A DNA stretch of 64,000 bases from an uncultured Candidatus Saccharibacteria bacterium (GTDB lineage Bacteria > Patescibacteriota > Minisyncoccia > Phycocordibacterales > JACOZG01): positions 6,306 through 70,305 of the forward strand of contig CAYNPK010000003.1 in NCBI GenBank assembly GCA_964399075.1, given 5' to 3'. Both the position numbers and the translations under genes were made by a program. Positions within the stretch are counted from its first letter, which is position 1. Each line of letters starts with the position of its first letter. A model generated the notes under the pieces. It was not told where the DNA came from. It searched no databases and worked only from the letters and a program-made list of their open reading frames with translations. Positions 1 to 64,000 of the stretch are shown here, piece by piece.

Positions 1-1272
1 TTGTTGAAAAAGGAAGATCTCTTGGATAAGCGTCAAGAAGATATAGACACGGAACTAGAAAACATCAAAAACAAGAGTAATGAGGTAAAGCGACTTAGGG
101 AAGAAGCGTTAAAGCAAGAACAAGAACGGCGTCTAGCACTAGAACGCTTAGCTAACTTGACTCCGGAACAAGCGCGAGAAGAAATAATCAAAGAGACGGA
201 AAAGCAATATCAGGATGATTTGGTAGCGCGCCAACGCAAACTGGAAAGTGAAAATAATGAAACCCTAGAACAACAAGCCAAAAAAATTCTCACTTCGGTA
301 ATCCAACGCCTAGCTAATTCTACGGTTCCAGAGATTATGTCCACGGTTGTGGAAATCCCCTCAGATGATGTTAAGGGTAAAATTATTGGCAAAGAAGGAC
401 GCAATATTCGCGCCTTCGAGAAAGCCACCGGCGTGGAAATTATCATTGATGATACACCGGGAACGATTGTGCTTTCTTCTTTCGATCCGGTCCGACGTCA
501 GATTGCGAAAGTAGCTTTAGAGAAATTAATCGCCGATGGTCGTATCCAACCATCGCGAATTGAGGAAGAAGTAGAGAAAGCTAAGGAGAGCGTCTCTAAA
601 ATTATTAAACAAAAGGGTGAGCAGGCAGCTTACGAGGCAGGAGTCTTCAACCTTGATCCGAGAATCATCCTCATCCTTGGTCGCCTCTATTTCCGAACCA
701 GTTATGGACAAAATGTTTTGCAACACTCCGTGGAGATGGCCCACTTGGCTGGAATGTTAGCCGAGGAATTGGGCGCGGATCCAACAGTTGCTCGGGCCGG
801 GGCTCTCTTGCACGACATCGGCAAAGCGGTTGATCACGAAGTCTCCGGCACTCACGTGGAAATTGGCCGAAGAATCTTAGACAAATTCGGCGCCGGCTCT
901 GAAGTGATTAAGGCGATGCAAGCGCATCATGAGGAATATCCTTACGAAACTCTAGAATCAATCATTGTTCAAACAGCTGACGCTATCTCTAGCGCCCGAC
1001 CGGGCGCCAGACGCGATAGTATTGAGAATTATCTGAAGCGCCTCAAAGAATTAGAAGATTTAGCAGGTAAAATAAAAGGGATTGAAAAAGTTTACGCCAT
1101 TCAAGCCGGACGAGAAATTAGGGTATTTGTGAGGCCAACAGAGATTAACGACCTAGAAGCCAAGAAAATCGCCCGCGATATTGCCGTCCAAATAGAAAAA
1201 GAGCTTAAATATCCAGGCGAAATTAAAGTCACCGTAATTAGAGAAACCAGAGTAGTAGAATACGCGAGATAG
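1..1272 (+). CDS. rny: Ribonuclease Y (5' end cut by window edge)
   Basis: N-terminal coiled-coil, KH domain (GKIIGKEGRNIRAFEKATGVEIIIDD) and HD domain (HSVEMAHLAGMLAEELG...LLHDIGKA) in RNase Y order. Confidence 0.9.
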   Translation: MLKKEDLLDKRQEDIDTELENIKNKSNEVKRLREEALKQEQERRLALERLANLTPEQAREEIIKETEKQYQDDLVARQRKLESENNETLEQQAKKILTSVIQRLANSTVPEIMSTVVEIPSDDVKGKIIGKEGRNIRAFEKATGVEIIIDDTPGTIVLSSFDPVRRQIAKVALEKLIADGRIQPSRIEEEVEKAKESVSKIIKQKGEQAAYEAGVFNLDPRIILILGRLYFRTSYGQNVLQHSVEMAHLAGMLAEELGADPTVARAGALLHDIGKAVDHEVSGTHVEIGRRILDKFGAGSEVIKAMQAHHEEYPYETLESIIVQTADAISSARPGARRDSIENYLKRLKELEDLAGKIKGIEKVYAIQAGREIRVFVRPTEINDLEAKKIARDIAVQIEKELKYPGEIKVTVIRETRVVEYAR

Positions 1273-1293
1273 AAAATAGGGATAAAAAAGGAA

Positions 1294-1328
1294 ACCCCGC
1301 TAGTCCTATGGACTAACGGGGTTTTTGT
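1294..1328. terminator. Rho-independent terminator, bidirectional between convergent rny and the 1346-2698 gene
   Basis: Hairpin ccccgctagtcc/ggactaacgggg followed by a T-run (gtttttgt). Confidence 0.6.
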
Positions 1329-1345
1329 AACAAACAAAGATCAAA

Positions 1346-2698
1346 TTACCAAGCGAAGGGCCTGCAGACCTGACTCTTGAGAGCCGAGAAACGCAGGCGG
1401 ACTGTCCGGCGACGAGGTGACAACTCCTTAACGGAGAGCGGTCTCGGCTGGCCAGTACAGACCAACTCCGCAACTTCCGGTGGCAATATCTCCGTCGGTA
1501 GAAGCGCAATGAGCTCATTCTCATCAATCGCCGTCCGCAAACGCTGACGGCGATCTGACTCTCTATTGCCCTGTTGCCATCGTCTTGCTTCCCTTGCCTT
1601 AAGCATTCCTCCCAAGGTTCTTCCGTAAATCTTCTTCAGGAGAGCGATAACCGGGCTCGTCACTGCCAACATACGGTGGGTCCGGGCCAGTTTCGCCAAC
1701 CAGTCGATTGCATAAAACAAGCAACAGAAAGCAATCGTCACTCCGTGGATCAAGACGATCAAGAGTGATAAGGCGCCGGCAATAGCCAGACTCTCCCACC
1801 ACAATTGCCGAGGTGAACAGAAGTTTTCAACAAACCATTTCACCTCACCTTCCTTGACGAACCCCCGAGTAAACCAGAAGACACAACCGATCAGGAAGAT
1901 TCCAGCAGGGAAAGCCGGGATCAGGGGCCAATAAGCTGGGTATCTTTCCTCTCTTTTCTCTCGATGAGTCCAGGACTCTTTCTTCCGGTAAAGGAAGAAG
2001 CTATCCTCCCAGTCAAGATAGCTCGTGGGCAAACCATCTCTGCACAGCCAATCGATCCGACTCCAGCGCAGGCCCAGAAGAAGTGCGACGAGGAGGTGCG
2101 CCAGATAGGCAAACCCCCAGAAAATCGCCATCGGCAAGGCGAAGATCGCTCGTCGCCGGAACTGACATTGATCCACTGGCGGCGTTTCGCACCACCAATT
2201 GACCAAACGCCAGACCCAGCTAGCCGGCTTCTTGGCGAAGAGGCCTTCCGGCACCTCCACACCCACCGAGCCAGTGGCAAAACCATCCACGAAATTGGCT
2301 CGAAATTCTCCAGAGTGATCGTAAAGGAGGTAATTGTACTCCCGAAACTGACGCTTCGTGAGCAAATCATTTTCTCGATCAGGAGAACAATTCCGGACGA
2401 TCGTGGCATGGATAATGTTCAGGCCCGGGCGATGGAATTGGACATGAGCCAAGCCATCCTGCAAAGGAACCAGTTGCCGACTGGTTTCCTCCTTACCGTT
2501 CTGGACGGAAATCAGGAGACGGTCCAGATACCAACTGCCGCGCGTCAAATCTCGTCCAACCAAACCCAAAGCCGCCACCTTGGACAGGCACCAAGCTACC
2601 GTCACGGTAGCTGATTCTGCCACCTCCGACTTGACGGACAGGATGAGCTCCTGTTGATCGTCCTTGATTCTCTCCAATTCCCGCAGAGTCGTAATCAT
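1346..2698 (-). CDS. Hypothetical polytopic membrane protein (450 aa) encoded by anomalously high-GC DNA (about 58-63%)
   Basis: Long ORF with a soluble N-terminal region, several hydrophobic helices and a basic C-terminus; no family recognised; GC about 60-63% on sampled 60-nt lines versus about 42% nearby. Confidence 0.55.
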   Translation of the reverse strand: MITTLRELERIKDDQQELILSVKSEVAESATVTVAWCLSKVAALGLVGRDLTRGSWYLDRLLISVQNGKEETSRQLVPLQDGLAHVQFHRPGLNIIHATIVRNCSPDRENDLLTKRQFREYNYLLYDHSGEFRANFVDGFATGSVGVEVPEGLFAKKPASWVWRLVNWWCETPPVDQCQFRRRAIFALPMAIFWGFAYLAHLLVALLLGLRWSRIDWLCRDGLPTSYLDWEDSFFLYRKKESWTHREKREERYPAYWPLIPAFPAGIFLIGCVFWFTRGFVKEGEVKWFVENFCSPRQLWWESLAIAGALSLLIVLIHGVTIAFCCLFYAIDWLAKLARTHRMLAVTSPVIALLKKIYGRTLGGMLKAREARRWQQGNRESDRRQRLRTAIDENELIALLPTEILPPEVAELVCTGQPRPLSVKELSPRRRTVRLRFSALKSQVCRPFAW

Positions 2699-2775
2699 CC
2701 CAACTCCCTTCTGTTCCTCTTGGCACTTGTTAAGGAACAGTCAAATCTAAACAAAACATCTCGAACACTGTATTT

Positions 2776-2804
2776 AGTTTAGCACAATGAATTTGTCTTG
2801 TCAA
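2776..2804 (-). promoter_or_regulatory. Near-consensus sigma70-type promoter (TTGACA-17-TAAACT) reading into the 1346-2698 gene
   Basis: On the minus strand: ttgacaagacaaattcattgtgctaaact; lies about 70 nt upstream of the ATG at 2698. Confidence 0.45.
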
Positions 2805-2888
2805 CTTGGCCAAACAAGATTATAGGGCTATACTTATAGCTGTAGTGGAAAGAGGTCGAGCTATTAAAAAACCAACCCGAATATTACT

Positions 2889-3161
2889 ATGAATAAAGCA
2901 GCTCTAGTTGATGCCGTTCACGCTAAAATCGGTGGGACCAAAATCGCCGCCGAGCAGGCCATTGACACTATCATTGAATCAATCATCAATACTTTGAAAG
3001 CAGAAGGTGAAGTGTCAATCGCCGGCCTGGGCATCTTCTCAGCCAAGCGCCGTGCAGCTCGCACCGCCCGTAATCCTCGAACCGGCGAGCAGATCCAAGT
3101 TCCCTCGATGTGCGTACCCAAGTTCCGCGCCGCTAAGGCTCTGAAGGACGCCGTAAGATAA
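2889..3161 (+). CDS. hup: DNA-binding protein HU
   Basis: 90 aa; MNKAALVDAVHAKIGGTKIAAEQAIDTII...RNPRTGEQIQVPSMCVPKFRAAKALKDAV is a typical HU/IHF fold signature. Confidence 0.9.
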   Translation: MNKAALVDAVHAKIGGTKIAAEQAIDTIIESIINTLKAEGEVSIAGLGIFSAKRRAARTARNPRTGEQIQVPSMCVPKFRAAKALKDAVR

Positions 3162-3183
3162 GAACCACCACTGTGTTCTCCGA

Positions 3184-3215
3184 AACCCCCGACCAATTTT
3201 GGTCGGGGGTTTTTG
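3184..3215. terminator. Bidirectional rho-independent terminator
   Basis: Perfect hairpin cccccgacc-aatttt-ggtcggggg followed by ttttt, between convergent hup and the aminotransferase gene. Confidence 0.7.
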
Positions 3216-3226
3216 GTAAAATTAAA

Positions 3227-4063
3227 TTAATAGTTGGCCTTATAATCTCCCAATTTAGCCATCAGCTGGCGCGTGATTGGCCCAACCTTGCCCTCACCTA
3301 TTTTAAAATTATCAACTGAAACAATAGGAATAATATCCTTATTGGTGGCGGTTAAGAAAGCTTCATCAGCCGTGCGCAATTCAGCAATCTTAATCGCCCG
3401 TTCTCTAAGGACGAAACCACCAGTGCGAGACAATTTAATCACCAGACCGCGAGTAGTACCAAACAAAATATCATCAACTGGCGTGATAATCTTCCCTCGC
3501 TTGATTAAGAAAAAGTTGCTCGTAGAACACTCCATCACCAAGCCACGATGAGTAAACAAAATTTCTAGGGCGTTACGCTTCTGTTTTTCTGCTTGCAAAC
3601 GCAAGGCGGAAATATAATTAGTGGTTTTTGCTCCCGGGATAGTGCGGAGATACTCATGAGTAATCACCTTGGCTCCAGCCCGAAAAATCGCCGGCGGATA
3701 AGAGTGTAAGCCCTCAACAATAATCGCCAGAGCAGGCGTGCCGATACTCATGCCGTCAGAAGCCACACCACCGGTGAGTAATAATCTAATACTGCCGTCG
3801 CGTAACTTATTTTTGCTAAACAGCTTAGTGATAATTTCTAGAACCTCACTCTCCCCCATTGGAATTCGCAAATTAAGCGCCCTAGCCGACTTAACAAAGC
3901 GTTGCCAATGTTCTCGCCACAAGAATGGTTTGCCGTTAACGGTTTTCAGAAAATCAAAAACCGCATAACCGCGCAAGACCGCCACATCAGTCAGAGGCAA
4001 GCGCGCTTGCTTGAGTGGCAAAATTTTGCCAGCAAAATAGCAATAGTAATTTTGATTAATCAT
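3227..4063 (-). CDS. PLP fold-type IV (class IV) aminotransferase (branched-chain or D-amino-acid aminotransferase family)
   Basis: 278 aa; N-terminal LPLTDVAVLRGYAVFDFLKT and the length and motif pattern of the BCAT/DAAT/ADCL family. Confidence 0.8.
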   Translation of the reverse strand: MINQNYYCYFAGKILPLKQARLPLTDVAVLRGYAVFDFLKTVNGKPFLWREHWQRFVKSARALNLRIPMGESEVLEIITKLFSKNKLRDGSIRLLLTGGVASDGMSIGTPALAIIVEGLHSYPPAIFRAGAKVITHEYLRTIPGAKTTNYISALRLQAEKQKRNALEILFTHRGLVMECSTSNFFLIKRGKIITPVDDILFGTTRGLVIKLSRTGGFVLRERAIKIAELRTADEAFLTATNKDIIPIVSVDNFKIGEGKVGPITRQLMAKLGDYKANY

Positions 4064-4129
4064 GATTAAGAAATAATCTTACCATACTTTGTTTTTAAGA
4101 AAAATTTGCTAAGATGAACGAAGTAGAGA

Positions 4130-4200
4130 GCGGGGTTAGTTAAATGGTATAATAGCGGTTTTCCAAACCGCGGTCGGGAGTTCGATTCTCCCATCCCGCA
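4130..4200 (+). tRNA. tRNA-Gly (anticodon UCC)
   Basis: Cloverleaf folds: acceptor gcggggt/atcccgc, anticodon stem gcggt/accgc with loop tttccaa, T-arm gggagttcgattctccc; no encoded CCA. Confidence 0.8.
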
Positions 4201-4247
4201 CAAATTTGACAGCTAAACTCCATTATGCTATGATAATAATAGAGTGA

Positions 4248-4601
4248 TTGAGCAGTGTTAGCTCGATCAAAATGGACATAAAATCACAAAAGAGGAGACA
4301 AAAAATGAAGAATTTCATTTGGGTGTCAATAGTCTTTGCGGTTATCAGTTTCACTATTTTTTATCTCGTTTCGTCACTCCCAACGAGTCAGGAAATGGCA
4401 GAGAGAACGGCAAATCGCCGGACACAACAACTTCAACTGCAGACAAACCATGTCGTCAGTGAAATCCAATACATTAAGGATCCACGGACAGACTTGTGCT
4501 TCGCGTATTCTTGGATTGGAAAGGGTAAGACTATGGCCACAGTACCCTGCGAGGCAATTCCAGAAAACCTGCTCACGGTGGCAGGGATGAAGTCAGAGTA
4601 G
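4248..4601 (+). CDS. Small hypothetical membrane protein (true start probably the internal Met near 4305)
   Basis: ORF with one N-terminal TM helix (FIWVSIVFAVISFTIFYLV); followed by a terminator. Confidence 0.4.
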   Translation: MSSVSSIKMDIKSQKRRQKMKNFIWVSIVFAVISFTIFYLVSSLPTSQEMAERTANRRTQQLQLQTNHVVSEIQYIKDPRTDLCFAYSWIGKGKTMATVPCEAIPENLLTVAGMKSE

Positions 4602-4619
4602 TTCCACGCTCGGCCCGAA

Positions 4620-4656
4620 CCCACCAGGTCGCAAGATTATTGGTGGGTTTTTTTAT
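4620..4656. terminator. Bidirectional rho-independent terminator
   Basis: Hairpin cccacca-(14 nt)-tggtggg followed by tttttttatttt. Confidence 0.7.
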
Positions 4657-4671
4657 TTTAAAATATTTTGA

Positions 4672-5757
4672 TTATTTCTTCTCCCCTCGCGCCACGAGCA
4701 AGATCGTGGCAATGAGAGTGGTGATAGGCACGGCTAAAATAATCGAGGTACTACCAACAATAGTTCTGATTATTTCGGTCGCGAAAATCTCGCGATTGAG
4801 TAAGAGGAGTGAGGCTTCGGCATGATAAAAAAACAGAAGCAATGGCAGAGCCACACCGGCATAAGCTAGAGCCAAAGTGTTAACCATCCCACCGACATGT
4901 TCCTGACCAACTCGCAGAGCCCGACGGTAAACTTCCTTGCGTGACAGATGTGGCGCGGCGATATTTAATTCTTTAACTGTTGCCGCTTGAGTAATCGCCA
5001 CATCATCAAGAATCCCAAGCACGCCAATAATAATCGCGCCCAAGAGCAGACCGCGGAAATCTAGAGTGCCACCAGTGTGAATGTTGAGATAGACACTAGC
5101 CTCTTCCGAGAAACCACTTAACTTCGTTAAACTAACAGCCAAGTTGGCGAAGACAATGGTGATCAAGACTGTCACAATTGTTCCGAACAAGGCGGCGCTC
5201 GACTCCCAATTGAAACCGTGAGTGGTGTAAATAGCAAAAATCAGAATCGCAATCGCGAAGAGAGAACTCACCAACATAGGTGAAACACCAGCAATCAATT
5301 GGGGAAAGAGAAAATAAAAGAGAATTAAAAAACTACCAGTCAGCGCCACCAGAGAACGCAATCCTCGCCACCGACCAAAAAATAGAACTACCGCCACGAA
5401 AATTAAAGCGAAGAAGAGCAAAATCCCCCGCCGATCCGGCTCTCGGAAGTGATAGAGCTCATCACCATCGACAGTGATAACACGAGCGAGAAAAAATTTG
5501 TCACCAACCTTAAGTGGCGAGAAATCATTTTCTAAAATTATTGTTTCACTCGCTTGCGGACCATCAAGCAACTCGGCTCGCAATTCTTGAACTCTAGCTT
5601 CGACAGGGAGACCGGGCAATTGACGGGCCTCATCGGAAATAATTTCTACCACCTTAGCGCGCCAAATTTCCGGAGATTCCTCATAAACTTCTTGGGCCTG
5701 AACATTAGTCCAGGAAACAAAAATTGCGAGAATTAAAATAATATATTTGATAAGCAT
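4672..5757 (-). CDS. YibE/F-like family polytopic membrane protein
   Basis: 361 aa; signal or TM segment, then a soluble domain, then about 6 TM helices; composition typical of the YibE/F family. Confidence 0.7.
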   Translation of the reverse strand: MLIKYIILILAIFVSWTNVQAQEVYEESPEIWRAKVVEIISDEARQLPGLPVEARVQELRAELLDGPQASETIILENDFSPLKVGDKFFLARVITVDGDELYHFREPDRRGILLFFALIFVAVVLFFGRWRGLRSLVALTGSFLILFYFLFPQLIAGVSPMLVSSLFAIAILIFAIYTTHGFNWESSAALFGTIVTVLITIVFANLAVSLTKLSGFSEEASVYLNIHTGGTLDFRGLLLGAIIIGVLGILDDVAITQAATVKELNIAAPHLSRKEVYRRALRVGQEHVGGMVNTLALAYAGVALPLLLFFYHAEASLLLLNREIFATEIIRTIVGSTSIILAVPITTLIATILLVARGEKK

Positions 5758-5908
5758 CTGATTTAATACATGTTAGCAATTAAAGTTTCATTCGCCAATC
5801 AAACTTCGCAACTTGGCTTAATTAGTTATCGATACCAGCAAGAGGTAAGCCAGAGGCGAGAGAAGATAACTAACATGAAGCTGTGAAACGGCTATTAATA
5901 TAACTAAA

Positions 5909-7147
5909 CTAGGCTTGATTACCGGCGATGTAACCCATCGTCCAACACAGCTGGAGACTGTAACCGCCGGAAGGGCGATTGATATTGAGCAAATCACCGG
6001 TGACATATAAATTAGAATATTTTTTCGAACACATCGTCTTCAAATCTACTTCATCGAGAGAGACACCGCCGTCGGCGACTACCGCACGCTCGAAACCCAT
6101 CAGACCAGTGATCGTCATTGGCAAAGCTCTAAGCTGACGAACAATTTGTTTTCTTTCTTCTCTGGTAACACTGTGCACTTTTTTATCTAAATCAATTTCG
6201 ATAATCATTGCAATCGCTTTAGCTAAACCAGCTGGCACAAATTCTTTAATAATCGTCCGTAGATTTTTATTTTTATTAGCGTCAAAAATTTTAATAACTC
6301 TTGTTTCTAAACTTCCAAGATCAGTCTGGGGATATAAATCTAATCTCGCCCTCACTTGACCGGAACGGAGGAGATCAGCAACTTGGCTGGCGCTATTTAA
6401 GATTGTCGGTCCAGAGAGACCAAAGTGAGTAAACAAAATTTTTCCAGTTTTAGAAAATTGTTTTTCCCCTTCCAGAAAGAAAGTAATTTTTGCGAAAGAG
6501 AGGGAAATTCCAGCCAACATTTTCACCCACTCATCAGAGACTTGGAGTGGCACAATCGAGGGTGTCGGTTCCGTCACCGTGTGACCAAGCGCTCGCAGAA
6601 AGGCGAAGCCGTCACCGGTCGCCCCCGTCTCTTGATGCGAGAGACCACCAGTGGCGAGCACGTAAGACTTGGCGCTGAAGTTCCCCTGATTGGTCACCAC
6701 CTCCGACACACTCCCCTCTCCGGCAATTATTTTTCTCACCTGACAATTTGTTTTAACTATCACTTGCTGTTTCTGGAGAGCTTTAATAAACATCTTACAA
6801 ACATCCACCGCTCGCTCTGTTTGCGGGAAGGCGCGCTGACGCGCCTGGACAACCAGAGGCAAACCACGCGCCTCGAAAAATTTGAAAGTGTCTTGATTGC
6901 TAAACTGCGAGAAGGGTGAATAGAGATAAGCTTCCGCCTTGCCATACTTCTGCAAGAACTTGCGCGCGTCTGGTTCCGCATTAGTGATGTTACATCTTCC
7001 ACCACCGGTAATTTTCAATTTCTCGCCAAGGGCAGAATTCTTTTCCAACAACAAGACTCGCCGACCGCGCTCGCCGGCAACCAAGGCCGCCATCATTCCC
7101 GAGGCGCCACCACCAATCACAATTAGATCCCAGTTAATATTTTTCAA
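5909..7147 (-). CDS. FAD-dependent oxidoreductase, HI0933/BaiN (YhiN) family flavoprotein
   Basis: 412 aa; N-terminal dinucleotide-binding motif DLIVIGGGASGMMAA and KLKITGGGRCNITN, typical of the HI0933-like family. Confidence 0.85.
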   Translation of the reverse strand: MKNINWDLIVIGGGASGMMAALVAGERGRRVLLLEKNSALGEKLKITGGGRCNITNAEPDARKFLQKYGKAEAYLYSPFSQFSNQDTFKFFEARGLPLVVQARQRAFPQTERAVDVCKMFIKALQKQQVIVKTNCQVRKIIAGEGSVSEVVTNQGNFSAKSYVLATGGLSHQETGATGDGFAFLRALGHTVTEPTPSIVPLQVSDEWVKMLAGISLSFAKITFFLEGEKQFSKTGKILFTHFGLSGPTILNSASQVADLLRSGQVRARLDLYPQTDLGSLETRVIKIFDANKNKNLRTIIKEFVPAGLAKAIAMIIEIDLDKKVHSVTREERKQIVRQLRALPMTITGLMGFERAVVADGGVSLDEVDLKTMCSKKYSNLYVTGDLLNINRPSGGYSLQLCWTMGYIAGNQA

Positions 7148-7179
7148 TTTAACTTTTTAATTTTAACCTCAACGCTGTT

Positions 7180-7252
7180 TCGGAGTGCCGGGATTCGAAC
7201 CCGGAGTCGCCCGCTCCCAAAGCGGGTATGTTAGCCGTTACACCACACTCCG
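7180..7252 (-). tRNA. tRNA-Pro (anticodon UGG)
   Basis: Reverse complement folds as acceptor cggagtg/cactccg, anticodon stem cccgc/gcggg with loop tttggga, T-arm ccgggttcgaatcccgg; no encoded CCA. Confidence 0.8.
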
Positions 7253-7313
7253 TCCATACTCGCCACTCTAACATTTTTAAGCTACAATGTCACCGTCCTT
7301 AAGCAATAAGACC

Positions 7314-7387
7314 CGGGCTGTAGTATAACGGTAGTATTTACCCATGGGGTGGGTAAGACGGGAGTTCAACTCTCCCCAGCCCGACCA
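7314..7387 (+). tRNA. tRNA-Pro (anticodon GGG), CCA encoded
   Basis: Acceptor cgggctg/cagcccg, anticodon stem taccc/gggta with loop atggggt, T-arm gggagttcaactctccc, discriminator a then cca; the D-stem uses two G-U pairs. Confidence 0.65.
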
Positions 7388-7406
7388 GATTAAACTTTTT
7401 TCAAAT

Positions 7407-8549
7407 TCAGAGGCGTTTTGTTGCTCGCTCAACCACGTCTACCAAAACATTCGACAATTGTTTCGCATTTTTATTCCATGTTGAATTTTGGGCAATAAAA
7501 CTTTGCGCTTTCTTTCCCATAACTTTTCTTTGGGTGTCATTATCAAGCAAACCATTTACAGCTGAAACAATTGCTTCTATATTTTTTGGTTCTATTAAAA
7601 TACCGCTTTCTCCGTTTGAGATGACGTCTTCGTTTCCATTGTTTGTTGTGGTAATCACCGGCTTTCCAGCAGACATTGACTCCAAGACCGTACCCATCAG
7701 CCCATCACCTTCGTGGGAGGGAAAAAGACAAATATCTGCCAATGCAAAATAATCGTAAGGATTATCTATTACTCCGGTCATAGTCACATTATCATTCAAA
7801 CCAAAATCGACGATTCTATTTCGCAAGACAGTATTTAATTCACCATCACCAATAATCCAAAGATGAACGTCGTTATTTTTTGTGACAATTTTTCTAAACG
7901 CATCAAGAAGAGTGAGTACTCCCTTGCGTTTAATAAGCCGACCCGCGTACACTAAATTATATTTCGCCCTCGAAACAATCTTTGACTTAATCAACAACGG
8001 ATAATCAACCCCAGTACCAAGAACATAATTAAACTTTACTTCTTTTAATTCCTCGATCCACTTTTGTGCGACATTTGAACTAATTGAAATAGTCGCATCG
8101 CAGAACTTTATAAATGCCCTATACCAAGGTATGGGTTGCGATGGGTACCCTGATAAATATATAACATTTGGCATACCAGATGGTTTTAAGATACTGTCTG
8201 GTAAATAATAAGACAAGATAACATCCGGCCTGTTACTTTTCAGTTCATCAAAAATCCTTTCATTAAACGCGAGCGATTCAGTCACCCAACGTACGTGCCC
8301 CACATCTGGATCATTTCTGTATAGATCTGGAACTGAGCTCGAAATATCAAATCTAAATAAATTTATTCTCGGTAATTTTCTGGCGATAAATTCTTTAAAC
8401 AGACCCGTGTCCCCTAATCCTTTTGGAATTGAAGTGTAAAAGTCAATTACATGCCCGAGTCCAGAAAGAAATTCCGCGTGTTTTAAGAAAACTTTTTCTG
8501 ATCCAGCTATATGATAAGGGGTTCTAGGTTGGATAATTGCTATCTTCAT
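7407..8549 (-). CDS. Glycosyltransferase family 4 (GT-B fold, GT1/GT4)
   Basis: 380 aa; C-terminal EGDGLMGTVLESMSAGKPVITTTNNGNEDVI nucleotide-sugar binding motif (E-x7-E). Confidence 0.85.
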   Translation of the reverse strand: MKIAIIQPRTPYHIAGSEKVFLKHAEFLSGLGHVIDFYTSIPKGLGDTGLFKEFIARKLPRINLFRFDISSSVPDLYRNDPDVGHVRWVTESLAFNERIFDELKSNRPDVILSYYLPDSILKPSGMPNVIYLSGYPSQPIPWYRAFIKFCDATISISSNVAQKWIEELKEVKFNYVLGTGVDYPLLIKSKIVSRAKYNLVYAGRLIKRKGVLTLLDAFRKIVTKNNDVHLWIIGDGELNTVLRNRIVDFGLNDNVTMTGVIDNPYDYFALADICLFPSHEGDGLMGTVLESMSAGKPVITTTNNGNEDVISNGESGILIEPKNIEAIVSAVNGLLDNDTQRKVMGKKAQSFIAQNSTWNKNAKQLSNVLVDVVERATKRL

Positions 8550-9070
8550 AAGCTAATTTTTTTCTCTAAATAATCACAATACATTTCATACTGAACCTTT
8601 CCAGTGATATATTTTTCAATAAAACCAACGTATTTAGGCAAGTCTTTGTAGTAAACAAAAATTCTTTCCTCGGTCTCGTTATCCTTGAGAGGAATGAAGG
8701 TGTCCAGTTTGCCAATTTTGCATACGAATCTGACTTGTAAATTATGCTTCTGGATCAGGTCAGTAGCACTATCGTTAATTACCTCTAATGATCCGAGTAG
8801 TTTTACTTGCTCAGGGATACACTGCAACTCTTCCATAAATTCCCGATTCAAAGCTTGGAATGCAGATTCGCCATCTTCAACCCCGCCACCAGGAGGCGTA
8901 AAGCTATTACCGCCTTTTTCCCTTACCAAAGCAATGAGCTTATCTTCTGTGCTAACAAAGCCATACACTTGCTGAACAGGAATTCCTTCGGGCATTGTCC
9001 TGGGGTGCCAGACGTAGGTTATTTTTTGGCCATCCTTTTCCCTCGTTTCTATAAGTTTGTATTTTCCCAT
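8546..9070 (-). CDS. NUDIX hydrolase
   Basis: 174 aa; Nudix box GGGVEDGESAFQALNREFMEELQ; 4-bp overlap with the downstream GT4 gene suggests translational coupling. Confidence 0.8.
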   Translation of the reverse strand: MGKYKLIETREKDGQKITYVWHPRTMPEGIPVQQVYGFVSTEDKLIALVREKGGNSFTPPGGGVEDGESAFQALNREFMEELQCIPEQVKLLGSLEVINDSATDLIQKHNLQVRFVCKIGKLDTFIPLKDNETEERIFVYYKDLPKYVGFIEKYITGKVQYEMYCDYLEKKISL

Positions 9071-9115
9071 ATTATCTGTAAGTATAATAAAAAGGACCCT
9101 GTTTTAACAGGGTCC

Positions 9116-9928
9116 TCACATGATACTCCTTAGATATGCAATTTCTTTTTGGAGTATCGCAATGATCAAATCTCGCTCTGGTTTTCTAACAACGATTCCA
9201 TGGGCTGGCTCGATATTTTGGCGCGACCCCTCCTTTTCGAGGTACTTAACAAAGTCTCCAGGCCTGAACTCATCGATGCTAGACAACTTGGCCGTAGCAC
9301 TAAGAATTCGCTGGATTCGTGAGCAAGATGCCTGATGACCAATGATAATTTGGAGCTCGTTGCCAGTTTTTTCGAACATACTCTTGAGCAAGAGGTAGAG
9401 CCGCAGGGAAAACTCCCCCTGATGCTCTCCCAATTTGTTAAACCAGCCAACCAACTCTGGATACTCGGCTTCCCCGTCGGAGTTAATAACAGGATCGCCA
9501 AATCTATACAACAATTTGCACGAATCCAGTTTTTGTTGCCAAGCTTTCCAGGCATCAAGGAGCGGCTTGTATTCATTGCCTTGGACATGGTTTCTGATGA
9601 CGAAATCACCTTGATAGATCTCTCGCACGCCAGTAGTTTCACACATCTCAGTGGGAATGTTCGCAGTAAAAAATTCTTCTACTGCGATAGTCGCCGTTTG
9701 AATCGCTCGAAGACGACCACTGTGTTGAACACAGATTTTTGACGCGCCAACCGTGCGACATAATTTGACTATTTCCTTGCCGAGAATCTTGACGTCGAAT
9801 TTTGTCTCCTCAGTAAGTGGCTGATTAAGATCTTGAGAAAGAACTGGCACATCTACACCATGCCGAACCAAAACCATTATTTTGCCCGAAGAACACCCTC
9901 GAGCGTCTGAATTTTCAATGAGTCTCAT
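9116..9928 (-). CDS. Histidine phosphatase superfamily protein (phosphoglycerate-mutase-like)
   Basis: Catalytic RHG motif (VLVRHGVD) near the N-terminus; start placed at the ATG at 9928, which has an aaggaggg RBS 8 nt upstream (the track ORF starts earlier at a TTG). Confidence 0.7.
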   Translation of the reverse strand: MRLIENSDARGCSSGKIMVLVRHGVDVPVLSQDLNQPLTEETKFDVKILGKEIVKLCRTVGASKICVQHSGRLRAIQTATIAVEEFFTANIPTEMCETTGVREIYQGDFVIRNHVQGNEYKPLLDAWKAWQQKLDSCKLLYRFGDPVINSDGEAEYPELVGWFNKLGEHQGEFSLRLYLLLKSMFEKTGNELQIIIGHQASCSRIQRILSATAKLSSIDEFRPGDFVKYLEKEGSRQNIEPAHGIVVRKPERDLIIAILQKEIAYLRSIM

Positions 9929-9965
9929 AAGACCCTCCTTTCCAATAAAGAGGATACAATAAATG

Positions 9966-9995
9966 TTGAGATGTATCAAGTGCTTATGGTATACT
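9966..9995 (+). promoter_or_regulatory. Putative sigma70-type promoter (TTGAGA-18-TATACT) for the GT2-NUDIX gene
   Basis: ttgaga at 9966 and tatact at 9990, about 20 nt upstream of the ATG at 10016. Confidence 0.4.
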
Positions 9996-10015
9996 CGTCA
10001 ATTATCACAACAACC

Positions 10016-11359
10016 ATGACCAAGCCACTAATTTCCATCGTTTTAGGTAGTTACAACAGAAAATCTTTCCTCAAAAAAACAATCAAAACAATAAGGGAAA
10101 ATGAGATCTCTGTTCCATTCGAGATCATTGTCATTGATGGCGGATCTACTGACGGAAGCGTTCGATATCTTTCTTCCCAAAAAGACATAGTAACGATAAT
10201 TCAACATAATCGTGGTTTTTGGAAAGGGAAGAAGATTAAAAAAAGAAACTGGGGTTATTACATGAACATAGCTTTTCAGGCTACTCATGGAAAATATGTT
10301 GTTATGGTTTCTGATGATTGCCTCATCGTCTCCGGATCAATTATGAATGCCTACAATCTCTTTGAACGTGAGACGAGGCAAGGAAATAAAGTTGGCGGAA
10401 TAGCCTTTTATTGGAGAAATCTACCGTATGAAAAAATATATTACGTCCGTCAAACTCTTGGACATAAGTTATCAATAAATCATGGTATGTATTTGAAAAA
10501 AGCTTTGGAAGAGGTCGGTTTCTGCGAGGAAGAAAAATATCCCTTCTATTACGGAGATGGGGATCTTTCCTTAAAACTTTGGAGGTCGGGCTATTTAATC
10601 ATTGATTGCAAAGAATCTTTTGTTGAACATTTTCACTTTTCGGGCATGAAGATTAGACAAGAAAATAGTACACAAAAAGAGAAATATAAAAAAATCTACA
10701 TGGAGTCATGGAAGGGTATATTCTATGATGAAAAGATTGATAATCAAAGTGGCAAGATTTTCCTAAATTATAAAGATCCACACAACATCGCCAGACTTTT
10801 TAAGTCTAGCCCTTGGTATTATATTGGTATTCTACAATCAAAACTTATTAGGTTATATGGGTATGAAAGAAAACGACCAAATAGATTACCAAGTATTGAG
10901 ATGCTGTCTAATTATTCAAACATTAAACATCTGCTTTCAAAGTTCAAAATTATACCAGAACAGTTGTGTTTTTTTGCCCTAATCAAACAAAACGACCAAA
11001 TACTAATGGGACTTAGAGAGTATCGAAAAGATAACCCAGTATGGACATATCCTGGCGGTCGTAGCGTGCCCGGAGAAACAATGCTGGAATCATTGAAAAG
11101 AGAAATAAAAGAAGAAATTGGGGTGAAAAATCCTGAATTTGTAAAGGTTATTGGCCAAAAAAACGGAGTAAAAGAAGGAGATAGAGTTTATTTCATTGAA
11201 TGTAAGATCTCTGAGAAACCTCAACTTATGGAACCAGAAAAATTTAAGGAATGGAAATGGTTTCCAATTAATGGACTACCAGAAAACCTTATTGACCAAA
11301 AAGATGCCGAGATTATAAAAAGACTTATGCCATTAAAATTGCCCCAAATTACAAACTAA
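10016..11359 (+). CDS. Fusion protein: family 2 glycosyltransferase (GT-A) N-terminal domain plus C-terminal NUDIX hydrolase domain
   Basis: N-terminal PLISIVLGSYNRKSFLKKTI...IIVIDGGSTDGS is a GT2 signature and a DxD-like DGD is present; C-terminal GGRSVPGETMLESLKREIKEEIGV is a Nudix box; start taken at MTKPLISIV. Confidence 0.75.
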   Translation: MTKPLISIVLGSYNRKSFLKKTIKTIRENEISVPFEIIVIDGGSTDGSVRYLSSQKDIVTIIQHNRGFWKGKKIKKRNWGYYMNIAFQATHGKYVVMVSDDCLIVSGSIMNAYNLFERETRQGNKVGGIAFYWRNLPYEKIYYVRQTLGHKLSINHGMYLKKALEEVGFCEEEKYPFYYGDGDLSLKLWRSGYLIIDCKESFVEHFHFSGMKIRQENSTQKEKYKKIYMESWKGIFYDEKIDNQSGKIFLNYKDPHNIARLFKSSPWYYIGILQSKLIRLYGYERKRPNRLPSIEMLSNYSNIKHLLSKFKIIPEQLCFFALIKQNDQILMGLREYRKDNPVWTYPGGRSVPGETMLESLKREIKEEIGVKNPEFVKVIGQKNGVKEGDRVYFIECKISEKPQLMEPEKFKEWKWFPINGLPENLIDQKDAEIIKRLMPLKLPQITN

Positions 11360-11497
11360 CTCAATCATTCTTATTTGAACGCTAGTCACCTCTGAAATGA
11401 TCATGTTGAGGATAGTAGATGAGACGCATTCAACGACTTCGTAACCCTGAACTACGGTGGTCGCCTTGGATCAATCCAAGCTCTTTAGTTTTCACAG

Positions 11498-11905
11498 CTA
11501 CAAAACAATGTCTTCTAGAACTTCTATCTTTAATAATTCACCAGATCGATCAAGATAGATACAAATTGCGTCAACTTGCCAATCAATCTCATCATCAATG
11601 TCCTTATGCATCAGATAGGTCTCAATCACTCGACGCAAGCGTTTGAGCTTCCAGGGATGCAGATTATCTTCCGGCTCATAATCATCGCCATGATTATGAG
11701 CCTGTTCGGCCAAAATTAGTTTGTCACGGACAACAGTTTTAACTTCCACAAAGCGTAAATCATTCCCCCGCTGGGCGACAATATCTATTTCTCCCCATTT
11801 GCGCCAATAATTTCTATCCACGATCTGATAACCCTGTCTCTTTAAAAAGTCACAGCTTAAGTCCTCCCCTTTTTGTCCGATTAGTTGTTTGGCAGTTTGA
11901 GACAT
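11498..11905 (-). CDS. YraN/UPF0102 family endonuclease-like protein
   Basis: 135 aa; GEDLSCDFLKRQGYQIVDRNYW...GEIDIVA...VEVK PD-(D/E)xK-like core typical of the YraN family. Confidence 0.75.
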   Translation of the reverse strand: MSQTAKQLIGQKGEDLSCDFLKRQGYQIVDRNYWRKWGEIDIVAQRGNDLRFVEVKTVVRDKLILAEQAHNHGDDYEPEDNLHPWKLKRLRRVIETYLMHKDIDDEIDWQVDAICIYLDRSGELLKIEVLEDIVL

Positions 11906-11991
11906 GGTTAAATGTGTCCTTTATACACAGTATCCCCAGAGTTATCCCCAGAATTTCCTAAGTTTAGCACTTTATTGTATTGTATAGCTAC

Positions 11992-12063
11992 GCCTCCGTG
12001 GTGAAATGGATATCACAACGGTCTTCGGAACCGTTATTGTGGGTTCGAATCCTGCCGGAGGCA
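11992..12063 (+). tRNA. tRNA-Arg (anticodon UCG)
   Basis: Acceptor gcctccg/cggaggc, D-stem gtga/tcac, anticodon stem acggt/accgt with loop cttcgga, T-loop ttcgaat; no encoded CCA. Confidence 0.75.
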
Positions 12064-12133
12064 TTAGATAAGATTGGAAATTCTTAAAGTTATTGCTATA
12101 ATACTAGCCATTAGATAATTTAGATAATTTAAG

Positions 12134-12204
12134 GCGGGTATGGTTTAGTGGTAGAACACGTCCTTGCCAAGGACGAGACGGGAGTTCGATTCTCCCTACC
12201 CGCA
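12134..12204 (+). tRNA. tRNA-Gly (anticodon GCC)
   Basis: gcgggtatggtttagtggtagaacacgtccttgccaaggacgag...gggagttcgattctccctacccgca; anticodon loop ttgccaa; no encoded CCA. Confidence 0.85.
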
Positions 12205-12240
12205 CCGAAACAACCTGTTAACTGTTAACTATAATTAAAT

Positions 12241-13710
12241 ATGATTAAACTCGATATCCCCTCCCCCGTTTCACGTATAACAGAAACCCTACAAAAGGGT
12301 GGTTTTTCTGCCTATTTGGTTGGCGGTTGCGTTAGAGATCTTATTTTAGGCCGTGAACCAGCAGATTGGGATGTTACGACCAACGCCACACCACCCCAGA
12401 TTATGGGTTTATTCTCTAAAACTTTTTATGAAAACAAGTTTGGTACAGTCACGATTGATAATGAAGATGTAACAGAACCCAATCTCCGTTTCGTGGAAGT
12501 AACCCCTTTCCGACTAGAAACCACCTACTCTGATCGACGTCACCCGGATGAAGTGCTCTGGAGTGATAATCTAGAAGATGATCTCAAGAGACGAGATTTC
12601 ACGATTAACGCTCTGGCTTATGATCCGACTAGTAATAAACTAGAAGATTTCTTCAAGGGTCAGGAGGATCTAAAAAACAAATTAATCAAGGCGGTTGGTA
12701 ATCCTAGTGAAAGATTTGATGAAGATCCCCTAAGGATGATGCGAGCGGTGCGTTTAGCCTCACAAACTGGTTTCATGATTAACAACGAGACGGTTGAGGC
12801 GATTGAAAAACAGGCTGCTTTGATTAAAAAGATATCTATAGAGAGAATTAGAGATGAATTTATTAAAATAATTTTATCACCGGAGCCAATGTTGGGTCTT
12901 ATTTTAAGCCAAAAATTGGGTCTTCTGAAGCATTTTGTTCCAGAATTAGAAGAAGGAATAGGCATAGACCAAAATAGCGACCATAAATATGACGTTTGGG
13001 GACATATTTTACGCGCCTTGCAACATTCAGCGACTAAAAATTATGAACTAGAAGTCAGGCTCTCTGCTCTGTTTCATGATATTGGCAAGCCAAGAACCAG
13101 ACAATGGAGCGACGAAAAGAAAGATTGGACTTTCTACGGCCACGAGGTGGTAGGCGCTAAAATGGTGGACAAAATTCTAAAGAGACTCAAGTTTCCTGGC
13201 AAAACGATTGATAATGTTAATAACTTGGTCCGTAATCATATGTTTTTCAGTGATATTGATAAAATTACCCTTTCGGCAGTTAGACGAATTATTCGCAATG
13301 TTGGCCGAGAACATATTTGGGAATTAATGGAAGTGCGAACTTGTGACCGAATTGGCATGGGCCGACCGAAAGAAAGCCCCTATCGCCTACGCAAATACCA
13401 ATCAATGATCGAAGAAGCCTTACGAGATCCAACTTCAGTAGGAATGCTAAAAATAGATGGAAAACAAGTTATTCATGAAACAGGCTTAAACCCGGGACCC
13501 AAAATAGGCTTTATTTTGCACGCTTTACTGGAAGAAATCCTGGAGAAACCAGATTTAAACACCGAAAAGTATCTTGTGAAACGCGTTAAAGAAATGGCCA
13601 AACTAGAAGATCAAGACTTAAAAAATTTAGGAGAAAAGGGCCGAGAGAAGAAACAAGAGATAGAAGAAACCGAATTAAAAAAGATTCGAGATAAGTTCCA
13701 CGTGAAATAA
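12241..13710 (+). CDS. cca: CCA-adding tRNA nucleotidyltransferase with HD domain
   Basis: 489 aa; N-terminal pol-beta-type nucleotidyltransferase motif GGCVRDLILGREPADWDVTT; C-terminal HD motif (LFHDIGKP, HEVVGAKM). Confidence 0.8.
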   Translation: MIKLDIPSPVSRITETLQKGGFSAYLVGGCVRDLILGREPADWDVTTNATPPQIMGLFSKTFYENKFGTVTIDNEDVTEPNLRFVEVTPFRLETTYSDRRHPDEVLWSDNLEDDLKRRDFTINALAYDPTSNKLEDFFKGQEDLKNKLIKAVGNPSERFDEDPLRMMRAVRLASQTGFMINNETVEAIEKQAALIKKISIERIRDEFIKIILSPEPMLGLILSQKLGLLKHFVPELEEGIGIDQNSDHKYDVWGHILRALQHSATKNYELEVRLSALFHDIGKPRTRQWSDEKKDWTFYGHEVVGAKMVDKILKRLKFPGKTIDNVNNLVRNHMFFSDIDKITLSAVRRIIRNVGREHIWELMEVRTCDRIGMGRPKESPYRLRKYQSMIEEALRDPTSVGMLKIDGKQVIHETGLNPGPKIGFILHALLEEILEKPDLNTEKYLVKRVKEMAKLEDQDLKNLGEKGREKKQEIEETELKKIRDKFHVK

Positions 13711-13889
13711 TTTATAAAAACGAAAGGCGTCCGCCGAAAGTGGGGGACGCCGTGGCCGCTACTCAAAGATGTAGAGATATAGTGGATAAAAATTTTCTAC
13801 ACCGGAGGCGTTACCGATATGGACCAGATCATGTCTGATAAGATTATATTATCGGACAAACTAAAAGACAAGATGAAGTTGTGGATAAC

Positions 13890-14786
13890 TTATTTTATTT
13901 TGCGACGGTGGAAGGATTTGTGGATATCTCGTAAATGTTTATCAGTAACATGAGTATAAACTTGAGTAGTAGCAATATTAGCGTGCCCCAACATTAATTG
14001 AACAGAGCGGATATCAGCGCCATTGCTTAATAAATCAGTGGCGAAGCTGTGGCGCAAAGTATGAGGGGTCACTTTTTTAGAAATACCAGCCTTAATAGCG
14101 TAAAATTTAACGATTCTCTCAACGCTTCTGGGAGTTAGGCGACCGCGTTCAGATCCTTCATTAATTCTAGTTTTCAGATTAACAAACATCGCCTCGTTCA
14201 GATCCTGGCGGCTATTTAAATAGCTTTTTAGGGCTGTTTTAGCCTCGGGAGAGATGAAAACGACTCTAATCTTCTCGCCCTTACCACGCACCGTGAACTC
14301 ATCTTGATTGAAGTTGATACTATCTCTGTCTAGATTACAAAGCTCAGAAACCCGCAAACCAGTAGAAAAGAGAAGTTCTAACATCGCCTTATCTCTTAAA
14401 GACTTCTCATCTTTGCCTTTAGCAGTAATAGCTAGAAGGCGAGTCAAATCATCCTCATCGATTAAATCGAGCTCTCTGGCGCTAGTTTTAGCCAATTCAA
14501 TACGATTAGCCGGCAAACTGCTGACAGCTCGTAATTCTAGGTACTTAAGAAAGGTTCTTAGGGCAATTAAGTGATAGTTCTGGGTATTCTTCTTAAGTCC
14601 TTTACGATTCAACCACAAGCGGTATTGGCGGATGATATCATCATCAATACTCTCTGGGTGCTTAATTTGAGCAAAGTCCAAAAAACGGCCTAGATAATAG
14701 TCATAATTCACAACCGTCTTCAAACTACGACCACGTTCGATCTCTAAATATTCCAAAAAATCGCGTTTAAGTTTACTTAGTTCCAT
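13890..14786 (-). CDS. xerD: Tyrosine site-specific recombinase XerC/XerD family
   Basis: 298 aa; C-terminal catalytic region HTLRHSFATDLLSNGADIRSVQLMLGHANIATTQVYTHV (R-H-R-Y pattern). Confidence 0.8.
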   Translation of the reverse strand: MELSKLKRDFLEYLEIERGRSLKTVVNYDYYLGRFLDFAQIKHPESIDDDIIRQYRLWLNRKGLKKNTQNYHLIALRTFLKYLELRAVSSLPANRIELAKTSARELDLIDEDDLTRLLAITAKGKDEKSLRDKAMLELLFSTGLRVSELCNLDRDSINFNQDEFTVRGKGEKIRVVFISPEAKTALKSYLNSRQDLNEAMFVNLKTRINEGSERGRLTPRSVERIVKFYAIKAGISKKVTPHTLRHSFATDLLSNGADIRSVQLMLGHANIATTQVYTHVTDKHLRDIHKSFHRRKIK

Positions 14787-15129
14787 ATCTATCTATTATA
14801 TCAGTAACCACCCCTGAAACTTCCTCATTTTTAAACCTAATTTCAGCAATATTTAAACTTTTCAAAAAATCAGTTCTTTCTTTGTCATACACCTTAGCAT
14901 CAACCGAATCATGGGTTTTGCCATCAAGTTCAATTGCTAATCTGATTTTGGGACAATAAAAGTCAAGAATATACGGACCAACACTATATTGACGGTAAAA
15001 TTTTAAACCTTTTACTTGGCGATTCGAGAGCTCCCGCCAAAGCGCTTTTTCCGGTTCTGTCTGATTCCGACGGAGTTCTCGCCGACGGTCTCGTAAAATC
15101 TTGTTATTGTAGAGAATCTTGATTTTCAT
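14773..15129 (-). CDS. DUF559 endonuclease-domain protein (Vsr-like fold)
   Basis: 118 aa; YILDFYCPKIRLAIELDGKTHD...ERTDFLKSLNIAEIRF is a typical DUF559 core. Confidence 0.65.
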   Translation of the reverse strand: MKIKILYNNKILRDRRRELRRNQTEPEKALWRELSNRQVKGLKFYRQYSVGPYILDFYCPKIRLAIELDGKTHDSVDAKVYDKERTDFLKSLNIAEIRFKNEEVSGVVTDIIDRYGTK

Positions 15130-15141
15130 AACTCCCCCTGA

Positions 15142-15217
15142 CCCCCTCTTACCTTAAGAGGGGGAATGCGGACACCTATAATTGTAGCATCCGATTGCCC
15201 CCTTAAGATAAGGGGGG
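15142..15217. repeat. Two related G/C-run palindromic hairpins in a divergent intergenic region
   Basis: ccccctctt-acctt-aagaggggg at 15142-15164 and cccccttaa-aga-taaggggg at 15198-15216; both read CCCCCT(C)TTA...TAAG(A)GGGGG. Confidence 0.5.
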
Positions 15218-15306
15218 TTGGGGGTTATGAAATGTTGGGCTTTTTGTAAGCGAACAAAAAAGTGTTATCATTATATTTATTATTATAAGATAAGTTAATA
15301 TATTTT

Positions 15307-15783
15307 ATGTTAGAAAATTTTCATAATAATTCAGGAGATCCAGAATACGCGAGAAAAGATATCAGGGATGGACTTAACGAATATGAAGAATCTAAACAAA
15401 AGCCTAAACAAGAGACACATCCCGCGACCATACCTGGCCCAGACAAAATTCGTACGGAAATCGTTCTCGGTGACTACGGCTTCCCAGGGGCACATGGCAG
15501 TGGTGATTTTAGAAAAATCGACCAAGATGAACTTGGATTATTGATTAGAGATCTTTCAACTGATAAAGGTCTTATTAAAAACGCCGAGGCAAGAGATGAG
15601 CTTAGAGCTGCAAATGAGGCATTGGCGTTCTGCGAGAGAGGCTTTTCTGTAGAGATGTGCAAGGTGAATGATGACCCGTTTTATTATTTTTCAGTACAAG
15701 CATACTTACCAGATGAGTATCCTTCGGGTCGTACAAAAGAGGACAGGAAGGCGATAATTAACGACCTAAAAAATAGTTTATAA
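15307..15783 (+). CDS. Hypothetical protein (158 aa)
   Basis: ORF with protein-like composition; no family recognised. Confidence 0.4.
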
Positions 15784-15839
15784 GAAGGTTATTCCCCACT
15801 TTCAAATTCAAAGTTTTCCGTATCAATCTGGTTTGGACC

Positions 15840-16106
15840 TTGCTTTTTAAACTGGATATGCTATCATTTGAGACAATGCTAGCAACCAAGAAAAAGCAGG
15901 TTTTAATAAAAAAAACTCGGGTTCACGAAAAGGACACGGGTTCTTCGGCGGTGCAAGTAGCTATTTTAAGCGAGCGGATAGACGAATTAGCCAAACATTT
16001 GAAAAAGAATCCTAAAGACGAGCATTCTCGACGCGGATTGTTGAAGCTTGTCGCCAAACGACGTTCTCACGAAAAATATCTTGCTACCAAAAAAGCTAAA
16101 CTTTAG
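15840..16106 (+). CDS. rpsO: 30S ribosomal protein S15 (true start probably the Met near 15876)
   Basis: [44 protein letters not shown] matches the conserved S15 core (DTGS..VQ.A.LT.RI..L..H....KD.HSRRGLL..V..RR). Confidence 0.85.
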
Positions 16107-16124
16107 TAATTAGTTTTTATCGAC

Positions 16125-16718
16125 ATGGGAATAATTAAACATCGAGGCCAGCGTATTGCGGTTTTTATTGACACGCAAAATTTATATCATTGCGCGAAAA
16201 ACCTTTATCAAGCTAGGGTTAACTTTGCAGCCATTCTGAAAGACGCTGTAGCTGACAGAAATCTCGTTCGAGCTATTGCTTATATGGTGACAACAGAAAG
16301 CGGGGAAGAGAAAAATTTCTTAGAATCTCTCCATAAAATGGGGATAGAGGTAAAAACCAAAGATTTACAAATCTTTTCTGGTGGCGCCAAGAAAGCAGAC
16401 TGGGATGTGGGTTTGGCAGTTGACGCGATCAAAGTGGCTTCTAAGGTTGATGCGGTGATTATCGCCTCCGGCGATGGCGACTTTGTGCCACTAGTTGATT
16501 ACTTAAAGATTCACGCCGGAACTCAAGTAGAAATAATCGCTTTTGGCAAAAGCACCTCCGGCCGACTTAAAGAAGTGGCTGATGACTTTATTGACCTAGG
16601 TGATAATCCTAGAAAATACTTACTCGGATCAAACAATGGCTCTTCTCGTCGACGTCGACGAGCAGGTGCTTCCGGATCTAAGACAAAAAACAGTGAACAA
16701 GTAACTAACGCTGTCTAA
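16125..16718 (+). CDS. NYN-domain (LabA/DUF88-like) protein with a basic C-terminal tail
   Basis: RIAVFIDTQNLYH...AIAYMVT...IIASGDGDFVPLV has the acidic residues of the PIN-like NYN fold; the C-terminus is SSRRRRRAGASGSKTK. Confidence 0.7.
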   Translation: MGIIKHRGQRIAVFIDTQNLYHCAKNLYQARVNFAAILKDAVADRNLVRAIAYMVTTESGEEKNFLESLHKMGIEVKTKDLQIFSGGAKKADWDVGLAVDAIKVASKVDAVIIASGDGDFVPLVDYLKIHAGTQVEIIAFGKSTSGRLKEVADDFIDLGDNPRKYLLGSNNGSSRRRRRAGASGSKTKNSEQVTNAV

Positions 16719-16815
16719 AAAAACAAAAGATAACAAAATAAGATAAGATTTAATAATCTAGACTAGTGTAGACTAGTAAGCTAAGGGCCTTTTATAGTAT
16801 AATAAATGGTAAATT

Positions 16816-17322
16816 ATGCCTGACACCAATGATGATTTACAAACCAAATTAGAAGAAGCGCGACGCGCCCTAGAAGGTGAGGAGCATGCGGCCAAACGTG
16901 AGCAACAAGAGAAAGCTCAAGCGGTTCAATCTAGGCGGGAAGCTCTGGAAAAAAGATTAGAAACAATAGCAAAAGATAAAGAAGTCTTAGAATTAGCTTG
17001 GATTGACTTGGATAGTACTCGCAAGGCTATTCGAGTTAATCTTAATCCAATTATTGAGGAAGAAAAAAAACTAGAGATAGAAGAATCTAAATTAGAAACA
17101 GAGGAAGCTTCTATTGGAGTAGAAGAGGAGAAACATAAAGTGGAAGAACAACGTTGGGCAATCCAAACCAAACGACGAGACTCAGAACAAAAGAAATGGC
17201 GAGAAGAAGAAAAATTAATCGCTATTGAAAAAAATATTGAAGTCAACACGACCAAATACCGTCTGCTAATTGACGAGGAAGATAAAATCTTAATTGAGCT
17301 AGAGCAATTAAAATCACAATGA
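16816..17322 (+). CDS. Charged coiled-coil protein (168 aa)
   Basis: E/K/R-rich heptad-like sequence throughout; the N-terminus resembles that of the next gene. Confidence 0.45.
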   Translation: MPDTNDDLQTKLEEARRALEGEEHAAKREQQEKAQAVQSRREALEKRLETIAKDKEVLELAWIDLDSTRKAIRVNLNPIIEEEKKLEIEESKLETEEASIGVEEEKHKVEEQRWAIQTKRRDSEQKKWREEEKLIAIEKNIEVNTTKYRLLIDEEDKILIELEQLKSQ

Positions 17323-18563
17323 ACGATAGCGCCAATCTAAATCGCCGTCGCGAGGAAGCCAGAGAGGCAATGGAAACTGAAGAACACCGTCAAAAGCGCC
17401 AAACCAGAACTCAAACCTTGGCTAAAAAGAGGGAGCTAGCCAGAGCGGCAATGGAAAGTGTTGACCAACGTCGACGTCATGAATCGAAAAATAAAATCAA
17501 GCGCAATCAGGAAGCTAAGCGCAAGGCGGAGGAGGAGGCTAAACTCCAAGCACTAACCGCGCAAGAACGAACGAAACAAGAAGCCGAAGAAGCTAAACGC
17601 AAGGCGGAGGAGGCAGAAACTAAAGCGCGTCAGCGTAAGCGATCACAGATTGACGAGTCTGAAGAACTAATTGATAAGCTGAAAGTTAGAGAGTCAAAAC
17701 TAAACCCTCTCCGAACTTTAAAGCTGGACATGGCGCGAGCAGTAAAAGAAGAAGGAGTTTCCATTTCTAAAATAGCCACGAGTGAAGAGGCTCGGAGACG
17801 ATTGGGTAAAACTAACCAAGAGAAGCCAGAGCCTGGCGTTTACAGAATTGTCGCTTTAATAATTATTTTAATTGCTATTTCTGGGGGAGCTATTCTCCAA
17901 TGGTCTGGCTATTTTGACTTCCGACAACTCTGGACTAGGCCAACTGATATCGTTACGCCAACAACTTCCCAAACAACGTCTCTCGTTTTTGCTGATCAGG
18001 TAAAGACTTTCGATATTGCCGGCATAATTGACTCGGACGAATTAAGTCAAAGATTAATGACCGAAGCAAAACAAGGTGATTTAAACCGAAGAGCAATTAG
18101 ACACCTCTCTGTTGTGAATAGTGTTAATAATAAAAACTCAATCGCTTGGAGTGAGCTGGTTCAGCGACTGGGACTGCGCTTACCGGACTTGCTGGCCAGA
18201 ACTCTTAACGAGACATTTATGATTGGCGCTTACGGCGAAGCTTCTGGCTCAAATTCAAATTCGATGTTCATTATTCTTAAGCCACGTTCTTATGAACAAG
18301 CTTACGCCTCAATGTTAAATTGGGAAATTGATTTGGTTAGCGACTTGGCGCCAATCTTCCAAGGCAGTCGATTGACAAGCACGCAGACAAGTGGAGTTTT
18401 CAAAGACAGATTAATTCTAAACATCGATACCCGCTACTTAAGTGACAAAGATGGCAAAACGATTATCTTCTACGCCTTTCTGAACAAAGAGACCTTATTA
18501 ATTGCTCAGAATGAAGAAACTTTTATTGAAGTCTTCAATCGGTTTACGACTCCCGGGAACTAG
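17319..18563 (+). CDS. Coiled-coil membrane-anchored protein (414 aa) with a C-terminal soluble domain
   Basis: N-terminal E/R/K-rich coiled coil, one TM helix (YRIVALIIILIAISGGAIL), then a roughly 200-aa C-terminal domain; 4-bp overlap with the upstream paralog-like gene. Confidence 0.5.
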   Translation: MNDSANLNRRREEAREAMETEEHRQKRQTRTQTLAKKRELARAAMESVDQRRRHESKNKIKRNQEAKRKAEEEAKLQALTAQERTKQEAEEAKRKAEEAETKARQRKRSQIDESEELIDKLKVRESKLNPLRTLKLDMARAVKEEGVSISKIATSEEARRRLGKTNQEKPEPGVYRIVALIIILIAISGGAILQWSGYFDFRQLWTRPTDIVTPTTSQTTSLVFADQVKTFDIAGIIDSDELSQRLMTEAKQGDLNRRAIRHLSVVNSVNNKNSIAWSELVQRLGLRLPDLLARTLNETFMIGAYGEASGSNSNSMFIILKPRSYEQAYASMLNWEIDLVSDLAPIFQGSRLTSTQTSGVFKDRLILNIDTRYLSDKDGKTIIFYAFLNKETLLIAQNEETFIEVFNRFTTPGN

Positions 18564-18577
18564 AGTATAATTTAATT

Positions 18578-18931
18578 ATGGATACTAAAAAACTGAAAGA
18601 GGCTCTGGAAACAGAACGACAACAACTTGAAGTAGAACTAAAGAAGATTGGCCGAATCAATCCGGAGAATGCTAGCGACTGGGAAGTAACACCCTCAACT
18701 GATTCCGAATCAATTGAGTTTCGTGATGAAGTTGGCGATCAAATAGAAGAGCTTGATACGCGCGAAGCAACCGAAGTGGCCCTAGAACAGCGTTACCGCA
18801 ACATTGTTCGGGCTCTAAACGCTCTGGCTGACGGCTCTTATGGTCAATGCGAAATTTGTCATCAAACAATTGAGAGTGACCGACTAGAAGCCAATCCCTC
18901 AGCGAGAACCTGCAAAGCTCACCGAGAATAA
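18578..18931 (+). CDS. TraR/DksA family C4-type zinc-finger protein
   Basis: 117 aa; acidic coiled-coil N-terminus and C-terminal CEICHQTIESDRLEANPSARTCKAHRE (CxxC-17-C...H). Confidence 0.7.
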   Translation: MDTKKLKEALETERQQLEVELKKIGRINPENASDWEVTPSTDSESIEFRDEVGDQIEELDTREATEVALEQRYRNIVRALNALADGSYGQCEICHQTIESDRLEANPSARTCKAHRE

Positions 18932-20469
18932 TGTTAGCAAAGGTTCATTCCGCTCAAGTCGTCGGCCTTCGGGCCGACATTATTGATGTGGAAATAGATA
19001 TTGGTAAAGGCCTGCACTCTTTTACCGTAGTCGGCCTGCCAGACAAGGCGGTAGAGGAAGCTAAAGACAGAATTACGGCTGCAATTAAAAATTCTGGCTT
19101 TAAGTCACCCCAGAAAAGCAGTAAAAAAGTAATTGTTTCTCTCGCGCCAGCGGATATTAAAAAAGAGGGTCCGGTGTTTGATCTGGCGATTGCGATAGCT
19201 TATCTAACAGCCAATCAAGAAATTAAATTTGACTCTAGTGATAAATTATTTATTGGTGAACTGGCTCTAGACGGCAGTTTAAGACCAATCAAGGGAGCTC
19301 TAATGATTGCCCGCCAAGCGCGAGAGGCCGGCTTTAAAGAAATTTATTTACCCCTAGCCAATGCGGAGGAAGCAGCGTTAATAAGAGATCTAATCGTGTT
19401 TGGTTGTGGCAAACTGAAAGATTTAGTTAATCATCTAACGATTTCTACTCCACCAATATTGCTAACTCCCCAACCAGCCACTCAAATTAATTACAAAGAG
19501 CGAGAGCCGGTGGGAGAATTTGCAGAGATTAAAGGCCAACAAACCGCTAAAAGAGGCTTGGAAATCGCCGCCGCCGGTGGACACAATATTGCCATGTATG
19601 GCCCACCGGGAACTGGCAAAACGATGTTAGCTAAAGCTTTTGCCAGTATTTTACCACCCCTACCTTTCGATCATATTTTAGAAATTACGGGCATTCATTC
19701 CGCGGCCGGATTATTGCAAGGCACTTTAATTGCTCATCCGCCAATTCGCGCGCCACACCACACCTCTTCTTATGTTTCACTCGTCGGCGGAGGTAGCTGG
19801 CCAAAACCAGGAGAAATTACCTTAGCTCATAGGGGAATTCTCTTTCTTGACGAATTTCCTGAATTCGATAAAAAAGTGATTGAGTCCTTGCGACAACCTC
19901 TCGAAGATCGAGTGATTAATATCGCCAGAGCTCGCGGAACCATGACTTTCCCGGCCAATTTTATTCTAGTGGCCGCTTTCAACCCTTGTCCTTGTGGCAA
20001 TCAGGGTTTAAGAGGACGAGAATGTATTTGCTCGCAATCAGCCCTCATTCGTTATCGCCGAAAAATATCCGGCCCGATTATTGACCGGATTGATTTGTGG
20101 CTAGAAGTTGGCCAAATTGATCCGGAAAAGCTATCTAATTACGATATTGAAGAAGAAAGTTCTGTCAAAATTAGAGAACGAGTTTGCCAGGCAAGAGATC
20201 GACAACGACAACGCTTCGGCAACCTAGGACGTTCGGAAAAATTTATTAACGGAGAAATGACTAATAAAGAACTGCGACAGCTAGCTCCTCTGTCTGACAT
20301 CTGCATCAAACTTCTCAATGATTCTGCAAAAAGGCTTGATCTATCCGCTCGCGCCTATCATCGCATTATTAAACTCGCCAGAACTATTGCCGATTTGGCT
20401 GACGAAGAAAATATTAAAGAAAGCCATTTAATCGAAGCCCTCCAATATAGACCAAAGAGCTTGATTTAG
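18931..20469 (+). CDS. comM: YifB/ComM family Mg-chelatase-like AAA+ ATPase
   Basis: 512 aa; N-terminal Lon-like domain, Walker A GPPGTGKTMLAKAF, Walker B ILFLDEFPEF, C-terminal ChlI-like region. Confidence 0.85.
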   Translation: MLAKVHSAQVVGLRADIIDVEIDIGKGLHSFTVVGLPDKAVEEAKDRITAAIKNSGFKSPQKSSKKVIVSLAPADIKKEGPVFDLAIAIAYLTANQEIKFDSSDKLFIGELALDGSLRPIKGALMIARQAREAGFKEIYLPLANAEEAALIRDLIVFGCGKLKDLVNHLTISTPPILLTPQPATQINYKEREPVGEFAEIKGQQTAKRGLEIAAAGGHNIAMYGPPGTGKTMLAKAFASILPPLPFDHILEITGIHSAAGLLQGTLIAHPPIRAPHHTSSYVSLVGGGSWPKPGEITLAHRGILFLDEFPEFDKKVIESLRQPLEDRVINIARARGTMTFPANFILVAAFNPCPCGNQGLRGRECICSQSALIRYRRKISGPIIDRIDLWLEVGQIDPEKLSNYDIEEESSVKIRERVCQARDRQRQRFGNLGRSEKFINGEMTNKELRQLAPLSDICIKLLNDSAKRLDLSARAYHRIIKLARTIADLADEENIKESHLIEALQYRPKSLI

Positions 20470-20505
20470 GTTACAATCAAATAGGCGTGGTGACGTTCAC
20501 CACCA

Positions 20506-20781
20506 TTGATCCAATTTGACCCAAGATCAGAAGGGAAGAAAATAATGACTGAATTGGAAAGATTGAATAGCCTGCAGCCAAGAATTGAAAAGATCTGCCA
20601 ACTGATCGACGAGATCGAAGTTCAAGCGGCTCAATTACCAGCAGAATTTAATGACTTTTCTGGATTGAGAGCGGGAATCAATCGCATTCTTTCCAGTCTT
20701 TCTGATTTTTCCACAACCAAATGCTTGTTAAGACGTGGCTTAAACGCCCTTAAGAAAAGAATTGCAAGCTTAAGTGCCTGA
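20506..20781 (+). CDS. Hypothetical small protein (91 aa)
   Basis: ORF followed by a terminator; no family recognised. Confidence 0.3.
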   Translation: MIQFDPRSEGKKIMTELERLNSLQPRIEKICQLIDEIEVQAAQLPAEFNDFSGLRAGINRILSSLSDFSTTKCLLRRGLNALKKRIASLSA

Positions 20782-20795
20782 TCAAAACAAAAAAA

Positions 20796-20826
20796 CTCGC
20801 CCCAGCTAACACTGTGGCGAGTTTTC
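20796..20826. terminator. Bidirectional rho-independent terminator
   Basis: Hairpin ctcgcc-(14 nt)-ggcgag followed by ttttc, preceded by an A-run. Confidence 0.6.
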
Positions 20827-20864
20827 ACTTATTTTCACTTAAAGCATTAGCTAAATCAGACTAA

Positions 20865-21812
20865 TTAAAATGGATTCTTAGCTCCACGAATCTCGAAGTG
20901 GACATGTGGGCCGGTAGAGTTACCGCTACTACCCAACAAACCAATGGTTTGACCCTGATCCACTCGTTGACCAGTTGAAACATTAGTTTGAAGTAAGTGA
21001 GCATATAAAGTTTGAGTGCTATTGGAGTGTTGAACCACAACGTAATTACCATAGCCACCATTCCAACCACCTTGGCGACTAATGATTACTGTGCCTGATG
21101 CCGAGGCCATTACCGGCGTACCAGATCGTGAGGCCAAGTCTACGGCATTATAACCATGAATACCTTGGGTCTTAACACCACCATTAATTGGTCGCAAATA
21201 GTAACCCACATAGACTGGATTAGCACCACCAGACGGCGAAGACCCCTTAGATCCCTTGGGAGTAACAGACGGTTTAACCACAGCTTGTGGCTCTATACCA
21301 CCGGGGATAATAATCGTACTGCCAACCGTTAAAGTTCTGTTAGTTAAAATATTGTAATTAACAATTTCTTCCGCATCGCCTTGGTATTTTTTAGCCAGAC
21401 TAGCAAGGGTGTCTCCCTTAATCACAGTGTGACGCAAGCCGTTTATTGGCAAAATTACCAAGACTTGGCCTTCTTTAATCGTAGCCTTGGGTGAAAGCTC
21501 GTTGGCCCAACGAATCGTATTAACAGAGACTTGATACATTTCCGCAATCTCTGACACTGTGTCACCGGGACGGACGACATAAATACTAATCTGATCATTA
21601 GATAGCGATTTATTAGAATCAGCAACGCTATGACTCGATTCCGTATCCGGCAAAAGAGCGGAGCCAACAATGGTAATTTCGCCACCACCAATCGAGGTGC
21701 TTGGAGGTAGGCCCTGAGACGGTAATAGACCAATTTGTTGAATATTGCTACCAGAAAGCGTTGCCGAAGAAGCAACGGAAGAAGAAAAAACCGTAATTAC
21801 CCCAACAAGCAA
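20865..21812 (-). CDS. LysM-domain M23 family metallopeptidase
   Basis: Two LysM-like segments (YVVRPGDTVSEIAEMYQVSVNTI; HTVIKGDTLASLAKKY) and C-terminal M23 motifs (GYNAVDLAS; HVHFEI). Confidence 0.85.
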   Translation of the reverse strand: MLVGVITVFSSSVASSATLSGSNIQQIGLLPSQGLPPSTSIGGGEITIVGSALLPDTESSHSVADSNKSLSNDQISIYVVRPGDTVSEIAEMYQVSVNTIRWANELSPKATIKEGQVLVILPINGLRHTVIKGDTLASLAKKYQGDAEEIVNYNILTNRTLTVGSTIIIPGGIEPQAVVKPSVTPKGSKGSSPSGGANPVYVGYYLRPINGGVKTQGIHGYNAVDLASRSGTPVMASASGTVIISRQGGWNGGYGNYVVVQHSNSTQTLYAHLLQTNVSTGQRVDQGQTIGLLGSSGNSTGPHVHFEIRGAKNPF

Positions 21813-22070
21813 AATAAGCCTCTTAAGAAGAAGCTTGGACCTTAGCCCTTTTTTTACTCGGCACGAGACATTAAGGAAGCCGAGTATTGTGAGTTTAGAA
21901 TGAATAAGTTTTACAAAGAGATCCTACCCGTTCAGGAATCAAATGGCTCAACTAAGCCATCTGGTTTACAAATCAATTCAGCAACTTCCATATTCTACTC
22001 TATTGGAGAACTAATTTCAAGCTCAAGCTTGATCCCTGTGGATAACTTATTTTTATGCTAAAATCCCCAG

Positions 22071-24002
22071 ATGACTTCTCCTCATGATCTTAATCCCCAG
22101 CAAGCTCGGGCAACTGAACATCGGGAAGGACCACTCTTGATTGTGGCTGGCGCCGGTGCCGGCAAAACTAAGACCATCGTCAGTCGGATTATCAAATTAA
22201 TAGAATCCGGAGTAGCGCCAGAGAAGATTCTGGCGATCACCTTCACCAACAAGGCCGCCAAAGAAATGCGCGAACGGGTACTAACCGCCTTGGCCGAACG
22301 ACAAGAGTGGCAAGTTGGCCCCACCCCATTTGTTAGCACTTTTCATGCTCTAGGAGCGATGATTATCAAGGAAAACGCTAAACAATTCGGCTTAACTCGC
22401 TATTTTACCATTCTCGACAAAGATGAATCACTAGCTATAGTGAAAAATATGATGAAAGAGCAAGGAATTGAGCTCAAAAGTGTTGAACCACGCCGTATCT
22501 TGGGAATCATCTCTAGAGAGAAAGGCGCCGGCACCACTCTCGCTCAATACAAAGACAGAGGGAGAGCTCAAACAAGTTACCTAGGCAAACTAGCCTTAAC
22601 TATCTGGGAACACTACGAGAACACTCTAGCTAAACGTCAGGCTCTTGACTTCGACGATCTGTTGTTAAAAGCAACGGAACTATTCCGTCGCCAGCCAGAT
22701 ATCCTAGCTCAATATCAAGATCGCTGGCATTATCTCCATATTGATGAATATCAAGATACTAATCTAATTCAGTACGAATTGGCCCAACTCTTGGCCGCGA
22801 AAAGAAGAAATATTTGCGTGGTTGGCGACGTTGATCAGTCAATTTATAGTTGGCGAGGGGCCGATTATCGTAATCTACTCCGCTTTGAGGAGGATTATCC
22901 TGATGTTACGGTCATAACCTTAGAACAAAATTATCGCTCAACTAAAAATATTCTAGCGGCAGCCAATGAAATAATTAGCAAAAACCAAAAACGACACGAG
23001 AAAAATCTCTTTACCACCAATAAAGACGGGGAACGGCTGACTATTATTATTGGCCTAGATGAGGGCGAAGAAGCCCACCTTATTGGCGAAACAGCCAAGA
23101 AATTAATCGGAGACGGAGTGAAACCCGATGAGATTGCCGTACTCTATCGGACGAACTTCCAATCTCGAGTTCTAGAAGAAGCCTTCCTTAGGCAAAATTT
23201 GCCTTACCGCGTTCTGGGAACTCGCTTCTTCGACCGGAAAGAAGTGCGAGATGTTCTAGCTTATATCAAAGCGGCTCTGAATCCCGAAGATGTCGAATCT
23301 GTAAAGCGAATTATTAATGTGCCACCACGCGGTATTGGCAAAGTTACTTTGGCTAAAATGGTGACGAAACAAACAAGCGCGCTACCGCGCGCGACTTTAA
23401 GCAAAGTCAGCGAATTCCAGAAAATGCTAGCTGTGATTGCCGAATCAGCCACGAAGTTAAGGCCTTCGCAATTAATTAAATTCGTCATCAGTCACAGTGG
23501 GATTGAAGCGATGTTTCAAAACAGTCGGACCGAAGAAGATCTGGAACGACTAGCCAACGTTAAAGAACTAGCCAGCTTGGCGGTCAAATATGACGGGCTG
23601 GAAGATGGTTTGTGGCAACTACTCACAGAGGCGGCCTTAGTTTCTGACCAAGATAGTCTGAACGATCCTCAAAAGTCGCAATCAGGAATAAGCTTAATGA
23701 CGGTCCACGCCGCTAAAGGTTTGGAATTCCCTTATGTTTTTATTGCCGGACTGGAACAAAACCTGTTTCCTTCCGCCCCGCGCGAGAATGACGCCAATCG
23801 CGATGACGAAGAAGAGCGGAGGCTGTTTTACGTTGCTCTCACCCGAGCTCAAGAGAAGCTCTTCTTGAGCTACGCCCAAATTAGAACGATTTTTGGCTCC
23901 CAACAAGTCAACACGCCATCAGAATTCTTAACTGATATCAGCGAAGAATTGCTAGACAGGCCCAAACAAAGCTATTTGGATCAAAGTTTTATCGATTTTT
24001 AA
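22071..24002 (+). CDS. pcrA: ATP-dependent DNA helicase UvrD/PcrA family
   Basis: 643 aa; helicase motif I LIVAGAGAGKTKT, motif II (DEYQDTN), C-terminal VALTRAQEKL. Confidence 0.85.
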   Translation: MTSPHDLNPQQARATEHREGPLLIVAGAGAGKTKTIVSRIIKLIESGVAPEKILAITFTNKAAKEMRERVLTALAERQEWQVGPTPFVSTFHALGAMIIKENAKQFGLTRYFTILDKDESLAIVKNMMKEQGIELKSVEPRRILGIISREKGAGTTLAQYKDRGRAQTSYLGKLALTIWEHYENTLAKRQALDFDDLLLKATELFRRQPDILAQYQDRWHYLHIDEYQDTNLIQYELAQLLAAKRRNICVVGDVDQSIYSWRGADYRNLLRFEEDYPDVTVITLEQNYRSTKNILAAANEIISKNQKRHEKNLFTTNKDGERLTIIIGLDEGEEAHLIGETAKKLIGDGVKPDEIAVLYRTNFQSRVLEEAFLRQNLPYRVLGTRFFDRKEVRDVLAYIKAALNPEDVESVKRIINVPPRGIGKVTLAKMVTKQTSALPRATLSKVSEFQKMLAVIAESATKLRPSQLIKFVISHSGIEAMFQNSRTEEDLERLANVKELASLAVKYDGLEDGLWQLLTEAALVSDQDSLNDPQKSQSGISLMTVHAAKGLEFPYVFIAGLEQNLFPSAPRENDANRDDEEERRLFYVALTRAQEKLFLSYAQIRTIFGSQQVNTPSEFLTDISEELLDRPKQSYLDQSFIDF

Positions 24003-24009
24003 ATTAAAT

Positions 24010-24765
24010 ATGAAAGCGAAAAAATCTTTAGGACAACATTGGCTAAGATCAGCATCAGCCAGAGAATCTATTATCGCCACGGCAAAACTGCAAGCGGGTG
24101 ACACAATCTTAGAAATCGGTCCGGGAGAAGGTTTCCTCACCGAGGCACTGTTAGCCACCGGCGCTAGAGTAATTGCTGTAGAAAAAGACGACAGATTGAT
24201 AAGTGACTTAGAACAAAAATTCCAAACAGAAATAGAGCGAGGCAAGCTCAAATTAATTCATGATGATGTTTTAAATTTAGATTTAGATCTAGGCAAGTAT
24301 AAATTAGTCGCCAATATTCCATATTATGTAACTGGACAAGTGTTGAGAAAATTTCTCACCGGCAGGCAACCAGTCAGAATAGTGTTGATGCTCCAAAACG
24401 AGGTGGCTAAAAGAATTATCGCCCGCGATGGACGAGAAAGTATTTTGTCTATCAGCGTTAAGGCTTACGGCACTCCGAAATATATCAAGAAGGTGCCGGC
24501 TGGCGCCTTCACCCCGCCACCTAAGGTTGATTCGGCGATTTTATTAATTTCGGATTTACGCCAATTAGAAACGAGAGAAGAGCAAGAATTTTTCCAAACA
24601 ATCAAACTCGGCTTCGCTCACAAGCGCAAATTATTAACTAGTAACCTCCAATGTTCGACAGAATTATTAGCAGAATGTAAAATCAAACCCAAGGCGCGAG
24701 CTGAAGAATTAACTCTAAATCAATGGCAATGCCTCACTTCCAAATTAAACCCAAAATCAGCTTAG
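24010..24765 (+). CDS. rsmA: 16S rRNA (adenine1518/1519-N6)-dimethyltransferase
   Basis: KSLGQHWL N-terminus, SAM-binding ILEIGPGEGFLT, NIPYYV motif. Confidence 0.85.
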   Translation: MKAKKSLGQHWLRSASARESIIATAKLQAGDTILEIGPGEGFLTEALLATGARVIAVEKDDRLISDLEQKFQTEIERGKLKLIHDDVLNLDLDLGKYKLVANIPYYVTGQVLRKFLTGRQPVRIVLMLQNEVAKRIIARDGRESILSISVKAYGTPKYIKKVPAGAFTPPPKVDSAILLISDLRQLETREEQEFFQTIKLGFAHKRKLLTSNLQCSTELLAECKIKPKARAEELTLNQWQCLTSKLNPKSA

Positions 24766-25184
24766 TTCTACTAATTCTGGCTCTATTAGGGGCGATCACT
24801 CTCTATCAAGCAACCGAATCATTAAAATATTCTGATCTGAAGATAAACAACACGGTCATTAAAGTCAGGATTGCCGACACCCCAATGGAGCAAGCGCGAG
24901 GTTTATCCGGATTAGCCACTCTGGCTCAAGATAAGGGCCTATTATTTGTCTTCAATCAGCCAACTATCCCGCGCTTCTGGATGAAGGAAATGCGTTTCCC
25001 CATCGATATTATTTGGATCGACGAAGAGAAGCAAATCATTGGCATTGAACACAACCTTTCGCCCAACACTTTCCCTCAAATTTATTCACCAAACGCGCCA
25101 ATTATTTACGCCCTAGAAGTTAACGCCACTTGGACCAAGCAACACAATATCAACATCGGCGACTTTATCCACTTCAAGCGGTGA
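24723..25184 (+). CDS. DUF192-domain protein with N-terminal membrane anchor
   Basis: RGLSGL...LLFVFNQPTIPRFWMKEMRFPIDIIWID is characteristic of DUF192. Confidence 0.6.
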   Translation: MAMPHFQIKPKISLVLLILALLGAITLYQATESLKYSDLKINNTVIKVRIADTPMEQARGLSGLATLAQDKGLLFVFNQPTIPRFWMKEMRFPIDIIWIDEEKQIIGIEHNLSPNTFPQIYSPNAPIIYALEVNATWTKQHNINIGDFIHFKR

Positions 25185-25186
25185 AA

Positions 25187-25555
25187 TTATAATTCTGAAG
25201 TTCCAACCTGAATAATTGTTCCATCAACAGGCACAGGAGCGCAAAATAACAATGGATTTAGACAAAATCCGCCAGGAGACGCCGTACCGAGAACCCAAGG
25301 TCCCGCTTCATAAATATTGAAATACTCATATAACGTTGATCCAGTAGTAAACAAAAAACGTCCCGGATTTGGTGGACCAACAGTTAAATTTATACCGTTA
25401 CAACAATAATCCACCCAAATAATTTTCCCACCTAAGAGGAGAGGAGTAGAAACAGCTTGAACAAAATTAGTGTGCCAATAAGAAAAACCGATGAGAGAAA
25501 TCGCAAAAATAATAGCAATTAATGTTGTGATAAAAAAACGATGAGCTTTTTTCAT
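25187..25555 (-). CDS. Hypothetical small membrane or secreted protein
   Basis: N-terminal TM/signal segment (FITTLIAIIFAISLIGF); no family recognised. Confidence 0.35.
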   Translation of the reverse strand: MKKAHRFFITTLIAIIFAISLIGFSYWHTNFVQAVSTPLLLGGKIIWVDYCCNGINLTVGPPNPGRFLFTTGSTLYEYFNIYEAGPWVLGTASPGGFCLNPLLFCAPVPVDGTIIQVGTSEL

Positions 25556-25558
25556 AAA

Positions 25559-26044
25559 CTATAGATTAAGATTAAATTTAGCTGGAGTTAAAGTTTGGCC
25601 TTGTTGATTTCTAACATAGAAATAAAAAAAGAGGTCTGGAAAATCAACTGTTTTGATCATTGCTAAGTTATTAGGCAAATAAGGAGGATCAAAAACAAAA
25701 GATAAAGTGGTTCCATTACGAGAAGTGACTTCAACTTGGCCATAGCCAGTATAAATTACATTGGGACCAGTAGTACTAAAACCGCGTCCGTGCAAAGTAA
25801 CTAAAGTGCCTGGCTCTCCTTGTGTTGGCGTAATCTTATCAATTTGCGGTCGGGCAAGAGGTGTTGACTTTGTTCTACTTAATTCGAAACTTTGCGTCAT
25901 ACGAGAAAAAGCTTCAACTAATTGCTGAATTTGCTTAGCTAAAAATTTCTGAGAATCCTGGCTGGCAAGAAGCGAAGCCTTAACAGAAAAAGCTGAGCCA
26001 AGAAATAAAACCGCAATCACTATCAAAATACTAAATCGACGCAT
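25559..26044 (-). CDS. Hypothetical secreted protein (161 aa)
   Basis: Signal peptide MRRFSILIVIAVLFLGSAFSVKA; no family recognised. Confidence 0.4.
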   Translation of the reverse strand: MRRFSILIVIAVLFLGSAFSVKASLLASQDSQKFLAKQIQQLVEAFSRMTQSFELSRTKSTPLARPQIDKITPTQGEPGTLVTLHGRGFSTTGPNVIYTGYGQVEVTSRNGTTLSFVFDPPYLPNNLAMIKTVDFPDLFFYFYVRNQQGQTLTPAKFNLNL

Positions 26045-26147
26045 TTAATTATTATACTACAAAATACCCACAATTAATTATCCACCTCAAATCTGATTAT
26101 TTTCTAGTACAAATTAGACGGAAGCATTATAATAACAAGACACCATC

Positions 26148-26903
26148 GTGGCAAAAAAAATTAGTTTAATGGTGATAATCATAAGCCTTGGCTTTTTAGG
26201 CTGGCTATGGCTAGTTGGCGGAAGAGTGTTGTCTAACCAAACTTCCGTTGCGACTCCAAACGAATCAGGATTAGAAAGTCTTACCAAGTGGCAGCAAACT
26301 ATTCAAGATGATCCAAATCTGACTGATTTAGAGAAGCGGTTAAATTCATTAGTTTACCAGGCTAGCCTAAAGAAAGGGGCACTCTTGGCCGACCCAAATA
26401 TTAAAAATCCCGATTATGTACCAAGTCACCGCTATCGTCTAAATAATCTGGTAATCATTGATACTAAAGACAGAGAATTTCTTAAAAATTACGGCCAATT
26501 ATTAGCCCTCATTTTAAAATTCTACGAAGGAATGCCGGAAATAAATCCCATGAAAGTTACCCTAGACGCTCTAGAAAACGAAACGGGTAACTCACTCGAC
26601 AAAATTAGAATTTGGCGCAATCGTCACGCAACAGTAACCAGAGAATTAGCAACCATTCCAACGCCCAAAATAGTCGCTGAATATCATTTACAATTAATTA
26701 ACTCAATATTGAATTTAGCCGAATCAAATTTCCACATGGAAAATGTTTTAACAGAACCAATTTTAGCCCTGGAACATGTTAGTTCTTACCCCGCCCGAAC
26801 CATCGCCTTTAACTGGGCATTAACTGAATTAAATAAATTCTTTCGAGATAATGAGGTAAATTTTGATACAACTGATACAATTATGATACCCAGTCAATTT
26901 TAA
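26148..26903 (+). CDS. Hypothetical membrane-anchored protein (251 aa)
   Basis: N-terminal TM helix (ISLMVIIISLGFLGWLWLVGG); no family recognised; immediately upstream of the T4SS-like cluster. Confidence 0.4.
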   Translation: MAKKISLMVIIISLGFLGWLWLVGGRVLSNQTSVATPNESGLESLTKWQQTIQDDPNLTDLEKRLNSLVYQASLKKGALLADPNIKNPDYVPSHRYRLNNLVIIDTKDREFLKNYGQLLALILKFYEGMPEINPMKVTLDALENETGNSLDKIRIWRNRHATVTRELATIPTPKIVAEYHLQLINSILNLAESNFHMENVLTEPILALEHVSSYPARTIAFNWALTELNKFFRDNEVNFDTTDTIMIPSQF

Positions 26904-26915
26904 TCTGCATGTTTT

Positions 26916-29876
26916 ATGAATACAAAAATTTTTAACAAAATAAGCGCCGTCACACTAATTTTGATAATCTTAACATCTACTGGAATTACTAATGTTTCAG
27001 GTAATACGATTGAAGATCTAGAAGAAAGACGGAAAGAAGATCAACAGCAGTGCGAAGCAGAATATAGTGAAAGCGCCTTAGGAGGCTCCAAACCGCCACC
27101 AATTAAACCACCGCCACCAATTAAACCACCCTCAGAAGGAATAGTTGTGGCACTAGGAGATCCGTCAATGATGATGACACAGGATAATAATGCGTGGAGG
27201 CAGGCCTTCTCATTTTTAAATATTAAAGTCCACGCCCAAAGCGACATTTTGTCACGTGACTTATCTAGTTTCTCAAATATTGGCAGTCTAACTAGAGAAT
27301 TGCAGCAAGCTGGTGGATTTCGCCAGTTAACTAACGTCCTGGAACAAGTCCGAGGGATGAACGGGACTATTCCTCAACTTAGTAGTGGCTATGCTACCGT
27401 TGGAGACTTGGCTCGTATCCCAAATCTTAATCAAACAGGTGATGTTTTAGCTCAACTACGTCACTCGGGGGCCAATTTCAATCAATTGATTGGTGGTTAC
27501 GATAACGCTGGTGGTTTATTTAGGTCTCTTAATGAATTCGGAACTAAAGATTTGGGAAATTTAACTCAAGTATTCGGTCAAATTAATAATTTAGGTGGAA
27601 ACTTTAGTCAAATAATGAGTGGCTACCAAAACTTTGATCAAGTTTTGGGGGGATTATCAAAGATTGGAAATTTAAATGGACTAGCTAACTCTTTTGGCCA
27701 ATTAACTAACTTGGATGGCAATTTTGGCAATATGCTTCAAGGGTTCGGCAACATGAGCAACTTAATGAACGGCTTCGGAAATATCGGCAACTTAAATGGC
27801 CTAACTCAATCTCTAGGACAACTTGGAAACTTAGGGGGTAGCTTCAATGACATCTTTAAAGGAGTAGACGGTTTCAGCAATGCACTTAATTCCTTTTCTA
27901 GTATTGGTAACTTTAACGATATCGCCGGAGCGCTGGGCAACATTAGTAAAATTGGTGGTAATCTAAACCAAATACTACCAGGCTTTGACAACATTGGTTC
28001 AGTTTTCGGAAAGCTCGATGGATTAGGCTCTCTTGATCTGTCAAAATTGTCAGACTCACTGTCTAAATTAGGCAAGCTTGGTGAAAATTTTGGAGGCATT
28101 ATGGAGGCTATCCCAGGAGTAGAAAATTTTAGCGACATGTTAGACACCATGGGTTTAGATGGAGTTACAGAAACTCTCTTGGCTTCTTTCCCAGGCCTAG
28201 AATCATTATTACCTGGCGGATTACCAGGAGTTAGCGGAATAATGGCTGTTCCGGTTCGCGAAGTGGGTGATTTGTTAAATACCACCAAAAGTCTCCTAGA
28301 AGTAACAGAAGACTCTAACGAAGTTGCTCACGAAACTAGAGATCTAACCGACGAAATTAAAAGTCTGCAAATCCAAGCCTGCACCCACCTCAAAGTAATC
28401 CGCCGAGTCCAATTGGCCATGGAGGAAAAGTTTTTTGTTCACGATCCAAATGCGCGCAAGGCCGCTATTACCTTGACCTTCGAAGCGGCGGAAGAATTTC
28501 GTAAATTCATTCAAGAAGGTCGATCTGAATCACCAGTCAACACCGGTGTCAGTGGCCCCGAAGGCGAAGGGGGAGATCCTAACAAATCGCCCCTCAACTC
28601 ACCAGGAATAGAACAGGATGTGGTTATGGCCCAAAACGAGGCGGGTGCCCTCTTCAATGTCGCTCTTATTGAAGATACCTTTCCGGTATTAAAAGAAACC
28701 TTAACTGACGAGGATAAAGCGGTCTTGTACGGCGGAGGCGAGGGAGCAAGCCGAGACGCCAGTGATAATGCCAAGTTTTTCAGCGCCTTTCTCAAAACTC
28801 AAGAACCTGGCAATGGTCTAGATATTTCCCTGTTCACAGCGCTAGGCGTCCGTAGAGACATGGTCCAAACGGCGGCTGAAAATGAGAAGGTGAAATATGC
28901 TACCAATCAAGGCTATAAGGATGTAAGAGTTTGCGAACGTGGTTGGGCGGAAGATCCAGTAAGTACTAAAGAGGTTTGTCGAGGCTGGAAAACTGTCATT
29001 AACGGTAGTGATATCGCCGCCCTTAAACAAGCCTTTAACAAGAAAACCATAATTGACCTAACAGCTGATGCTGATAGCTTCCAAGAAGATAGCGCGAAAG
29101 ATATTATGGCCAAATCTCTTAAGCTCTTCCTAGACCCAACCGGAGAAAATGAGACCCCAGAAGAGAAGTGTACGGGCGCTGAACCCTGCCCAGAACCAGG
29201 CTGGGGTGGTGGTCAAAGCGCCAAACAAGCTCTAGAACAACAATATCAAGAAACGCAACAGAAAATGGAGAATGATAATCGAAGTGGTGGAGGTGGCGGT
29301 CCTGGCGAGGGACCCGGTCCCGGCGGATCTGATGTGCCAAATGACTGGAGAGATAGACCAGATAGGGCTGGAGGCCCACAATTAACACCTGGCGAAGACG
29401 GTCATCCAATAACTCCGCCAGCCTCAACAACGGGTTCCAATGGTTGGCCAAATTGGTCAGAGGATTGGAATAGGCAAGGATTCCGATTGCCAAGCAATGG
29501 CACCAGCTTCCCGGCCTGGGGGAATCCACTAAACAACAATTGGTCAACTCCAGCTAATAGACCCGGTGGGACAAATAACACTATTACCTTCGACTGGCTG
29601 AATGTTGAAATTGAGCGCTTTGAAGAAGTGCTGGGAAATGAAGGGCAAACTAAATTGGAGTGGAGAGCAAACCGGGCTTCAGTCTGCCAAGCTCGCAATG
29701 ACTGGACTGGTAGCGAGATTGAGATTAAGAACTTCAAATTATTAAACACTATTGGCAATGTTAATTTAATTAACCCGGCAGGAACTTACACTCTCCGTTG
29801 TTATAACTGGCTACTTTCCAATTATGACGAAGAAACTATTACTATTAATCCCAACCCAGTGCCAACAACAGAATGA
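26916..29876 (+). CDS. Large secreted repeat protein (986 aa); candidate surface or pilus-associated adhesin
   Basis: Signal peptide; PPPIKPPPPIKPP; a roughly 300-aa array of degenerate 20-22-aa repeats (GNLxQ(V/S)FGQ(L/I)xNLGGNFxxxxxG(Y/F)); Gly-rich C-terminal tract GGGGGPGEGPGPGG. Confidence 0.6.
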   Translation: MNTKIFNKISAVTLILIILTSTGITNVSGNTIEDLEERRKEDQQQCEAEYSESALGGSKPPPIKPPPPIKPPSEGIVVALGDPSMMMTQDNNAWRQAFSFLNIKVHAQSDILSRDLSSFSNIGSLTRELQQAGGFRQLTNVLEQVRGMNGTIPQLSSGYATVGDLARIPNLNQTGDVLAQLRHSGANFNQLIGGYDNAGGLFRSLNEFGTKDLGNLTQVFGQINNLGGNFSQIMSGYQNFDQVLGGLSKIGNLNGLANSFGQLTNLDGNFGNMLQGFGNMSNLMNGFGNIGNLNGLTQSLGQLGNLGGSFNDIFKGVDGFSNALNSFSSIGNFNDIAGALGNISKIGGNLNQILPGFDNIGSVFGKLDGLGSLDLSKLSDSLSKLGKLGENFGGIMEAIPGVENFSDMLDTMGLDGVTETLLASFPGLESLLPGGLPGVSGIMAVPVREVGDLLNTTKSLLEVTEDSNEVAHETRDLTDEIKSLQIQACTHLKVIRRVQLAMEEKFFVHDPNARKAAITLTFEAAEEFRKFIQEGRSESPVNTGVSGPEGEGGDPNKSPLNSPGIEQDVVMAQNEAGALFNVALIEDTFPVLKETLTDEDKAVLYGGGEGASRDASDNAKFFSAFLKTQEPGNGLDISLFTALGVRRDMVQTAAENEKVKYATNQGYKDVRVCERGWAEDPVSTKEVCRGWKTVINGSDIAALKQAFNKKTIIDLTADADSFQEDSAKDIMAKSLKLFLDPTGENETPEEKCTGAEPCPEPGWGGGQSAKQALEQQYQETQQKMENDNRSGGGGGPGEGPGPGGSDVPNDWRDRPDRAGGPQLTPGEDGHPITPPASTTGSNGWPNWSEDWNRQGFRLPSNGTSFPAWGNPLNNNWSTPANRPGGTNNTITFDWLNVEIERFEEVLGNEGQTKLEWRANRASVCQARNDWTGSEIEIKNFKLLNTIGNVNLINPAGTYTLRCYNWLLSNYDEETITINPNPVPTTE

Positions 29877-32008
29877 ACTCTTTCTCTAGCAAAAAAATAA
29901 TTACGGGCCTGATGCTATTGTTGGTAATCACAACAAGCTTAATGATTCCGGCCCAAGTCTATGGAAATGAAGATGGAGGTGGACTACTACATAATGCATT
30001 GGGTGCCACAATGGCTCGATGGTGGTGGGGAGTAGAAAACCCAGCTGATTTTGGTGGTGGGCCAGGGGCCGGGGAACTGATAGCACAATCAATTTTTGGT
30101 AAAATCGCTGATATTGTTGTAGAGGTTGTTGCTTGGATACTGTCAATTTTTGTTTGGGTATTAACCGTCTTATTATGGATAGTTAACGAATTATTTAATA
30201 AGGTGGTTGATCTCTCTGTGCGGGAATTTAGTGACTTTGCCAAAAGGGGGGCAGTGAAGGACGCTTGGACAATAATGCGAGATGTGGTTAACTTCTCTCT
30301 AATTTTCGCTCTGGTGTACGCAGCTCTGGGAATTATTCTTGACCTCTCTAAGGTGGACGGCAAACGCCTAGTGATCAATATAATTATTGTGGCGATGCTG
30401 GTTAACTTCAGCGCCTTCTTCACCCACATCGTCATTGACGCCTCTAATGTAATCGCTAACCAATTCTATGTTGCCGCCGGTGGTGGTACAACCGCTGGCG
30501 GATCACCAAATCTTAGTGGTAAATTCCGAGACGCCTTCATGATGGACTTCACGCAAAGCACCCTTAGCAATGTTCCCGACATGCCACCAGGCACAGAAAA
30601 AGGAGCTCACAGCCTCTTCGGAGTCATTGCTTCCCAATTCTTCCAATCCATAATGGTTTTGGTAACTATGTTGGTCCTTCTGGCCGGAGCAGTGATGTTC
30701 TTGATCCGAGTCATTAAGTTATTATTGGTCATCGTCTTTTCACCCATTGCCTTCTTGGGCTTTGCTCTATCTGGCCGAATGGGAGAAATAGCCCAAACTT
30801 GGTACAAAACCTTGATTAACGAGGCCCTCTGGGCGCCAGCTTTCATGTTCATGATCTTTCTTAGTATTAAATTTATTACGGTGTTCCCAATGAAACCAAC
30901 CAGTCAGATGAAAAGTATTTTACAGGTGGGAATTGGGGAGTGGGTAACAAGTGCTGCTGCGTTAGTTCTAAGCTTCGCCTTTGCTAACGGCATGATGATC
31001 GGCTCAATAATCGTCGCCAAAAAATTTGGTGCGGCTGGGGCAGATGCAGGAACAAAGTTTGGTGGACGTATGATAGGAGGAACTCTGGGTGTTGGTAAAA
31101 GAATAGCTGGAAAAACGGGGGGGTGGGTAGGTAGAAGAATGGCCAATGCGCCTGGAGTAGGAAGAGTTAGTGGAGCACTTGGAAGATGGGGTGGATCACT
31201 TAGAGGATCGAGAATTGGAGCTGGGGTTGGTTCGGCGGCCAGTGTTGTAAGAGAAGAATTTGGCTTAGTCGGAAGTGGGCAAAGAATGAGAGAGGCTCTT
31301 ACAAGCCCACTTAGAACGGCCAACGAACTAATAGCCAAAGCAACAAAACCTTACGGAGTAGAAGTTGCCCCTCTTGGTCGAACCAAAGACCAAGAAAGAG
31401 AGCTGGCAAAAGCCCTTGAGGAAGATCGCAAAGCACAAGAAAGGGCTGATCTCCGCAAGAATGAGTCTGAACTGAAGGCCGTTCTTGGAGATAATGCCAA
31501 AGTTAAAGCAATCTTAGATAAAGTTAGCGATAAACAAATCGCTGATATGGATGTGGAAATCCTAATGAAAATTGCGCCACAGTTAAAGGGCGGGCAAATG
31601 AAAGCCGTTAGTGACCGAAAAGATTTAACCCCCAAACAAAAGAATGATATTAAAGAGGCCAACATCAAACCATTAATGGACGCCATTGCTGGACATAGTG
31701 CTGCTGTCATCGGAAATAATGCCACTGCCATCGGAAATAATGCCACCATCATCGCCACTGAAATCTCTGGAAGGAAACCGGAAGATGTTGCTAAACTCTC
31801 CAAAGACATCCTGACAAATATTGAAGTAATAAGAAATCTTACTCCCCGCATCTTACTTAAGGCAATTGATGAGTTGAGCACAGCTGATCAAAGGACTATT
31901 AGAACTGCGATAGAAACTGCCGTAGCGAATCTTGGAGCTTCACCTCAACAACAAGCAGCTAAAGATTGGTTAGATAATGATTTCGTCGGCAAAACATTTG
32001 GGCACTAA
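29873..32008 (+). CDS. VirB6/TrbL-like polytopic membrane protein (711 aa) with a C-terminal coiled-coil extension
   Basis: Signal/TM segment followed by about 6 long hydrophobic helices at aa 70-380, then a Gly-rich and coiled-coil soluble tail; 4-bp overlap with the upstream gene; lies in the VirB4 cluster. Confidence 0.45.
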   Translation: MNSFSSKKIITGLMLLLVITTSLMIPAQVYGNEDGGGLLHNALGATMARWWWGVENPADFGGGPGAGELIAQSIFGKIADIVVEVVAWILSIFVWVLTVLLWIVNELFNKVVDLSVREFSDFAKRGAVKDAWTIMRDVVNFSLIFALVYAALGIILDLSKVDGKRLVINIIIVAMLVNFSAFFTHIVIDASNVIANQFYVAAGGGTTAGGSPNLSGKFRDAFMMDFTQSTLSNVPDMPPGTEKGAHSLFGVIASQFFQSIMVLVTMLVLLAGAVMFLIRVIKLLLVIVFSPIAFLGFALSGRMGEIAQTWYKTLINEALWAPAFMFMIFLSIKFITVFPMKPTSQMKSILQVGIGEWVTSAAALVLSFAFANGMMIGSIIVAKKFGAAGADAGTKFGGRMIGGTLGVGKRIAGKTGGWVGRRMANAPGVGRVSGALGRWGGSLRGSRIGAGVGSAASVVREEFGLVGSGQRMREALTSPLRTANELIAKATKPYGVEVAPLGRTKDQERELAKALEEDRKAQERADLRKNESELKAVLGDNAKVKAILDKVSDKQIADMDVEILMKIAPQLKGGQMKAVSDRKDLTPKQKNDIKEANIKPLMDAIAGHSAAVIGNNATAIGNNATIIATEISGRKPEDVAKLSKDILTNIEVIRNLTPRILLKAIDELSTADQRTIRTAIETAVANLGASPQQQAAKDWLDNDFVGKTFGH

Positions 32009-32017
32009 TTAAATATT

Positions 32018-32476
32018 ATGGAATACACTAAAGAACAATTAGCAGAAACTTACAGAAAATTACCCCTCAAACTTAAGGAGGCAATTGGAAATATTGATTC
32101 ATTGGAGATATTAAAACGCATAGCTGAACAGTTTAATTTGCACATTGATCAATTAGGCAAACTATCTGACGAGGTTGGCTTGGTAGTGTTTGGTTTGAGT
32201 AATTTTTCTGTCTTTACTGACAAAATTCAAATTAGTCTAAGTCTGGACCAAGACACGGCTCAAAAAATCGCCAAAGAAATTAATGAACAAATCTTCTTAC
32301 CTATTAGAGAGGCTCTTAAAGAAACGACAGGAGAACAAACCCCAAACGAACAAACAGAAAAAACTGGTGACATTTTCGATCAACAAATGAGTCAAATGTT
32401 TAGTTTGCCCAAAGAGGAACCAGCGGAAGAGGCGATAGAAGAAGCTCCAGACCCTTACCACGAGCCGATAGAGTAG
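32018..32476 (+). CDS. Acidic hypothetical protein (152 aa)
   Basis: ORF in an operon-like array; no family recognised. Confidence 0.4.
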   Translation: MEYTKEQLAETYRKLPLKLKEAIGNIDSLEILKRIAEQFNLHIDQLGKLSDEVGLVVFGLSNFSVFTDKIQISLSLDQDTAQKIAKEINEQIFLPIREALKETTGEQTPNEQTEKTGDIFDQQMSQMFSLPKEEPAEEAIEEAPDPYHEPIE

Positions 32477-32481
32477 GGGGC

Positions 32482-32521
32482 ATTAGGGATTAGGGATTAG
32501 GGATTAGGGATTAGGGATTAG
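32482..32521. repeat. Heptanucleotide microsatellite (ATTAGGG) x5 plus a partial copy
   Basis: cattagggattagggattagggattagggattagggattag read directly from the sequence; located between the acidic ORF and the four-helix-bundle gene. Confidence 0.9.
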
Positions 32522-32549
32522 TTGTTAGGAGGGGGTTGGAGATTGAAAA

Positions 32550-32912
32550 ATGATTACTTCTTATAAAGACCTGATAGTTTGGCAAAAATCGATGGATTTA
32601 GTGACTTTGATATACAAAATTACTGACAAATTTCCCAAGACGGAAATCTACGGCTTAACCTCGCAAATGAGAAGATGCGCCGTATCCATACCATCCAACA
32701 TCGCTGAAGGTAGCGCCCGTAAGACCAGGAGAGATTACGGCCAATTTCTCCATATCGCTTATGGATCTGGCGCCGAACTAGAAACACAGGCGGAAATTGC
32801 CAAACGGCTGGGTTTTAATAACTCTCTGGATTATAATAAGATCAACCAATTATTGATTGAGGTGATGAAAATGCTTAATACTTTAATTGGTAAACTAGAA
32901 CCTAAACTCTAA
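32550..32912 (+). CDS. Four-helix-bundle protein of the 23S rRNA intervening-sequence protein family
   Basis: 120 aa; YKDLIVWQKSMDLVTLIYKITDKFPKTEIYGLTSQMRRCAVSIPSNIAEG is a typical family signature. Confidence 0.8.
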   Translation: MITSYKDLIVWQKSMDLVTLIYKITDKFPKTEIYGLTSQMRRCAVSIPSNIAEGSARKTRRDYGQFLHIAYGSGAELETQAEIAKRLGFNNSLDYNKINQLLIEVMKMLNTLIGKLEPKL

Positions 32913-32928
32913 ACACTAGAACCTACCC

Positions 32929-33339
32929 ATGCAATTCCAAGTACCACAATTTATTGAGATTGAAGACAAAATTTTCGGCCCTCTGACCTTCAAACAATTT
33001 GTTTATCTAGCCGGAGGAGCCGGTATCGCCTTTATGGAATGGGTTTACATCCCCTTCAAAATTATCGGCATTTTGTTTGTCATCCCCACTATTGCGTTTG
33101 CTCTGGCTCTAGCGTTCTACAAAGTAAACAACAGGCCATTTATTCTAGCCCTAGAAGCCGGTTTGCGCTACGCTCTGACGCACAAACTCTACATTTGGCA
33201 AAGACAGCCGGAATTAAAAAAGGTGGAAAACTCAACCGATCAAACCCAAGCGCGCCCGATGATGAAAATTCCTAAATTGTCAGAGAGTAAATTGAAAGAT
33301 TTGTCTTGGAGTTTGGATGTGAAAGAGACAATTAAGTAA
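32929..33339 (+). CDS. PrgI/VirB3-like small two-TM membrane protein
   Basis: 136 aa; hydrophobic hairpin (YLAGGAGIAFMEWVYIPFKIIGILFVIPTIAFALALAFY) in the position expected for a VirB3/PrgI-type component upstream of VirB4. Confidence 0.45.
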   Translation: MQFQVPQFIEIEDKIFGPLTFKQFVYLAGGAGIAFMEWVYIPFKIIGILFVIPTIAFALALAFYKVNNRPFILALEAGLRYALTHKLYIWQRQPELKKVENSTDQTQARPMMKIPKLSESKLKDLSWSLDVKETIK

Positions 33340-33360
33340 GATAGATGATACAATATCATT

Positions 33361-34020
33361 ATGATGCAAACGGCGATTAAAAATTCGGCCAGGGCGACTC
33401 AAGACTTTGTTCCCATTCGCGAGATCCGTGATGGCATTGTCATCCTCAAGGACAATGGTCTGCGCTTAGTTCTGCTGGTTTCTTCTCTTAACTTCGCTCT
33501 CAAGTCAGACGATGAGCAAACGGCTTTGTTATTGCAGTTTCAAAACTTCTTAAACTCGCTTGATTTCCATATTCAGATTTTTATTCAATCGCGACGGCTA
33601 GATATTAAGCCATATTTACGGGTTCTGGAGGAAAGATTAACCGCTCAAACTAACGACTTATTGAAAGTGCAAACCAGAGAATATATCGAGTTTATCAAAA
33701 AATTTACGGAAACGACTGACATTATGTCTAAAAGCTTCTTCGTTGTGATCCCTTACGACCCGGCGGTCTTAACCAGCGTTAAGAAGTCCGGACCCTGGGC
33801 TCGTTTATTCCCAGGCAAAAAGCAAGATCAAGCGATCAGAAATCAAGCGGAGCATGACGAGTTTTCTCAATACCGAATGCAATTGGAGCAGAGGGCGGGA
33901 GTAATCGCCCAAGGGCTAGGTCGTTTGGGTCTAAGGGTGGCGGAGTTGGGGACGGAAGAGTTGGTCGAGCTCTATTTCAAAATGTTTAATCCGGGCGAAA
34001 CAGATATTCCAACAATTTAA
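33361..34020 (+). CDS. Hypothetical cytoplasmic protein (219 aa) of the T4SS-like cluster
   Basis: ORF immediately upstream of VirB4; could be an unfused VirB4 N-terminal-like domain (inference). Confidence 0.4.
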   Translation: MMQTAIKNSARATQDFVPIREIRDGIVILKDNGLRLVLLVSSLNFALKSDDEQTALLLQFQNFLNSLDFHIQIFIQSRRLDIKPYLRVLEERLTAQTNDLLKVQTREYIEFIKKFTETTDIMSKSFFVVIPYDPAVLTSVKKSGPWARLFPGKKQDQAIRNQAEHDEFSQYRMQLEQRAGVIAQGLGRLGLRVAELGTEELVELYFKMFNPGETDIPTI

Positions 34021-34043
34021 ATCAAATTAAATTAATAATTACT

Positions 34044-35858
34044 ATGGCCTTTTGGAACAAAACTAAAACTAACCCAATCACGCCGGTTCTCCCTCAAGAC
34101 ATTTACCAGATGGGAACCCTAGAGTTGCGAGATATCATTGCTCCCTCGGCGCTTAAAATCAGCCCTAGAATTCTAAATCTTGGCGACAAATTGGCCCGCA
34201 CTTTCTATGCCATTTCTTACCCGCGATTTCTAACTAGTGATTGGTTTTCACCAATTATTAACCTAGATAAAGTATTTGACGTCTCTATTTTTGTTAATCC
34301 AATTGATAGCTCTATTGCCCTACGCCAATTGGAGAAAAAGGTGGCCGAAGTCCAAAGCCAAATTACTTTACGAGAAGAAAAGGGGATGGTTCGAGATCCG
34401 ATACTAGATACTGCCTACGAAGATATAGAAAATTTGCGCGACTCCCTACAACAAGCTAGGGAAAAAATCTTCGACGTTGGTTTGTATATCACCCTGTATG
34501 GCGAAACGGAAGATGAGTTAGACAAAACCGAGTCAGAAGTTAAGGGTATTCTGGATGCCAAATTAGTTTATCTCAAGCCAGCCTTATTCCAACAAGCCGA
34601 AGGCTTCAAGAGTGTCCTGCCTCTAGCCGGAGATGAGTTGGGAATTACTTACAAACTCAATTCCTCGCCACTGTCATCGCTCTTTCCCTTCGTCTCTTTC
34701 GATCTAACCTCCAACAAGGGGATCCTCTACGGCATCAATCGCCACAACTCCTCTCTGGTGTTATTTGATCGCTTTTCTCTGGAAAACTATAATTCGGTGA
34801 TTTTTGCCAAATCCGGCGCCGGTAAATCTTATACAACAAAATTAGAAATTCTAAGAAGCCTGATGTTCGACACCGATGTTATTGTCATTGACCCAGAACG
34901 AGAATATGAATTTTTGGCCGAAGCTGTTGGTGGGCGTTACTTTAATATTTCTCTAACTTCTGAACATCATATCAATCCTTTCGATCTGCCTTTCCCACGA
35001 GAAGACGAGTCACCGGCTGATGTCTTGCGTTCTAACATTATTAACTTGGTTGGCCTTTTCCGCTTAATGTTGGGGGGTTTAACACCAGAAGAAGACGCAA
35101 TCATAGACAATGCCATCACAGAAACTTACGCCCTTAAAGATATTACTCCAGACACCGACTTTACCAACAAACCGCCACCTTTATTATCTGACTTGGAACT
35201 AGTCTTAGCTGGAATGGAAGGTGGAGAATCCCTAGCCCAACGACTACTGAAATATACCCGAGGCACTTGGGCCGGCTTTATGAACAAGCCAACCAATGTT
35301 GATATCAATAAAAAACTAATTATCTTCTCCATCAGAGATATGGAAGACGAGCTTAAGCCCATTGCTATGTATATCGTTATGCATAATATCTGGACCTCAA
35401 TCAGACGAAATCTAAAAAAACGATTATTGGTAGTCGATGAGGCTTGGTGGATGATGAAGTCTAAAGATACGGCCTCTTTCTTATTTTCTTTAGTCAAAAG
35501 GGGAAGAAAATACTACCTGGGAGTGGCAACTATTACCCAAGACGTGGGCGACTTCTTAAAATCCGAGTATGGCCTGCCAATTATTACCAACTCCTCAATC
35601 CAATTACTACTTAAACAGTCACCGGCTTCTATTGATTTGGTCCAACAAACTTTCCAATTAACCGACGAAGAAAAGTTTCTACTCCTAGAATCAAGTGTGG
35701 GTGAGGGAATCTTTTTCGCCGGCTTAAAGCACGTAGCTATTAAAATTATCGCTTCTTATACGGAAGATCAAGTGATCACCTCTGACCCATCTCAAATTTT
35801 AGCCATTAAACAAGCCAAACAAGACTTAGAAGCTTTAGGTGAAAATAATGGCCAATAA
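34044..35858 (+). CDS. virB4: VirB4/TraC/CagE-family type IV secretion ATPase
   Basis: 604 aa; Walker A FAKSGAGKSYTTK, Walker B LLVVDEAWWMM, C-terminal TQDVGDFL motif. Confidence 0.85.
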   Translation: MAFWNKTKTNPITPVLPQDIYQMGTLELRDIIAPSALKISPRILNLGDKLARTFYAISYPRFLTSDWFSPIINLDKVFDVSIFVNPIDSSIALRQLEKKVAEVQSQITLREEKGMVRDPILDTAYEDIENLRDSLQQAREKIFDVGLYITLYGETEDELDKTESEVKGILDAKLVYLKPALFQQAEGFKSVLPLAGDELGITYKLNSSPLSSLFPFVSFDLTSNKGILYGINRHNSSLVLFDRFSLENYNSVIFAKSGAGKSYTTKLEILRSLMFDTDVIVIDPEREYEFLAEAVGGRYFNISLTSEHHINPFDLPFPREDESPADVLRSNIINLVGLFRLMLGGLTPEEDAIIDNAITETYALKDITPDTDFTNKPPPLLSDLELVLAGMEGGESLAQRLLKYTRGTWAGFMNKPTNVDINKKLIIFSIRDMEDELKPIAMYIVMHNIWTSIRRNLKKRLLVVDEAWWMMKSKDTASFLFSLVKRGRKYYLGVATITQDVGDFLKSEYGLPIITNSSIQLLLKQSPASIDLVQQTFQLTDEEKFLLLESSVGEGIFFAGLKHVAIKIIASYTEDQVITSDPSQILAIKQAKQDLEALGENNGQ

Positions 35859-36414
35859 TAATTTTGGCGAAAACTACGGATCACTTTCCGAAGGAGATAC
35901 AGAAAAGTCACACATAGACCTCGAGAGGAGGAACCGCAACATGGGGGCAGATGTGATAAGAAATGACCGTGGAGCAATGCCGGACAATCAAAAAAGATTG
36001 AGAAGGCAAGCGACCCCAACGAAAGATGAAAACCAGCAACAAAAAAAGGGTGGGCGTTCAACATCGAACACGGACGGCAAGAAAGATAAACAAAAAGAGC
36101 GAATCACCACCACCACTGCGATGTTAATGGTCGGCTTAGCTATCTTTTTTGACATATTAAGCATTATCCCTGTCGTTAATTGGTTTACCGCCATCGCAGC
36201 TTGGCTTTGTTTTTTTATTTGGTTTGCGGTTTTAGAAGTTCGATTTATGACCATTAAGCGTGCACTTCCAGCAATAATTAGCTTTATTGTTGAATTAGTA
36301 CCCATTTTAAGTATCATACCGGGGTTAACTCTTGGTATTATTGTGATCATTATTATGATAAAATTAGAAGACAAAACAGGAATCAAAATACCACTATCAA
36401 CTATCGAAAAATAA
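35839..36414 (+). CDS. Membrane protein with basic N-terminal region and 3-4 TM helices
   Basis: 191 aa; K/R/Q-rich N-terminus, then hydrophobic helices; overlaps the virB4 stop. Confidence 0.45.
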   Translation: MKIMANNNFGENYGSLSEGDTEKSHIDLERRNRNMGADVIRNDRGAMPDNQKRLRRQATPTKDENQQQKKGGRSTSNTDGKKDKQKERITTTTAMLMVGLAIFFDILSIIPVVNWFTAIAAWLCFFIWFAVLEVRFMTIKRALPAIISFIVELVPILSIIPGLTLGIIVIIIMIKLEDKTGIKIPLSTIEK

Positions 36415-37143
36415 ATGGGCAAAATTATTATTACAATCAGTTTAATTTTTCTCGCCACTACCCAAGCAACAGCGACCACAGAAAACTTTGTGGATTTAGC
36501 GTGGGAAACTAGTGCTTATGTACCCTTGTTTTATCAAGGACATAGTCAAGTTGTCCCCGGTCAGCAAGTTAAAGTAATCGCCCTACCACAAATCCAAACG
36601 AACAATAAAAAATTGCCTGATCAAGAGTTGATATTTGAATGGTTTAAAGACGGTCGAAAATTAAGCTCTTTTTCCGGCCAAGGCAAGAATAAAATCACCT
36701 ATATTTCTGATACTGGGGGTAATAATATAATTGATATAATAATAAAGACTTTGGATGGACGGGAGAAAGCCAATCGGCGTTTAAGTGTGCCCATTAATTC
36801 TCCCAAAATTGTCCTCTACGAAGAAGATCCCCTGACAGGAACACGAACCGGCCAAGCAATCAGCGATATTTACCACTTAAACAAACCAGAAGTGACAATT
36901 CTGGCTGAACCTTACCTTTTCCCCACAGCAACTGTTTTAAATAACACTCTGAACTTTGAGTGGCTAGTAAACAATCAAAAAATTGTGACTAATCCAGACG
37001 ACCAAAGACTAGTTACTTTCGTTGCTCCGGAGGGGGGAATATCTGATCATCAAATTCAAGTTACCGCTAGTAATTTAGCTAACTTTATTCAAACAGCTAA
37101 AAAAGCCTTAACGATTAGTTTACAACCAGAATTTATTTTTTAA
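36415..37143 (+). CDS. Secreted hypothetical protein (242 aa)
   Basis: Signal peptide MGKIIITISLIFLATTQATA; beta-rich composition. Confidence 0.45.
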   Translation: MGKIIITISLIFLATTQATATTENFVDLAWETSAYVPLFYQGHSQVVPGQQVKVIALPQIQTNNKKLPDQELIFEWFKDGRKLSSFSGQGKNKITYISDTGGNNIIDIIIKTLDGREKANRRLSVPINSPKIVLYEEDPLTGTRTGQAISDIYHLNKPEVTILAEPYLFPTATVLNNTLNFEWLVNNQKIVTNPDDQRLVTFVAPEGGISDHQIQVTASNLANFIQTAKKALTISLQPEFIF

Positions 37144-37147
37144 AATC

Positions 37148-37564
37148 ATGCTAACAATTTGGGAAAAACTAAGTGAGCTAATCTACATCACACTCTACAC
37201 CCGAGTATTTGCCTCAAACACGGTTACATTAATCGAGCCAACCATAACTGGTGATGGCACGATCGGTAGCGCAGGAACAAATAATTTTACGGATATTGCC
37301 GCGTATCTGAAAGCAATTTATCAAAATATTATTAGGGTCGTTGCTCTGATTGCCGTTTTGAGTCTCGCTTGGTGGGGTTTAAAATATATTACTAGCAATA
37401 TTCCGGGGATGAAAGCGGCTAGCAAAGAGCGTTTGTTTGATATTTTGGTGGGAATATTAGTTTTATTGGGTGCTTATTTAATCTTAAAAACTATCAATCC
37501 AAATATCTTCAAGGATCTGTCATTTGGTGAATTTTTTAACACAACGCCACCACCTACATCATGA
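37148..37564 (+). CDS. VirB2/TrbC-like pilin candidate (two hydrophobic helices)
   Basis: 138 aa; IIRVVALIAVLSLAWWGLKYI and FDILVGILVLLGAYLILKTI helices separated by a short loop, as in T4SS pilins. Confidence 0.45.
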   Translation: MLTIWEKLSELIYITLYTRVFASNTVTLIEPTITGDGTIGSAGTNNFTDIAAYLKAIYQNIIRVVALIAVLSLAWWGLKYITSNIPGMKAASKERLFDILVGILVLLGAYLILKTINPNIFKDLSFGEFFNTTPPPTS

Positions 37565-38874
37565 ACAAAAATCTGACAATCATTAGTATTATTGCTTTAA
37601 TTTTAATTCTAAGTGGCTTCTTTGCCATCCGTCTCCTTGGATCACCGGCTGAATTGTGGTCTCTGTTGCAAAAAACTATTACTAGAGCTCCAGAACAAAC
37701 TACTGTTCCGGAAGAAGCGCCACTGCCTAATAGATTTTTCCCAACCGGCGATCCGCGGGTCATTGTGCCACCAGCGCCAATAGATATTCCTGATGGTACC
37801 GACGGAGAACCCTTGCCTATTCCGCAATTAGATAACCGCTTTCGGCAAATTTCAAGCCAGCCGGTAGTTAATGTCGTCCAAGTTGGCGATGGCGCCACCA
37901 GTCAAATTATTTATCTGGACAAAGCAACCGGCCACCTCTACTCGGTGGGGGAAATGGGGCTTGCTAAACGCCTTTCTAACACCACTATCCCTAAAGTCTT
38001 AGAATTAGTTGCCGGTCAAAGTGGAGAACAATTACGCTTGATTGCTCGCTATCTAAAAGATGGCCGACTACAAAACTTTTCTGGCACACTACGAACACAA
38101 ACTAAAACTGAAGTAGAGACGGAAACAGAAATAGAGACAGAAGAACCGGGAGAAGTAGAAGGAATTCTCTTAACTTCAACCATGTCACAAGTAGCTGTTT
38201 CTCCTCAACAAGATAAAATTTTCTATTTGAACCAATCCGGAGACGGAACCACCGGTATTCTGGCCAATTTTGATGATACTGATCGTCAAACCATCTTCAC
38301 CCACCCACTTACAGAGTGGCAACTTGATTGGCCAAGTAACTCAACTGTAGCGATCACCACCAAACCAAGTTCGCAACTCCCGGGCCTACTCTATGTGGTA
38401 GATCTACAAACCAAAAATCTAAGGCGTCTGATTGGAGAAGTGCCCGGCTTGTCAGCCAAAGTAAGCCCTGACGGGTCTAAAGTGCTCTACAGTGGTAGTA
38501 GTAGCGCCACTGGCCCATTTATTGCCCTCTACGACATTAAACAAGATCTCATTGACAGGCTTCCTAATAGAACCCTAGCTGATAAATGCACCTGGTCTAA
38601 GGATAATATAACCATCTACTGTGGTATTCCCAAAACACTGCCAGCTAATGATTACCCGGAAGATTGGTACAGTGGCGAAGTCTCTTTCAGTGACAACTTA
38701 TGGAAAATTAATACTCAAACCGGTAGCGGTGAAATTATTTTTAATCCAGAACTTAGTGGCAGTGGAGAAATCGACGCGGTTAATCTAACCCCCGACAAGA
38801 CTGAAGGTGCTTTATATTTAATAAACAAAAGAGACGCTACTTTGTGGGAACTAGATCTCCAGTCAACTTTTTAG
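37561..38874 (+). CDS. Secreted or membrane-anchored beta-propeller-like protein (437 aa)
   Basis: N-terminal TM/signal segment, Pro-rich linker, acidic TETEVETETEIETEEPGE tract, TolB-like repeats (SPDGSKVLYSGSS; LTPDKTEGALYLINKRD). Confidence 0.45.
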   Translation: MNKNLTIISIIALILILSGFFAIRLLGSPAELWSLLQKTITRAPEQTTVPEEAPLPNRFFPTGDPRVIVPPAPIDIPDGTDGEPLPIPQLDNRFRQISSQPVVNVVQVGDGATSQIIYLDKATGHLYSVGEMGLAKRLSNTTIPKVLELVAGQSGEQLRLIARYLKDGRLQNFSGTLRTQTKTEVETETEIETEEPGEVEGILLTSTMSQVAVSPQQDKIFYLNQSGDGTTGILANFDDTDRQTIFTHPLTEWQLDWPSNSTVAITTKPSSQLPGLLYVVDLQTKNLRRLIGEVPGLSAKVSPDGSKVLYSGSSSATGPFIALYDIKQDLIDRLPNRTLADKCTWSKDNITIYCGIPKTLPANDYPEDWYSGEVSFSDNLWKINTQTGSGEIIFNPELSGSGEIDAVNLTPDKTEGALYLINKRDATLWELDLQSTF

Positions 38875-39577
38875 CCCTAGATCTGACAAATAACTCGTGA
38901 ACAATAGAAAACAAGTTGCCCACTAGCCAATAAATGGGCACCGCTGCTGGTAAACCAATAGAAAATAACATAATCATCACTGGCAAAATATAACGCATTT
39001 GAACTTGCATACTGCGCGCTAAATCTTCTTTTAAAGACGGGGTAGCATTAGGCAACTTTTTAGCCAGAGGTGGCATAGAAAAACTTATTTGGAAATACTG
39101 AGTAAACCCGACTAAAATAGCAATCAACCAACTACGCTCACTGACATCTAAGCCAAGTAAAATAGTATTAACCTGCTCCGGAGCAGAAATGAAAGAGTAA
39201 ATTAAATCGGGATCAAAACTGAAACTGCCACGAAAAACCATAAGCAAGGCCCAGAGAATAGGCAACTGAATCAGCAACAACAAGAAGCCACTGAAGGGGT
39301 TTACCCCATGCTGGCGATATAGAGCCATAATTTGGCGAGCCTGTTCGGCTTGGTCAGTTTTATATTTATCTTTTAGGCTTTTGATCTCTCCATCTAACTC
39401 CCTGATCTTATGTTGAGTACGCGACATTTTGTGCTGTAGGGGAAAAAGAGCTAAACGCACCAAGAGAGTTAAAATAATAATCGCCAAGCCAATATTTTGA
39501 CCAGGAACAATAGCACTTAACCAAGCCAGGGCGTTATATAGAGGTTCAAAAAACAAATTATTAAAAAGAAATTTCAT
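38837..39577 (-). CDS. yidC: Membrane protein insertase YidC (short form)
   Basis: 246 aa; IIILTLLVRLALFPLQHKMSR conserved YidC TM2 region; gene order rpmH-rnpA-yidC. Confidence 0.85.
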   Translation of the reverse strand: MKFLFNNLFFEPLYNALAWLSAIVPGQNIGLAIIILTLLVRLALFPLQHKMSRTQHKIRELDGEIKSLKDKYKTDQAEQARQIMALYRQHGVNPFSGFLLLLIQLPILWALLMVFRGSFSFDPDLIYSFISAPEQVNTILLGLDVSERSWLIAILVGFTQYFQISFSMPPLAKKLPNATPSLKEDLARSMQVQMRYILPVMIMLFSIGLPAAVPIYWLVGNLFSIVHELFVRSRAKKLTGDLVPTK

Positions 39578-39587
39578 TTGTTATTTG

Positions 39588-39932
39588 TTATGTATTTAAC
39601 ATTTTAGCTTTTTGGAGTAAAAACACCAATTGTTTCTCGCATTCAACAAAAGAAACAGTTGACCAAGTTGGATCGAGAAAAACCACGGCTCTAAAATTGG
39701 GTTTTAATTGCTGTCTTAATTTGATTAAAATCGCCCGAGCACGACGCTTAATAAAGTTGCGCGTAACCGCTTTTTTAACCTTTTTGGCTGAAATCACTAG
39801 GGCTATTTGGGTTGGTCCACTAGGTTTTCTGGGAATAATACGAGCAACTAGGGGAGGAGAGCTAATGACGTGACCGGAACGCAAAACCAAAGACAATAAT
39901 TCTTTATTTAAGCGATTTGGATGTGGCAACAT
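39588..39932 (-). CDS. rnpA: Ribonuclease P protein component
   Basis: 114 aa basic protein with VTRNFIKRRARAIL (RNR motif) located between rpmH and yidC. Confidence 0.8.
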   Translation of the reverse strand: MLPHPNRLNKELLSLVLRSGHVISSPPLVARIIPRKPSGPTQIALVISAKKVKKAVTRNFIKRRARAILIKLRQQLKPNFRAVVFLDPTWSTVSFVECEKQLVFLLQKAKMLNT

Positions 39933-39940
39933 GAACGGCG

Positions 39941-40075
39941 CTAAACCGTCAATTTTTTCCGGCCTTTGCGCCGACGCGAGCGAACCACCTTACGGCCAGC
40001 CGTTGTTTTGCTACGAGTTAAAAAACCATGAGTTTTAGCCCTCTTGCGTTTTTTTGGCTGATAAGTTACAGACAT
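39941..40075 (-). CDS. rpmH: 50S ribosomal protein L34 (not in the ORF track because it is under 60 aa)
   Basis: Reverse-complement translation [44 protein letters not shown] matches the L34 consensus. Confidence 0.85.
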
Positions 40076-40186
40076 TTCACGAGTATAACTTAAAAATCAA
40101 TTGAGGGCAAATCTTAAGTAATCCACTGATTATTCACAGTATTGACTAGATAGCGGAAAGCTAAAGAGAAGCATATAATAATCCTA

Positions 40187-41551
40187 ATGTTAGAAAACAA
40201 AGAACTATGGGAGCGTGCTCTAGTAGATATTGAAATAAATACTTCTAAGGCCAACTTTGGCACCTGGTTTAAAAATACTCAAATCACTAAACAAGACAAC
40301 GGAACCGTCTATATTGGTGTGCCAAATACTTTCGTGAAAGACTGGCTTTTGAATAAATTCCACAAACTTATCTTGAAGTCATTACGAGATTTAGATCCAG
40401 AGGTTAGAGCCATAGAATATGTGGTGATAAAAAACGAAGACTTGAATAAAAATCAAGTATTTAGGCCCGAACACAAGCATGGAATCGACAGTCAGTTGAA
40501 TTTACCAGAGCTCTATATCAACCGCGAAGACAACCTTAATCCCAAATACGTCTTCGAAACTTTCATTGTTGGACCATTTAACGAACTTGCTCACGCCGCC
40601 AGTCAAGCGGTACTCAACAAAATTGGGGCAATTTATAACCCACTTTTTATTTACGGCGGAACTGGTTTGGGTAAAACCCACCTAATTCAAGCCGTTGGCA
40701 ACCATGTCAAAGAGCGTTTCCCAGGAAAAAAAGTGTTTTATGTCACCTCTGAACAATTTGTTATTGATTATGTCAATTCAGTCCAAAACAACCGCGGTAA
40801 CGGCAATCAATTTAAAGAAAAATATCGCAAATATGATGTTTTAATCATGGATGATGTCCAATTCTTTTCTAACAAAGACAGAACCCAGGAAGAATTATTC
40901 CATTTGTTTAATAATTTTTACGAAAACAATAAGCAAATTATCTTTTCTTCTGATAAAGCGCCAAAATATATCTCAAACCTAGAAGAACGCCTCCGTTCGC
41001 GCTTCGAGGGGGGGATGATCGTCGATGTAGCTAAACCAGACTATGAATCACGACTAGCAATCTTAAATAGTAAGACCAAGGGCCACCCCTTCCGTCCCGA
41101 ACCAGAGATATTAGAGTACGTAGCAAATGTTATTCAAGACAACATTCGCGAGCTAGAGGGAGCTCTAAACTCTATCATTTGCCAATCCGAACTAAAAAAC
41201 CGCAATCTAACCTTCCAAGAGATTAAAACGTTAGTTAAAAACAACATCAAACCAAAGCGCCTGGTTTCAATTAAAGGAGTGGCTAATGTAATAGCTAATT
41301 TCTACAACATTCATGAGAAAACCCTCTACGACAAAACTCGAAAAAAAGAAGTGGTGAAACCAAGACAAGTAATGATGTACTTATTACGAGAAGATTTCAG
41401 CACCTCTTACCCTTATATCGGACAAAAAATGGGTGGTCGAGATCACACCACAGTAATCCACGCTTACGAAAAAATAAAACACGATCTAAAGGACGATACG
41501 ATGTTGTCACAAGAGGTCGAGCAAATTCGTGCTATGTTGTATAATGAGTGA
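40187..41551 (+). CDS. dnaA: Chromosomal replication initiator DnaA
   Basis: 454 aa; AAA+ Walker A GGTGLGKTHL, Walker B LIMDDVQF, C-terminal DNA-binding domain (HTTV signature). Confidence 0.9.
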   Translation: MLENKELWERALVDIEINTSKANFGTWFKNTQITKQDNGTVYIGVPNTFVKDWLLNKFHKLILKSLRDLDPEVRAIEYVVIKNEDLNKNQVFRPEHKHGIDSQLNLPELYINREDNLNPKYVFETFIVGPFNELAHAASQAVLNKIGAIYNPLFIYGGTGLGKTHLIQAVGNHVKERFPGKKVFYVTSEQFVIDYVNSVQNNRGNGNQFKEKYRKYDVLIMDDVQFFSNKDRTQEELFHLFNNFYENNKQIIFSSDKAPKYISNLEERLRSRFEGGMIVDVAKPDYESRLAILNSKTKGHPFRPEPEILEYVANVIQDNIRELEGALNSIICQSELKNRNLTFQEIKTLVKNNIKPKRLVSIKGVANVIANFYNIHEKTLYDKTRKKEVVKPRQVMMYLLREDFSTSYPYIGQKMGGRDHTTVIHAYEKIKHDLKDDTMLSQEVEQIRAMLYNE

Positions 41552-41757
41552 ATAAGGTGGGGATGAAGTGGTGGATAAATAGGGAACTAGAGAGATCAAA
41601 AAACTTAAAGATGTTTTTCAAAAAAAATAAAACCAACATATCCACAAGTTTATCCAGAAATAATTTTTACAAAAAGCTTGAGATGATAACCTCCAGAGAA
41701 CTTATCACCACTATCCCCAGACCTAATAGTATTAGTAATTTATAATCTTAATCTATT
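41552..41757. other. Probable oriC (DnaA-box cluster plus an AT-rich unwinding stretch) in the dnaA-dnaN spacer
   Basis: Boxes matching TTATCCACA at 8/9 positions: gtggataaa, atatccacaa, tttatccaga, plus gataacc and ttatcacc; AT-rich tttttcaaaaaaaataaaacc; canonical location. Confidence 0.6.
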
Positions 41758-42879
41758 ATGAGAGTTGAATACCTAAAAGATAAGTTGCGTTGGGCCATCA
41801 ATATTGCCGAAAAAATGACTGGTAAAAATTTGTCTTTACCAACCCTAGGACAAGTTATGCTTGAAGCCGATCAGCATGTCCTTAAGGTTAAAGCGACAAA
41901 TCTTGATGTGGGGGTGGAACTTCTTTTGCCTGCCAAGGTAGTGGAGATCGGCCGGGTGATGGTTGATGGTTCTGTTTTGAGTAATTTTTTAGCTAATCTT
42001 TATCGTGGGGAGAGGGTTGTTCTGGAAACAACTTCACAAAATCTGATTGTTTCTTCAGACAACACCTCATCGGTAATTAAAACTTATCCCATTGATGATT
42101 TTCCAGATATTCCACGACTAAATAATGATGACAATTATTCTGTCACCATCTCTTCTTCGCAGTTAGTTTCTGGTCTTAAATCTGTTTCTTACGCTGCCTC
42201 TCTTTCAGATATTAAGCCAGAAATTGCCAGTATTTATCTCTATCAAGATCAGGGGAGTGGTGATTTGGTTTTTGTGAGCACTGACTCATTTCGTTTGGCG
42301 GAAAAAAGGCTTAATCTTGGCGTTGATAACCAGTCAGCCAAACCACCCTCTTTGATTATTCCTGCCAGGAATGTGGTTGAGATAATTCGGGCTATGGATG
42401 GGCTGGATGAGTTGGTTAAGGTGTCTTGGGATGGTAATCAGGTAGCTTTTGTGACTGATAAGATTTATCTTGTTTCTCGGTTAGTGGGTGGAACCTTTCC
42501 TGATTATCGCCAAATTATGCCAACCAACAATCAAACTAAGGCGATTATGACCAAGACTGATCTGTTGAATACTTTGAAGTTGTCTAATATTTTTGCTGAT
42601 AAATTAAACCAAGTTCATCTTAAGATTGCCGTCAAAGATAATTTGTTTGAAATAAACTCTCGTCATGGCGATGTTGGTGAGAATACAACCAAACTCTCGG
42701 CTACTTTAAGTGGTGAGGATGTAGAAATTGGTTTCAATATTCGCTATCTTCTTGATTGTTTCCAGTCAATTAATACTGAAAAAGTGTCCCTGTCTTTTAA
42801 TAGCCACAACAGACCAATTGTCGTCGCTGGAGTCGGTGACTCTTCTTTTACTTATTTGATTATGCCACTTAATCGTTAA
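41758..42879 (+). CDS. dnaN: DNA polymerase III beta sliding clamp
   Basis: 373 aa; three-domain beta-clamp length and sequence pattern immediately after dnaA. Confidence 0.9.
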   Translation: MRVEYLKDKLRWAINIAEKMTGKNLSLPTLGQVMLEADQHVLKVKATNLDVGVELLLPAKVVEIGRVMVDGSVLSNFLANLYRGERVVLETTSQNLIVSSDNTSSVIKTYPIDDFPDIPRLNNDDNYSVTISSSQLVSGLKSVSYAASLSDIKPEIASIYLYQDQGSGDLVFVSTDSFRLAEKRLNLGVDNQSAKPPSLIIPARNVVEIIRAMDGLDELVKVSWDGNQVAFVTDKIYLVSRLVGGTFPDYRQIMPTNNQTKAIMTKTDLLNTLKLSNIFADKLNQVHLKIAVKDNLFEINSRHGDVGENTTKLSATLSGEDVEIGFNIRYLLDCFQSINTEKVSLSFNSHNRPIVVAGVGDSSFTYLIMPLNR

Positions 42880-42890
42880 TTTTATTTGCT

Positions 42891-43145
42891 GTGGAGTCGA
42901 TTAAGCTATATTTAGAGCGCTTTCGTGGACTACAGGCTCCTGATACTGATCTTAAGAAATTAATCATCCAAACTGTTTCCGATGTGGTTGGTGTTAAGCT
43001 TGATAAAAAATCTATTAGTTTCCAAGGGCAGACAGTTTTTATTAAAGCTAGATCAGTCATTAAGGCGGAAATTTTTATTCATCGCCAGGAGATTATTAAG
43101 CAGTTGGAAGAAAAACTCGATCGATCTTTGGGGGAGTTAGTCTAA
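42891..43145 (+). CDS. Small hypothetical protein, possibly a DUF721 (DciA-like) protein often found next to dnaN
   Basis: 84 aa; synteny-based guess only; sequence similarity not verifiable here. Confidence 0.3.
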   Translation: MESIKLYLERFRGLQAPDTDLKKLIIQTVSDVVGVKLDKKSISFQGQTVFIKARSVIKAEIFIHRQEIIKQLEEKLDRSLGELV

Positions 43146-45598
43146 TTTTCGATTTTAAGGGGGATAACCTTTTCGCTTTTGTTGCGAACTGAATCATAGA
43201 CAACAATTTTAAGTTCGCTGTTTAATCTGCTTTCGTTGTCGCTGTCAAGTTTGAATGAGAAGGTGTAAGGTTGGCTCTTAATTGTTCCTAAGTAGGTTTC
43301 GTCTAAAAAGATATCTATTTGCCCCAAGGGAAATCGTCCACGATAATTGCTTATTAAAATGTTAACTTCTTCGTTTGTTGTATAAATACTGTCTGGCGTC
43401 GGCTGGTCGACAGTAAAGTTTGGTTTGTTTTCCGGACGGTGGATGTCGTCAGTTTCGGTTGGGATTACATCTTCGGTTTCCTCAATAATCCTTTGAGATT
43501 TTGCCCAAGTTCTAATTGGTCCTTCCCATAGAGAAAACTGTGGATCGTTTTGTTGACCAAGCCAGTATAGAATCGAGTGGACTTGAGTGATCACTTTTTC
43601 TTCTCGTAAATCTTCCGGAGTGTGTTCCGTGGCTAGTTTCCCAGAAACAGTGTCAATGAAATAACTTTTGCCACCCTGCCAAAATCCTCTTAAGTAAGGC
43701 GCCAGATTTGAAGGCGTTGGTTCTGGTTCTTGGAAATACTCTTTAGGTCTAGTGCCTAGAACTTTTTGCATATAATTATTCCAGATTGGTGCGGCGATTA
43801 AACTAGCCACTCGTCTGACCATTGGAGTGTTGTCGTTGTTTCCCACCCAGGCGCCCACCACCAAATTGGGTGTGTAGCCCAAAATCCAGGCATCTTTGTA
43901 GTCGTTTGTGGTGCCGGTTTTAGTTGCCACTTGGTATCCGGGGACATTTAGTAATGACCCTGGTTGGAATGTTGGTTGTCGAGCTTTGTCGTCAGAAAGA
44001 ATGTCAGAAATTTGTCTAGCAACGTTTTCTGATAAGATTCGCTCGGGTCTGGGTTTAAACTCTTCTAAAACCACTCCATTACTGTCCTCAATGCGCATTA
44101 GCGCTGTTGGTGGGTTGCGGACACCCTCTGCCGCAAAAACACCGTAAGCGCCCGTTAATTCGAGTAAGGAGACTTCACCACCACCCAGCACTAAGGTTAA
44201 GCCATAACGTCGCCAATCTTCCAAACTATTAATTCCTAAACGTTTTGCCATCTCGATTGAGTCTTTCAGGCCGGCGAGATAGAGAACTTTAATTGCGACT
44301 ATGTTTATTGAGCGACCCAGAGCGTTGCGTAAAGTCATCGGACCATTAAAGTTTCCATCATAATTTGATGGCCAATAGCACTTACCGCCGGATCGACCAC
44401 AAGAGGTATCAAATTGCGTCGGGAGGTCAAAAATAACAGTTTCTGGCGTGAAATTCTTACTTAGAGCGGTGGCATAAACGATGGGTTTGAAGGCTGAACC
44501 AGGTTGACGGTGGGCGGTGGTGACATTAAAATTACCTCCATTTTCTTTATCAAAATAGTCTACAGAACCAACCATTGTCAGAATTTGACCAGTATTGGGA
44601 TCCATGGCAACCAAAGCGGCATTACCAGCTTGGAATTTTTGTTTATTTTCTTCGGCGTGTTGTTTAATAATTTCTTCAGCGGTTTCTTGGAGATCCCAGT
44701 CTAGAGTGGTGATAACACGATAGCCACGAGTGGTTAATATTTCTTCACCGTACTTTTTTATTAAATAATCACGAACAAACATCACAAAGTGGGGGGCTTT
44801 AATAATTCCGTTTTGGGGATCCATAAACTCCACCTCCTCCTCTCTCGCAGCTTGTTCTTCTTCGGCGGTAATGTAACCAAGATCTAGCATTCGTTGGAGA
44901 ACCACGTTTTTTCGTTCTTCAAGTCGATCGCGATTTTCTCCGTATGGTGAATAAAATGTTGGCGCCCTGGCTAGGGCCACAATGTAAGCTGCCTCTGCGA
45001 GGCTAACATCCATGGCTGTTTTGCCGAAGAATGTTTGTGAGGCTTCTTCAACTCCGTAAATAGTACCTCCGTAGGGAGTTTCATTCAGGTAAATGGTTAG
45101 AATTTGCTCTTTGGTCATTGTTTGTTCTAGTTTCAGAGCCAAAACCAATTCTTTTATTTTGCGAGTTGGTGTCCGGTCGCGAGTTAAAAGAGTATTTTTA
45201 ATTGCTTGTTGGGTGATTGTAGAGCCACCGGCCGGACGTTTATTTTGGAGAATATTGCCAAAAATAGCTCTAAACATTGCCAATGGTCGGACGCCACTGT
45301 GCTCATAAAATTTATCATCTTCAATGGCTAGAGTGGCGCTTTTAAGAAAAGGCGAGATCTCTTCAAATGGGATTAATCTCCTTTTGATGTTTTCGTGAAT
45401 ATCAAACAGAACGATTTTACCGGTTCGGTCATAGATTTTAGTAGATTCGGCCACCACGCGCTGGTGGAATGAATCAAAAGAGGGAATATCAAGAGAAATT
45501 AGCCATAAAGAAAAGATACCACCAATGATTAAGATGCAAATCAAGATGATCAAAATGATCTCTTTATAATACAACCTAAATTTTAGCCCTTTCTTCAT
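43142..45598 (-). CDS. Class A penicillin-binding protein (PBP1A family, transglycosylase plus transpeptidase)
   Basis: 818 aa; GT51 motifs (ATLAIEDDKFYEHSGV, GGSTITQQ), transpeptidase motifs (STFK-like SAFKP, SxN, KTGT); C-terminal extension. Confidence 0.85.
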   Translation of the reverse strand: MKKGLKFRLYYKEIILIILICILIIGGIFSLWLISLDIPSFDSFHQRVVAESTKIYDRTGKIVLFDIHENIKRRLIPFEEISPFLKSATLAIEDDKFYEHSGVRPLAMFRAIFGNILQNKRPAGGSTITQQAIKNTLLTRDRTPTRKIKELVLALKLEQTMTKEQILTIYLNETPYGGTIYGVEEASQTFFGKTAMDVSLAEAAYIVALARAPTFYSPYGENRDRLEERKNVVLQRMLDLGYITAEEEQAAREEEVEFMDPQNGIIKAPHFVMFVRDYLIKKYGEEILTTRGYRVITTLDWDLQETAEEIIKQHAEENKQKFQAGNAALVAMDPNTGQILTMVGSVDYFDKENGGNFNVTTAHRQPGSAFKPIVYATALSKNFTPETVIFDLPTQFDTSCGRSGGKCYWPSNYDGNFNGPMTLRNALGRSINIVAIKVLYLAGLKDSIEMAKRLGINSLEDWRRYGLTLVLGGGEVSLLELTGAYGVFAAEGVRNPPTALMRIEDSNGVVLEEFKPRPERILSENVARQISDILSDDKARQPTFQPGSLLNVPGYQVATKTGTTNDYKDAWILGYTPNLVVGAWVGNNDNTPMVRRVASLIAAPIWNNYMQKVLGTRPKEYFQEPEPTPSNLAPYLRGFWQGGKSYFIDTVSGKLATEHTPEDLREEKVITQVHSILYWLGQQNDPQFSLWEGPIRTWAKSQRIIEETEDVIPTETDDIHRPENKPNFTVDQPTPDSIYTTNEEVNILISNYRGRFPLGQIDIFLDETYLGTIKSQPYTFSFKLDSDNESRLNSELKIVVYDSVRNKSEKVIPLKIEN

Positions 45599-45665
45599 TG
45601 AGTTTTATCCTAGCATATTTCACAACAAAACTCCCATTGGGTGGGAGTTTTGTTGTTTGGGTTAT

Positions 45666-45788
45666 CTAAAAATCGTCGTCACCAAAAACTTCTTCCGTTT
45701 CGCTGTCTTCTCCAAAAGTATCATCACCGTCACCCAAATCTAGTTCATCACCAGGAGGGGTGATGTCATCTAATTCATCTCTGCCCAT
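45666..45788 (-). CDS. Possible 40-aa highly acidic peptide (below the ORF-track threshold)
   Basis: Reverse-complement translation MGRDELDDITPPGDELDLGDGDDTFGEDSETEEVFGDDDF; followed on the minus strand by a perfect palindromic hairpin at 45628-45657; weak RBS. Confidence 0.3.
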   Translation of the reverse strand: MGRDELDDITPPGDELDLGDGDDTFGEDSETEEVFGDDDF

Positions 45789-45886
45789 ACTTTTTGCTAA
45801 ATCATTTTTAAAGATTGTGCCGACCCTTGTCTCAATACTCTAGAGACTTTCCATTTTTAGCACACTGCTATTTTTTTGCAATAGAA

Positions 45887-46390
45887 TTATTCTAATATTG
45901 TGGATAAACGAGCCAGGGTGGTAAGCCCAAGAGCGATGGCGTCATATTCGTCATCATACTTCGGCACTTTTTCTAGAGTAACTATCCGCTTAACCATTTC
46001 TGTAACCTGGCTTTTGTCGGCTCGGCCGTGACCAGTAATAGTGCTTTTAATTTCCAATGGGGTATATTCAATAATTGGAAGCTCATGCTTGCTCGCTAGA
46101 TACAGCAACATTCCTCTTACCTCACTAACTGCGCTGGCAGTTTTTTTGTTTGAGGCAAAGAATAGTTTTTCGATCGCCACTAATTGTGGTTTGTATTTTT
46201 TGATTAGTGATTCAAATTCATCGCCCAAGATTACTAGGCGTTCCGCGAAAGATTTTGTTCGGGGAGTAATAATGCAGGTTGAATAAACAATTTTTTCATC
46301 TAATAAGTTTTTCTCTACCACAGCGGCCCCTAGGCGCTCATATCCGGGATCTATCGCTAGTACGCGTGTTGAATCTTTTGTTTTATTCAT
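45887..46390 (-). CDS. ruvC: Crossover junction endodeoxyribonuclease RuvC
   Basis: RVLAIDPGYERLGAAVVE (catalytic Asp) and later acidic residues; start taken at MNKTKDS (the track ORF starts earlier). Confidence 0.8.
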   Translation of the reverse strand: MNKTKDSTRVLAIDPGYERLGAAVVEKNLLDEKIVYSTCIITPRTKSFAERLVILGDEFESLIKKYKPQLVAIEKLFFASNKKTASAVSEVRGMLLYLASKHELPIIEYTPLEIKSTITGHGRADKSQVTEMVKRIVTLEKVPKYDDEYDAIALGLTTLARLSTILE

Positions 46391-46940
46391 CTTTATTTTC
46401 GACCTCGAGATTTGAGGCATTAGTCCAAACGTTTTTAACATCCTCATGTTTGGTTAGATTCTCGATTAGGCTGCTTAATTTATTAATATCATCATTAGTT
46501 ACTTCAATTGTCGTTATAGATTGCCAGCCATCTTCAGTTTTTTTAAAAAACCAAATTGCCGCGCCTGGTGTAGCTAAGCTGGCGTTATTAATTGCCAGTA
46601 GATGTTTAATTTCTTGCCCGGTGCGATTGCGATTATTAGTGATGCCCTCAATAATTAGAGCCACTCCGCTTGGGCCATAAGCCTCATAGATAACTTCTTC
46701 TAAGTTGTTTTTATTGTCACTACTAGCGTTTCTGATTGCTCTCTCGATGGTGTCATTGGGTATATTTTCTGCTCGCGCCCTTTCTATCGCCTGGCGGACA
46801 GTAGGTAGATTGTGATCGCCGTTCGCCTTCTTTATTTCCATCGTGATTGTCTTCGCCAATAAGGAAAAGCGCCGACTTCGGCGGATATCTTCAGCTACCT
46901 TTCTTCTTTTTATTTGCGTCCACTTATTGTGTCCGGCCAT
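46383..46940 (-). CDS. YebC/PmpR family DNA-binding transcriptional regulator
   Basis: MAGHNKWTQIKRRK N-terminus is the family hallmark; conserved position between ruvC and ruvB. Confidence 0.8.
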   Translation of the reverse strand: MAGHNKWTQIKRRKVAEDIRRSRRFSLLAKTITMEIKKANGDHNLPTVRQAIERARAENIPNDTIERAIRNASSDNKNNLEEVIYEAYGPSGVALIIEGITNNRNRTGQEIKHLLAINNASLATPGAAIWFFKKTEDGWQSITTIEVTNDDINKLSSLIENLTKHEDVKNVWTNASNLEVENKDE

Positions 46941-46943
46941 GTT

Positions 46944-47954
46944 TTATAGCAAATTATTTTGTTGATTTTTAGGATAATCAAAGCCGAGATGGTCATACGA
47001 TTTTTTGGTTGCCGTGCGTCCCCGGGGAGTTCTTTCTAAGAATCCGCATTGGATCAAATATGGTTCATGTACCTCTTCAATCGTCGCCTCTTCTTCAGCC
47101 GTGGCGGTAGCGATAGTTCCCAGACCAACTGGTCCGCCATTAAACTTATCAATAATTGTTTCTAGAACCACTCTATCAGCTATCGATAATCCATATTGGT
47201 CAATTCCCAAGAGGTGGAGGGTGTCTCGCACAACTTGGCGGTTGATGGTTGTGTTATTAAGTTGAGCGTAATCACGACAACGCTTCAGGAACTGGTTGGC
47301 GATTCGTGGAGTAAACCGACTGCGAGCCGCGATTTCTTGAGCCGCCTCTTGATCAAGACTAACGTTTAAAATTTTTGCCGAACGGCTAATGATAGCACTA
47401 ATTTCTTCTTCCGTATAAAATTCTAAACGGAAAGTGCCACCGGAAAACCGTGATCTTAGGGGAGAGGAGAGCATCGCCATTCGGGTGGTAGCGGCAATGA
47501 GAGTAAATGGTGGCAAATCTAATTGGATTACTCTTGCTCCTGGTCCTTTGCCAATGATAATATTGAGAGTTCCCGATTCCATAGCGGGATACAAGACTTC
47601 TTCTATTAGTTTATTTAATCTATGGACCTCGTCAATAAAGAGAATGTCTCCTGGCGATAAATTAGTCAGAATAGAGGCCAGATCGCCAACTCTTTCCACT
47701 GCTGGACCAGAGGTCACCTTCATTTGAGCCCCCAATTCTTTAGCGATTAAGTGAGCTAGGGTAGTTTTACCTAAGCCCGGTGGGCCATAGAAAAGTAAGT
47801 GTTCGGGCGAGTGTTTGCGTTGTTGGGCCGCTTTCAGTAAGATTTTCAGGTTGTCTTTGATTGATTTTTGGCCAATATATTCTTCCCAGATAGTCGGACG
47901 TAGAGAACTATCTAGAAAGCGCTCATCTCTTTTTTGTGCATTGCTACTTGACAT
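46944..47954 (-). CDS. ruvB: Holliday junction branch-migration ATPase RuvB
   Basis: 336 aa; Walker A GPPGLGKTTLA, Walker B ILFIDEVHRL, sensor and winged-helix C-terminal domain. Confidence 0.9.
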   Translation of the reverse strand: MSSSNAQKRDERFLDSSLRPTIWEEYIGQKSIKDNLKILLKAAQQRKHSPEHLLFYGPPGLGKTTLAHLIAKELGAQMKVTSGPAVERVGDLASILTNLSPGDILFIDEVHRLNKLIEEVLYPAMESGTLNIIIGKGPGARVIQLDLPPFTLIAATTRMAMLSSPLRSRFSGGTFRLEFYTEEEISAIISRSAKILNVSLDQEAAQEIAARSRFTPRIANQFLKRCRDYAQLNNTTINRQVVRDTLHLLGIDQYGLSIADRVVLETIIDKFNGGPVGLGTIATATAEEEATIEEVHEPYLIQCGFLERTPRGRTATKKSYDHLGFDYPKNQQNNLL

Positions 47955-48183
47955 TGATATTGTGTTATGATATGATACGATCGAGGTAGTTAATTGTAAT
48001 CTTAATCGAGCTCATGAACCTCTAAGCAACTAAGCTTACGGGCTTAATCGGGTTTAATCGGAAGGACGAGGCAGTTTTTGTGTTTACATGCGATTGCTTC
48101 CTTTATCCTTGTGATTTTACCTAACTTCTCATTTTGAATGAAAAGGATTGCTTAGAGGTTTATGCTCTCGATTGTCAAAGAAC

Positions 48184-49875
48184 TTACAAAATTTCCTCGT
48201 TGATATCTATCACTCGGCCTAATTCTTCCAAACTGGTTACACCAACTAGCACTTTTAACACCCCGTCTTGTCTCATATCCAGAATGCCCTGGCTCTCGGC
48301 TTTGATTCTGATTTCGCGTTCATTCGGATTGGTGTTAACTAAATCAGCAACACTGCGATCAACTAGCACCGCCTCGAAGATTCCTTGTCTGCCTCGGAAG
48401 CCGGTTTGATTACATTGATCACAGCCAGTAGCGCGCCACAATCTTATTGTCTCGGGGACAGCCAGATCGGGGCGCTTCTTCTTGATACTGGCCACTATCG
48501 CTTCTAGTAATTTTTGTTCAGTTGGTGTCGGCGCTTCTTCTTTTTTGCAAACTGGACATAGCTTGCGCACTAGTCGTTGAGCAATAGTGATGTTAATTGC
48601 TGAGTCTAAAATTTTGGCTTCGATTCCCAAGTCTATCAAGCGGGGAATGGTTCCCGCGGCGTTATTGGTATGCAGAGTCGAGAAGACCAGATGTCCAGTC
48701 AGAGAAGAATTGATGGCGATTTTAGCCGTTTCTCTGTCACGGATCTCGCCAACCATGATAATGTCCGGATCTTGGCGCAAAGCACTGCGAAGTCCAGTCA
48801 AAAAAGTGTAATTTTTTTCCGGATTGACTTGAGTTTGGTTGATCCCTTTTAGATGATATTCAATCGGGTCCTCAATGGTAATAATTTTTGTGCCGGATGA
48901 GTTTACTTTGCGTAGGAAGGAGTACAGAGTAGTCGTTTTACCCGAGCCGGTGGGACCAGTCAGCAACACCATGCCGTTTGGTTTAGAAATTTCTTTGTCA
49001 ATGATAGTAAACAAGTGAGGCTCAATACCCAAAGTTTCAAAAGTGACTTGAATTGCTTTAGGATTGAGAATTCGTAAAACAATTGATTCGCCATAAGCGC
49101 CCGGCAAGATAGAAGTCCGAATTTCAATTTCGTCTTCGCCAATCTTAATACTCATCCGACCATCTTGAGCGCTTTGTTTGATATTTAACTTCAAACCGGA
49201 AATTAATTTTACTCGCGATAATAGCCCCTGATAGATTTTGTGGGGAAATTCGTTAATGTCATGGAGAACTCCGTCTAGGCGATAACGCATCCGCACTTGC
49301 TCGGCTTGAGGTTCAATATGGATATCCGAAGCCTCAGTTACCAGGCTACCAGCCAAAATAATTTCTAGTAAGCCAGAAATGCCACCCTCTTTGATCGCCA
49401 ATTGCACCTCTTGGTCCAGAGAATCTTGAATTTCTGATAAGTTTTTGTATTTAGCCACTAATTGGCTAACTTCTTCTGAAGATAGATCAATAATTCCGGC
49501 GTGGGTTCGGGAAGCCTTAGAAATTTCTTGATAACGAGACCAGGCTCGCTCCAGACTGGCCGGTGAGCCGAGATAGAGACTAAGGTTGAAGTTTTTATTC
49601 TTGAGGTCCTTACAAATAGCTTCAGTCTTGGGATTTTGAGGCGACAGAGTAACGAGAAAGAGATTTTTCCCGGTAATTTTGAAAGCTGCAACATTTGCAG
49701 CGCGAGCTTCAATTTCTGGAATTAGACGCAGAGCGTCAGTGTTGATGGCAAACTTGGAGAGATCAATGTAGGGGACTTGATATTTGGTTGATAAAACTTG
49801 CGCCAGCTGTTCCGCCTCCTCACTATAAAGTTCGGTAATCTTTTTTTCTTCTGTTTTATCATCAAACATCAACAT
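48184..49875 (-). CDS. pilB: GspE/PilB-family type II secretion / type IV pilus assembly ATPase
   Basis: 563 aa; Walker A LLTGPTGSGKTTTLY, Asp box, Walker B IIMVGEIRD, tetracysteine motif CPVC...CDQC. Confidence 0.85.
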   Translation of the reverse strand: MLMFDDKTEEKKITELYSEEAEQLAQVLSTKYQVPYIDLSKFAINTDALRLIPEIEARAANVAAFKITGKNLFLVTLSPQNPKTEAICKDLKNKNFNLSLYLGSPASLERAWSRYQEISKASRTHAGIIDLSSEEVSQLVAKYKNLSEIQDSLDQEVQLAIKEGGISGLLEIILAGSLVTEASDIHIEPQAEQVRMRYRLDGVLHDINEFPHKIYQGLLSRVKLISGLKLNIKQSAQDGRMSIKIGEDEIEIRTSILPGAYGESIVLRILNPKAIQVTFETLGIEPHLFTIIDKEISKPNGMVLLTGPTGSGKTTTLYSFLRKVNSSGTKIITIEDPIEYHLKGINQTQVNPEKNYTFLTGLRSALRQDPDIIMVGEIRDRETAKIAINSSLTGHLVFSTLHTNNAAGTIPRLIDLGIEAKILDSAINITIAQRLVRKLCPVCKKEEAPTPTEQKLLEAIVASIKKKRPDLAVPETIRLWRATGCDQCNQTGFRGRQGIFEAVLVDRSVADLVNTNPNEREIRIKAESQGILDMRQDGVLKVLVGVTSLEELGRVIDINEEIL

Positions 49876-50133
49876 GTTCTTAACTATAATATCATATCTA
49901 GCACGACTTTCAGAAAAAGCTATCTTGACCAGACTTTTATTTTGTATTTATTTGACAAATTTTTGTTAATTAATTTTTGCCATTAAACAATCGAGAGTAT
50001 TTTTCATTTATATTATTTTTTACTCTTCCAAGTGGTTCCAAGCTATTGAACCATTGCGCCCACTTGACAAAATAAGTAGACTATGCCAAGCTATATAGTG
50101 TTCAAAGTGATAGAGAGGGATAGTAAGAAGGAC

Positions 50134-50162
50134 TTGACAAGAGAGGTCAAAAGGTATATACT
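50134..50162 (+). promoter_or_regulatory. Consensus sigma70-type promoter (TTGACA-17-TATACT) reading into the high-GC island
   Basis: gacTTGACAagagaggtcaaaaggtaTATACTg; about 200 nt upstream of the island's first ATG (50362). Confidence 0.5.
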
Positions 50163-50361
50163 GTATGGAGTTACTGAAGTTTGGCCAGGACTTTGACAAT
50201 CGAATAGGATGAAGAGGTAAAAATAGAGAAATCTATTGTTATTCCTCAACGTCTGAATAAGAGATAGCGTAAAAACCTTAACCTTGTTCAGATTTGAGGG
50301 ATCGCAATGTTTGCGGTTCTTGGTTCCCGCCAACCGATGGCGAAGTGGCAAGGAGAGCAAC

Positions 50362-50934
50362 ATGAAAAAGATTGTTCTCGCCGGGCCGCCTCGGTCTGGC
50401 AAGAGCTGTGTGCGCGAAGGGCTGAAGCAGGCCATTCGCGCGATTCCCGGCAACGCGGTGTATCCGTATGTGATCACCGCTTGCCCCGACGGCGAAGGTT
50501 CGTGGTTCCAGGAAACTGTGAACAACGACCCAGAGCTGGCGGCGGCGTGCAAGGCGGCCTACAAGGCCAAGTTCACGCCGGAGTTCGTGAAGCGGGTTGC
50601 GGACTCCGTCCGCAATTGCTCGCTCGAGCTGACTCTCGTGGACATTGGAGGTATCACCTCCGTTGAAAACGAGGAGATCTGCAGTTCGGCGACGCACATT
50701 GTCATTCTCGCGAGCGACATGAGCAATGTCGCCGAGTGGCAGGAGTTTGCTCGGAAGGTCGGGCTCACTGTGGTGGCCGAGATTCACTCGGATTACCACG
50801 GCACGGAAGATGGCGTCGAGGGCGTTGGTCCCGACGGTATCCTTCGCGGGTCGGTTCACCACCTCGAACGAGGTGAAGTAGTGGCCGACCGTCCGATGAT
50901 CAAAGCTCTCGCAGACCATTTGCTGGCGATTTAA
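50362..50934 (+). CDS. P-loop NTPase of unrecognised family (190 aa), first gene of the high-GC island
   Basis: RBS aaggaga 7 nt upstream; Walker A KIVLAGPPRSGKSC, Walker B-like LELTLVDIGG; GC3-rich codon usage. Confidence 0.6.
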   Translation: MKKIVLAGPPRSGKSCVREGLKQAIRAIPGNAVYPYVITACPDGEGSWFQETVNNDPELAAACKAAYKAKFTPEFVKRVADSVRNCSLELTLVDIGGITSVENEEICSSATHIVILASDMSNVAEWQEFARKVGLTVVAEIHSDYHGTEDGVEGVGPDGILRGSVHHLERGEVVADRPMIKALADHLLAI

Positions 50935-51079
50935 TTCGCCAGGGTTGTGAGTCAGCCAAAAACTCTCATGGGAAACTGGAGAAGCCCATCTAATTCTTCT
51001 CCTCTCTGTTGAGTTCTTGAGAAGGTCTTGAGAACTCATTGAGAGGTTTGGGACCACTTGAAAAAGAAAGGAGTGTCCC

Positions 51080-51385
51080 ATGTCCACGTACAACATCAGC
51101 CTGACCGATGGCGTGCTCAAGGTGGGGTTCGGGGCTCCGGCCCAGAACGATCAGATCGTGAAGGATGCGGAGACGCGCCTCGACGAGATGATCTCCACCG
51201 GCGAGCTCGCGGGCGGTGACGTGATCCGGGTCAACGGCCCGGCCTCGCTCCCGGTCGCGATGGTGATCGCCCACAAGGTGGCGCACCTGTACGGCGCGGT
51301 GGCGTGCTTCGACCCCAAGCTGTCGAAGTACGTCGTGGCGATCAGCCACGACCCCGCCTACGTCGTGGGCGACCTGATCGACTAA
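51080..51385 (+). CDS. Hypothetical 101-aa protein, candidate partner of the P-loop NTPase
   Basis: RBS aaaggag 7 nt upstream of the ATG; high-GC codon usage; sequence MSTYNISLTDGVLKVGFGAPAQNDQIV...GGDVIRVNGPASLPVAMVIAHKV; no family recognised. Confidence 0.55.
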   Translation: MSTYNISLTDGVLKVGFGAPAQNDQIVKDAETRLDEMISTGELAGGDVIRVNGPASLPVAMVIAHKVAHLYGAVACFDPKLSKYVVAISHDPAYVVGDLID

Positions 51386-51895
51386 GTCGATCAGAAAAAT
51401 TCAGCAGTTCTTGTTACCGTTCTCTGTGGCAAAAGAATGGTAAGTCGGCAACGGCAGTGTTGCAAACATGGAAGAACAGAGCCTAAAAATTTTGTTCTTC
51501 CCCTTATTCAATTCATCACGTGTTGTGGTGAGTTGATTGGGAAAACGATTGAAAAAAGAAAAAAGAAAGGAGGCCAGCTCGACAAAGAACGTCGGGACGA
51601 TGGATATTGCAAACCTCGTTCCGAAGGGTGACGGGAACGCCGAGCTTGATTCGGCGATTCTGGAGGCCCAAAGGGCTTGCGCCGCTTACCGCGCAACGCA
51701 GGCGCAGGTGCAAGACTGGCGCAATCAGCCGGTCTATCCGTATTAGAAAGGAGGTTAGAGTTTGCTGAAAGATTCTCATCAAAAATCTTTCCCTTTTTAA
51801 GTTCATGAGCGATGTAGTTCGTGGACTTATTGGGATTTCACGCCCACGGGAACGGCTAAGGCCAAATCCCACGGGCAAGAATGGAGGAAAGTATA

Positions 51896-52657
51896 ATGCA
51901 GAATATTGAATGGTCGGATCAGATCGGTTCCCGCGGTCGGGGTGCGTGGCTCCTGTTCGTTAAAGGTGATGAGATCATTCCGTTCAGCGGAATGGATATC
52001 CCTGGCGTGGTTGTGGTCCGAGGAACGGACTACACCAAGAACGGTAAGTGGTCGCACACCACCTACCGGCTTCAGGTCGCGGACAGCGTGCGGCACATCG
52101 CCGGGCGCAACGGCTGGGAAACTGGCCGGTTCGTGGAAGGCCTCGGCTCTGCCGTTGGCTGTGCCACGCCCGACACGTGGGCGGACACAGCCAGTGCGCT
52201 CGGGGTTTCGGTGCCGAGCACGATGGAGTTCCTGCGGGCGTGGCGGCCAGGGGCCGCGGAGAAGTTGGATGAGGTCGAAGAGTCGTTGGCGAAACTGGAG
52301 GAAGTTTCCGAGCAGGAAACTGACTCCGTGATCGTCACCGTCTCGTTCGGCTCGCCGACCAACCGCGCCATCCGCGAGGGATACTGGGAGTGGCCAAAGG
52401 GCATCCCGGGATACGCCGCGGAGATCCGACTGAAGGATTCCGACAAGGGCTGGAGCGAGGGCAACATCACGGTCGTCGGAATCTCCGGCACCGTTCTCTC
52501 GGTCAAGCACTCGGCTGGTATGCACGGCGGTTACTACGCCGTGTCGGTCGCAGTTCTTCCAGGAACGGAGACCGAGATCCCGCCCTTCGAGACCGCCCAG
52601 GAAGTCGCCGAACCGCGGTTCGGCACTTGCTTGGGCGACTTGCTCAAGCGAGGATGA
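51896..52657 (+). CDS. Hypothetical 253-aa protein within the island (the track ORF starts 15 nt earlier)
   Basis: ggagga RBS 7 nt upstream of the second ATG; high-GC codon usage; no family recognised; followed by a strong terminator. Confidence 0.5.
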   Translation: MQNIEWSDQIGSRGRGAWLLFVKGDEIIPFSGMDIPGVVVVRGTDYTKNGKWSHTTYRLQVADSVRHIAGRNGWETGRFVEGLGSAVGCATPDTWADTASALGVSVPSTMEFLRAWRPGAAEKLDEVEESLAKLEEVSEQETDSVIVTVSFGSPTNRAIREGYWEWPKGIPGYAAEIRLKDSDKGWSEGNITVVGISGTVLSVKHSAGMHGGYYAVSVAVLPGTETEIPPFETAQEVAEPRFGTCLGDLLKRG

Positions 52658-52677
52658 AGAAGATGAAGTAGTTCTTT

Positions 52678-52733
52678 AGGAGGAGGGCGAGAGAGAATCG
52701 AAAAACGATCTCTCGTTCTCCTCCTCCTTTTTG
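52678..52733 (+). terminator. Rho-independent terminator
   Basis: Long GC-rich hairpin aggaggagggcgagagagaatcg-aaaaa-cgatctctcgttctcctcctcc followed by ttttt. Confidence 0.65.
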
Positions 52734-52804
52734 AAATCATCAGCGCGTTGCTGGTGGTTTCATTGGGAGAAGTTGTGAGTCAAATCTTTTTTGGAGGAAA
52801 AATC

Positions 52805-53008
52805 ATGAAGAGTTCTTTGACAGTTCTGTGTCTGTTTCTGCTGGTCGTGGGATTGCTCCTGACCACTAGCACCGGATGCGACCTGGTGATCCAGGCCGGT
52901 GGCGGTGGGGGTGGGTACCCGGTCGTGTACGACTATGGGTACTACGAGCCGGCCGTGGTCTACGACTACAGTTGGTACGACTACGGCTACTACGACTACT
53001 GGTGGTGA
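52805..53008 (+). CDS. Small Tyr/Trp/Asp-rich lipoprotein (67 aa)
   Basis: ggagga RBS; signal peptide with lipobox LTTSTGC; mature part GGGGGGYPVVYDYGYYEPAVVYDYSWYDYGYYDYWW. Confidence 0.5.
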   Translation: MKSSLTVLCLFLLVVGLLLTTSTGCDLVIQAGGGGGGYPVVYDYGYYEPAVVYDYSWYDYGYYDYWW

Positions 53009-53052
53009 CGAGGGGACTCGAGGGGACTTTCGTTCCCAGAAAGGAAACTACG

Positions 53053-53223
53053 ATGAAAAAGATTTCTTTTCTGATCGTGATGGTGCTGGTGGCGATCACT
53101 ACTGGTTGCGATTGGGAGTTCCGACCTGGTGGCCGTGTGTACGAGTCGATCCCTGTCATTTACAATGATGGGAACTACAACTGGTACAATTACGGCTATG
53201 GTTGGTACGTCACGGAGTACTGA
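53053..53223 (+). CDS. Small Tyr/Asn/Trp-rich lipoprotein paralog (56 aa)
   Basis: Signal peptide with lipobox AITTGC; mature part rich in N/Y/W (NDGNYNWYNYGYGWYVTEY); preceded by the same hairpin-plus-RBS motif as the next gene. Confidence 0.45.
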   Translation: MKKISFLIVMVLVAITTGCDWEFRPGGRVYESIPVIYNDGNYNWYNYGYGWYVTEY

Positions 53224-53262
53224 CGTGATGAGGGGACTTTCGTCCCCAGAAAGGAGAATGAG

Positions 53263-53802
53263 ATGAAAACGCTCACTTCTTTGGTGATTGTGGCGATGAT
53301 TCTGGGAACGGCTTCGACGGCTTCGGCTGGTGAGAGAAGCCACCGCCATCGGCCGGTCTTCGTTCGCTCGGCACCGGTGGTGCGGGTAGTCCGCCCTCCC
53401 GTGGTGGTGCATCGGCGCCCGGTCTACAGACCGATGCCGGTGTACTACGCCCCTCCGCCGATGGTGCGGGTGGTCCGTCCGGTGCCGGTGGTTTACCACC
53501 ATCGGCCTACCACCTTAGAGGGAGTGGCTGGCATCGTTGGCGTTGCTCTTGGTGGTGCGGCGGACATTGTCGCCGTTAGCCGTCAGAGCTCGCCGACGAT
53601 GATCGCGCCCATGCCCCTGCCGGCACCCCCTCCGCCCTATCAGGTGGAGGCGCCACCTGCTGGGTTCGTTGAGACCGGTCGGCGCTACCACAAACATGGT
53701 GGTGACACTGGCCGTCTCGACTACATCAAGGGATGGCTCAATGGGAGGGAGGTCAAGGTCGAATACAACGACTTTGGCCAGATTGAAGAGATTGATGACT
53801 AG
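53263..53802 (+). CDS. Secreted Pro/Val/Arg-rich repeat protein (179 aa)
   Basis: Signal peptide MKTLTSLVIVAMILGTASTASA; PVVRVVRP-type repeats (RPVFVRSAPVVRVVRPPVVVHRRPVYRPMPVYY...MVRVVRPVPVVY); C-terminal globular part. Confidence 0.5.
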   Translation: MKTLTSLVIVAMILGTASTASAGERSHRHRPVFVRSAPVVRVVRPPVVVHRRPVYRPMPVYYAPPPMVRVVRPVPVVYHHRPTTLEGVAGIVGVALGGAADIVAVSRQSSPTMIAPMPLPAPPPPYQVEAPPAGFVETGRRYHKHGGDTGRLDYIKGWLNGREVKVEYNDFGQIEEIDD

Positions 53803-53826
53803 TGAGCCGGGAGGTCTCGCTGTCAC

Positions 53827-53867
53827 ACACGCGCCTACTGCTTTCGAGCGGTGGGCGTGTTTTTTTG
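53827..53867 (+). terminator. Rho-independent terminator closing the high-GC island
   Basis: Hairpin cacgcgcc-(loop)-ggtgggcgtg followed by ttttttt; low-GC tsaE begins 15 nt later. Confidence 0.6.
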
Positions 53868-53881
53868 CTAAAATAATTTAG

Positions 53882-54313
53882 ATGAAGACTTTAAGTCACA
53901 ATGAACAAGAAACTCTTGGAGTGGTTAAGACTCTTCTTGGCTCTCTGAAGCCGGATTCTTCTTCTGCTACAATCTTAGGCTTAATTGGTGATCTAGGATC
54001 AGGTAAAACCACTTTTACTCAACTTCTGGCTCAAGAATTGGGAGTGACCGAGTCGGTTACTAGTCCGACTTTTGTGTTGGAGAAAATTTATCCTCTAAGT
54101 AATCAGGCTTTTAATCGTCTTGTTCACATTGATGCTTATCGATTGGATAAATCGGAAGAATTATCGCAACTTGGTTGGGATCAATTGATTCGCGATAAGG
54201 GTAATTTAATTGTGGTTGAGTGGGCTGACCGGGTGGCCTCAATTCTTCCGTCTCGTCATCTTAAAATACATTTTCGCTTTATTGATTTAACCACGCGTGA
54301 AATCTCATGGTAA
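53882..54313 (+). CDS. tsaE: tRNA threonylcarbamoyladenosine biosynthesis protein TsaE (YjeE)
   Basis: 143 aa; P-loop GDLGSGKTTFTQ, SPTFVL motif; TsaE length. Confidence 0.8.
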   Translation: MKTLSHNEQETLGVVKTLLGSLKPDSSSATILGLIGDLGSGKTTFTQLLAQELGVTESVTSPTFVLEKIYPLSNQAFNRLVHIDAYRLDKSEELSQLGWDQLIRDKGNLIVVEWADRVASILPSRHLKIHFRFIDLTTREISW

Positions 54314-56670
54314 TTAAGCTTAAAAAATTAGTGCTACTCGACGCCCACGCTATCCTCCATCGCGCTTATCATGCCTTGCCGGACTTTACTTCCCCTCAGG
54401 GTGAACCAACTGGTGGTTTGTATGGTTTAGTCACCATGTTAATTAGAATTTTGGGTGAATTGCGACCGGATTATGTTATTGCTTGTTACGATTTGCCTGA
54501 CACCACTTTCCGTAAAGAACTCTACGATAATTACAAGGCCGGTCGTCAGAAAACTGATGATGATTTGGTGGCTCAATTAATTCGCTCCCGCGATATTTTT
54601 ACTGCTTTTAATATTCCAATTTATGATCAGCCGGGATTTGAGGCTGACGATATTATTGGCACTATTGTGGATAAGGTAAAGGGAGATAAGAAACTGCAAA
54701 CGATTATTGCTTCTGGTGACATGGATACTCTTCAGCTAGTTAGTGGCGACAAGGTGGTGGTCTACACTCTCAAGAAAGGTCTTAGTGAGACGATTACTTA
54801 TAACGAATTAGCCGTGCTCGAGCGGTTCGGTTTTGTTCCCCAACTCTTGCCGGACTACAAGGGTTTGCGTGGTGATCCTTCTGATAATATCATTGGCATT
54901 CCCGGGATTGGGGATAAAACAGCGACAGAATTAATTACTAAGTTTGGCTCGATTGAAGAGATTTATCAAACGCTAAAGAAAGATAAACAGAAGTTATTAC
55001 AAGCGGGGATCAAAGAACGAATTGTAAAATTATTAATAGAAAATGAGGAAGAGGCGATGTTTTCTAAAACTTTAGCAACTATCCGCCTCGATGCTCTGGA
55101 GGAATTTAATTTACCAACTGTGGAGTGGCGCCAGGGTCTTGATTTGGTGAAAATTGATGAACTTTTCGCCCAGCTCGGCTTCCGGACTTTAGGGGCGAGA
55201 GTTCGCGCTGGACTGGGAGAAAAGACTTCAATAGTGCTTGCTGGTGATCTTGATGACGCTGACAATACTGGTGATATTTTGCCAAGAGATCTAGCTATCG
55301 CCATCTGGTTGTTAAATTCTGACCTGACTAATCCAACTTGGGATGATCTGATGGCGGTAACTAAAACTAAAGAACCGCAACAGGCTAGAAATATTTTAGA
55401 AAAATTAATCAGAGAAAGAAATTTGGAGCAAGTTTATCGCGAAATTGAATTGCCTCTCATTCCGATTATTAAACAAGCTGAAGAACGTGGCATTTTGGTT
55501 GACGTGGCTCAACTTAAAGACTTATCGCAAAAGTATCACAAAAAATTAACTAATCTAGAGCGGGAAATCTATCAATTGGCGCAATTAGCGACAACGGAGA
55601 AATTTAATCTTAATTCACCCAAGCAACTTGCTGAAGTGCTGTTTGATAAAATGCAATTGTCGGCAAAGGGTTTGAAGAAGACCGCCGGTGGCGCGCGTTC
55701 AACGCGCGAATCAGAGCTAGTGAAACTGAAAGATGTTCACCCGATTATTGCGGAGATTTTGCAATATCGAGAATTACAGAAATTAGTTTCAACTTACCTT
55801 GATGCAATTCCTAAATTACTTGATCAAAACAATCGTCTGCATACCCATCTCCACCAAACTGGCACTAGCACTGGCCGGATGTCTTCGTCCGAGCCTAATT
55901 TGCAAAACATTCCCGCTGATGAGAATCATGGTGATAAAATTCGATCAGCCTTCCTGGCTTCTCCCGGACATCAGTGGCTTGCTTTTGATTATTCGCAAAT
56001 TGAGATGCGAGTGTTAGCTTTGCTCTCGGCTGATCCGGAATTGACCCAAATTTTCCAAACTGGCTCTGACGTTCATACTTCTGTAGCGGCTAGAGTTTTT
56101 CGGGTCAAAGAAGAAGAGGTGACTCGGGAGATGAGGCGTAGAGCAAAAGTGATTAATTTCGGCATCGTCTATGGTATGGGAGTTAGCGCGCTCCAGAAAA
56201 ATTTGAATTCCACTCGAGCGGAGGCGCAGGAATTTTATAATCAATATTTTGTTGCCTTTCCTAAAATTAACGCCTATTTTGATAAAGTTAAGTCAGAAGC
56301 CAAGCAGAAGGGTTATACCGAAACTCTTTTTGGCCGTCGGCGTTATTTCCCCGGACTCAAGGCTAGATTGCCTTATATTGTGGCGATGAACGAAAGAATG
56401 GCCGTCAACGCGCCAATCCAAGGCACGGCCGCCGATATCGTCAAAATTGCGATGCGGAAAGTTGATGAGGAAATAAGGAGGCAGGGGTGGAGTAATCAAG
56501 CCCACTTATTGCTCCAAGTTCATGATGAGTTAATTTTTGAAGTTGAAGATAAATTGGTTTCTGAAGTTAAGCCGGTTATTAAAAAAGTAATGGAAGAGAT
56601 TATTAATAATAAAATTATTCCCTTTACCGTCTCTGCTTCGCAGGGGAGGAGTTGGGGTGAGGCGGAGTAG
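54307..56670 (+). CDS. polA: DNA polymerase I (5'-3' exonuclease plus polymerase domains; apparently no full 3'-5' exonuclease domain)
   Basis: 787 aa; N-terminal FEN-like domain (LLDAHAILHRAYHAL), polymerase motifs A (DYSQIEMRVLA), B (RRRAKVINFGIVYG) and C (QVHDEL). Confidence 0.9.
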   Translation: MVIKLKKLVLLDAHAILHRAYHALPDFTSPQGEPTGGLYGLVTMLIRILGELRPDYVIACYDLPDTTFRKELYDNYKAGRQKTDDDLVAQLIRSRDIFTAFNIPIYDQPGFEADDIIGTIVDKVKGDKKLQTIIASGDMDTLQLVSGDKVVVYTLKKGLSETITYNELAVLERFGFVPQLLPDYKGLRGDPSDNIIGIPGIGDKTATELITKFGSIEEIYQTLKKDKQKLLQAGIKERIVKLLIENEEEAMFSKTLATIRLDALEEFNLPTVEWRQGLDLVKIDELFAQLGFRTLGARVRAGLGEKTSIVLAGDLDDADNTGDILPRDLAIAIWLLNSDLTNPTWDDLMAVTKTKEPQQARNILEKLIRERNLEQVYREIELPLIPIIKQAEERGILVDVAQLKDLSQKYHKKLTNLEREIYQLAQLATTEKFNLNSPKQLAEVLFDKMQLSAKGLKKTAGGARSTRESELVKLKDVHPIIAEILQYRELQKLVSTYLDAIPKLLDQNNRLHTHLHQTGTSTGRMSSSEPNLQNIPADENHGDKIRSAFLASPGHQWLAFDYSQIEMRVLALLSADPELTQIFQTGSDVHTSVAARVFRVKEEEVTREMRRRAKVINFGIVYGMGVSALQKNLNSTRAEAQEFYNQYFVAFPKINAYFDKVKSEAKQKGYTETLFGRRRYFPGLKARLPYIVAMNERMAVNAPIQGTAADIVKIAMRKVDEEIRRQGWSNQAHLLLQVHDELIFEVEDKLVSEVKPVIKKVMEEIINNKIIPFTVSASQGRSWGEAE

Positions 56671-56707
56671 AATATTTTATTTTTTTATCTTTTATTTATG
56701 AATAAAT

Positions 56708-57238
56708 ATGAATAAAATGTTAATTTTTCCTGAATATCGCCAATCAGATAAGTTTGATTGTGGAGCTTGTGCTTTGCAATCTGTTTTGGCTTATTATGGT
56801 ATTGATGTAAACGAGGCTGAAGTCATGAAGGTTGCCGGAACAAATCAAACCGGCACAACTCCGACTGGACTCGAGACGACAGTGGAACATTTCGGCCTAA
56901 GGCATGAGAGTGGTAAGCTGACCCAAGATAAATTAAAGAACTTTCTCGATCAGGATGTGCCAGTTATTTTAGCGATCCAAGCTTGGTCAGATCAGTCGAT
57001 AGGTGACTGGGCTAGAAATTGGATCAACGGTCATTATGTGGTGGCGATTGGTTATGATGAGAAGAAAATTTATTTTGAGGATCCGTCTTGTAATCGACGC
57101 ACTTTTTTAACTTTTGAGCAATTAGAAAGACATTGGCACGATGTTGATTCTGTTGGGAAAATATATGACCACTGGGGGATGGCTGTTTTTGGTGTGCCAA
57201 CCTATAACCCAGAGGAAGTGGTGCCATTGGGTTATTAG
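56708..57238 (+). CDS. Papain-like (peptidase C39-like) cysteine peptidase domain protein
   Basis: 176 aa; SDKFDCGACALQSVLAYYG (Cys nucleophile context) and later HYVVAIGYD (His). Confidence 0.6.
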   Translation: MNKMLIFPEYRQSDKFDCGACALQSVLAYYGIDVNEAEVMKVAGTNQTGTTPTGLETTVEHFGLRHESGKLTQDKLKNFLDQDVPVILAIQAWSDQSIGDWARNWINGHYVVAIGYDEKKIYFEDPSCNRRTFLTFEQLERHWHDVDSVGKIYDHWGMAVFGVPTYNPEEVVPLGY

Positions 57239-57253
57239 TTTAAAATAAAAAAA

Positions 57254-57284
57254 CCGCCGACCACAACACGTAGTCGGCGGTTTG
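57254..57284 (+). terminator. Rho-independent terminator
   Basis: aaaaaa-ccgccgac-(11 nt)-gtcggcgg-ttt. Confidence 0.6.
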
Positions 57285-57289
57285 CCTCG

Positions 57290-57545
57290 TCTCGTTTCTC
57301 ATCGGTCTCGGATCAGATGATCCGGAAAACCAAGGGGAGCGAGAGAAGGACCAGAACCGCAGCTCCGGCCAGGGCCGTTAGAACCAAGCGTCGGCTGGCG
57401 CGCCTGGCGGCCCAACCTCGCCCTCTTCTTCTGTCCCTTGCATCTCCGGGGCTCAGTGACCCAGGTCATGCTGTCAGTGCCGGGTAGCGCTCCGTCACTC
57501 AATCTCATTTTTTGACCCTTTCTTGGCTAGGGGAAACGAGAGAAG
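57290..57545. other. GC-rich (about 60%) noncoding segment with several palindromes; candidate structured RNA or foreign fragment
   Basis: No convincing ORF on either strand; ggatcagatgatcc and ggctggcgcgcctggcggcc palindromes; composition differs from the flanking 42-45% GC DNA. Confidence 0.35.
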
Positions 57546-57615
57546 AACACTCGAACACTTCTAATAGCTTAGCATAGTTTTGGTTAATTTGTCAATATGT
57601 GCTACAATTGGCCTT

Positions 57616-58365
57616 ATGTCGGAATATTATACTGGTAAACGAACTAGAGGATTATATAATCCATCGTCCACAGAGCCCTTTCGTCTAAGTCGAACCAAAA
57701 TAGAATCATTTCTCAAGTGTCCACGTTGTTTCTATCTCGACCGCCGTTTGGGAGTTGGTCAACCGCCGGGATTCCCTTTCGCACTCAACGCGGCCGTTGA
57801 TCACTTATTAAAAAAAGAGTTTGATCTCCATCGAGCTGGCAAGACTACTCACCCCTTGATGCGTGCTTATGAGATCAAAGCTATTCCGTTTGATCATCCC
57901 AAGATAAATATTTGGCGGGAAAACTTTAAGGGCGTCTCTTATCTCCATTCAGAAACCAATTTAGAAATTTTTGGCGCTGTTGATGACTTGTGGATTAACG
58001 AACAATCGGAAATACATGTGGTTGACTACAAGGCTACTAGCAAAGATTCGGAAGTAACCTTAGATGCCGAGTGGCAACAGGGTTACAAGAATCAAGCGGA
58101 AATTTATCAATGGCTCTTGCGTCATAATGGTCTTAAAGTATCTGATGTTGCTTATTTTGTTTACGTCAACGGTCAGCGTGATCGAGAAGCCTTCGATGGT
58201 CGTTTAGAGTTTGATATTAAAATTATTCCTTACGTTGGCGATGATTCTTGGGTGGAGGGTAAAATAGTAGAAGCTCATCAATGTTTGTTGGCGACTACTT
58301 TGCCGGACCCGGCGCCTGATTGTGACTATTGTCTTTATCGTCAGGCGGTTCGCGAGTTTGAGTAA
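57616..58365 (+). CDS. PD-(D/E)xK nuclease with Cys cluster (Cas4/RecB-nuclease-domain-like)
   Basis: N-terminal CPRCFY, core motifs D...(VVDYK) E/D-x-K, C-terminal CDYC; start taken at the first ATG (the track ORF starts at a TTG 36 nt earlier). Confidence 0.55.
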   Translation: MSEYYTGKRTRGLYNPSSTEPFRLSRTKIESFLKCPRCFYLDRRLGVGQPPGFPFALNAAVDHLLKKEFDLHRAGKTTHPLMRAYEIKAIPFDHPKINIWRENFKGVSYLHSETNLEIFGAVDDLWINEQSEIHVVDYKATSKDSEVTLDAEWQQGYKNQAEIYQWLLRHNGLKVSDVAYFVYVNGQRDREAFDGRLEFDIKIIPYVGDDSWVEGKIVEAHQCLLATTLPDPAPDCDYCLYRQAVREFE

Positions 58366-58391
58366 TAGTGTTATAATTAATTAAATAAATT

Positions 58392-58862
58392 ATGGAATCA
58401 ATTATTCAATCGGGCTTGATTGTTCAGTTAGTTTTTGCGGTTATTTTGGGTGCTTCTTTGGGTCTGGAACGATCTCTAGCTGGTAAAACGGCCGGAATGA
58501 GAACTTACACTTTGGTTACTCTTGGTTCTACAGTGTTCGTGGCAATCTCGCAAATTGTGGCCGCGGATTATATTGCTCTTGGTATTAGAACTTTCGATCC
58601 TTTGCGTGTTGCCTCGCAAGTAATTGTTGGTATCGGCTTCCTAGGGGCTGGCTTAATTATTTTTCAAGAGAATAAGTTACGCGGTTTAACTACTGCTGCC
58701 GGCTTGTGGGTAGCTTGTGGCATTGGCATGGCGATCGGCTTCAAACTCTACGTACTCGCTACGCTGGTGGCGATTATTACTCTATTTGTGTTCACTGTCT
58801 TGTGGTACCTTGAGCGTTATATGGAATCTCGCGCCGGGATTAGTCTTGGCCCGAAACCCTAA
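58392..58862 (+). CDS. MgtC/SapB family membrane protein
   Basis: 156 aa; LVFAVILGASLGLERSLAGKTAGMRTYTLVTLGSTVFV is a typical MgtC N-terminal domain. Confidence 0.8.
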   Translation: MESIIQSGLIVQLVFAVILGASLGLERSLAGKTAGMRTYTLVTLGSTVFVAISQIVAADYIALGIRTFDPLRVASQVIVGIGFLGAGLIIFQENKLRGLTTAAGLWVACGIGMAIGFKLYVLATLVAIITLFVFTVLWYLERYMESRAGISLGPKP

Positions 58863-58869
58863 TGTCTCC

Positions 58870-59466
58870 GTGGAAGAAAGAACGGCAAAACTACGACAGA
58901 TTCGTGACGAGATTTTAGCCTTTACGGAATCACCACTTTATCAATATCGTTTAGCTAATAAATATTTTCCGGTTATCGGTGAGGGTGACCATCAGGCGCG
59001 AGTGATGTTTGTTGGTGAGGCGCCCGGTCGGAATGAGGCGGAGACTGGTCGACCCTTCTGTGGCGCGGCGGGGCGTATCTTGGACGAATTGTTAAATAGC
59101 ATCGGCTTAGAACGTCAACAAGTGTATGTCACTAACATTTTGAAGGATAGACCCCCGGGTAATCGTGATCCGGAACCGGTGGAGATCGAGGCTTATACTC
59201 CGTTTCTGGAGCGTCAGATTGAGATTCTGGAGCCAAGCTTGATTGTCACCCTGGGACGTTTCTCGATGAAGTATATTATGGAGAAATATGGTTTGTCGGA
59301 CGCTCTTGGCCCTATTACTCAGATTCATGGTCAAGTTTTCTTGGCTAAGACTTCTTATGGCGAACTGAAAATTTTACCCTTATATCATCCGGCAGCCACG
59401 ATTTATCATCAAGCCTGGCGCGTTGATTTAGCTAAAGATTTTCAAAAAATTAAAAAATTATGCTAA
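58870..59466 (+). CDS. Uracil-DNA glycosylase, family 4
   Basis: GEGDHQARVMFVGEAPGRNEAETGRPFCGAAGRILDELL is the family 4 UDG active-site motif; start uncertain (GTG at 58870 just after the mgtC stop; the track ORF starts upstream, overlapping mgtC). Confidence 0.7.
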   Translation: MEERTAKLRQIRDEILAFTESPLYQYRLANKYFPVIGEGDHQARVMFVGEAPGRNEAETGRPFCGAAGRILDELLNSIGLERQQVYVTNILKDRPPGNRDPEPVEIEAYTPFLERQIEILEPSLIVTLGRFSMKYIMEKYGLSDALGPITQIHGQVFLAKTSYGELKILPLYHPAATIYHQAWRVDLAKDFQKIKKLC

Positions 59467-60224
59467 CTCTAATTTCTTGGAACGTTAATGGTATCAGGGC
59501 TGTGGTGAAAAATGGCTTCGGTGATTTTCTTCAACAATATCAGCCGGATGTTTTGGGTGTGCAGGAAATAAAAATTGACGCTACCACGCGCGCTAAAACC
59601 GAATTTGATTTTGCCGGCTACGAAGAATATTGGCATTCGGCACAACGCCCCGGTTACAGTGGCACCGCGACGCTGACTAAGATAAAGCCCTTGTCGATAG
59701 GTAATCAGGTGGACGAGGCGTGCTTTGATGAGGAGGGGAGATTGCAGACTTTGGAATTTCCTAAATTTTATTTTCTAAATATTTATTTTCCTAACGCCAA
59801 TCACGAGCTCTCGCGCTTGCCATTTAAAGAGGATTTTAATGAGATTTTTTTAAAGTATGTTAAAAAACTAGAGCAAACCAAACCCGTTATCGCCTGTGGA
59901 GACTTCAATGTCGCTCGCGAAGAAATTGACCTCGCCAGACCCAAGGAGAATGTCGGCAATCCCGGCTTTACCACAGAAGAACGCGCCTGGGCCGACAAAT
60001 TTGTCGAGTCTGGCTTGGTCGACACTTTCCGCTTGATTCATGGCAACAAGATTCAGTATTCTTGGTGGAGTTATCGGAATTATGCTAGAGATAGAAACAT
60101 TGGTTGGAGAATTGATTACTTTTTGGTTAGCCAGAAACTGGCCTCAAAAGTTAAAGACGCTTTTATTCTCGATCAAGTTATCGGTTCGGATCATGCGCCA
60201 GTGGGGATCAAGATTGAATTATGA
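59460..60224 (+). CDS. xth: Exodeoxyribonuclease III (AP endonuclease)
   Basis: 254 aa; LISWNVNGIRAV N-terminus, QEIK, CGDFNVAR, SDHAPV motifs. Confidence 0.9.
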   Translation: MLTLISWNVNGIRAVVKNGFGDFLQQYQPDVLGVQEIKIDATTRAKTEFDFAGYEEYWHSAQRPGYSGTATLTKIKPLSIGNQVDEACFDEEGRLQTLEFPKFYFLNIYFPNANHELSRLPFKEDFNEIFLKYVKKLEQTKPVIACGDFNVAREEIDLARPKENVGNPGFTTEERAWADKFVESGLVDTFRLIHGNKIQYSWWSYRNYARDRNIGWRIDYFLVSQKLASKVKDAFILDQVIGSDHAPVGIKIEL

Positions 60225-60958
60225 TTTATTTATTTTACGGCACAGATACTAGCAAATCGCGAGAGAAGTGGCGGAAGGTTATTAACGCTTTTGCTAGCAA
60301 ATATCCTTCCGGGCAAATCTTCCGTTTTGCCACAGATAGATTCGACCGTTCTTCGTTTGAAGAATTAATTCATTCTCATGATTTGTTTGGTGAAAAGAGG
60401 TTGGTGGTAATTGATCAAGTTTTGGGAGATCCGGAGATTGCTAATTCGCTGACTGATTTGTGGAACAGTTTGGTTAATTCCAAAACCGTTTTTGCTTTTC
60501 TGGAAGGCGCGCTCAAGAGCGATTTGGTTAAGAAGATAGAGGGGTGCGGGGCTAAAGTCGAACGCCTTGATCTTAGCTCAGCTAAATTTGCTAAATTTTC
60601 TAATCAAGATAAGTTCAACATTTTTTCTCTAACTGACGCGCTTGGGGCTCGTGACAAGAAGGCGTTGTGGCTAAATTACCAGCAGGCCTTAGATGCTAAC
60701 ATTAGCACTGAAGAAATATTTTGGAAATTGGTTTGGCAAACTAAGATGATGCTGTTGGTTAAGAAAACTAAATCTTCTGAATCGCTTAAAACGGTTAAGC
60801 CTTTTGTGGCTGATAAAGCAAGGCGTTATGGCAAAAATTACCAGACCGAAGAGTTGGAAAAATTATCCGGTGACCTGCTCGCTCTCTGGCATGAATCTAA
60901 GGAGGAGAATGGTTGCGATTTTGCCATTGGCTTAGAGAAATTAATTCTAAGCCTGTGA
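60221..60958 (+). CDS. holA: DNA polymerase III delta subunit-like protein (short)
   Basis: MIYLFYGTDTS N-terminus and overall helical pattern typical of HolA; 245 aa; assignment tentative. Confidence 0.55.
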   Translation: MIYLFYGTDTSKSREKWRKVINAFASKYPSGQIFRFATDRFDRSSFEELIHSHDLFGEKRLVVIDQVLGDPEIANSLTDLWNSLVNSKTVFAFLEGALKSDLVKKIEGCGAKVERLDLSSAKFAKFSNQDKFNIFSLTDALGARDKKALWLNYQQALDANISTEEIFWKLVWQTKMMLLVKKTKSSESLKTVKPFVADKARRYGKNYQTEELEKLSGDLLALWHESKEENGCDFAIGLEKLILSL

Positions 60959-60974
60959 ATAAAAATCTACAGTG

Positions 60975-61047
60975 TCCGCCCAGTAGGATTCGAACCTACG
61001 ACCGTTTGCTTAAAAGGCAACTGCTCTACCACCTGAGCTATGGGCGG
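60975..61047 (-). tRNA. tRNA-Lys (anticodon UUU)
   Basis: Reverse complement ccgcccatagctcaggtggtagagcagttgccttttaagcaaacggtcgtaggttcgaatcctactgggcgga; anticodon loop cttttaa; no encoded CCA. Confidence 0.85.
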
Positions 61048-61099
61048 ATCTAATCTTGTTTACTATACTTTCTTGCCACCGAATTGTCCACTCTGTGGA

Positions 61100-61456
61100 T
61101 TATAAAGGCAGATCAATGGCGAAAATTCCCGGACCGAGAAATAGGAGGGCTAGAGAAATAGTTATGAGTAGTAAGGAAAAATTAAGGTTGTTTTCTCTCT
61201 GTGATTTAAATTTGATTGAGATTAAAGCCAGAATAATGGCTACAATAACAGCTACTTGAGTATACAGACCGATGGTTAGCAAAACTCCGGCCACCAAGGT
61301 GGTTGAGCCGAGCGCCTTAGTCCACGGGGTTTGTTGGCTTTTTTGGGCCAGCAATTGATAGCCGAGGCGACAGAGAGAAAGACCAAGAGCGAGGCGTAAG
61401 ATGAAGGTCCCGACCATGGCGTAAGTGAGAAGTGATGGAAAAACACTTGGAATCAT
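61100..61456 (-). CDS. DoxX-family small membrane protein
   Basis: 118 aa with 4 TM helices (LTYAMVGTFILRLALGLSL...); DoxX-like topology. Confidence 0.6.
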   Translation of the reverse strand: MIPSVFPSLLTYAMVGTFILRLALGLSLCRLGYQLLAQKSQQTPWTKALGSTTLVAGVLLTIGLYTQVAVIVAIILALISIKFKSQRENNLNFSLLLITISLALLFLGPGIFAIDLPL

Positions 61457-61470
61457 AGTAGCATTTTAAC

Positions 61471-61950
61471 ATGAGTCAGTCGGTAAAGAAAGTTGAATTA
61501 ATTCTCCACAATCTTAGGAGCTCTCACAACGTCGGAGCTATTTTTCGGATCGCCGATTGCGTTGGCGTCTCTAAAATTTATTTAACTGGTTATACTCCGG
61601 CGCCAGTAGATCAATTTGCTAGACCAAACAAAGAAATTGCAAAAACAGCCTTAGGCGCGGATAAAAATATTAAGTGGGAAAAAGTTGAAGATGTTCTCTC
61701 TTTAATAGAGAAACTAAAAACTGAAAATTATTACGTTTTGGCTCTGGAGCAGGCAAAATCGGCGATTGATTATAAAAATGTTGAAATCAGAAATCTCACT
61801 GCGGTTATTCTAGGTAACGAAGTGGCTGGCTTGTCTCCGGAGATTTTGGGTTCCTGTTCTGCGGTGGCGGAGATTCCGCTCCGAGGTCAGAAGGAGTCAC
61901 TCAATGTGGCTATCGCTAGCGCTGTGGCTCTCTTCCGCTGGTTGGATTAA
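61471..61950 (+). CDS. SpoU/TrmH-family RNA 2'-O-methyltransferase (SPOUT fold)
   Basis: 159 aa; HNVGAIFRIADCVGV, ILGNEVAGLS and NVAIASAVALF motifs. Confidence 0.8.
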   Translation: MSQSVKKVELILHNLRSSHNVGAIFRIADCVGVSKIYLTGYTPAPVDQFARPNKEIAKTALGADKNIKWEKVEDVLSLIEKLKTENYYVLALEQAKSAIDYKNVEIRNLTAVILGNEVAGLSPEILGSCSAVAEIPLRGQKESLNVAIASAVALFRWLD

Positions 61951-62811
61951 TTATTTTTGACATCGGGGACAGAAGTGAGTCCCTCGGCCGTTTAATTTAG
62001 TTTTAATTATCTTAGTTTCACAACGTTTGCAAGGTTCTCCTTGTCGACCATAAACATATAAGTGGGGGACGAAGCCTCCCGGCTGACCGCCGGAGCGTCG
62101 ATAGTTACGGAAGGAGGTTCCTTTCTTCTTGATTGATAATGTTAGCACTTCAATAATTGCGGTGTACAGATTGCATCTCTCTTTTTTGCTTAAAGTTCCA
62201 GACAAGCGATCTGGTAGAATTTTCGCCAGAAAACAGCTTTCGTCAACGTAGATATTTCCTAATCCAGCGATTAGTGTTTGATCAAGCAATAGAGTTTTAA
62301 TTTTGCGCTTAGAATAACGAGCTAAGATCTGCTCGAAGTGAGCTAGAGTAAAATTTTTACGATCGAGCGGTTCTGGTCCATGCCTATCGAATAATTTTTC
62401 CAAACCTTCTTTGTCCACCAAGCGTATCCAGGCAAATTTGCGCAGGTCATTGAAGCGGAGTTGAGAACCGTCAGCGAAATTAATAATCACTCGGGTATAT
62501 TTAGTCGGATCTTCCGGATGACCGCCGATAATTAATTTTTCTTTTGAGCCGATTTTTGGTTGGTAAATTAATTGCCCGGTCATCTTAAGGTGGATGAGTA
62601 GAAATTTTTCACCAGAGATTTCTAAAATCAAAATTTTGGCCCGACGTTGGATGGCCAAAATCTTTTTGCCAATTATTTGTCTAACAAATTCATCCAGATT
62701 GAGCGTCTGGATAATTTTCGGCCAAGTTATCTCTAGGGTTTTAATTTGGCGACCCACCAGCGCTTTGGCTAGTTCTCGCTTGAGGGTTTCCACCTCCGGT
62801 AATTCAGGCAT
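61951..62811 (-). CDS. mutM: Formamidopyrimidine-DNA glycosylase
   Basis: Start taken at MPELPEVE (catalytic Pro2 and Glu3), with an N-terminal 13-aa ORF extension excluded; C-terminal zinc finger CKRCETKIIKTKLNGRGTHFCPRCQ. Confidence 0.85.
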   Translation of the reverse strand: MPELPEVETLKRELAKALVGRQIKTLEITWPKIIQTLNLDEFVRQIIGKKILAIQRRAKILILEISGEKFLLIHLKMTGQLIYQPKIGSKEKLIIGGHPEDPTKYTRVIINFADGSQLRFNDLRKFAWIRLVDKEGLEKLFDRHGPEPLDRKNFTLAHFEQILARYSKRKIKTLLLDQTLIAGLGNIYVDESCFLAKILPDRLSGTLSKKERCNLYTAIIEVLTLSIKKKGTSFRNYRRSGGQPGGFVPHLYVYGRQGEPCKRCETKIIKTKLNGRGTHFCPRCQK

Positions 62812-63994
62812 GTATTTTATGAAATTCTTCTCTCGCCACCTCTGCGTCATCCCAGGGGATTTTGCTACCCCTTGGCCCCATAATGTAAGGATCAGTGCCC
62901 TTGCCGGTGATGATAACCACGTCCTTGGGTTGGGCGATTGTGAGGGCCTTCCTGATCGCTAGGCGCCTATCCATCTCAATTTCATATTTATCCTTGGGGA
63001 TTACTGCCGCTATTTGCTCCACAATCTGTCGCGGATCCTCATCATAAGGATCTTCGTTAGTCAGGAAGATTCGATCGCAATATTGGGTGGCGACTTTGCC
63101 CATTTCTGGCCTCTTCCACTTGTCTCGTCCGCCACCGGTGCCACCAAGAACAGCGATTAGTTTGTAGTTTCTAGTGGCTAGGGGGTTGGGATTGAATACC
63201 TGATAAACTTGGCGGAGCGAATCCGTCGTGTGGGCGTAGTCCACGATTACTTCAAATGGTTCGGAAATCACTTTCTCCATTCGCCCTCGGACGCTCTGAC
63301 ACTCGCTGATCGCTTGGCGAATTATTTCTTCTTTAATCTTCATCGCTCGGGCCAGAGTAACCGCCGCTAACACATTGTAGGCGTTGAATTCTCCGGGCAG
63401 GACGCGCATCCAGTCCTCGATTTTATTCTTACCGTAAGTTATTTTGTTCACCACTCTCGTGGCGAGGAATTTGTCCGCTTCTTTGCTGTCAGTATTAACG
63501 ACCAGAATTTTGTTAGTCTTAGGCGAGCGTTCTAGAGCTTTAGCAATCTTAAGTTTGGCTTCAACATATCGTTCGTAAGAGCCGTGCGACTCGATATGTT
63601 CTGGGGTTAAGTTAGTGAAGATGAGCGCGTCGAGGGCAATAAATTTATGACGGAATTGTTTCGCGCCCTCGCTGGTCATCTCAATCACCGCGTGGGTACA
63701 CTTGGCCTCAATCGCTTGTCTTAAAATTTTGTGGACGAAGCCTCTCCCTGGCATGGTCATCTTCTTTAGATTAGCTTGGGATTGGTCGCCAACTTTGAAG
63801 CGCAAGGTGGAAGAGATGGCCGTTCGGTGGCCGGCTTTTTCTAAAATAGCGCTAATTAATTCCGCAGTGGTGGTTTTACCCTTGGTGCCGGTAATGCCGA
63901 TCACATAGAGCTGACGAGAAGGAAAGCGATAGCGCCAGACGGCGATTAGCGCCAGCAGAAAGTGATAAATTGGACGCAAGTATTTCATTAGCAT
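62804..63994 (-). CDS. Mur ligase family protein (MurE/MurF-like motif); 5' end possibly beyond the window edge
   Basis: ATP-binding motif GITGTKGKTTT, central and C-terminal Mur ligase domains; no N-terminal domain within the window. Confidence 0.7.
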   Translation of the reverse strand: MLMKYLRPIYHFLLALIAVWRYRFPSRQLYVIGITGTKGKTTTAELISAILEKAGHRTAISSTLRFKVGDQSQANLKKMTMPGRGFVHKILRQAIEAKCTHAVIEMTSEGAKQFRHKFIALDALIFTNLTPEHIESHGSYERYVEAKLKIAKALERSPKTNKILVVNTDSKEADKFLATRVVNKITYGKNKIEDWMRVLPGEFNAYNVLAAVTLARAMKIKEEIIRQAISECQSVRGRMEKVISEPFEVIVDYAHTTDSLRQVYQVFNPNPLATRNYKLIAVLGGTGGGRDKWKRPEMGKVATQYCDRIFLTNEDPYDEDPRQIVEQIAAVIPKDKYEIEMDRRLAIRKALTIAQPKDVVIITGKGTDPYIMGPRGSKIPWDDAEVAREEFHKIHA

Positions 63995-64000
63995 TTCATT

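Follow-up and report, generated by a model that had tools for sequence, protein, structure and literature searches.

Within a 64-kb stretch of DNA (the window), sequence comparison identifies two neighboring genes as a split form of the CRISPR-accessory protein Csx3-AAA, which combines a Csx3/Crn3-family protein with a dedicated P-loop NTPase. Jointly, the two gene products span the whole PADLOC Csx3-AAA profile PDLC01045, with the 101-aa protein matching profile positions 1-99 of 286 (E 7e-31) and the 190-aa NTPase matching positions 109-284 (E 4e-58). The NTPase also matches PDLC01515, an NTPase-only cas-associated profile of 183 positions (E 1.6e-57), and PDLC01059, the profile of C3a67 AAA-Csx3 (E 2.6e-35). 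Since Csx3-AAA and AAA-Csx3 have already been described as accessory families of type III CRISPR systems (Shah et al. 2019, PMC6546367), what we report is a CRISPR-less, split variant of the already known Csx3-AAA, and not the novel NTPase and pair that an earlier, sequence-only reading of this DNA had proposed. The observations of that reading and its pairing of the two genes hold up, but the identity, fold class and surface role it suggested do not. The features of the region are as follows.

50134..50162, + strand: promoter-like site TTGACA-17 nt-TATACT (11/12 matches, consensus scan only)
50284..53870: GC-rich island of seven same-strand genes, including the pair (GC 0.57 against 0.42 in the rest of the window)
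50362..50934, + strand: P-loop NTPase gene, 190 aa plus stop, ATG start; the 'AAA' half of Csx3-AAA
50935..51079, + strand: intergenic spacer of 145 nt, 46% GC, its 3' end being the Shine-Dalgarno sequence GAAAGGAG
51080..51385, + strand: Csx3/Crn3-family gene, 101 aa plus stop, assigned by Pfam and PADLOC matches
53829..53860, + strand: terminator-like hairpin (14 pairs, 8 of them G-C) followed by a T run, from a consensus scan

Two linked genes

The coordinates and + strand of a 190-aa, Walker A-containing ORF and a 101-aa ORF 145 nt further on are as originally described. The two ORFs lie in different frames and each has its own Shine-Dalgarno site, AAGGAG at 50350-50355 ahead of the NTPase ATG and GAAAGGAG ahead of the 101-aa ORF. 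An alternative TTG start at 50284 would extend the NTPase to 216 aa; the ATG appears to be the right start because homologues are 188-192 aa long and begin with MK(K)IVL. At E<=1e-3 we found 963 homologues of the NTPase and 896 of the 101-aa protein, the closest being 88% and 87% identical, respectively, and the case for both predicted ORFs being real genes is far beyond chance. The promoter-like site, which lies ~200 nt 5' of the NTPase start codon, is likely, as judged from its consensus match, to be the promoter of the pair, and it may possibly also drive the whole island. A structured-RNA-like motif is present in the NTPase-Csx3 spacers of five related loci; for the window, a structured RNA in the spacer was rejected, with covariance model R1 giving no match in the window at E<=1, and an Rfam search of 50935..51079 likewise gave no match.

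The genomic linkage of the NTPase and Csx3 genes is obligate. Csx3 is adjacent to the NTPase in 17 of 19 species-level loci, the remaining two ending at a contig edge, and this adjacency stays while the flanking genes differ among loci. Moreover, the NTPase is naturally fused to Csx3 in both orders, so that the proposed two-gene module is borne out by neighborhood and fusions alike. Such fusions make up 39 of the 150 most similar NTPase representatives (14 AAA-Csx3 and 25 Csx3-AAA, the latter including proteins with tandem Csx3), and divergent Csx3 domains are attached to the NTPase in at least five further representatives, which we refer to as AAA-X proteins. The representative closest to the window NTPase, P0241 (66% identity), has its two fused domains collinear with the window genes, and the best 120 relatives of each protein are mostly separate proteins of ~190 aa or ~101 aa. 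For one natural fusion, AF2 gave a model (pLDDT 91, pTM 0.83) with a disordered linker of only 4 residues, and the pTM of this model, from which alone we judge, suggests that the two domains pack in a fixed arrangement.

Predicted folds and conserved residues of the two proteins

The NTPase carries both motifs first noted in its sequence, a Walker A motif (GPPRSGKS, residues 8-15) and the segment LELTLVDIGG (residues 88-97), within which LVDIGG (92-97) forms a DxxG-type Walker B/switch II of the form hhhhDxxG that lacks a catalytic Glu. Across the NTPase family (alignment A3), PDGEG (42-46), A110, S143, D150 and R170 are invariant. The [NT]KxD motif is absent from the sequence and searches of Pfam and NCBIfam returned no significant match, in keeping with the initial statement that NKxD and the signatures of common kinase and ParA/MinD families are missing.

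When the AF2 model of the NTPase (pLDDT 95.4, pTM 0.90) was searched with Foldseek, the best matches were GPN-loop GTPases, MinD, ParA, Soj, FleN, NifH, FtsY and Get3. These SIMIBI proteins matched with probability 1.0 and TM 0.45-0.62, and P-loop kinases scored lower (TM 0.28-0.43). Based on this model, the predicted fold resembles the SIMIBI class, and neither AAA+ nor Ras/MglA proteins; the search thus points away from the MglA-like NTPase that had been suggested, and by sequence the protein is neither a routine kinase nor a ParA. Its fold, its GxxxxGK[ST] Walker A and the xxG after the Walker B Asp all agree with the SIMIBI class. Like Npa3 (5HCI), MinD (1ION), ParA/Soj/FleN, NifH, FtsY and Get3, the window NTPase combines a Walker A of classical form with a Walker B that lacks a catalytic Glu; however, its sequence identity to these proteins is just 9-17%, it has no GPN motif, deviant Walker A lysine or NKxD, and its invariant PDGEG, S143, D150 and R170 are its own, as is a C-terminal beta-hairpin extension. 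At the sequence level, it matches no solved structure.

Reviews label the ATPase of Csx3-AAA 'AAA+' and give its function as unknown. We rejected AAA+ membership for the window NTPase on several grounds: its 190 aa include no helical lid, its Walker B (LVDIGG) has no Glu, no Pfam AAA match is significant (the best, PrkA AAA, has E 0.25 and 10.8 bits, far under the cut-off), and no AAA+ protein appears among the 50 best structural matches in the PDB.

We assign the 101-aa protein, which had initially been taken for a protein of unknown fold, perhaps Roadblock-like, to the Csx3/Crn3 family. It passes the gathering score of Pfam PF09620 (Cas_csx3; 26.8 bits against 21), matches PADLOC PDLC01040 Csx3(CARF) over its full length (E 3e-18) and falls under the cut-off of the Crn3 equivalog NCBIfam TIGR02579 (22.9 bits against 55.4), which places it by profile score inside the Pfam family and outside the narrow equivalog. 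All 119 stand-alone relatives retain G53, H65, H69, D78, K80 and H90 without exception, and in fused Csx3 domains the histidines are lost in about 14-25% of cases. A GxPAQNDQIV loop (residues 18-27) is specific to, and nearly invariant in, the subfamily to which the window Csx3 belongs. The protein is 63% identical to a stand-alone Csx3 encoded beside a type III cassette on Nostoc plasmid pNsp_a, and 66% identical to a Gloeotrichia Csx3 encoded directly upstream of Cas10/Cmr2.

Crn3/Csx3 of Archaeoglobus fulgidus (AfCsx3; AF_1864; PDB 3WZI, 6YUD) belongs to the same Pfam family. In AfCsx3, dimers stack head to tail to create a composite, metal-dependent cA4-cleaving active site that spans two dimers; its kinetics are cooperative and its key residues are H57, H60, D69, R71 and H80 (PMC7371418). 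The C-terminal halves of the two proteins align (AHK..H, DP[RK]L, SH, GD[LV]ID), and equivalents of G45, H57, D69 and H80 are kept in the 101-aa protein; however, identity is only about 24%, R71, R46 and S44 are replaced by K80, P54 and N52, the histidines are spaced H-x3-H instead of H-x2-H, the conserved PAQND loop is extra, and the NTPase partner that is obligate for the window Csx3 is absent for AfCsx3. Fair profile tests against AfCsx3 are marginal (E 0.15 and E about 0.02), and we discarded a strong match of the alignment A1 profile as circular, as A1 contained the AfCsx3 sequence. In both MAFFT and HMMER alignments, H60 of AfCsx3 stands opposite Ala68, and H69 stands one residue later, opposite H61. 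The spacing from H69 to D78 is the same as that from H60 to D69, so the alignment register is ambiguous, and the equivalence of H69 and H60, which would rest on this equal spacing to the Asp, is ambiguous with it. An interpretation of the 6YUD alignment as a natural H60A change that yields a non-catalytic sensor was withdrawn in view of this spacing and the invariance of H65, H69 and H90. Within the cA4-contact set S44/G45/R46/I49, G45 alone is kept (as G53), plus a conservative change of I49 to L57, and the replacements N52 (for S44) and P54 (for R46) are nearly invariant in the window Csx3 subfamily. Together with the change of R71 to K80 and the extra PAQND loop, these replacements mean that the ligand could be something other than cA4.

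Genomic setting of the pair

The elevated GC content over 50284-53870 supports the original description of an island, whose seven genes encode the NTPase, Csx3, a 48-aa ORF, a 258-aa protein, two small lipoproteins and a 179-aa secreted protein; a terminator-like hairpin closes its 3' end just before the host gene tsaE. The genes of the island have a GC3 of 0.66-0.95, compared to 0.403 +/- 0.06 in 42 host genes (z 4.3-9.2), so that the island is foreign in composition. From this GC3 excess, and from NTPase identities of 69-80% between genomes in which PolA, RuvB, TsaE and PilB share just 37-56%, we conclude that the module was acquired horizontally. Mobile-element borders were looked for and rejected, there being no flanking direct or att repeats, integrase or transposase next to the island.

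The conserved module comprises the first two island genes only. The other island genes, among them the lipoprotein, secreted-protein and 258-aa genes, accompany the pair in none of 18 related loci, and the 258-aa gene has relatives elsewhere that lack the pair; on this basis we rejected the idea that the island is conserved as a unit. These data bear on the proposal of the sequence-only reading that a small GTPase and a Roadblock-like GAP/GEF, of the MglA/MglB or CvnD/CvnB kind, control a surface structure encoded by the lipoprotein genes. The NTPase does have a P-loop and a DxxG switch II, its top structural match is to GPN-loop GTPases, its obligate partner is small, and lipoprotein genes lie downstream. 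Conservon CvnD proteins fall in the same Pfam family as GPN-loop GTPases. Yet the partner is Csx3 and shows no Roadblock/LC7 match, the NTPase lacks NKxD, no Ras, ATP_bind_1 or Robl_LC7 Pfam match was found at E<=1, and the absence of the lipoprotein and secreted-protein genes from all 18 related loci removes the link to a surface structure. We therefore rejected homology to MglA/MglB or CvnD/CvnB and regard this explanation as scarcely credible; as a general idea, an NTPase switch with a small regulatory or ligand-binding partner is plausible.

We detected no cas gene, CRISPR array or cyclase in the 64-kb window, nor among 134 neighboring ORFs, ~5 kb around the pair, in the 18 related Patescibacteria loci. 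One CRISPR-like repeat, in locus L006, was dismissed as an 80-nt near-perfect tandem repeat without spacers. CRISPR-Cas occurs in only 1.4% of genomes of such lineages.

This setting would suit a role in counter-defence, in which a mobile cOA-degrading unit shields its carrier, either an episymbiotic Patescibacterium or a mobile element inside one, from cOA-activated effectors in the manner of viral AcrIII-1. The horizontal mobility of the module, the strict conservation of catalytic-type Csx3 residues, the lack of a detected cognate CRISPR system and the known carriage of ring nucleases by viruses and plasmids are all consistent with such a role. By contrast, no relatives were found in 50,697 phage records or in IMG/VR contigs, a viral fold library gave one weak P-loop match, and plasmid matches of the pair are to cyanobacterial plasmids only, observations on which we also rejected a phage, plasmid or viral origin. 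The island flanks carry no integrase, transposase or att repeats, and the obligatory attachment of the NTPase would be left unexplained. Overall, we consider counter-defence quite improbable.

Recurrent neighbors of the pair are a TrmB-type regulator, a large GNAT protein, an HD_4 hydrolase and MoxR-vWA systems. A CARF or SAVED sensor in the TrmB-like neighbor was rejected, as only its winged-helix part matches Csa3/CasR models and its PDB matches are to MarR and TrmB. The HD_4-type phosphohydrolase is a recurring fused or adjacent partner that also adjoins cyanobacterial Csx3-AAA genes; no homologue of it was found in the window. Two HD-domain ORFs unrelated to this partner lie elsewhere in the window, outside the island. 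Genes of bpMoxR/vWA ternary systems adjoin the pair in 3 of the 18 related loci and not in the window.

Proposed function

On balance, we narrowly favor a model in which the two proteins are the halves of a Csx3-NTPase unit, which other organisms make as one Csx3-AAA, AAA-Csx3 or Csx3-Csx3-AAA polypeptide, with an oligoadenylate-binding and -cleaving Csx3 held in complex with a nucleotide-dependent, dimerizing switch. In this complex, the ligand of the Csx3 dimer would be an oligoadenylate, cyclic or linear and most likely cA4, which, as for AfCsx3, would be cleaved in a metal-dependent manner at a composite site made by two head-to-tail stacked dimers. The NTPase would dimerize on binding ATP or GTP, like other SIMIBI proteins, and would therefore drive or sense the stacking of Csx3 dimers, a control by which the turnover of oligoadenylates could be tied to nucleotide state or to some output further downstream. 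This role of the NTPase is pure inference by analogy. The ligand cA4 is likewise putative because no cOA source was found in the window or in related loci and the host lineages are largely CRISPR-free. In this genome, the unit would be an orphan, horizontally acquired and with its own promoter, that works with a signal source elsewhere in the genome or with foreign signals or RNA 3' ends.

A bolder version, which we hold tentatively and think rather doubtful, is that the split pair in Patescibacteria constitutes a self-contained, horizontally spreading, Cas10-independent nucleotide-signal module. Such a module would act on oligoadenylate-type signals, by sensing or destroying them, whether they come from another cyclase, a phage or the host bacterium of an episymbiont, and the TrmB-type regulator, GNAT protein, HD_4 hydrolase and MoxR-vWA systems would supply regulation and output.

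A different activity is conceivable, namely that Csx3 is the Mn2+-dependent 3' poly(A)/RNA exoribonuclease first described for AfCsx3 and is gated by the NTPase without any cyclic nucleotide. The pair would then serve in RNA turnover or as a minimal effector of NTP-dependent conflict (abortive infection). As cited in later work, Yan et al. 2015 first characterized AfCsx3 as a deadenylating exoribonuclease, Csx3 is listed among the RNase effector domains of NTP-dependent conflict systems (Kaur et al. 2020, PMC7159879), bpMoxR/vWA genes adjoin the pair in three related loci, and a mechanism that needs no cyclase is in keeping with CRISPR-free hosts. However, AfCsx3 was later re-assigned as a cA4-specific ring nuclease (PMC7371418), the closest cyanobacterial relatives lie in type III loci beside CARF effectors, and the MoxR adjacency is confined to those 3 of 18 loci, with none in the window. 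We judge this activity unlikely.

The recurrence of the HD_4-type phosphohydrolase, fused or adjacent to the pair and beside cyanobacterial Csx3-AAA genes, could alternatively point to nucleotide salvage, whereby Csx3 opens or trims oligoadenylates and a kinase-like NTPase, plus HD_4 where present, processes the products to feed adenylate pools in organisms unable to make nucleotides; CPR bacteria indeed lack nucleotide biosynthesis. We consider this highly improbable given that P-loop kinases scored below SIMIBI proteins in the fold search, that the window has no homologue of the HD_4 partner and that the cyanobacterial context is clearly defence-related.

Under the favored Csx3-NTPase unit, these results bear on the function of Csx3-AAA, a recognized but uncharacterized type III accessory protein. 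An ATPase modeled as a SIMIBI-type dimerizing switch, and not as an AAA+ unfoldase, suggests that nucleotide may drive the assembly, or sensing, of the Csx3 dimer-of-dimers site. Separate, co-inherited genes make the complex easy to reconstitute and allow the partners to be mutated singly. [quoted passage not shown] Were the Cas10-independent module to prove true, Csx3-NTPase would be a CRISPR-independent signaling system and the 'AAA+' reading would be overturned; if none of these explanations holds, the two genes are simply orphan cas accessory genes on a small genomic island.

Comparison with fused Csx3-NTPase proteins

Both domains of Csx3-AAA (Shah et al. 2019, cluster 35), as represented by slr7080/WP_011153748 of Synechocystis sp. 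PCC 6803 pSYSA and WP_114082154 of Nostoc sp. ATCC 53789 plasmid pNsp_a, are homologous to the window proteins. Aligned with the C-terminal halves of these proteins, the window NTPase shows 38% identity for slr7080 and 51% for the Nostoc protein, and all have GPPxSGKS, PDGEG and VDIGG in common; the window Csx3 is 39% identical to the Csx3 domain of slr7080 and 38% to that of the Nostoc protein, with NGPxS, H-x3-H and FDPK in common. Csx3-AAA is a single Csx3-NTPase polypeptide, whereas in the window the NTPase gene comes first and the Csx3 gene follows after 145 nt. The hosts also differ, these Csx3-AAA being cyanobacterial and the window pair belonging to a Patescibacteria-like genome, as do the surroundings: cyanobacterial Csx3-AAA genes lie beside type III cas genes and next to the partner HD protein gene, while the window pair has no type III CRISPR-Cas, TIGR03985 protein or homologue of the partner HD protein next to it. 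A point against the proposed role is that deletion of slr7080 in Synechocystis left plasmid interference unaffected, as cited from Shah et al. 2019.

In AAA-Csx3 proteins (Shah et al. 2019, cluster 67, C3a67, e.g. Chloroflexus Caur_2269), the domain order is that of the window genes. The same order is found in P0241 and P0397, AAA-Csx3 fusions of ~300-320 aa, the first of which joins an NTPase domain 66% identical to the window NTPase to a C-terminal Csx3 of the window subfamily. These proteins are fused through a linker of ~10-25 residues, whereas the window pair is split, and in some of their fused Csx3 domains the histidines kept throughout the split type have been lost.

The NTPase-Csx3 pair and its family

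Two open reading frames lie in different reading frames, separated by 145 nt, exactly at the positions and sizes that the sequence-only reading had proposed:

50362-50934, + strand: P-loop NTPase gene, 190 aa, ATG start with AAGGAG in front
51080-51385, + strand: Csx3 gene, 101 aa, with GAAAGGAG in front

The 190-aa protein carries the Walker A motif GPPRSGKS (residues 8-15) and the segment LELTLVDIGG (residues 88-97) as described, contains no [NT]KxD motif, also as claimed, and gave nothing significant in Pfam or NCBIfam searches, in agreement with the proposed lack of common kinase or ParA/MinD signatures. Its description as a novel family next to a partner of unknown fold, possibly Roadblock-like, gives way to known families. 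The NTPase matches the PADLOC profiles 'Csx3-AAA' (PDLC01045; E 4e-58, positions 109-284 of 286), PDLC01515, which is cas-associated and NTPase-only (E 1.6e-57), and 'AAA-Csx3' (C3a67; E 2.6e-35). The 101-aa protein matches PDLC01045 Csx3-AAA at positions 1-99 (E 7e-31), the stand-alone Csx3 profile PDLC01040 over its full length (PADLOC; E 3e-18) and Pfam Cas_csx3 (26.8 bits, exceeding the gathering score of 21), and scores 22.9 bits against the narrow NCBIfam Crn3 equivalog, below its 55.4 cut-off. On these matches the module is almost certainly the Csx3 and NTPase unit of the Csx3-AAA family, and the pair is a split, order-swapped, CRISPR-less version of an already known type III CRISPR accessory family. 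Shah et al. 2019 (PMC6546367) defined Csx3-AAA, mainly from cyanobacteria, as cluster 35 and AAA-Csx3 as cluster 67; later papers state that the ATPase of Csx3-AAA has unknown function.

Relatives clustered at 90% numbered 963 for the NTPase and 896 for Csx3, and the best 120 of each are mostly separate proteins of ~190 and ~101 aa, mostly from Patescibacteria assemblies. On one-genome-per-species contigs Csx3 adjoins the NTPase in 17 of 19 loci, the remaining two stopping at a contig edge; the NTPase precedes Csx3 in 13 of the 17, follows it in three and is separated from it by a gene in one. The order seen in the window is kept on long contigs of three unrelated genomes, where the flanking genes differ. 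When the NTPase was used in an exhaustive HMMER search, 597 representatives were recovered; the best 150 of them include 25 Csx3-NTPase fusions, several of which carry Csx3 in tandem (Csx3-Csx3), and 14 NTPase-Csx3 fusions. Divergent Csx3 domains were present in five of ten further 'NTPase-X' proteins tested, and HD, HD_4 and Fic domains were among the other partners. In P0241, the closest representative (66% identity), the two domains are fused in the order of the window's genes. With adjacency this frequent, across unrelated genomes, and fusions in both orders, the pairing is real; the proposal of an NTPase-plus-partner module in a conserved gene neighbourhood is upheld, whereas a new family, a Roadblock partner and a link to a surface structure are not. 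An AlphaFold2 model of another fusion, P0397 (pLDDT 91, pTM 0.83, only residues 205-208 disordered), points indirectly to a defined NTPase-Csx3 interface.

Fold, active site and possible mode of action

The window NTPase was modelled by AlphaFold2 with a pLDDT of 95.4 and a pTM of 0.90. The top Foldseek matches of this model in the PDB are all SIMIBI-class NTPases, including the GPN-loop GTPases Npa3 and SaGPN (E 4e-5 to 5e-4), MinD (TM 0.61), FleN (0.62), ParF (0.60), ParA-like proteins and Soj, with NifH, FtsY, Get3 and the synthetase domain of CTP synthase as further matches; P-loop kinases gave lower TM values (0.28-0.43), and a structure search with the fusion model returned the same SIMIBI picture. 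AAA+ proteins are absent from the top 50 matches, which together with the SIMIBI matches rules out that class and re-assigns the 'AAA' domain of the family to SIMIBI. Classical Ras-family small GTPases are equally absent from the top 50, contrary to the suggested MglA-like GTPase.

AfCsx3, the Crn3/Csx3 ring nuclease of Archaeoglobus fulgidus, depends on H57, H60, D69, R71 and H80 as essential or important residues, and two of its dimers sandwich the cyclic oligoadenylate cA4, jointly building a composite active site whose kinetics are cooperative (PMC7371418). Across 119 stand-alone relatives of the window Csx3, G53, H65, H69, D78, K80 and H90 are 100% invariant, whereas the three histidines are retained in only 76-86% of 183 fused Csx3 domains and are gone in fusions such as P0248, P0254 and P0259. 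By this contrast, split-type Csx3 seems to be functional in catalysis or metal binding, and some fused domains may serve only as sensors. Aligners set window Ala68 against AfCsx3 H60 and H69 against H61; the distance to the Asp favours H69 as the counterpart of H60, the register being ambiguous. The window protein differs from AfCsx3 in having Lys for R71, Pro for R46 and Asn for S44, and its subfamily carries a further PAQND loop that is nearly invariant. In a fair direct comparison the profile matches AfCsx3 only marginally (E 0.15), as does an independent profile from another alignment, A3 (E about 0.02); a match at E 1e-24 was set aside as circular because the profile contained the AfCsx3 sequence. 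Given the substitutions, the loop, the uncertain register and the marginal match, the ligand of the window Csx3 may be other than cA4.

SIMIBI NTPases work as nucleotide-dependent dimers. If every Csx3 protomer binds an NTPase, ATP- or GTP-dependent dimerisation would assemble or time the Csx3 tetramer; in the alternative direction, the NTPase would report ligand-induced Csx3 stacking to a downstream partner. We offer NTPase-driven assembly or sensing of stacked Csx3 dimers tentatively, at slightly less than an even chance; the tandem Csx3-Csx3-NTPase fusions fit one NTPase per Csx3 dimer. Rival readings take the pair for an RNase effector, for counter-defence by quenching or for a nucleotide salvage unit.

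The island, its genes and probable horizontal spread

The pair belongs to an island of ~3.6 kb (roughly 50.28-53.87 kb) with a GC of 0.57 against 0.42 in the rest of the window, and island genes have a GC3 of 0.66-0.95 (z 4.3-9.2) against 0.403 +/- 0.06 for host genes (n=42). Besides the pair, its features are:

50134-50162, + strand: near-consensus promoter (consensus scan)
51881-52657, + strand: 258-aa protein without Pfam, NCBIfam or PADLOC match
52805-53008: tiny lipoprotein
53053-53223: second tiny lipoprotein
53263-53802: 179-aa secreted Pro/Val/Arg-rich protein
53829-53860, + strand: strong terminator (consensus scan)

The 258-aa protein, which may start at ATG 51896 just past GGAGGA, is 54-83% identical to relatives encoded on 17 metagenome contigs (L032-L048; GC 0.37-0.68), all of them devoid of the pair near these relatives; judged from these contigs, the gene is conserved independently of the pair. 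Both lipoproteins have a lipobox TGC and are Tyr/Gly/Trp/Asp-rich with YDYGYY-type repeats, and neither they nor the 179-aa protein matched any family. A 69-nt repeat, whose 74% identical copies (53020-53088 and 53230-53298) precede the second lipoprotein and the 179-aa gene, holds the hairpin GAGGGGACTTTCGTYCCC and a ribosome-binding site. The remaining island genes show no linkage to the pair elsewhere, so the surface structure proposed from the secreted and lipoprotein genes loses its footing.

Neither flanking repeats nor an adjacent integrase was found at the island, and nothing indicated that phages or plasmids carry the pair outside cyanobacteria. In 18 of 18 related loci the GC of the pair exceeds that of its flanks and its GC3 the neighbour mean, and the window NTPase is 69-80% identical to its counterparts in genomes whose PolA, RuvB, TsaE and PilB are 37-56% identical; on these grounds the pair either moves horizontally among Patescibacteria or is extremely constrained, and both may hold. 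The island is unlikely to be an assembly chimera, since the pattern recurs in independent assemblies and the spacers within the island have host-like GC (0.42-0.46). Csx3 GC3 surpasses the neighbour-gene mean at all 18 loci (mean +0.27) and the NTPase GC3 at the same loci and in the window (0.95 vs 0.73); with host-like spacers, transfer from a donor of high GC does not by itself account for this gene-specific pattern at synonymous sites. Elsewhere in the window, the host-side ORFs of highest GC3, 1346-2698 (- strand, 0.62) and 62804-63994 (- strand, 0.55) against a mean of 0.40, are possibly also of foreign origin, and the heptamer ATTAGGG forms a perfect tandem repeat of 5.7 copies at 32482-32521.

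Outside the window, the NTPase-Csx3 spacers of five related Patescibacteria loci have a conserved motif in common, in which a hairpin located at the stop codon precedes GTGAGTRGGGATCC ... ATAAG ... GGGCGAGACYRCAGA, and a covariance model found one further copy and none in the window:

L003:10561-10660, L012:4363-4462, L013:10554-10665, L019:7400-7518 and L020:10585-10683: spacer copies
L029:7061-7176: further copy, upstream of the NTPase gene (E about 5e-6)

Compensatory changes occur in 7 of the 16 predicted pairs and Rfam gave no match, making the motif, on six sequences only, a candidate new cis-regulatory RNA.

Neighbouring genes and type III CRISPR relatives

The 64-kb window contains no CRISPR array, tRNAs are the only RNA genes found, and neither cas genes nor cyclases were detected by PADLOC and Pfam among the first 25 of ~66 matched families. 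Among the matches listed, those to PADLOC are housekeeping look-alikes and those to Pfam ordinary small-genome housekeeping (e.g. DnaA, RuvB, RuvC, PolA and a PilB-type T2SSE ATPase). Cas proteins and cyclases are likewise absent from the 134 ORFs that lie up to ~5 kb from the pair in 18 related loci. A k-mer screen flagged an intergenic stretch of a Harrisonbacteria contig (L006:17358-17685) as CRISPR-like; it is an 80-nt tandem repeat of 4.1 copies, 98% identical and without spacers. Of 354 high-quality genomes from such lineages, only 1.4% had CRISPR-Cas, and our literature search found no mention of Csx3 together with Patescibacteria; the pair is unexpectedly abundant in a CRISPR-poor group.

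Neighbours recur at the 18 Patescibacteria loci: a TrmB-type winged-helix regulator of ~250 aa (10 members), a protein of 600-870 aa that ends in a GNAT domain (seven loci), a ~200-aa protein (four), bpMoxR/vWA 'ternary conflict system' genes after the pair (three) and an HD_4 hydrolase (two). The TrmB-type and GNAT neighbours lie upstream of the pair in L006, L013, L016, L019, L020, L025 and others, and none of these families has a homologue in the window. The HD_4 hydrolase is homologous to the HD_4 domain that P0305 joins to the NTPase (HD_4-NTPase), and P0242 is an NTPase-HD fusion. The HD/HD_4 phosphohydrolases near Csx3 units are:

L030:6208-6786
L031:4377-4958
L006:11890-12483
L020:~13160-13690

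Such a phosphohydrolase adjoins Csx3-AAA in the Nostoc and Synechocystis plasmids, where each Csx3-AAA locus is found at the edge of a type III cassette. The window NTPase shares 51% identity with the C-terminal half of Nostoc pNsp_a Csx3-AAA and 38% with slr7080 of Synechocystis pSYSA, and the window Csx3 shares 63% with a stand-alone Csx3 whose gene directly precedes that of the Nostoc fusion. In Gloeotrichia, a Csx3 66% identical to that of the window is encoded immediately upstream of Cas10/Cmr2.

Follow-up and report, generated by a model that had tools for sequence, protein, structure and literature searches.

The three small genes at 52805-53802 of the window (the whole 64-kb stretch of DNA that was analysed) are a lineage-specific form of a two-gene Saccharibacteria (TM7) module conserved between pilB and tsaE, and the hairpin-plus-Shine-Dalgarno (SD) cassette repeated among them is a by-product of tandem duplication: a tiny gene was copied together with its downstream spacer, and the cassette belongs to the 3' flank of that unit. 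For the locus as a whole, we lean, at somewhat better than even confidence, towards a lineage-specific two-gene module in which the tiny-gene unit was duplicated, the stem-loop acts at the mRNA level and the two proteins associate with each other outside the membrane. The features of the locus are as follows.

50300..53830, + strand: GC-rich segment with foreign codon usage, holding genes 1-3 and four upstream genes (GC3, PADLOC).
50362-50934: AAA part of Csx3-AAA (PADLOC Csx3-AAA, 4e-58 and 7e-31 for the two parts).
51080-51385: Csx3 part of Csx3-AAA (same PADLOC match).
51600-51746: 48-aa open reading frame in the GC-rich segment.
51881-52657: 258-aa open reading frame of no assigned function in the GC-rich segment.
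52678..52730, + strand: strong terminator-like hairpin with a T-run (fold -36.7 kcal/mol, z -4.0), closing the upstream Csx3-AAA gene cluster and forming the 5' boundary of the three-gene unit.
52805..53008, + strand: gene 1, a tiny Tyr/Asp/Gly/Trp-rich peptide with a 67-aa precursor (open reading frame, lipobox pattern, composition, family HMM, period-15 repeat).
53020..53045, + strand: cassette copy 1, with hairpin 53022-53037, AG and SD AAAGGA at 53040-53045; gene 2 starts with ATG at 53053.
53053..53223, + strand: gene 2, 56 aa, a divergent paralogue of gene 1 (alignment, BLASTP, lipobox pattern, composition).
53230..53255, + strand: cassette copy 2, with hairpin 53232-53247, AG and SD AAAGGAG at 53250-53256; gene 3 starts with ATG at 53263.
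53263..53802, + strand: gene 3, a secreted protein of 179 aa.
53829..53870, + strand: intrinsic terminator with a 14-bp stem and T7 (-39.4 kcal/mol, z -5.3; terminator scan), closing the three-gene unit just 5' of tsaE.

The three genes, noticed earlier in a sequence-only reading, were recovered as open reading frames on the + strand (52805-53008, 53053-53223 and 53263-53802), and they are real genes, conserved and syntenic. It is scarcely credible that the small frames are spurious or that the GC-rich segment is an assembly chimera. The composition of the 3.5-kb segment is indeed sharply unlike that of its flanks (GC3 of its genes 0.65-0.94 versus 0.31-0.42), and one gene caller replaced the two tiny genes by a single 89-aa ORF that runs across both in another frame (L001). 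Nevertheless, two sequencing runs assembled identical sequence, with L001 crossing both junctions and L002 the island-tsaE junction, which contradicts a chimera and led us to reject it. Against spurious frames, each of the three genes has both an SD and a signal peptide, and homologues of genes 1 and 3 occupy the same chromosomal position in relatives. The NCBI protein collection for this genome lists only the gene 3 product among the three. Scanning for sigma-70 promoters gave no candidate 5' of gene 1, and the lineage-typical promoter conserved 5' of the tiny gene in relatives is absent at this locus.

At least 7 related lineages carry, between pilB and tsaE, the pair formed by a tiny Tyr-rich peptide and a PV/R-rich protein with a C-terminal beta domain. 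The order pilB (- strand), tiny Tyr-rich peptide, gene 3 homologue, tsaE and polA was observed in L005 (a Saccharibacteria MAG), L024-27 and L032, and the short contigs L004, L029 and L030 carry the tiny gene, the gene 3 homologue and tsaE. PolA is 62% identical to that of the L005 MAG. The locus L031 has no tiny gene, and its gene 3 homologue has a Gly/Tyr-rich N-terminal region of its own. Scans of genes 1-3 against Pfam, NCBIfam, PADLOC and PHROGs returned no meaningful family, and searches of the Saccharibacteria literature found no mention of the tiny-peptide or gene 3 proteins. As judged from their sequences, these are two uncharacterised protein families, neither of which has a Pfam or NCBIfam model.

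The gene 1 product (...LLLTTSTGC|DLV...YDYGYYDYWW, 67 aa) has a signal peptide with a lipobox-type Cys25, followed by a mature peptide of 43 aa with 28% Tyr and a net charge of about -6; its C-terminus is built of 15-nt repeats (YDYxW/Y; period-15 repeat at 52961-53011). The gene 2 product (...VAITTGC|DWE...NYNWYNYGYGWYVTEY, 56 aa) has a lipobox-type Cys19 and a mature peptide of 38 aa with 32% aromatic residues and a net charge of about -3. When the 993 window ORFs were searched with an HMM of the tiny peptides built only from relatives (n=7), gene 1 was detected with E=5.9e-10; gene 2 scored weakly (E=0.29) and is demonstrably a paralogue of gene 1. The family is characterized by a signal peptide, an invariant Cys-[DE], a ...P-V-(V)-Y... 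motif, a Y/D/G/W-rich C-terminus and a position 5' of the GFVETGRRYH-domain gene between pilB and tsaE; gene 1 belongs to it by the HMM match and by synteny. Mature peptides of the family are 38-52 aa long with 20-36% aromatic residues, mostly Tyr, and are acidic in 9/9 sequences (net -3 to -9). AF2 predicted no fold for the mature tiny peptide.

The claim that the two adjacent mini-genes encode lipobox signal peptides was borne out by a PROSITE PS51257-type pattern ({DERK}(6)-[LIVMFWSTAG](2)-[LIVMFYSTAGCQ]-[AGS]-C), which matched both gene 1 (VGLLLTTSTGC, Cys25) and gene 2 (VMVLVAITTGC, Cys19). The lipobox is not conserved across orthologues: L004, L005, L024, L030 and L023 fail, and the pattern is matched by L029 and L032 alone, with an earlier Cys (LVAC). 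In most relatives the residue just before the invariant Cys is Asp (TG[ST]DC). No Lgt or LspA signature motifs were found within the 64-kb window. The tiny peptide of this genome is probably lipid-anchored.

Gene 3 had been described as a signal peptide followed by PV/R repeats. Both parts are present, but that description missed a Gly/Ala/Val stretch and a conserved C-terminal domain. The signal peptide (residues 1-22, ...TASTASA|G) is followed by PVVRVVRP and PMVRVVRP within a basic Pro/Val/Arg/His/Tyr-rich region (residues about 23-94) that is predicted to be disordered, with a pI of about 12. Then come a hydrophobic Gly/Ala/Val stretch (residues ~95-116) that is not seen in relatives, a Pro-rich linker, and the conserved C-terminal domain of ~48 aa (about 131-179; GFVETGRRYHKHG...LDYIKG...VKVEYNDFG). 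AF2 modelled residues 131-179 as a confident four-strand beta sheet (pLDDT 89-98) and gave the N-terminal region a pLDDT of 48-66. With the window gene 3 protein as query, P0002 was matched at E=2.4e-13 and P0003 at E=1.5e-4. A profile search of the C-terminal domain retrieved just 29 cluster representatives among 1.84 billion proteins. Gene 3 thus falls within a GFVETGRRYHxHG family of secreted proteins that combine a basic low-complexity region with a ~48-aa C-terminal domain; the N-terminal regions of the gene 3 homologues are basic in 8/8 (+5 to +10).

Two known groups of proteins resemble parts of gene 3. The PXPV-repeat or Pro/Val/Tyr-rich small secreted proteins (PF12778) are alike in composition: they too open with a signal peptide and continue into a basic low-complexity region of P-x-P-V/Y type, and soil PXPV-like proteins carry RVVIVRPPVFVPRPVFVYRPAPVYY plus a glycine zipper, comparable to the Gly/Ala/Val stretch of gene 3; tblastn gave 38-57% identity between gene 3 and these soil proteins over residues 1-78. 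Unlike gene 3, PXPV-type proteins lack the GFVETGRRYHxHG C-terminal domain and a tiny-gene partner. PF12778 was matched weakly by 3/29 gene 3 family members (best E=4.7e-4), and gene 3 itself had no match at E<=0.1, below any Pfam threshold. When metagenomes were scanned with an alignment of full-length gene 3, the matches were all compositional (soil PV-rich/glycine-zipper proteins) and did not include the C-terminal domain, and we did not accept these as homologues. The second resemblance is to Rhs/YD-repeat beta-hairpins: the C-terminal motif V-K-I-x-Y-D-D-x-G-R-[VI] of the family looks like one YD repeat, the best PDB profile match of the domain was an Rhs protein (E=2.2), and Foldseek listed an Rhs effector (E>=1.5), neither match being significant. 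Pfam RHS_repeat did not match the C-terminal domain, which comprises about two hairpins only, compared with an Rhs shell. YD/Rhs membership was therefore not adopted, as PDB profile, Foldseek and Pfam results were all non-significant, and it is kept as a lead only.

The sequence-only reading had also noted a near-identical element 5' of genes 2 and 3, and this was confirmed as a 26-nt hairpin-plus-SD cassette, GAGGGGACTTTCGTYCCCAGAAAGGA, which occurs exactly twice in 64 kb (53020-53045 and 53230-53255) with 0 matches in 100 shuffles. The element is indeed shared, but the flank that follows a duplicated gene is a better description of it than an upstream cassette. Unit 1 (gene 1 plus spacer) aligned end to end with unit 2 (gene 2 plus spacer). 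Measured against codon shuffles, the alignment of the gene 1 and gene 2 coding sequences scored z=7; 72% of its aligned columns were identical, compared with 81% identity in the spacers and 25/26 in the core cassette. At the protein level the identity was 37% (BLASTP E=1e-8); this and the DNA alignment bear out the earlier proposal that the tiny peptides are paralogous. Each relative has only one tiny gene, and the second is found in none of them. The cassette itself was detected only in this genome's own contigs when viral contigs and all relative loci examined were searched. A tandem duplication in this genome of the tiny gene with its 3' spacer, that is, the stem-loop and the SD of the next gene, accounts for the arrangement: because the unit was duplicated in tandem, the same hairpin-SD element lies 5' of genes 2 and 3 and 3' of genes 1 and 2. 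The copies could be nearly identical not through selection but because the duplication was recent or gene conversion took place. Just 5' of cassette copy 1 lies a 10-nt direct duplication (GAGGGGACTC|GAGGGGACTT, 53010-53019).

We then consider whether the hairpin is a structured ribosome-binding site (an RNA thermometer, attenuator or riboswitch-like element) controlling translation initiation of genes 2 and 3, as had been proposed; this is very unlikely. Copy 2 forms a 6-bp stem GGGGAC/GUCCCC with loop UUUC, and copy 1 a stem GGGGAC/GUUCCC with one G.U pair and the same loop. The stem had been taken as fused to the RBS, and it does end just 2 nt upstream of the SD, within the 30S-subunit contact region, but it never includes the SD. 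The SDs (starting at 53040 and 53250) were unpaired in the local MFE and centroid folds of both copies, and SD and AUG lay outside the conserved GC stem in all folds. Folding of the 5' UTRs, a check proposed with the original claim, thus found the hairpin but no occlusion of the SD by it. The gene 2 SD is 97% paired in its 90-nt context (top 1.5% of window genes), which would suit a structured RBS; its partner, however, is its own coding sequence, UUUCUUUUCU, and not the cassette hairpin. This pairing is not repeated for gene 3, whose SD pairing probability is an ordinary 0.63 (about the 36th percentile of window genes). RNA thermometers (ROSE, fourU) and SD-sequestering leaders likewise have a small hairpin near the SD in the 5' region, but their defining trait, an SD or AUG paired inside a labile stem, is missing from the cassette. 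Scanned with Rfam 15 at E<=10, the interval 50000-54000 yielded nothing beyond chance matches on terminator hairpins, with none on the cassette, thermometer families included. Moreover, stems in relatives lie up to about 30 nt from the SD. The cassette stems are not intrinsic terminators either, and this candidate was rejected for want of a U-tract: both stems are followed by AGAAAGGA, and the terminator scan lists only 53829-53860 in the three-gene unit.

In relatives, the spacer between the tiny gene and gene 3 carries stem-loops of unrelated sequence that are stronger than those of the cassette (L004, z -4.3; L024, z -3.3; L032, z -4.3; L028, z -2.3). Conservation, also proposed as a check, gave a divided result: the peptide family is conserved, and no relative carries the cassette sequence. 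One stem is common to L004 and L024, which differ in it by a compensatory change (A-U to U-A) and by G-C to G.U. In L032 the stem begins directly after the tiny-gene stop and leaves 28 nt to the SD, and in L028 about 30 nt separate the stem from the SD, so the structure tracks the 3' end of the tiny gene and not the RBS. None of these spacer stems is followed by a U-tract, whereas the module's terminators before tsaE all have T-runs. L005, L029 and L030 have no stem-loop in this spacer, which shows that the stem-loop is not essential to the module.

These comparisons also bear on a simpler explanation, in which the cassette has no function of its own beyond the SD and is the passenger spacer of a fairly recent tandem duplication, or was homogenised by gene conversion. 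With 6 bp and about -10 kcal/mol the cassette stems are short and weak, and by themselves they do not stand out against shuffles (z -1.2 and -1.7), the cassette is missing from all relatives, three relatives lack any stem, and the GC-rich island folds readily in general, holding 5/7 of the structured pre-SD regions in the window. However, the core is 25/26 identical next to coding sequence at about 72%, with a chance of roughly 0.002 if sites are equivalent and with the compared segment chosen post hoc, and four other lineages independently keep a stem-loop in that spacer, one pair with a compensatory change. We regard a functionless spacer as possible but doubtful. Most likely, given its position and structure, the stem-loop works between cistrons as an element of mRNA stability or attenuation; protection of the 5' end of the downstream cistron once the mRNA has been processed is a further possibility. 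Acting on the mRNA, it would form a protective or attenuating structure at the 3' ends of the tiny-gene segments, through which the tiny peptides could be made in excess over gene 3. Precedents for 3' protective intergenic structures are malE-malF and puf, and consecutive hairpins after menB and menC accompany a stepwise mRNA decrease (PMC5927463). As in malE-malF, Rhodobacter puf and menBCE (PMC5927463), a GC stem-loop without a U-tract follows the upstream stop and precedes a free SD, and as in menBCE, consecutive hairpins follow two successive genes; in some relatives of this locus, position and structure recur, but not sequence. In contrast to those systems, the stems here are short (6 bp) and missing in some relatives.

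The tiny peptides are always acidic and the disordered region of the partner is always basic (9 and 8 sequences, respectively), and this charge complementarity suggests a surface complex held by charge and cation-pi contacts. Outside the membrane, the acidic peptide with its many Tyr would bind the basic region rich in Arg, Pro, Val and Tyr by charge and by cation-pi/aromatic contacts. The gene 3 protein would help to build a surface layer or adhesive, for which the tiny lipopeptide would serve as anchor or template. We infer lipidation, physical interaction and a surface function of the pair, the interaction from composition only; a surface or adhesive role of the tiny peptides is plausible. 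Extracellular layers that are cross-linked or self-associating are known from Bacillus spore-coat CotC/CotU and from plant Pro-rich wall proteins and extensins. The tiny peptides resemble CotC/CotU in being very small, with about 30% Tyr together with Asp, and the partner resembles the plant proteins in its Pro/Val/Tyr repeats. CotC/CotU are Lys-rich and have no signal peptides, there is no known sequence homology to any of these proteins, and no cross-linking enzyme is linked at this locus.

Could the tiny peptides instead be exported bioactive agents (bacteriocin-, RiPP- or antimicrobial-like Gly/Tyr-rich) aimed at host or competitors, with gene 3 as carrier or immunity partner? They are small, their post-Cys motif [DE]-[ILW]-x-[IF]-x-x-G-G loosely recalls double-glycine leaders, three Cys in most relatives could form disulfides, and a stand-alone C39-like peptidase gene lies 3 kb downstream (56708-57238). 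Yet the N-terminus is a classical hydrophobic Sec/lipoprotein signal and not a double-glycine leader, tsaE and polA stand between the module and the C39-like gene, and a maturase, ABC exporter or immunity gene is linked in 0 of about 9 loci, all of which makes a bioactive role highly improbable. A RiPP precursor was rejected outright, as no locus has a linked maturase.

Overall, the initial interpretation stood for the paralogues and the conserved peptide family, and fell for the structured RBS or thermometer and the upstream-cassette description. This removes a false lead, since the repeated hairpin-RBS reflects tandem gene duplication plus an ordinary intercistronic stem-loop and not a new riboregulator. 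In addition, the foreign codon usage and the split Csx3-AAA gene pair document that genes have flowed into the small genome of an epibiont. Patescibacteria, Saccharibacteria among them, spend their lives attached to host bacteria, and to our knowledge few surface components for this attachment are known beyond type IV pili. A more specific proposal, which we hold to be unlikely, is that the pair forms a Saccharibacteria-specific two-component surface material, a coacervate- or cement-like adhesive driven by charge and cation-pi contacts and genetically linked to the type IV pilus ATPase gene, that would aid host attachment of ultrasmall epibionts, with stem-loops tuning the peptide-to-protein ratio. 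The co-conservation of both families next to pilB, together with their complementary chemistry, makes them concrete candidates for envelope or attachment factors.

We read window 52500-54200 and listed its ORFs. The results bore out three consecutive small genes, two tiny and one Pro/Val/Arg-rich, as the sequence-only reading had proposed; they are given below with the neighbouring features.

Features of the three-gene locus and the segment upstream.
50362-50934, AAA part of a split Csx3-AAA pair (PADLOC 4e-58)
51080-51385, Csx3/Crn3-like part of the same pair (PADLOC 7e-31; Pfam Cas_csx3)
52678-52730, strong terminator-like hairpin between the Csx3-AAA cluster and genes 1-3
52805-53008, plus strand, gene 1, 67 aa, MKSSLTVLCLFLLVVGLLLTTSTGC-DLVIQAGGGGGGYPVVYDYGYYEPAVVYDYSWYDYGYYDYWW (sequence reading and ORF listing)
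53053-53223, plus strand, gene 2, 56 aa, MKKISFLIVMVLVAITTGC-DWEFRPGGRVYESIPVIYNDGNYNWYNYGYGWYVTEY (sequence reading and ORF listing)
53263-53802, plus strand, gene 3, 179 aa, signal peptide ...TASTASA/G, followed by Pro/Val/Arg-rich sequence that includes PVVRVVRP and PMVRVVRP (ORF listing)
53829-53870, canonical terminator ending the three-gene unit ahead of tsaE

As had been claimed, genes 1 and 2 are clearly paralogous by alignment: BLASTP gave 37% identity at E=1e-8, and their DNA alignment scored z=7 relative to codon shuffles. In the protein collection, Logan assemblies were the only source of the tiny products, and the gene 3 product had an NCBI source too. In place of genes 1 and 2, one gene caller had produced an out-of-frame 89-aa ORF overlapping parts of both (52899-53168, corresponding to 9637-9906 of L001, a 33-kb Logan contig of the same genome). 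Annotation can easily overlook or mis-call these two genes.

A search with gene 3 returned two distant relatives only, which shared the C-terminal motif GFVETGRRYH[KR]HG...G.LD[YW]V.G. When 1.84 billion cluster representatives were searched with a profile of this ~55-residue C-terminal region, just 29 proteins passed E<=1e-3, and 25 of these also passed E<=1e-10. Their common architecture ran from a signal peptide through a basic Arg/Tyr/Pro/Val/Gly low-complexity region to the C-terminal domain; four entries departed from it, three truncated at the N-terminus and one an FMN_bind-like repeat protein of 1128 aa. On Saccharibacteria-type contigs the gene 3 homologue was flanked by pilB, on the opposite strand, and by tsaE-polA, and in nearly all cases a gene 1-like ORF of 63-76 aa came before it (L004, L005, L024-27, L029, L030 and L032). 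The L028 contig was cut 69 nt upstream of its homologue; L031 lacked the tiny gene, and its homologue P0009 had its own Gly/Tyr-rich N-terminal region; in L023 the tiny gene stood beside a VanZ-like gene instead. Outside the clade (L003, L033) the domain protein was monocistronic, with no tiny partner. The window's organism is a Saccharibacterium. The sole match among GTDB species representatives was a Candidatus Saccharibacteria MAG (L005), with the gene order of the window and a PolA 62% identical to the window's. An HMM built from seven relatives alone matched gene 1 among 993 stop-to-stop window ORFs (E=5.9e-10); gene 2 ranked second best (E=0.29, not significant alone). With high confidence, these comparisons indicate that the tiny gene and gene 3 are real genes forming a conserved module.

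In the tiny peptides a hydrophobic signal sequence led to an invariant Cys, with Asp or Glu as the next residue and [ILW]-x-[IF] after it; the shared features further along were a turn rich in Gly, a core reading ...P-V-(V)-Y... and a Tyr/Asp/Gly/Trp-rich tail often ending in WW. Lipoboxes had been claimed for both window copies, and genes 1 and 2 did satisfy the PROSITE rule, but in most relatives the residue before the invariant Cys (position -1) was Asp, and a canonical lipobox occurred only in L029 and L032, at an earlier Cys. Lipidation is plausible in the window's genome rather than a demonstrated family trait. Most orthologous peptides (L005, L024, L029, L030, L032, L004) had three Cys, one in DC[DE] and two near the C-terminus; the window's paralogues had the N-terminal Cys only, which suggests that a disulfide was lost in this lineage. 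A stand-alone 176-aa Peptidase_C39-like gene was found directly downstream of polA (56708-57238), with no ABC transporter domain adjacent. No link between it and the tiny peptides could be established, and we consider it highly improbable that these are exported bioactive peptides.

The three genes lie in a 3.5-kb segment (~50300-53830) of GC 55-69%, in a window of ~42%. GC3 was 0.65-0.94 in the seven genes of this island and 0.31-0.42 in the flanking pilB, ruvB, PBP, tsaE, polA and C39-like genes; Tyr codons were 7 TAT to 38 TAC inside and 64 TAT to 26 TAC outside. Spacers within the island had ~43-46% GC, and relatives carried the module at the equivalent place without the composition contrast. 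By composition, the island appears to result from horizontal acquisition or from replacement at the pilB-tsaE locus. The chance that the small ORFs are spurious, or the GC-rich segment an assembly chimera, is very small. A Logan contig from run SRR11845629 was 100% identical across 43263-63802, and a contig from a second run, SRR11845628, spanned 51577-54326, through the junction into tsaE. These contigs ruled out an assembly artefact for the island. Upstream of genes 1-3 the island held four genes, among them the split Csx3-AAA pair (two separate genes, AAA first, Csx3 second), which was followed by a 48-aa ORF and a 258-aa protein, the latter with no family or PDB match. Across the 64 kb of the window, Tandem Repeats Finder detected no repeat array; its output included ATTAGGG x 5.7, a perfect tandem repeat of 7 nt at 32482-32521 that is unrelated to the three-gene locus.

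Relatives L004 (~345-375), L024 (~5590-5625), L032 (~4615-4650), L030 and L005 conserved a promoter-like block 5' of the tiny gene, GGGGTATTGACAA-N16/17-(TATGC)TAAGCT or TATAAT, and a 5'-UTR motif, G(G)TGTTCGAAAT, was common to L004, L024 and L032. Comparison with these five loci showed the block to be absent from window 52731-52804, and the gene 1 leader directly adjoins the terminator that ends the inserted Csx3 cluster; TTGACA-N17-CAAGCT, resembling the block, occurred at ~50064-50092. A 13-bp leader hairpin at 52732-52762 (UGAAAUCAUCAGC/GCUGGUGGUUUCA, with G.U pairs), ~30 nt 5' of the gene 1 SD, overlapped the T-run of the preceding terminator. All three genes thus have an upstream stem-loop.

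The repetition of a hairpin-RBS element before genes 2 and 3 was confirmed: the 26-nt cassette GAGGGGACTTTCGTYCCCAGAAAGGA occurred exactly twice in the 64-kb window (53020-53045 and 53230-53255), with 0 matches in 100 shuffles. Its stem was 6 bp (GGGGAC/GUCCCC, with one G.U pair in copy 1) and its loop UUUC; the SD (AAAGGA or AAAGGAG) started 2 nt past the stem, and ATG followed 7 or 6 nt past the SD. The hairpin had been described as fused to the RBS; its stem in fact sits next to the SD and does not cover it. Immediately 5' of copy 1 stood a direct duplication of 10 nt (GAGGGGACTC). Taken together with the spacers that follow them, genes 1 and 2 aligned over the whole stretch between one start (ATGAA) and the next (ATGAAAA), so the cassette flanks genes 1 and 2 on their 3' side as much as it flanks genes 2 and 3 on their 5' side. 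Since all relatives had one tiny gene followed by one spacer, we infer with high confidence a tandem duplication of tiny gene plus spacer specific to the window's lineage; this explains why gene 1 has no upstream cassette while the non-homologous genes 2 and 3 share one. Between the duplicated units, identity was ~72% in aligned CDS columns (43 gap columns), 81% in the spacer and 25/26 in the 26-nt core, a better preservation of spacer and core that, post hoc, points mildly to constraint or gene conversion. Searched beyond the window, in relatives, viral contigs and Rfam, the cassette sequence was not found.

The element had been taken for a structured RBS such as an RNA thermometer. In local folds of both spacers the GC stem formed and SD and AUG were single-stranded, so that the hairpin occluded the RBS in neither copy. 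The gene 2 SD did pair strongly in 71-90-nt contexts (probability 0.97, which ranks it in the top 1.5% of the window's 67 crudely defined gene starts), but its partner was its own coding sequence, UUUCUUUUCU, not the cassette stem, and SD pairing was ordinary for gene 3 (0.63) and gene 1 (0.53). The local folds and the ordinary gene 3 pairing indicate that the RBS is not sequestered by the conserved element. Such sequestration is what defines an RNA thermometer, and this reading is very unlikely. In four relatives the corresponding spacer held a stem-loop stronger than the window's and different in sequence.

Stem-loops in the corresponding spacer of relatives.
L004, 13 bp, z -4.3
L024, z -3.3
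L032, 12 bp, z -4.3
L028, 10 bp, z -2.3

The stem common to L004 and L024 showed one compensatory pair (A-U to U-A) and one G-C to G.U change. The L032 stem began directly after the tiny gene stop and ended 28 nt 5' of the SD, and that of L028 ended ~30 nt 5' of the SD; the structure therefore tracks the tiny gene end, not the RBS. No U-tract followed these spacer stems, whereas the terminators before tsaE in those loci all had one; L005, L029 and L030 had short spacers and no stem. A functionless passenger spacer is less likely but keeps a substantial probability; the stem-loops in these four relatives and, mildly and post hoc, the core identity of 25/26 against ~72% in the CDS speak against it. 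Intercistronic protective or attenuating structures set mRNA stoichiometry in operons, as in malE-malF, puf and the consecutive menB/menC hairpins (PMC5927463). Like these, the stems of the window and its relatives come right after the upstream cistron, lack a U-tract and precede a free SD. We therefore prefer to read the cassette stem as a putative intercistronic structure of this kind; by this analogy the RNA element is not new in kind and matches the intercistronic stem-loop class.

Mature tiny peptides had a pI of about 4.05-4.2, a net charge of -3 to -9, 13-33% Tyr and 20-36% aromatic residues, and the partners' low-complexity region a pI of 9.4-11.6, a net charge of +5 to +10 and 17-24% Pro; the charges were opposite in every lineage examined. 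For the mature peptide of gene 1, AF2 predicted no fold, at a pLDDT of about 40, and with a 29-sequence alignment it gave gene 3 low-confidence, non-regular structure at residues ~23-125 and a confident four-strand beta-meander at 131-179 (pLDDT 89-98). Against PDB, the C-terminal domain had no Foldseek match below E=1.5 and no profile match (best, an Rhs YD-repeat protein, E=2.2). Pfam and NCBIfam returned nothing for genes 1-3 or the family, save weak PXPV matches in 3/29 relatives, and both proteins are outside every curated family. The description of gene 3 as a secreted PV/R-repeat protein held for its repeats and signal peptide, and is to be extended by the conserved C-terminal domain and a hydrophobic Gly/Ala/Val stretch. 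The latter (LEGVAGIVGVALGGAADIVAVS, 53545-53610, residues ~95-116) was an insertion relative to relatives, present in the window's genome only; it recalls the glycine-zipper tails found in soil PV-rich proteins and could be a membrane-associating segment. A metagenome scan had returned soil proteins with similar RVVIVRPPVFVPRP...APAPVYY stretches and glycine zippers, a likeness to gene 3 that we regard as compositional. PXPV-type low-complexity secreted proteins likewise resemble the window's pair in composition only, and Tyr-rich structural proteins such as CotC/CotU or plant Pro-rich wall proteins may do so too.

Our overall account, which we hold to be somewhat more probable than not, with high confidence in duplication and conservation and low confidence in function, is that the tiny peptide and its gene 3-type partner would be a conserved pair of exported proteins. 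The tiny (lipo)peptide, acidic and rich in Tyr, would be made in excess and would associate at the cell surface with the partner's basic Pro/Val/Arg/Tyr region through charge and aromatic/cation-pi contacts, and the partner's small beta domain would serve specific binding or oligomerisation. In the window's genome the peptide gene is doubled, each copy keeping its 3' stem-loop. A two-component adhesive or surface material dedicated to epibiont attachment is a doubtful extension of this account. What is new is a charge-complementary pair co-conserved beside pilB in an epibiotic lineage, together with the rare C-terminal domain of the gene 3 family.
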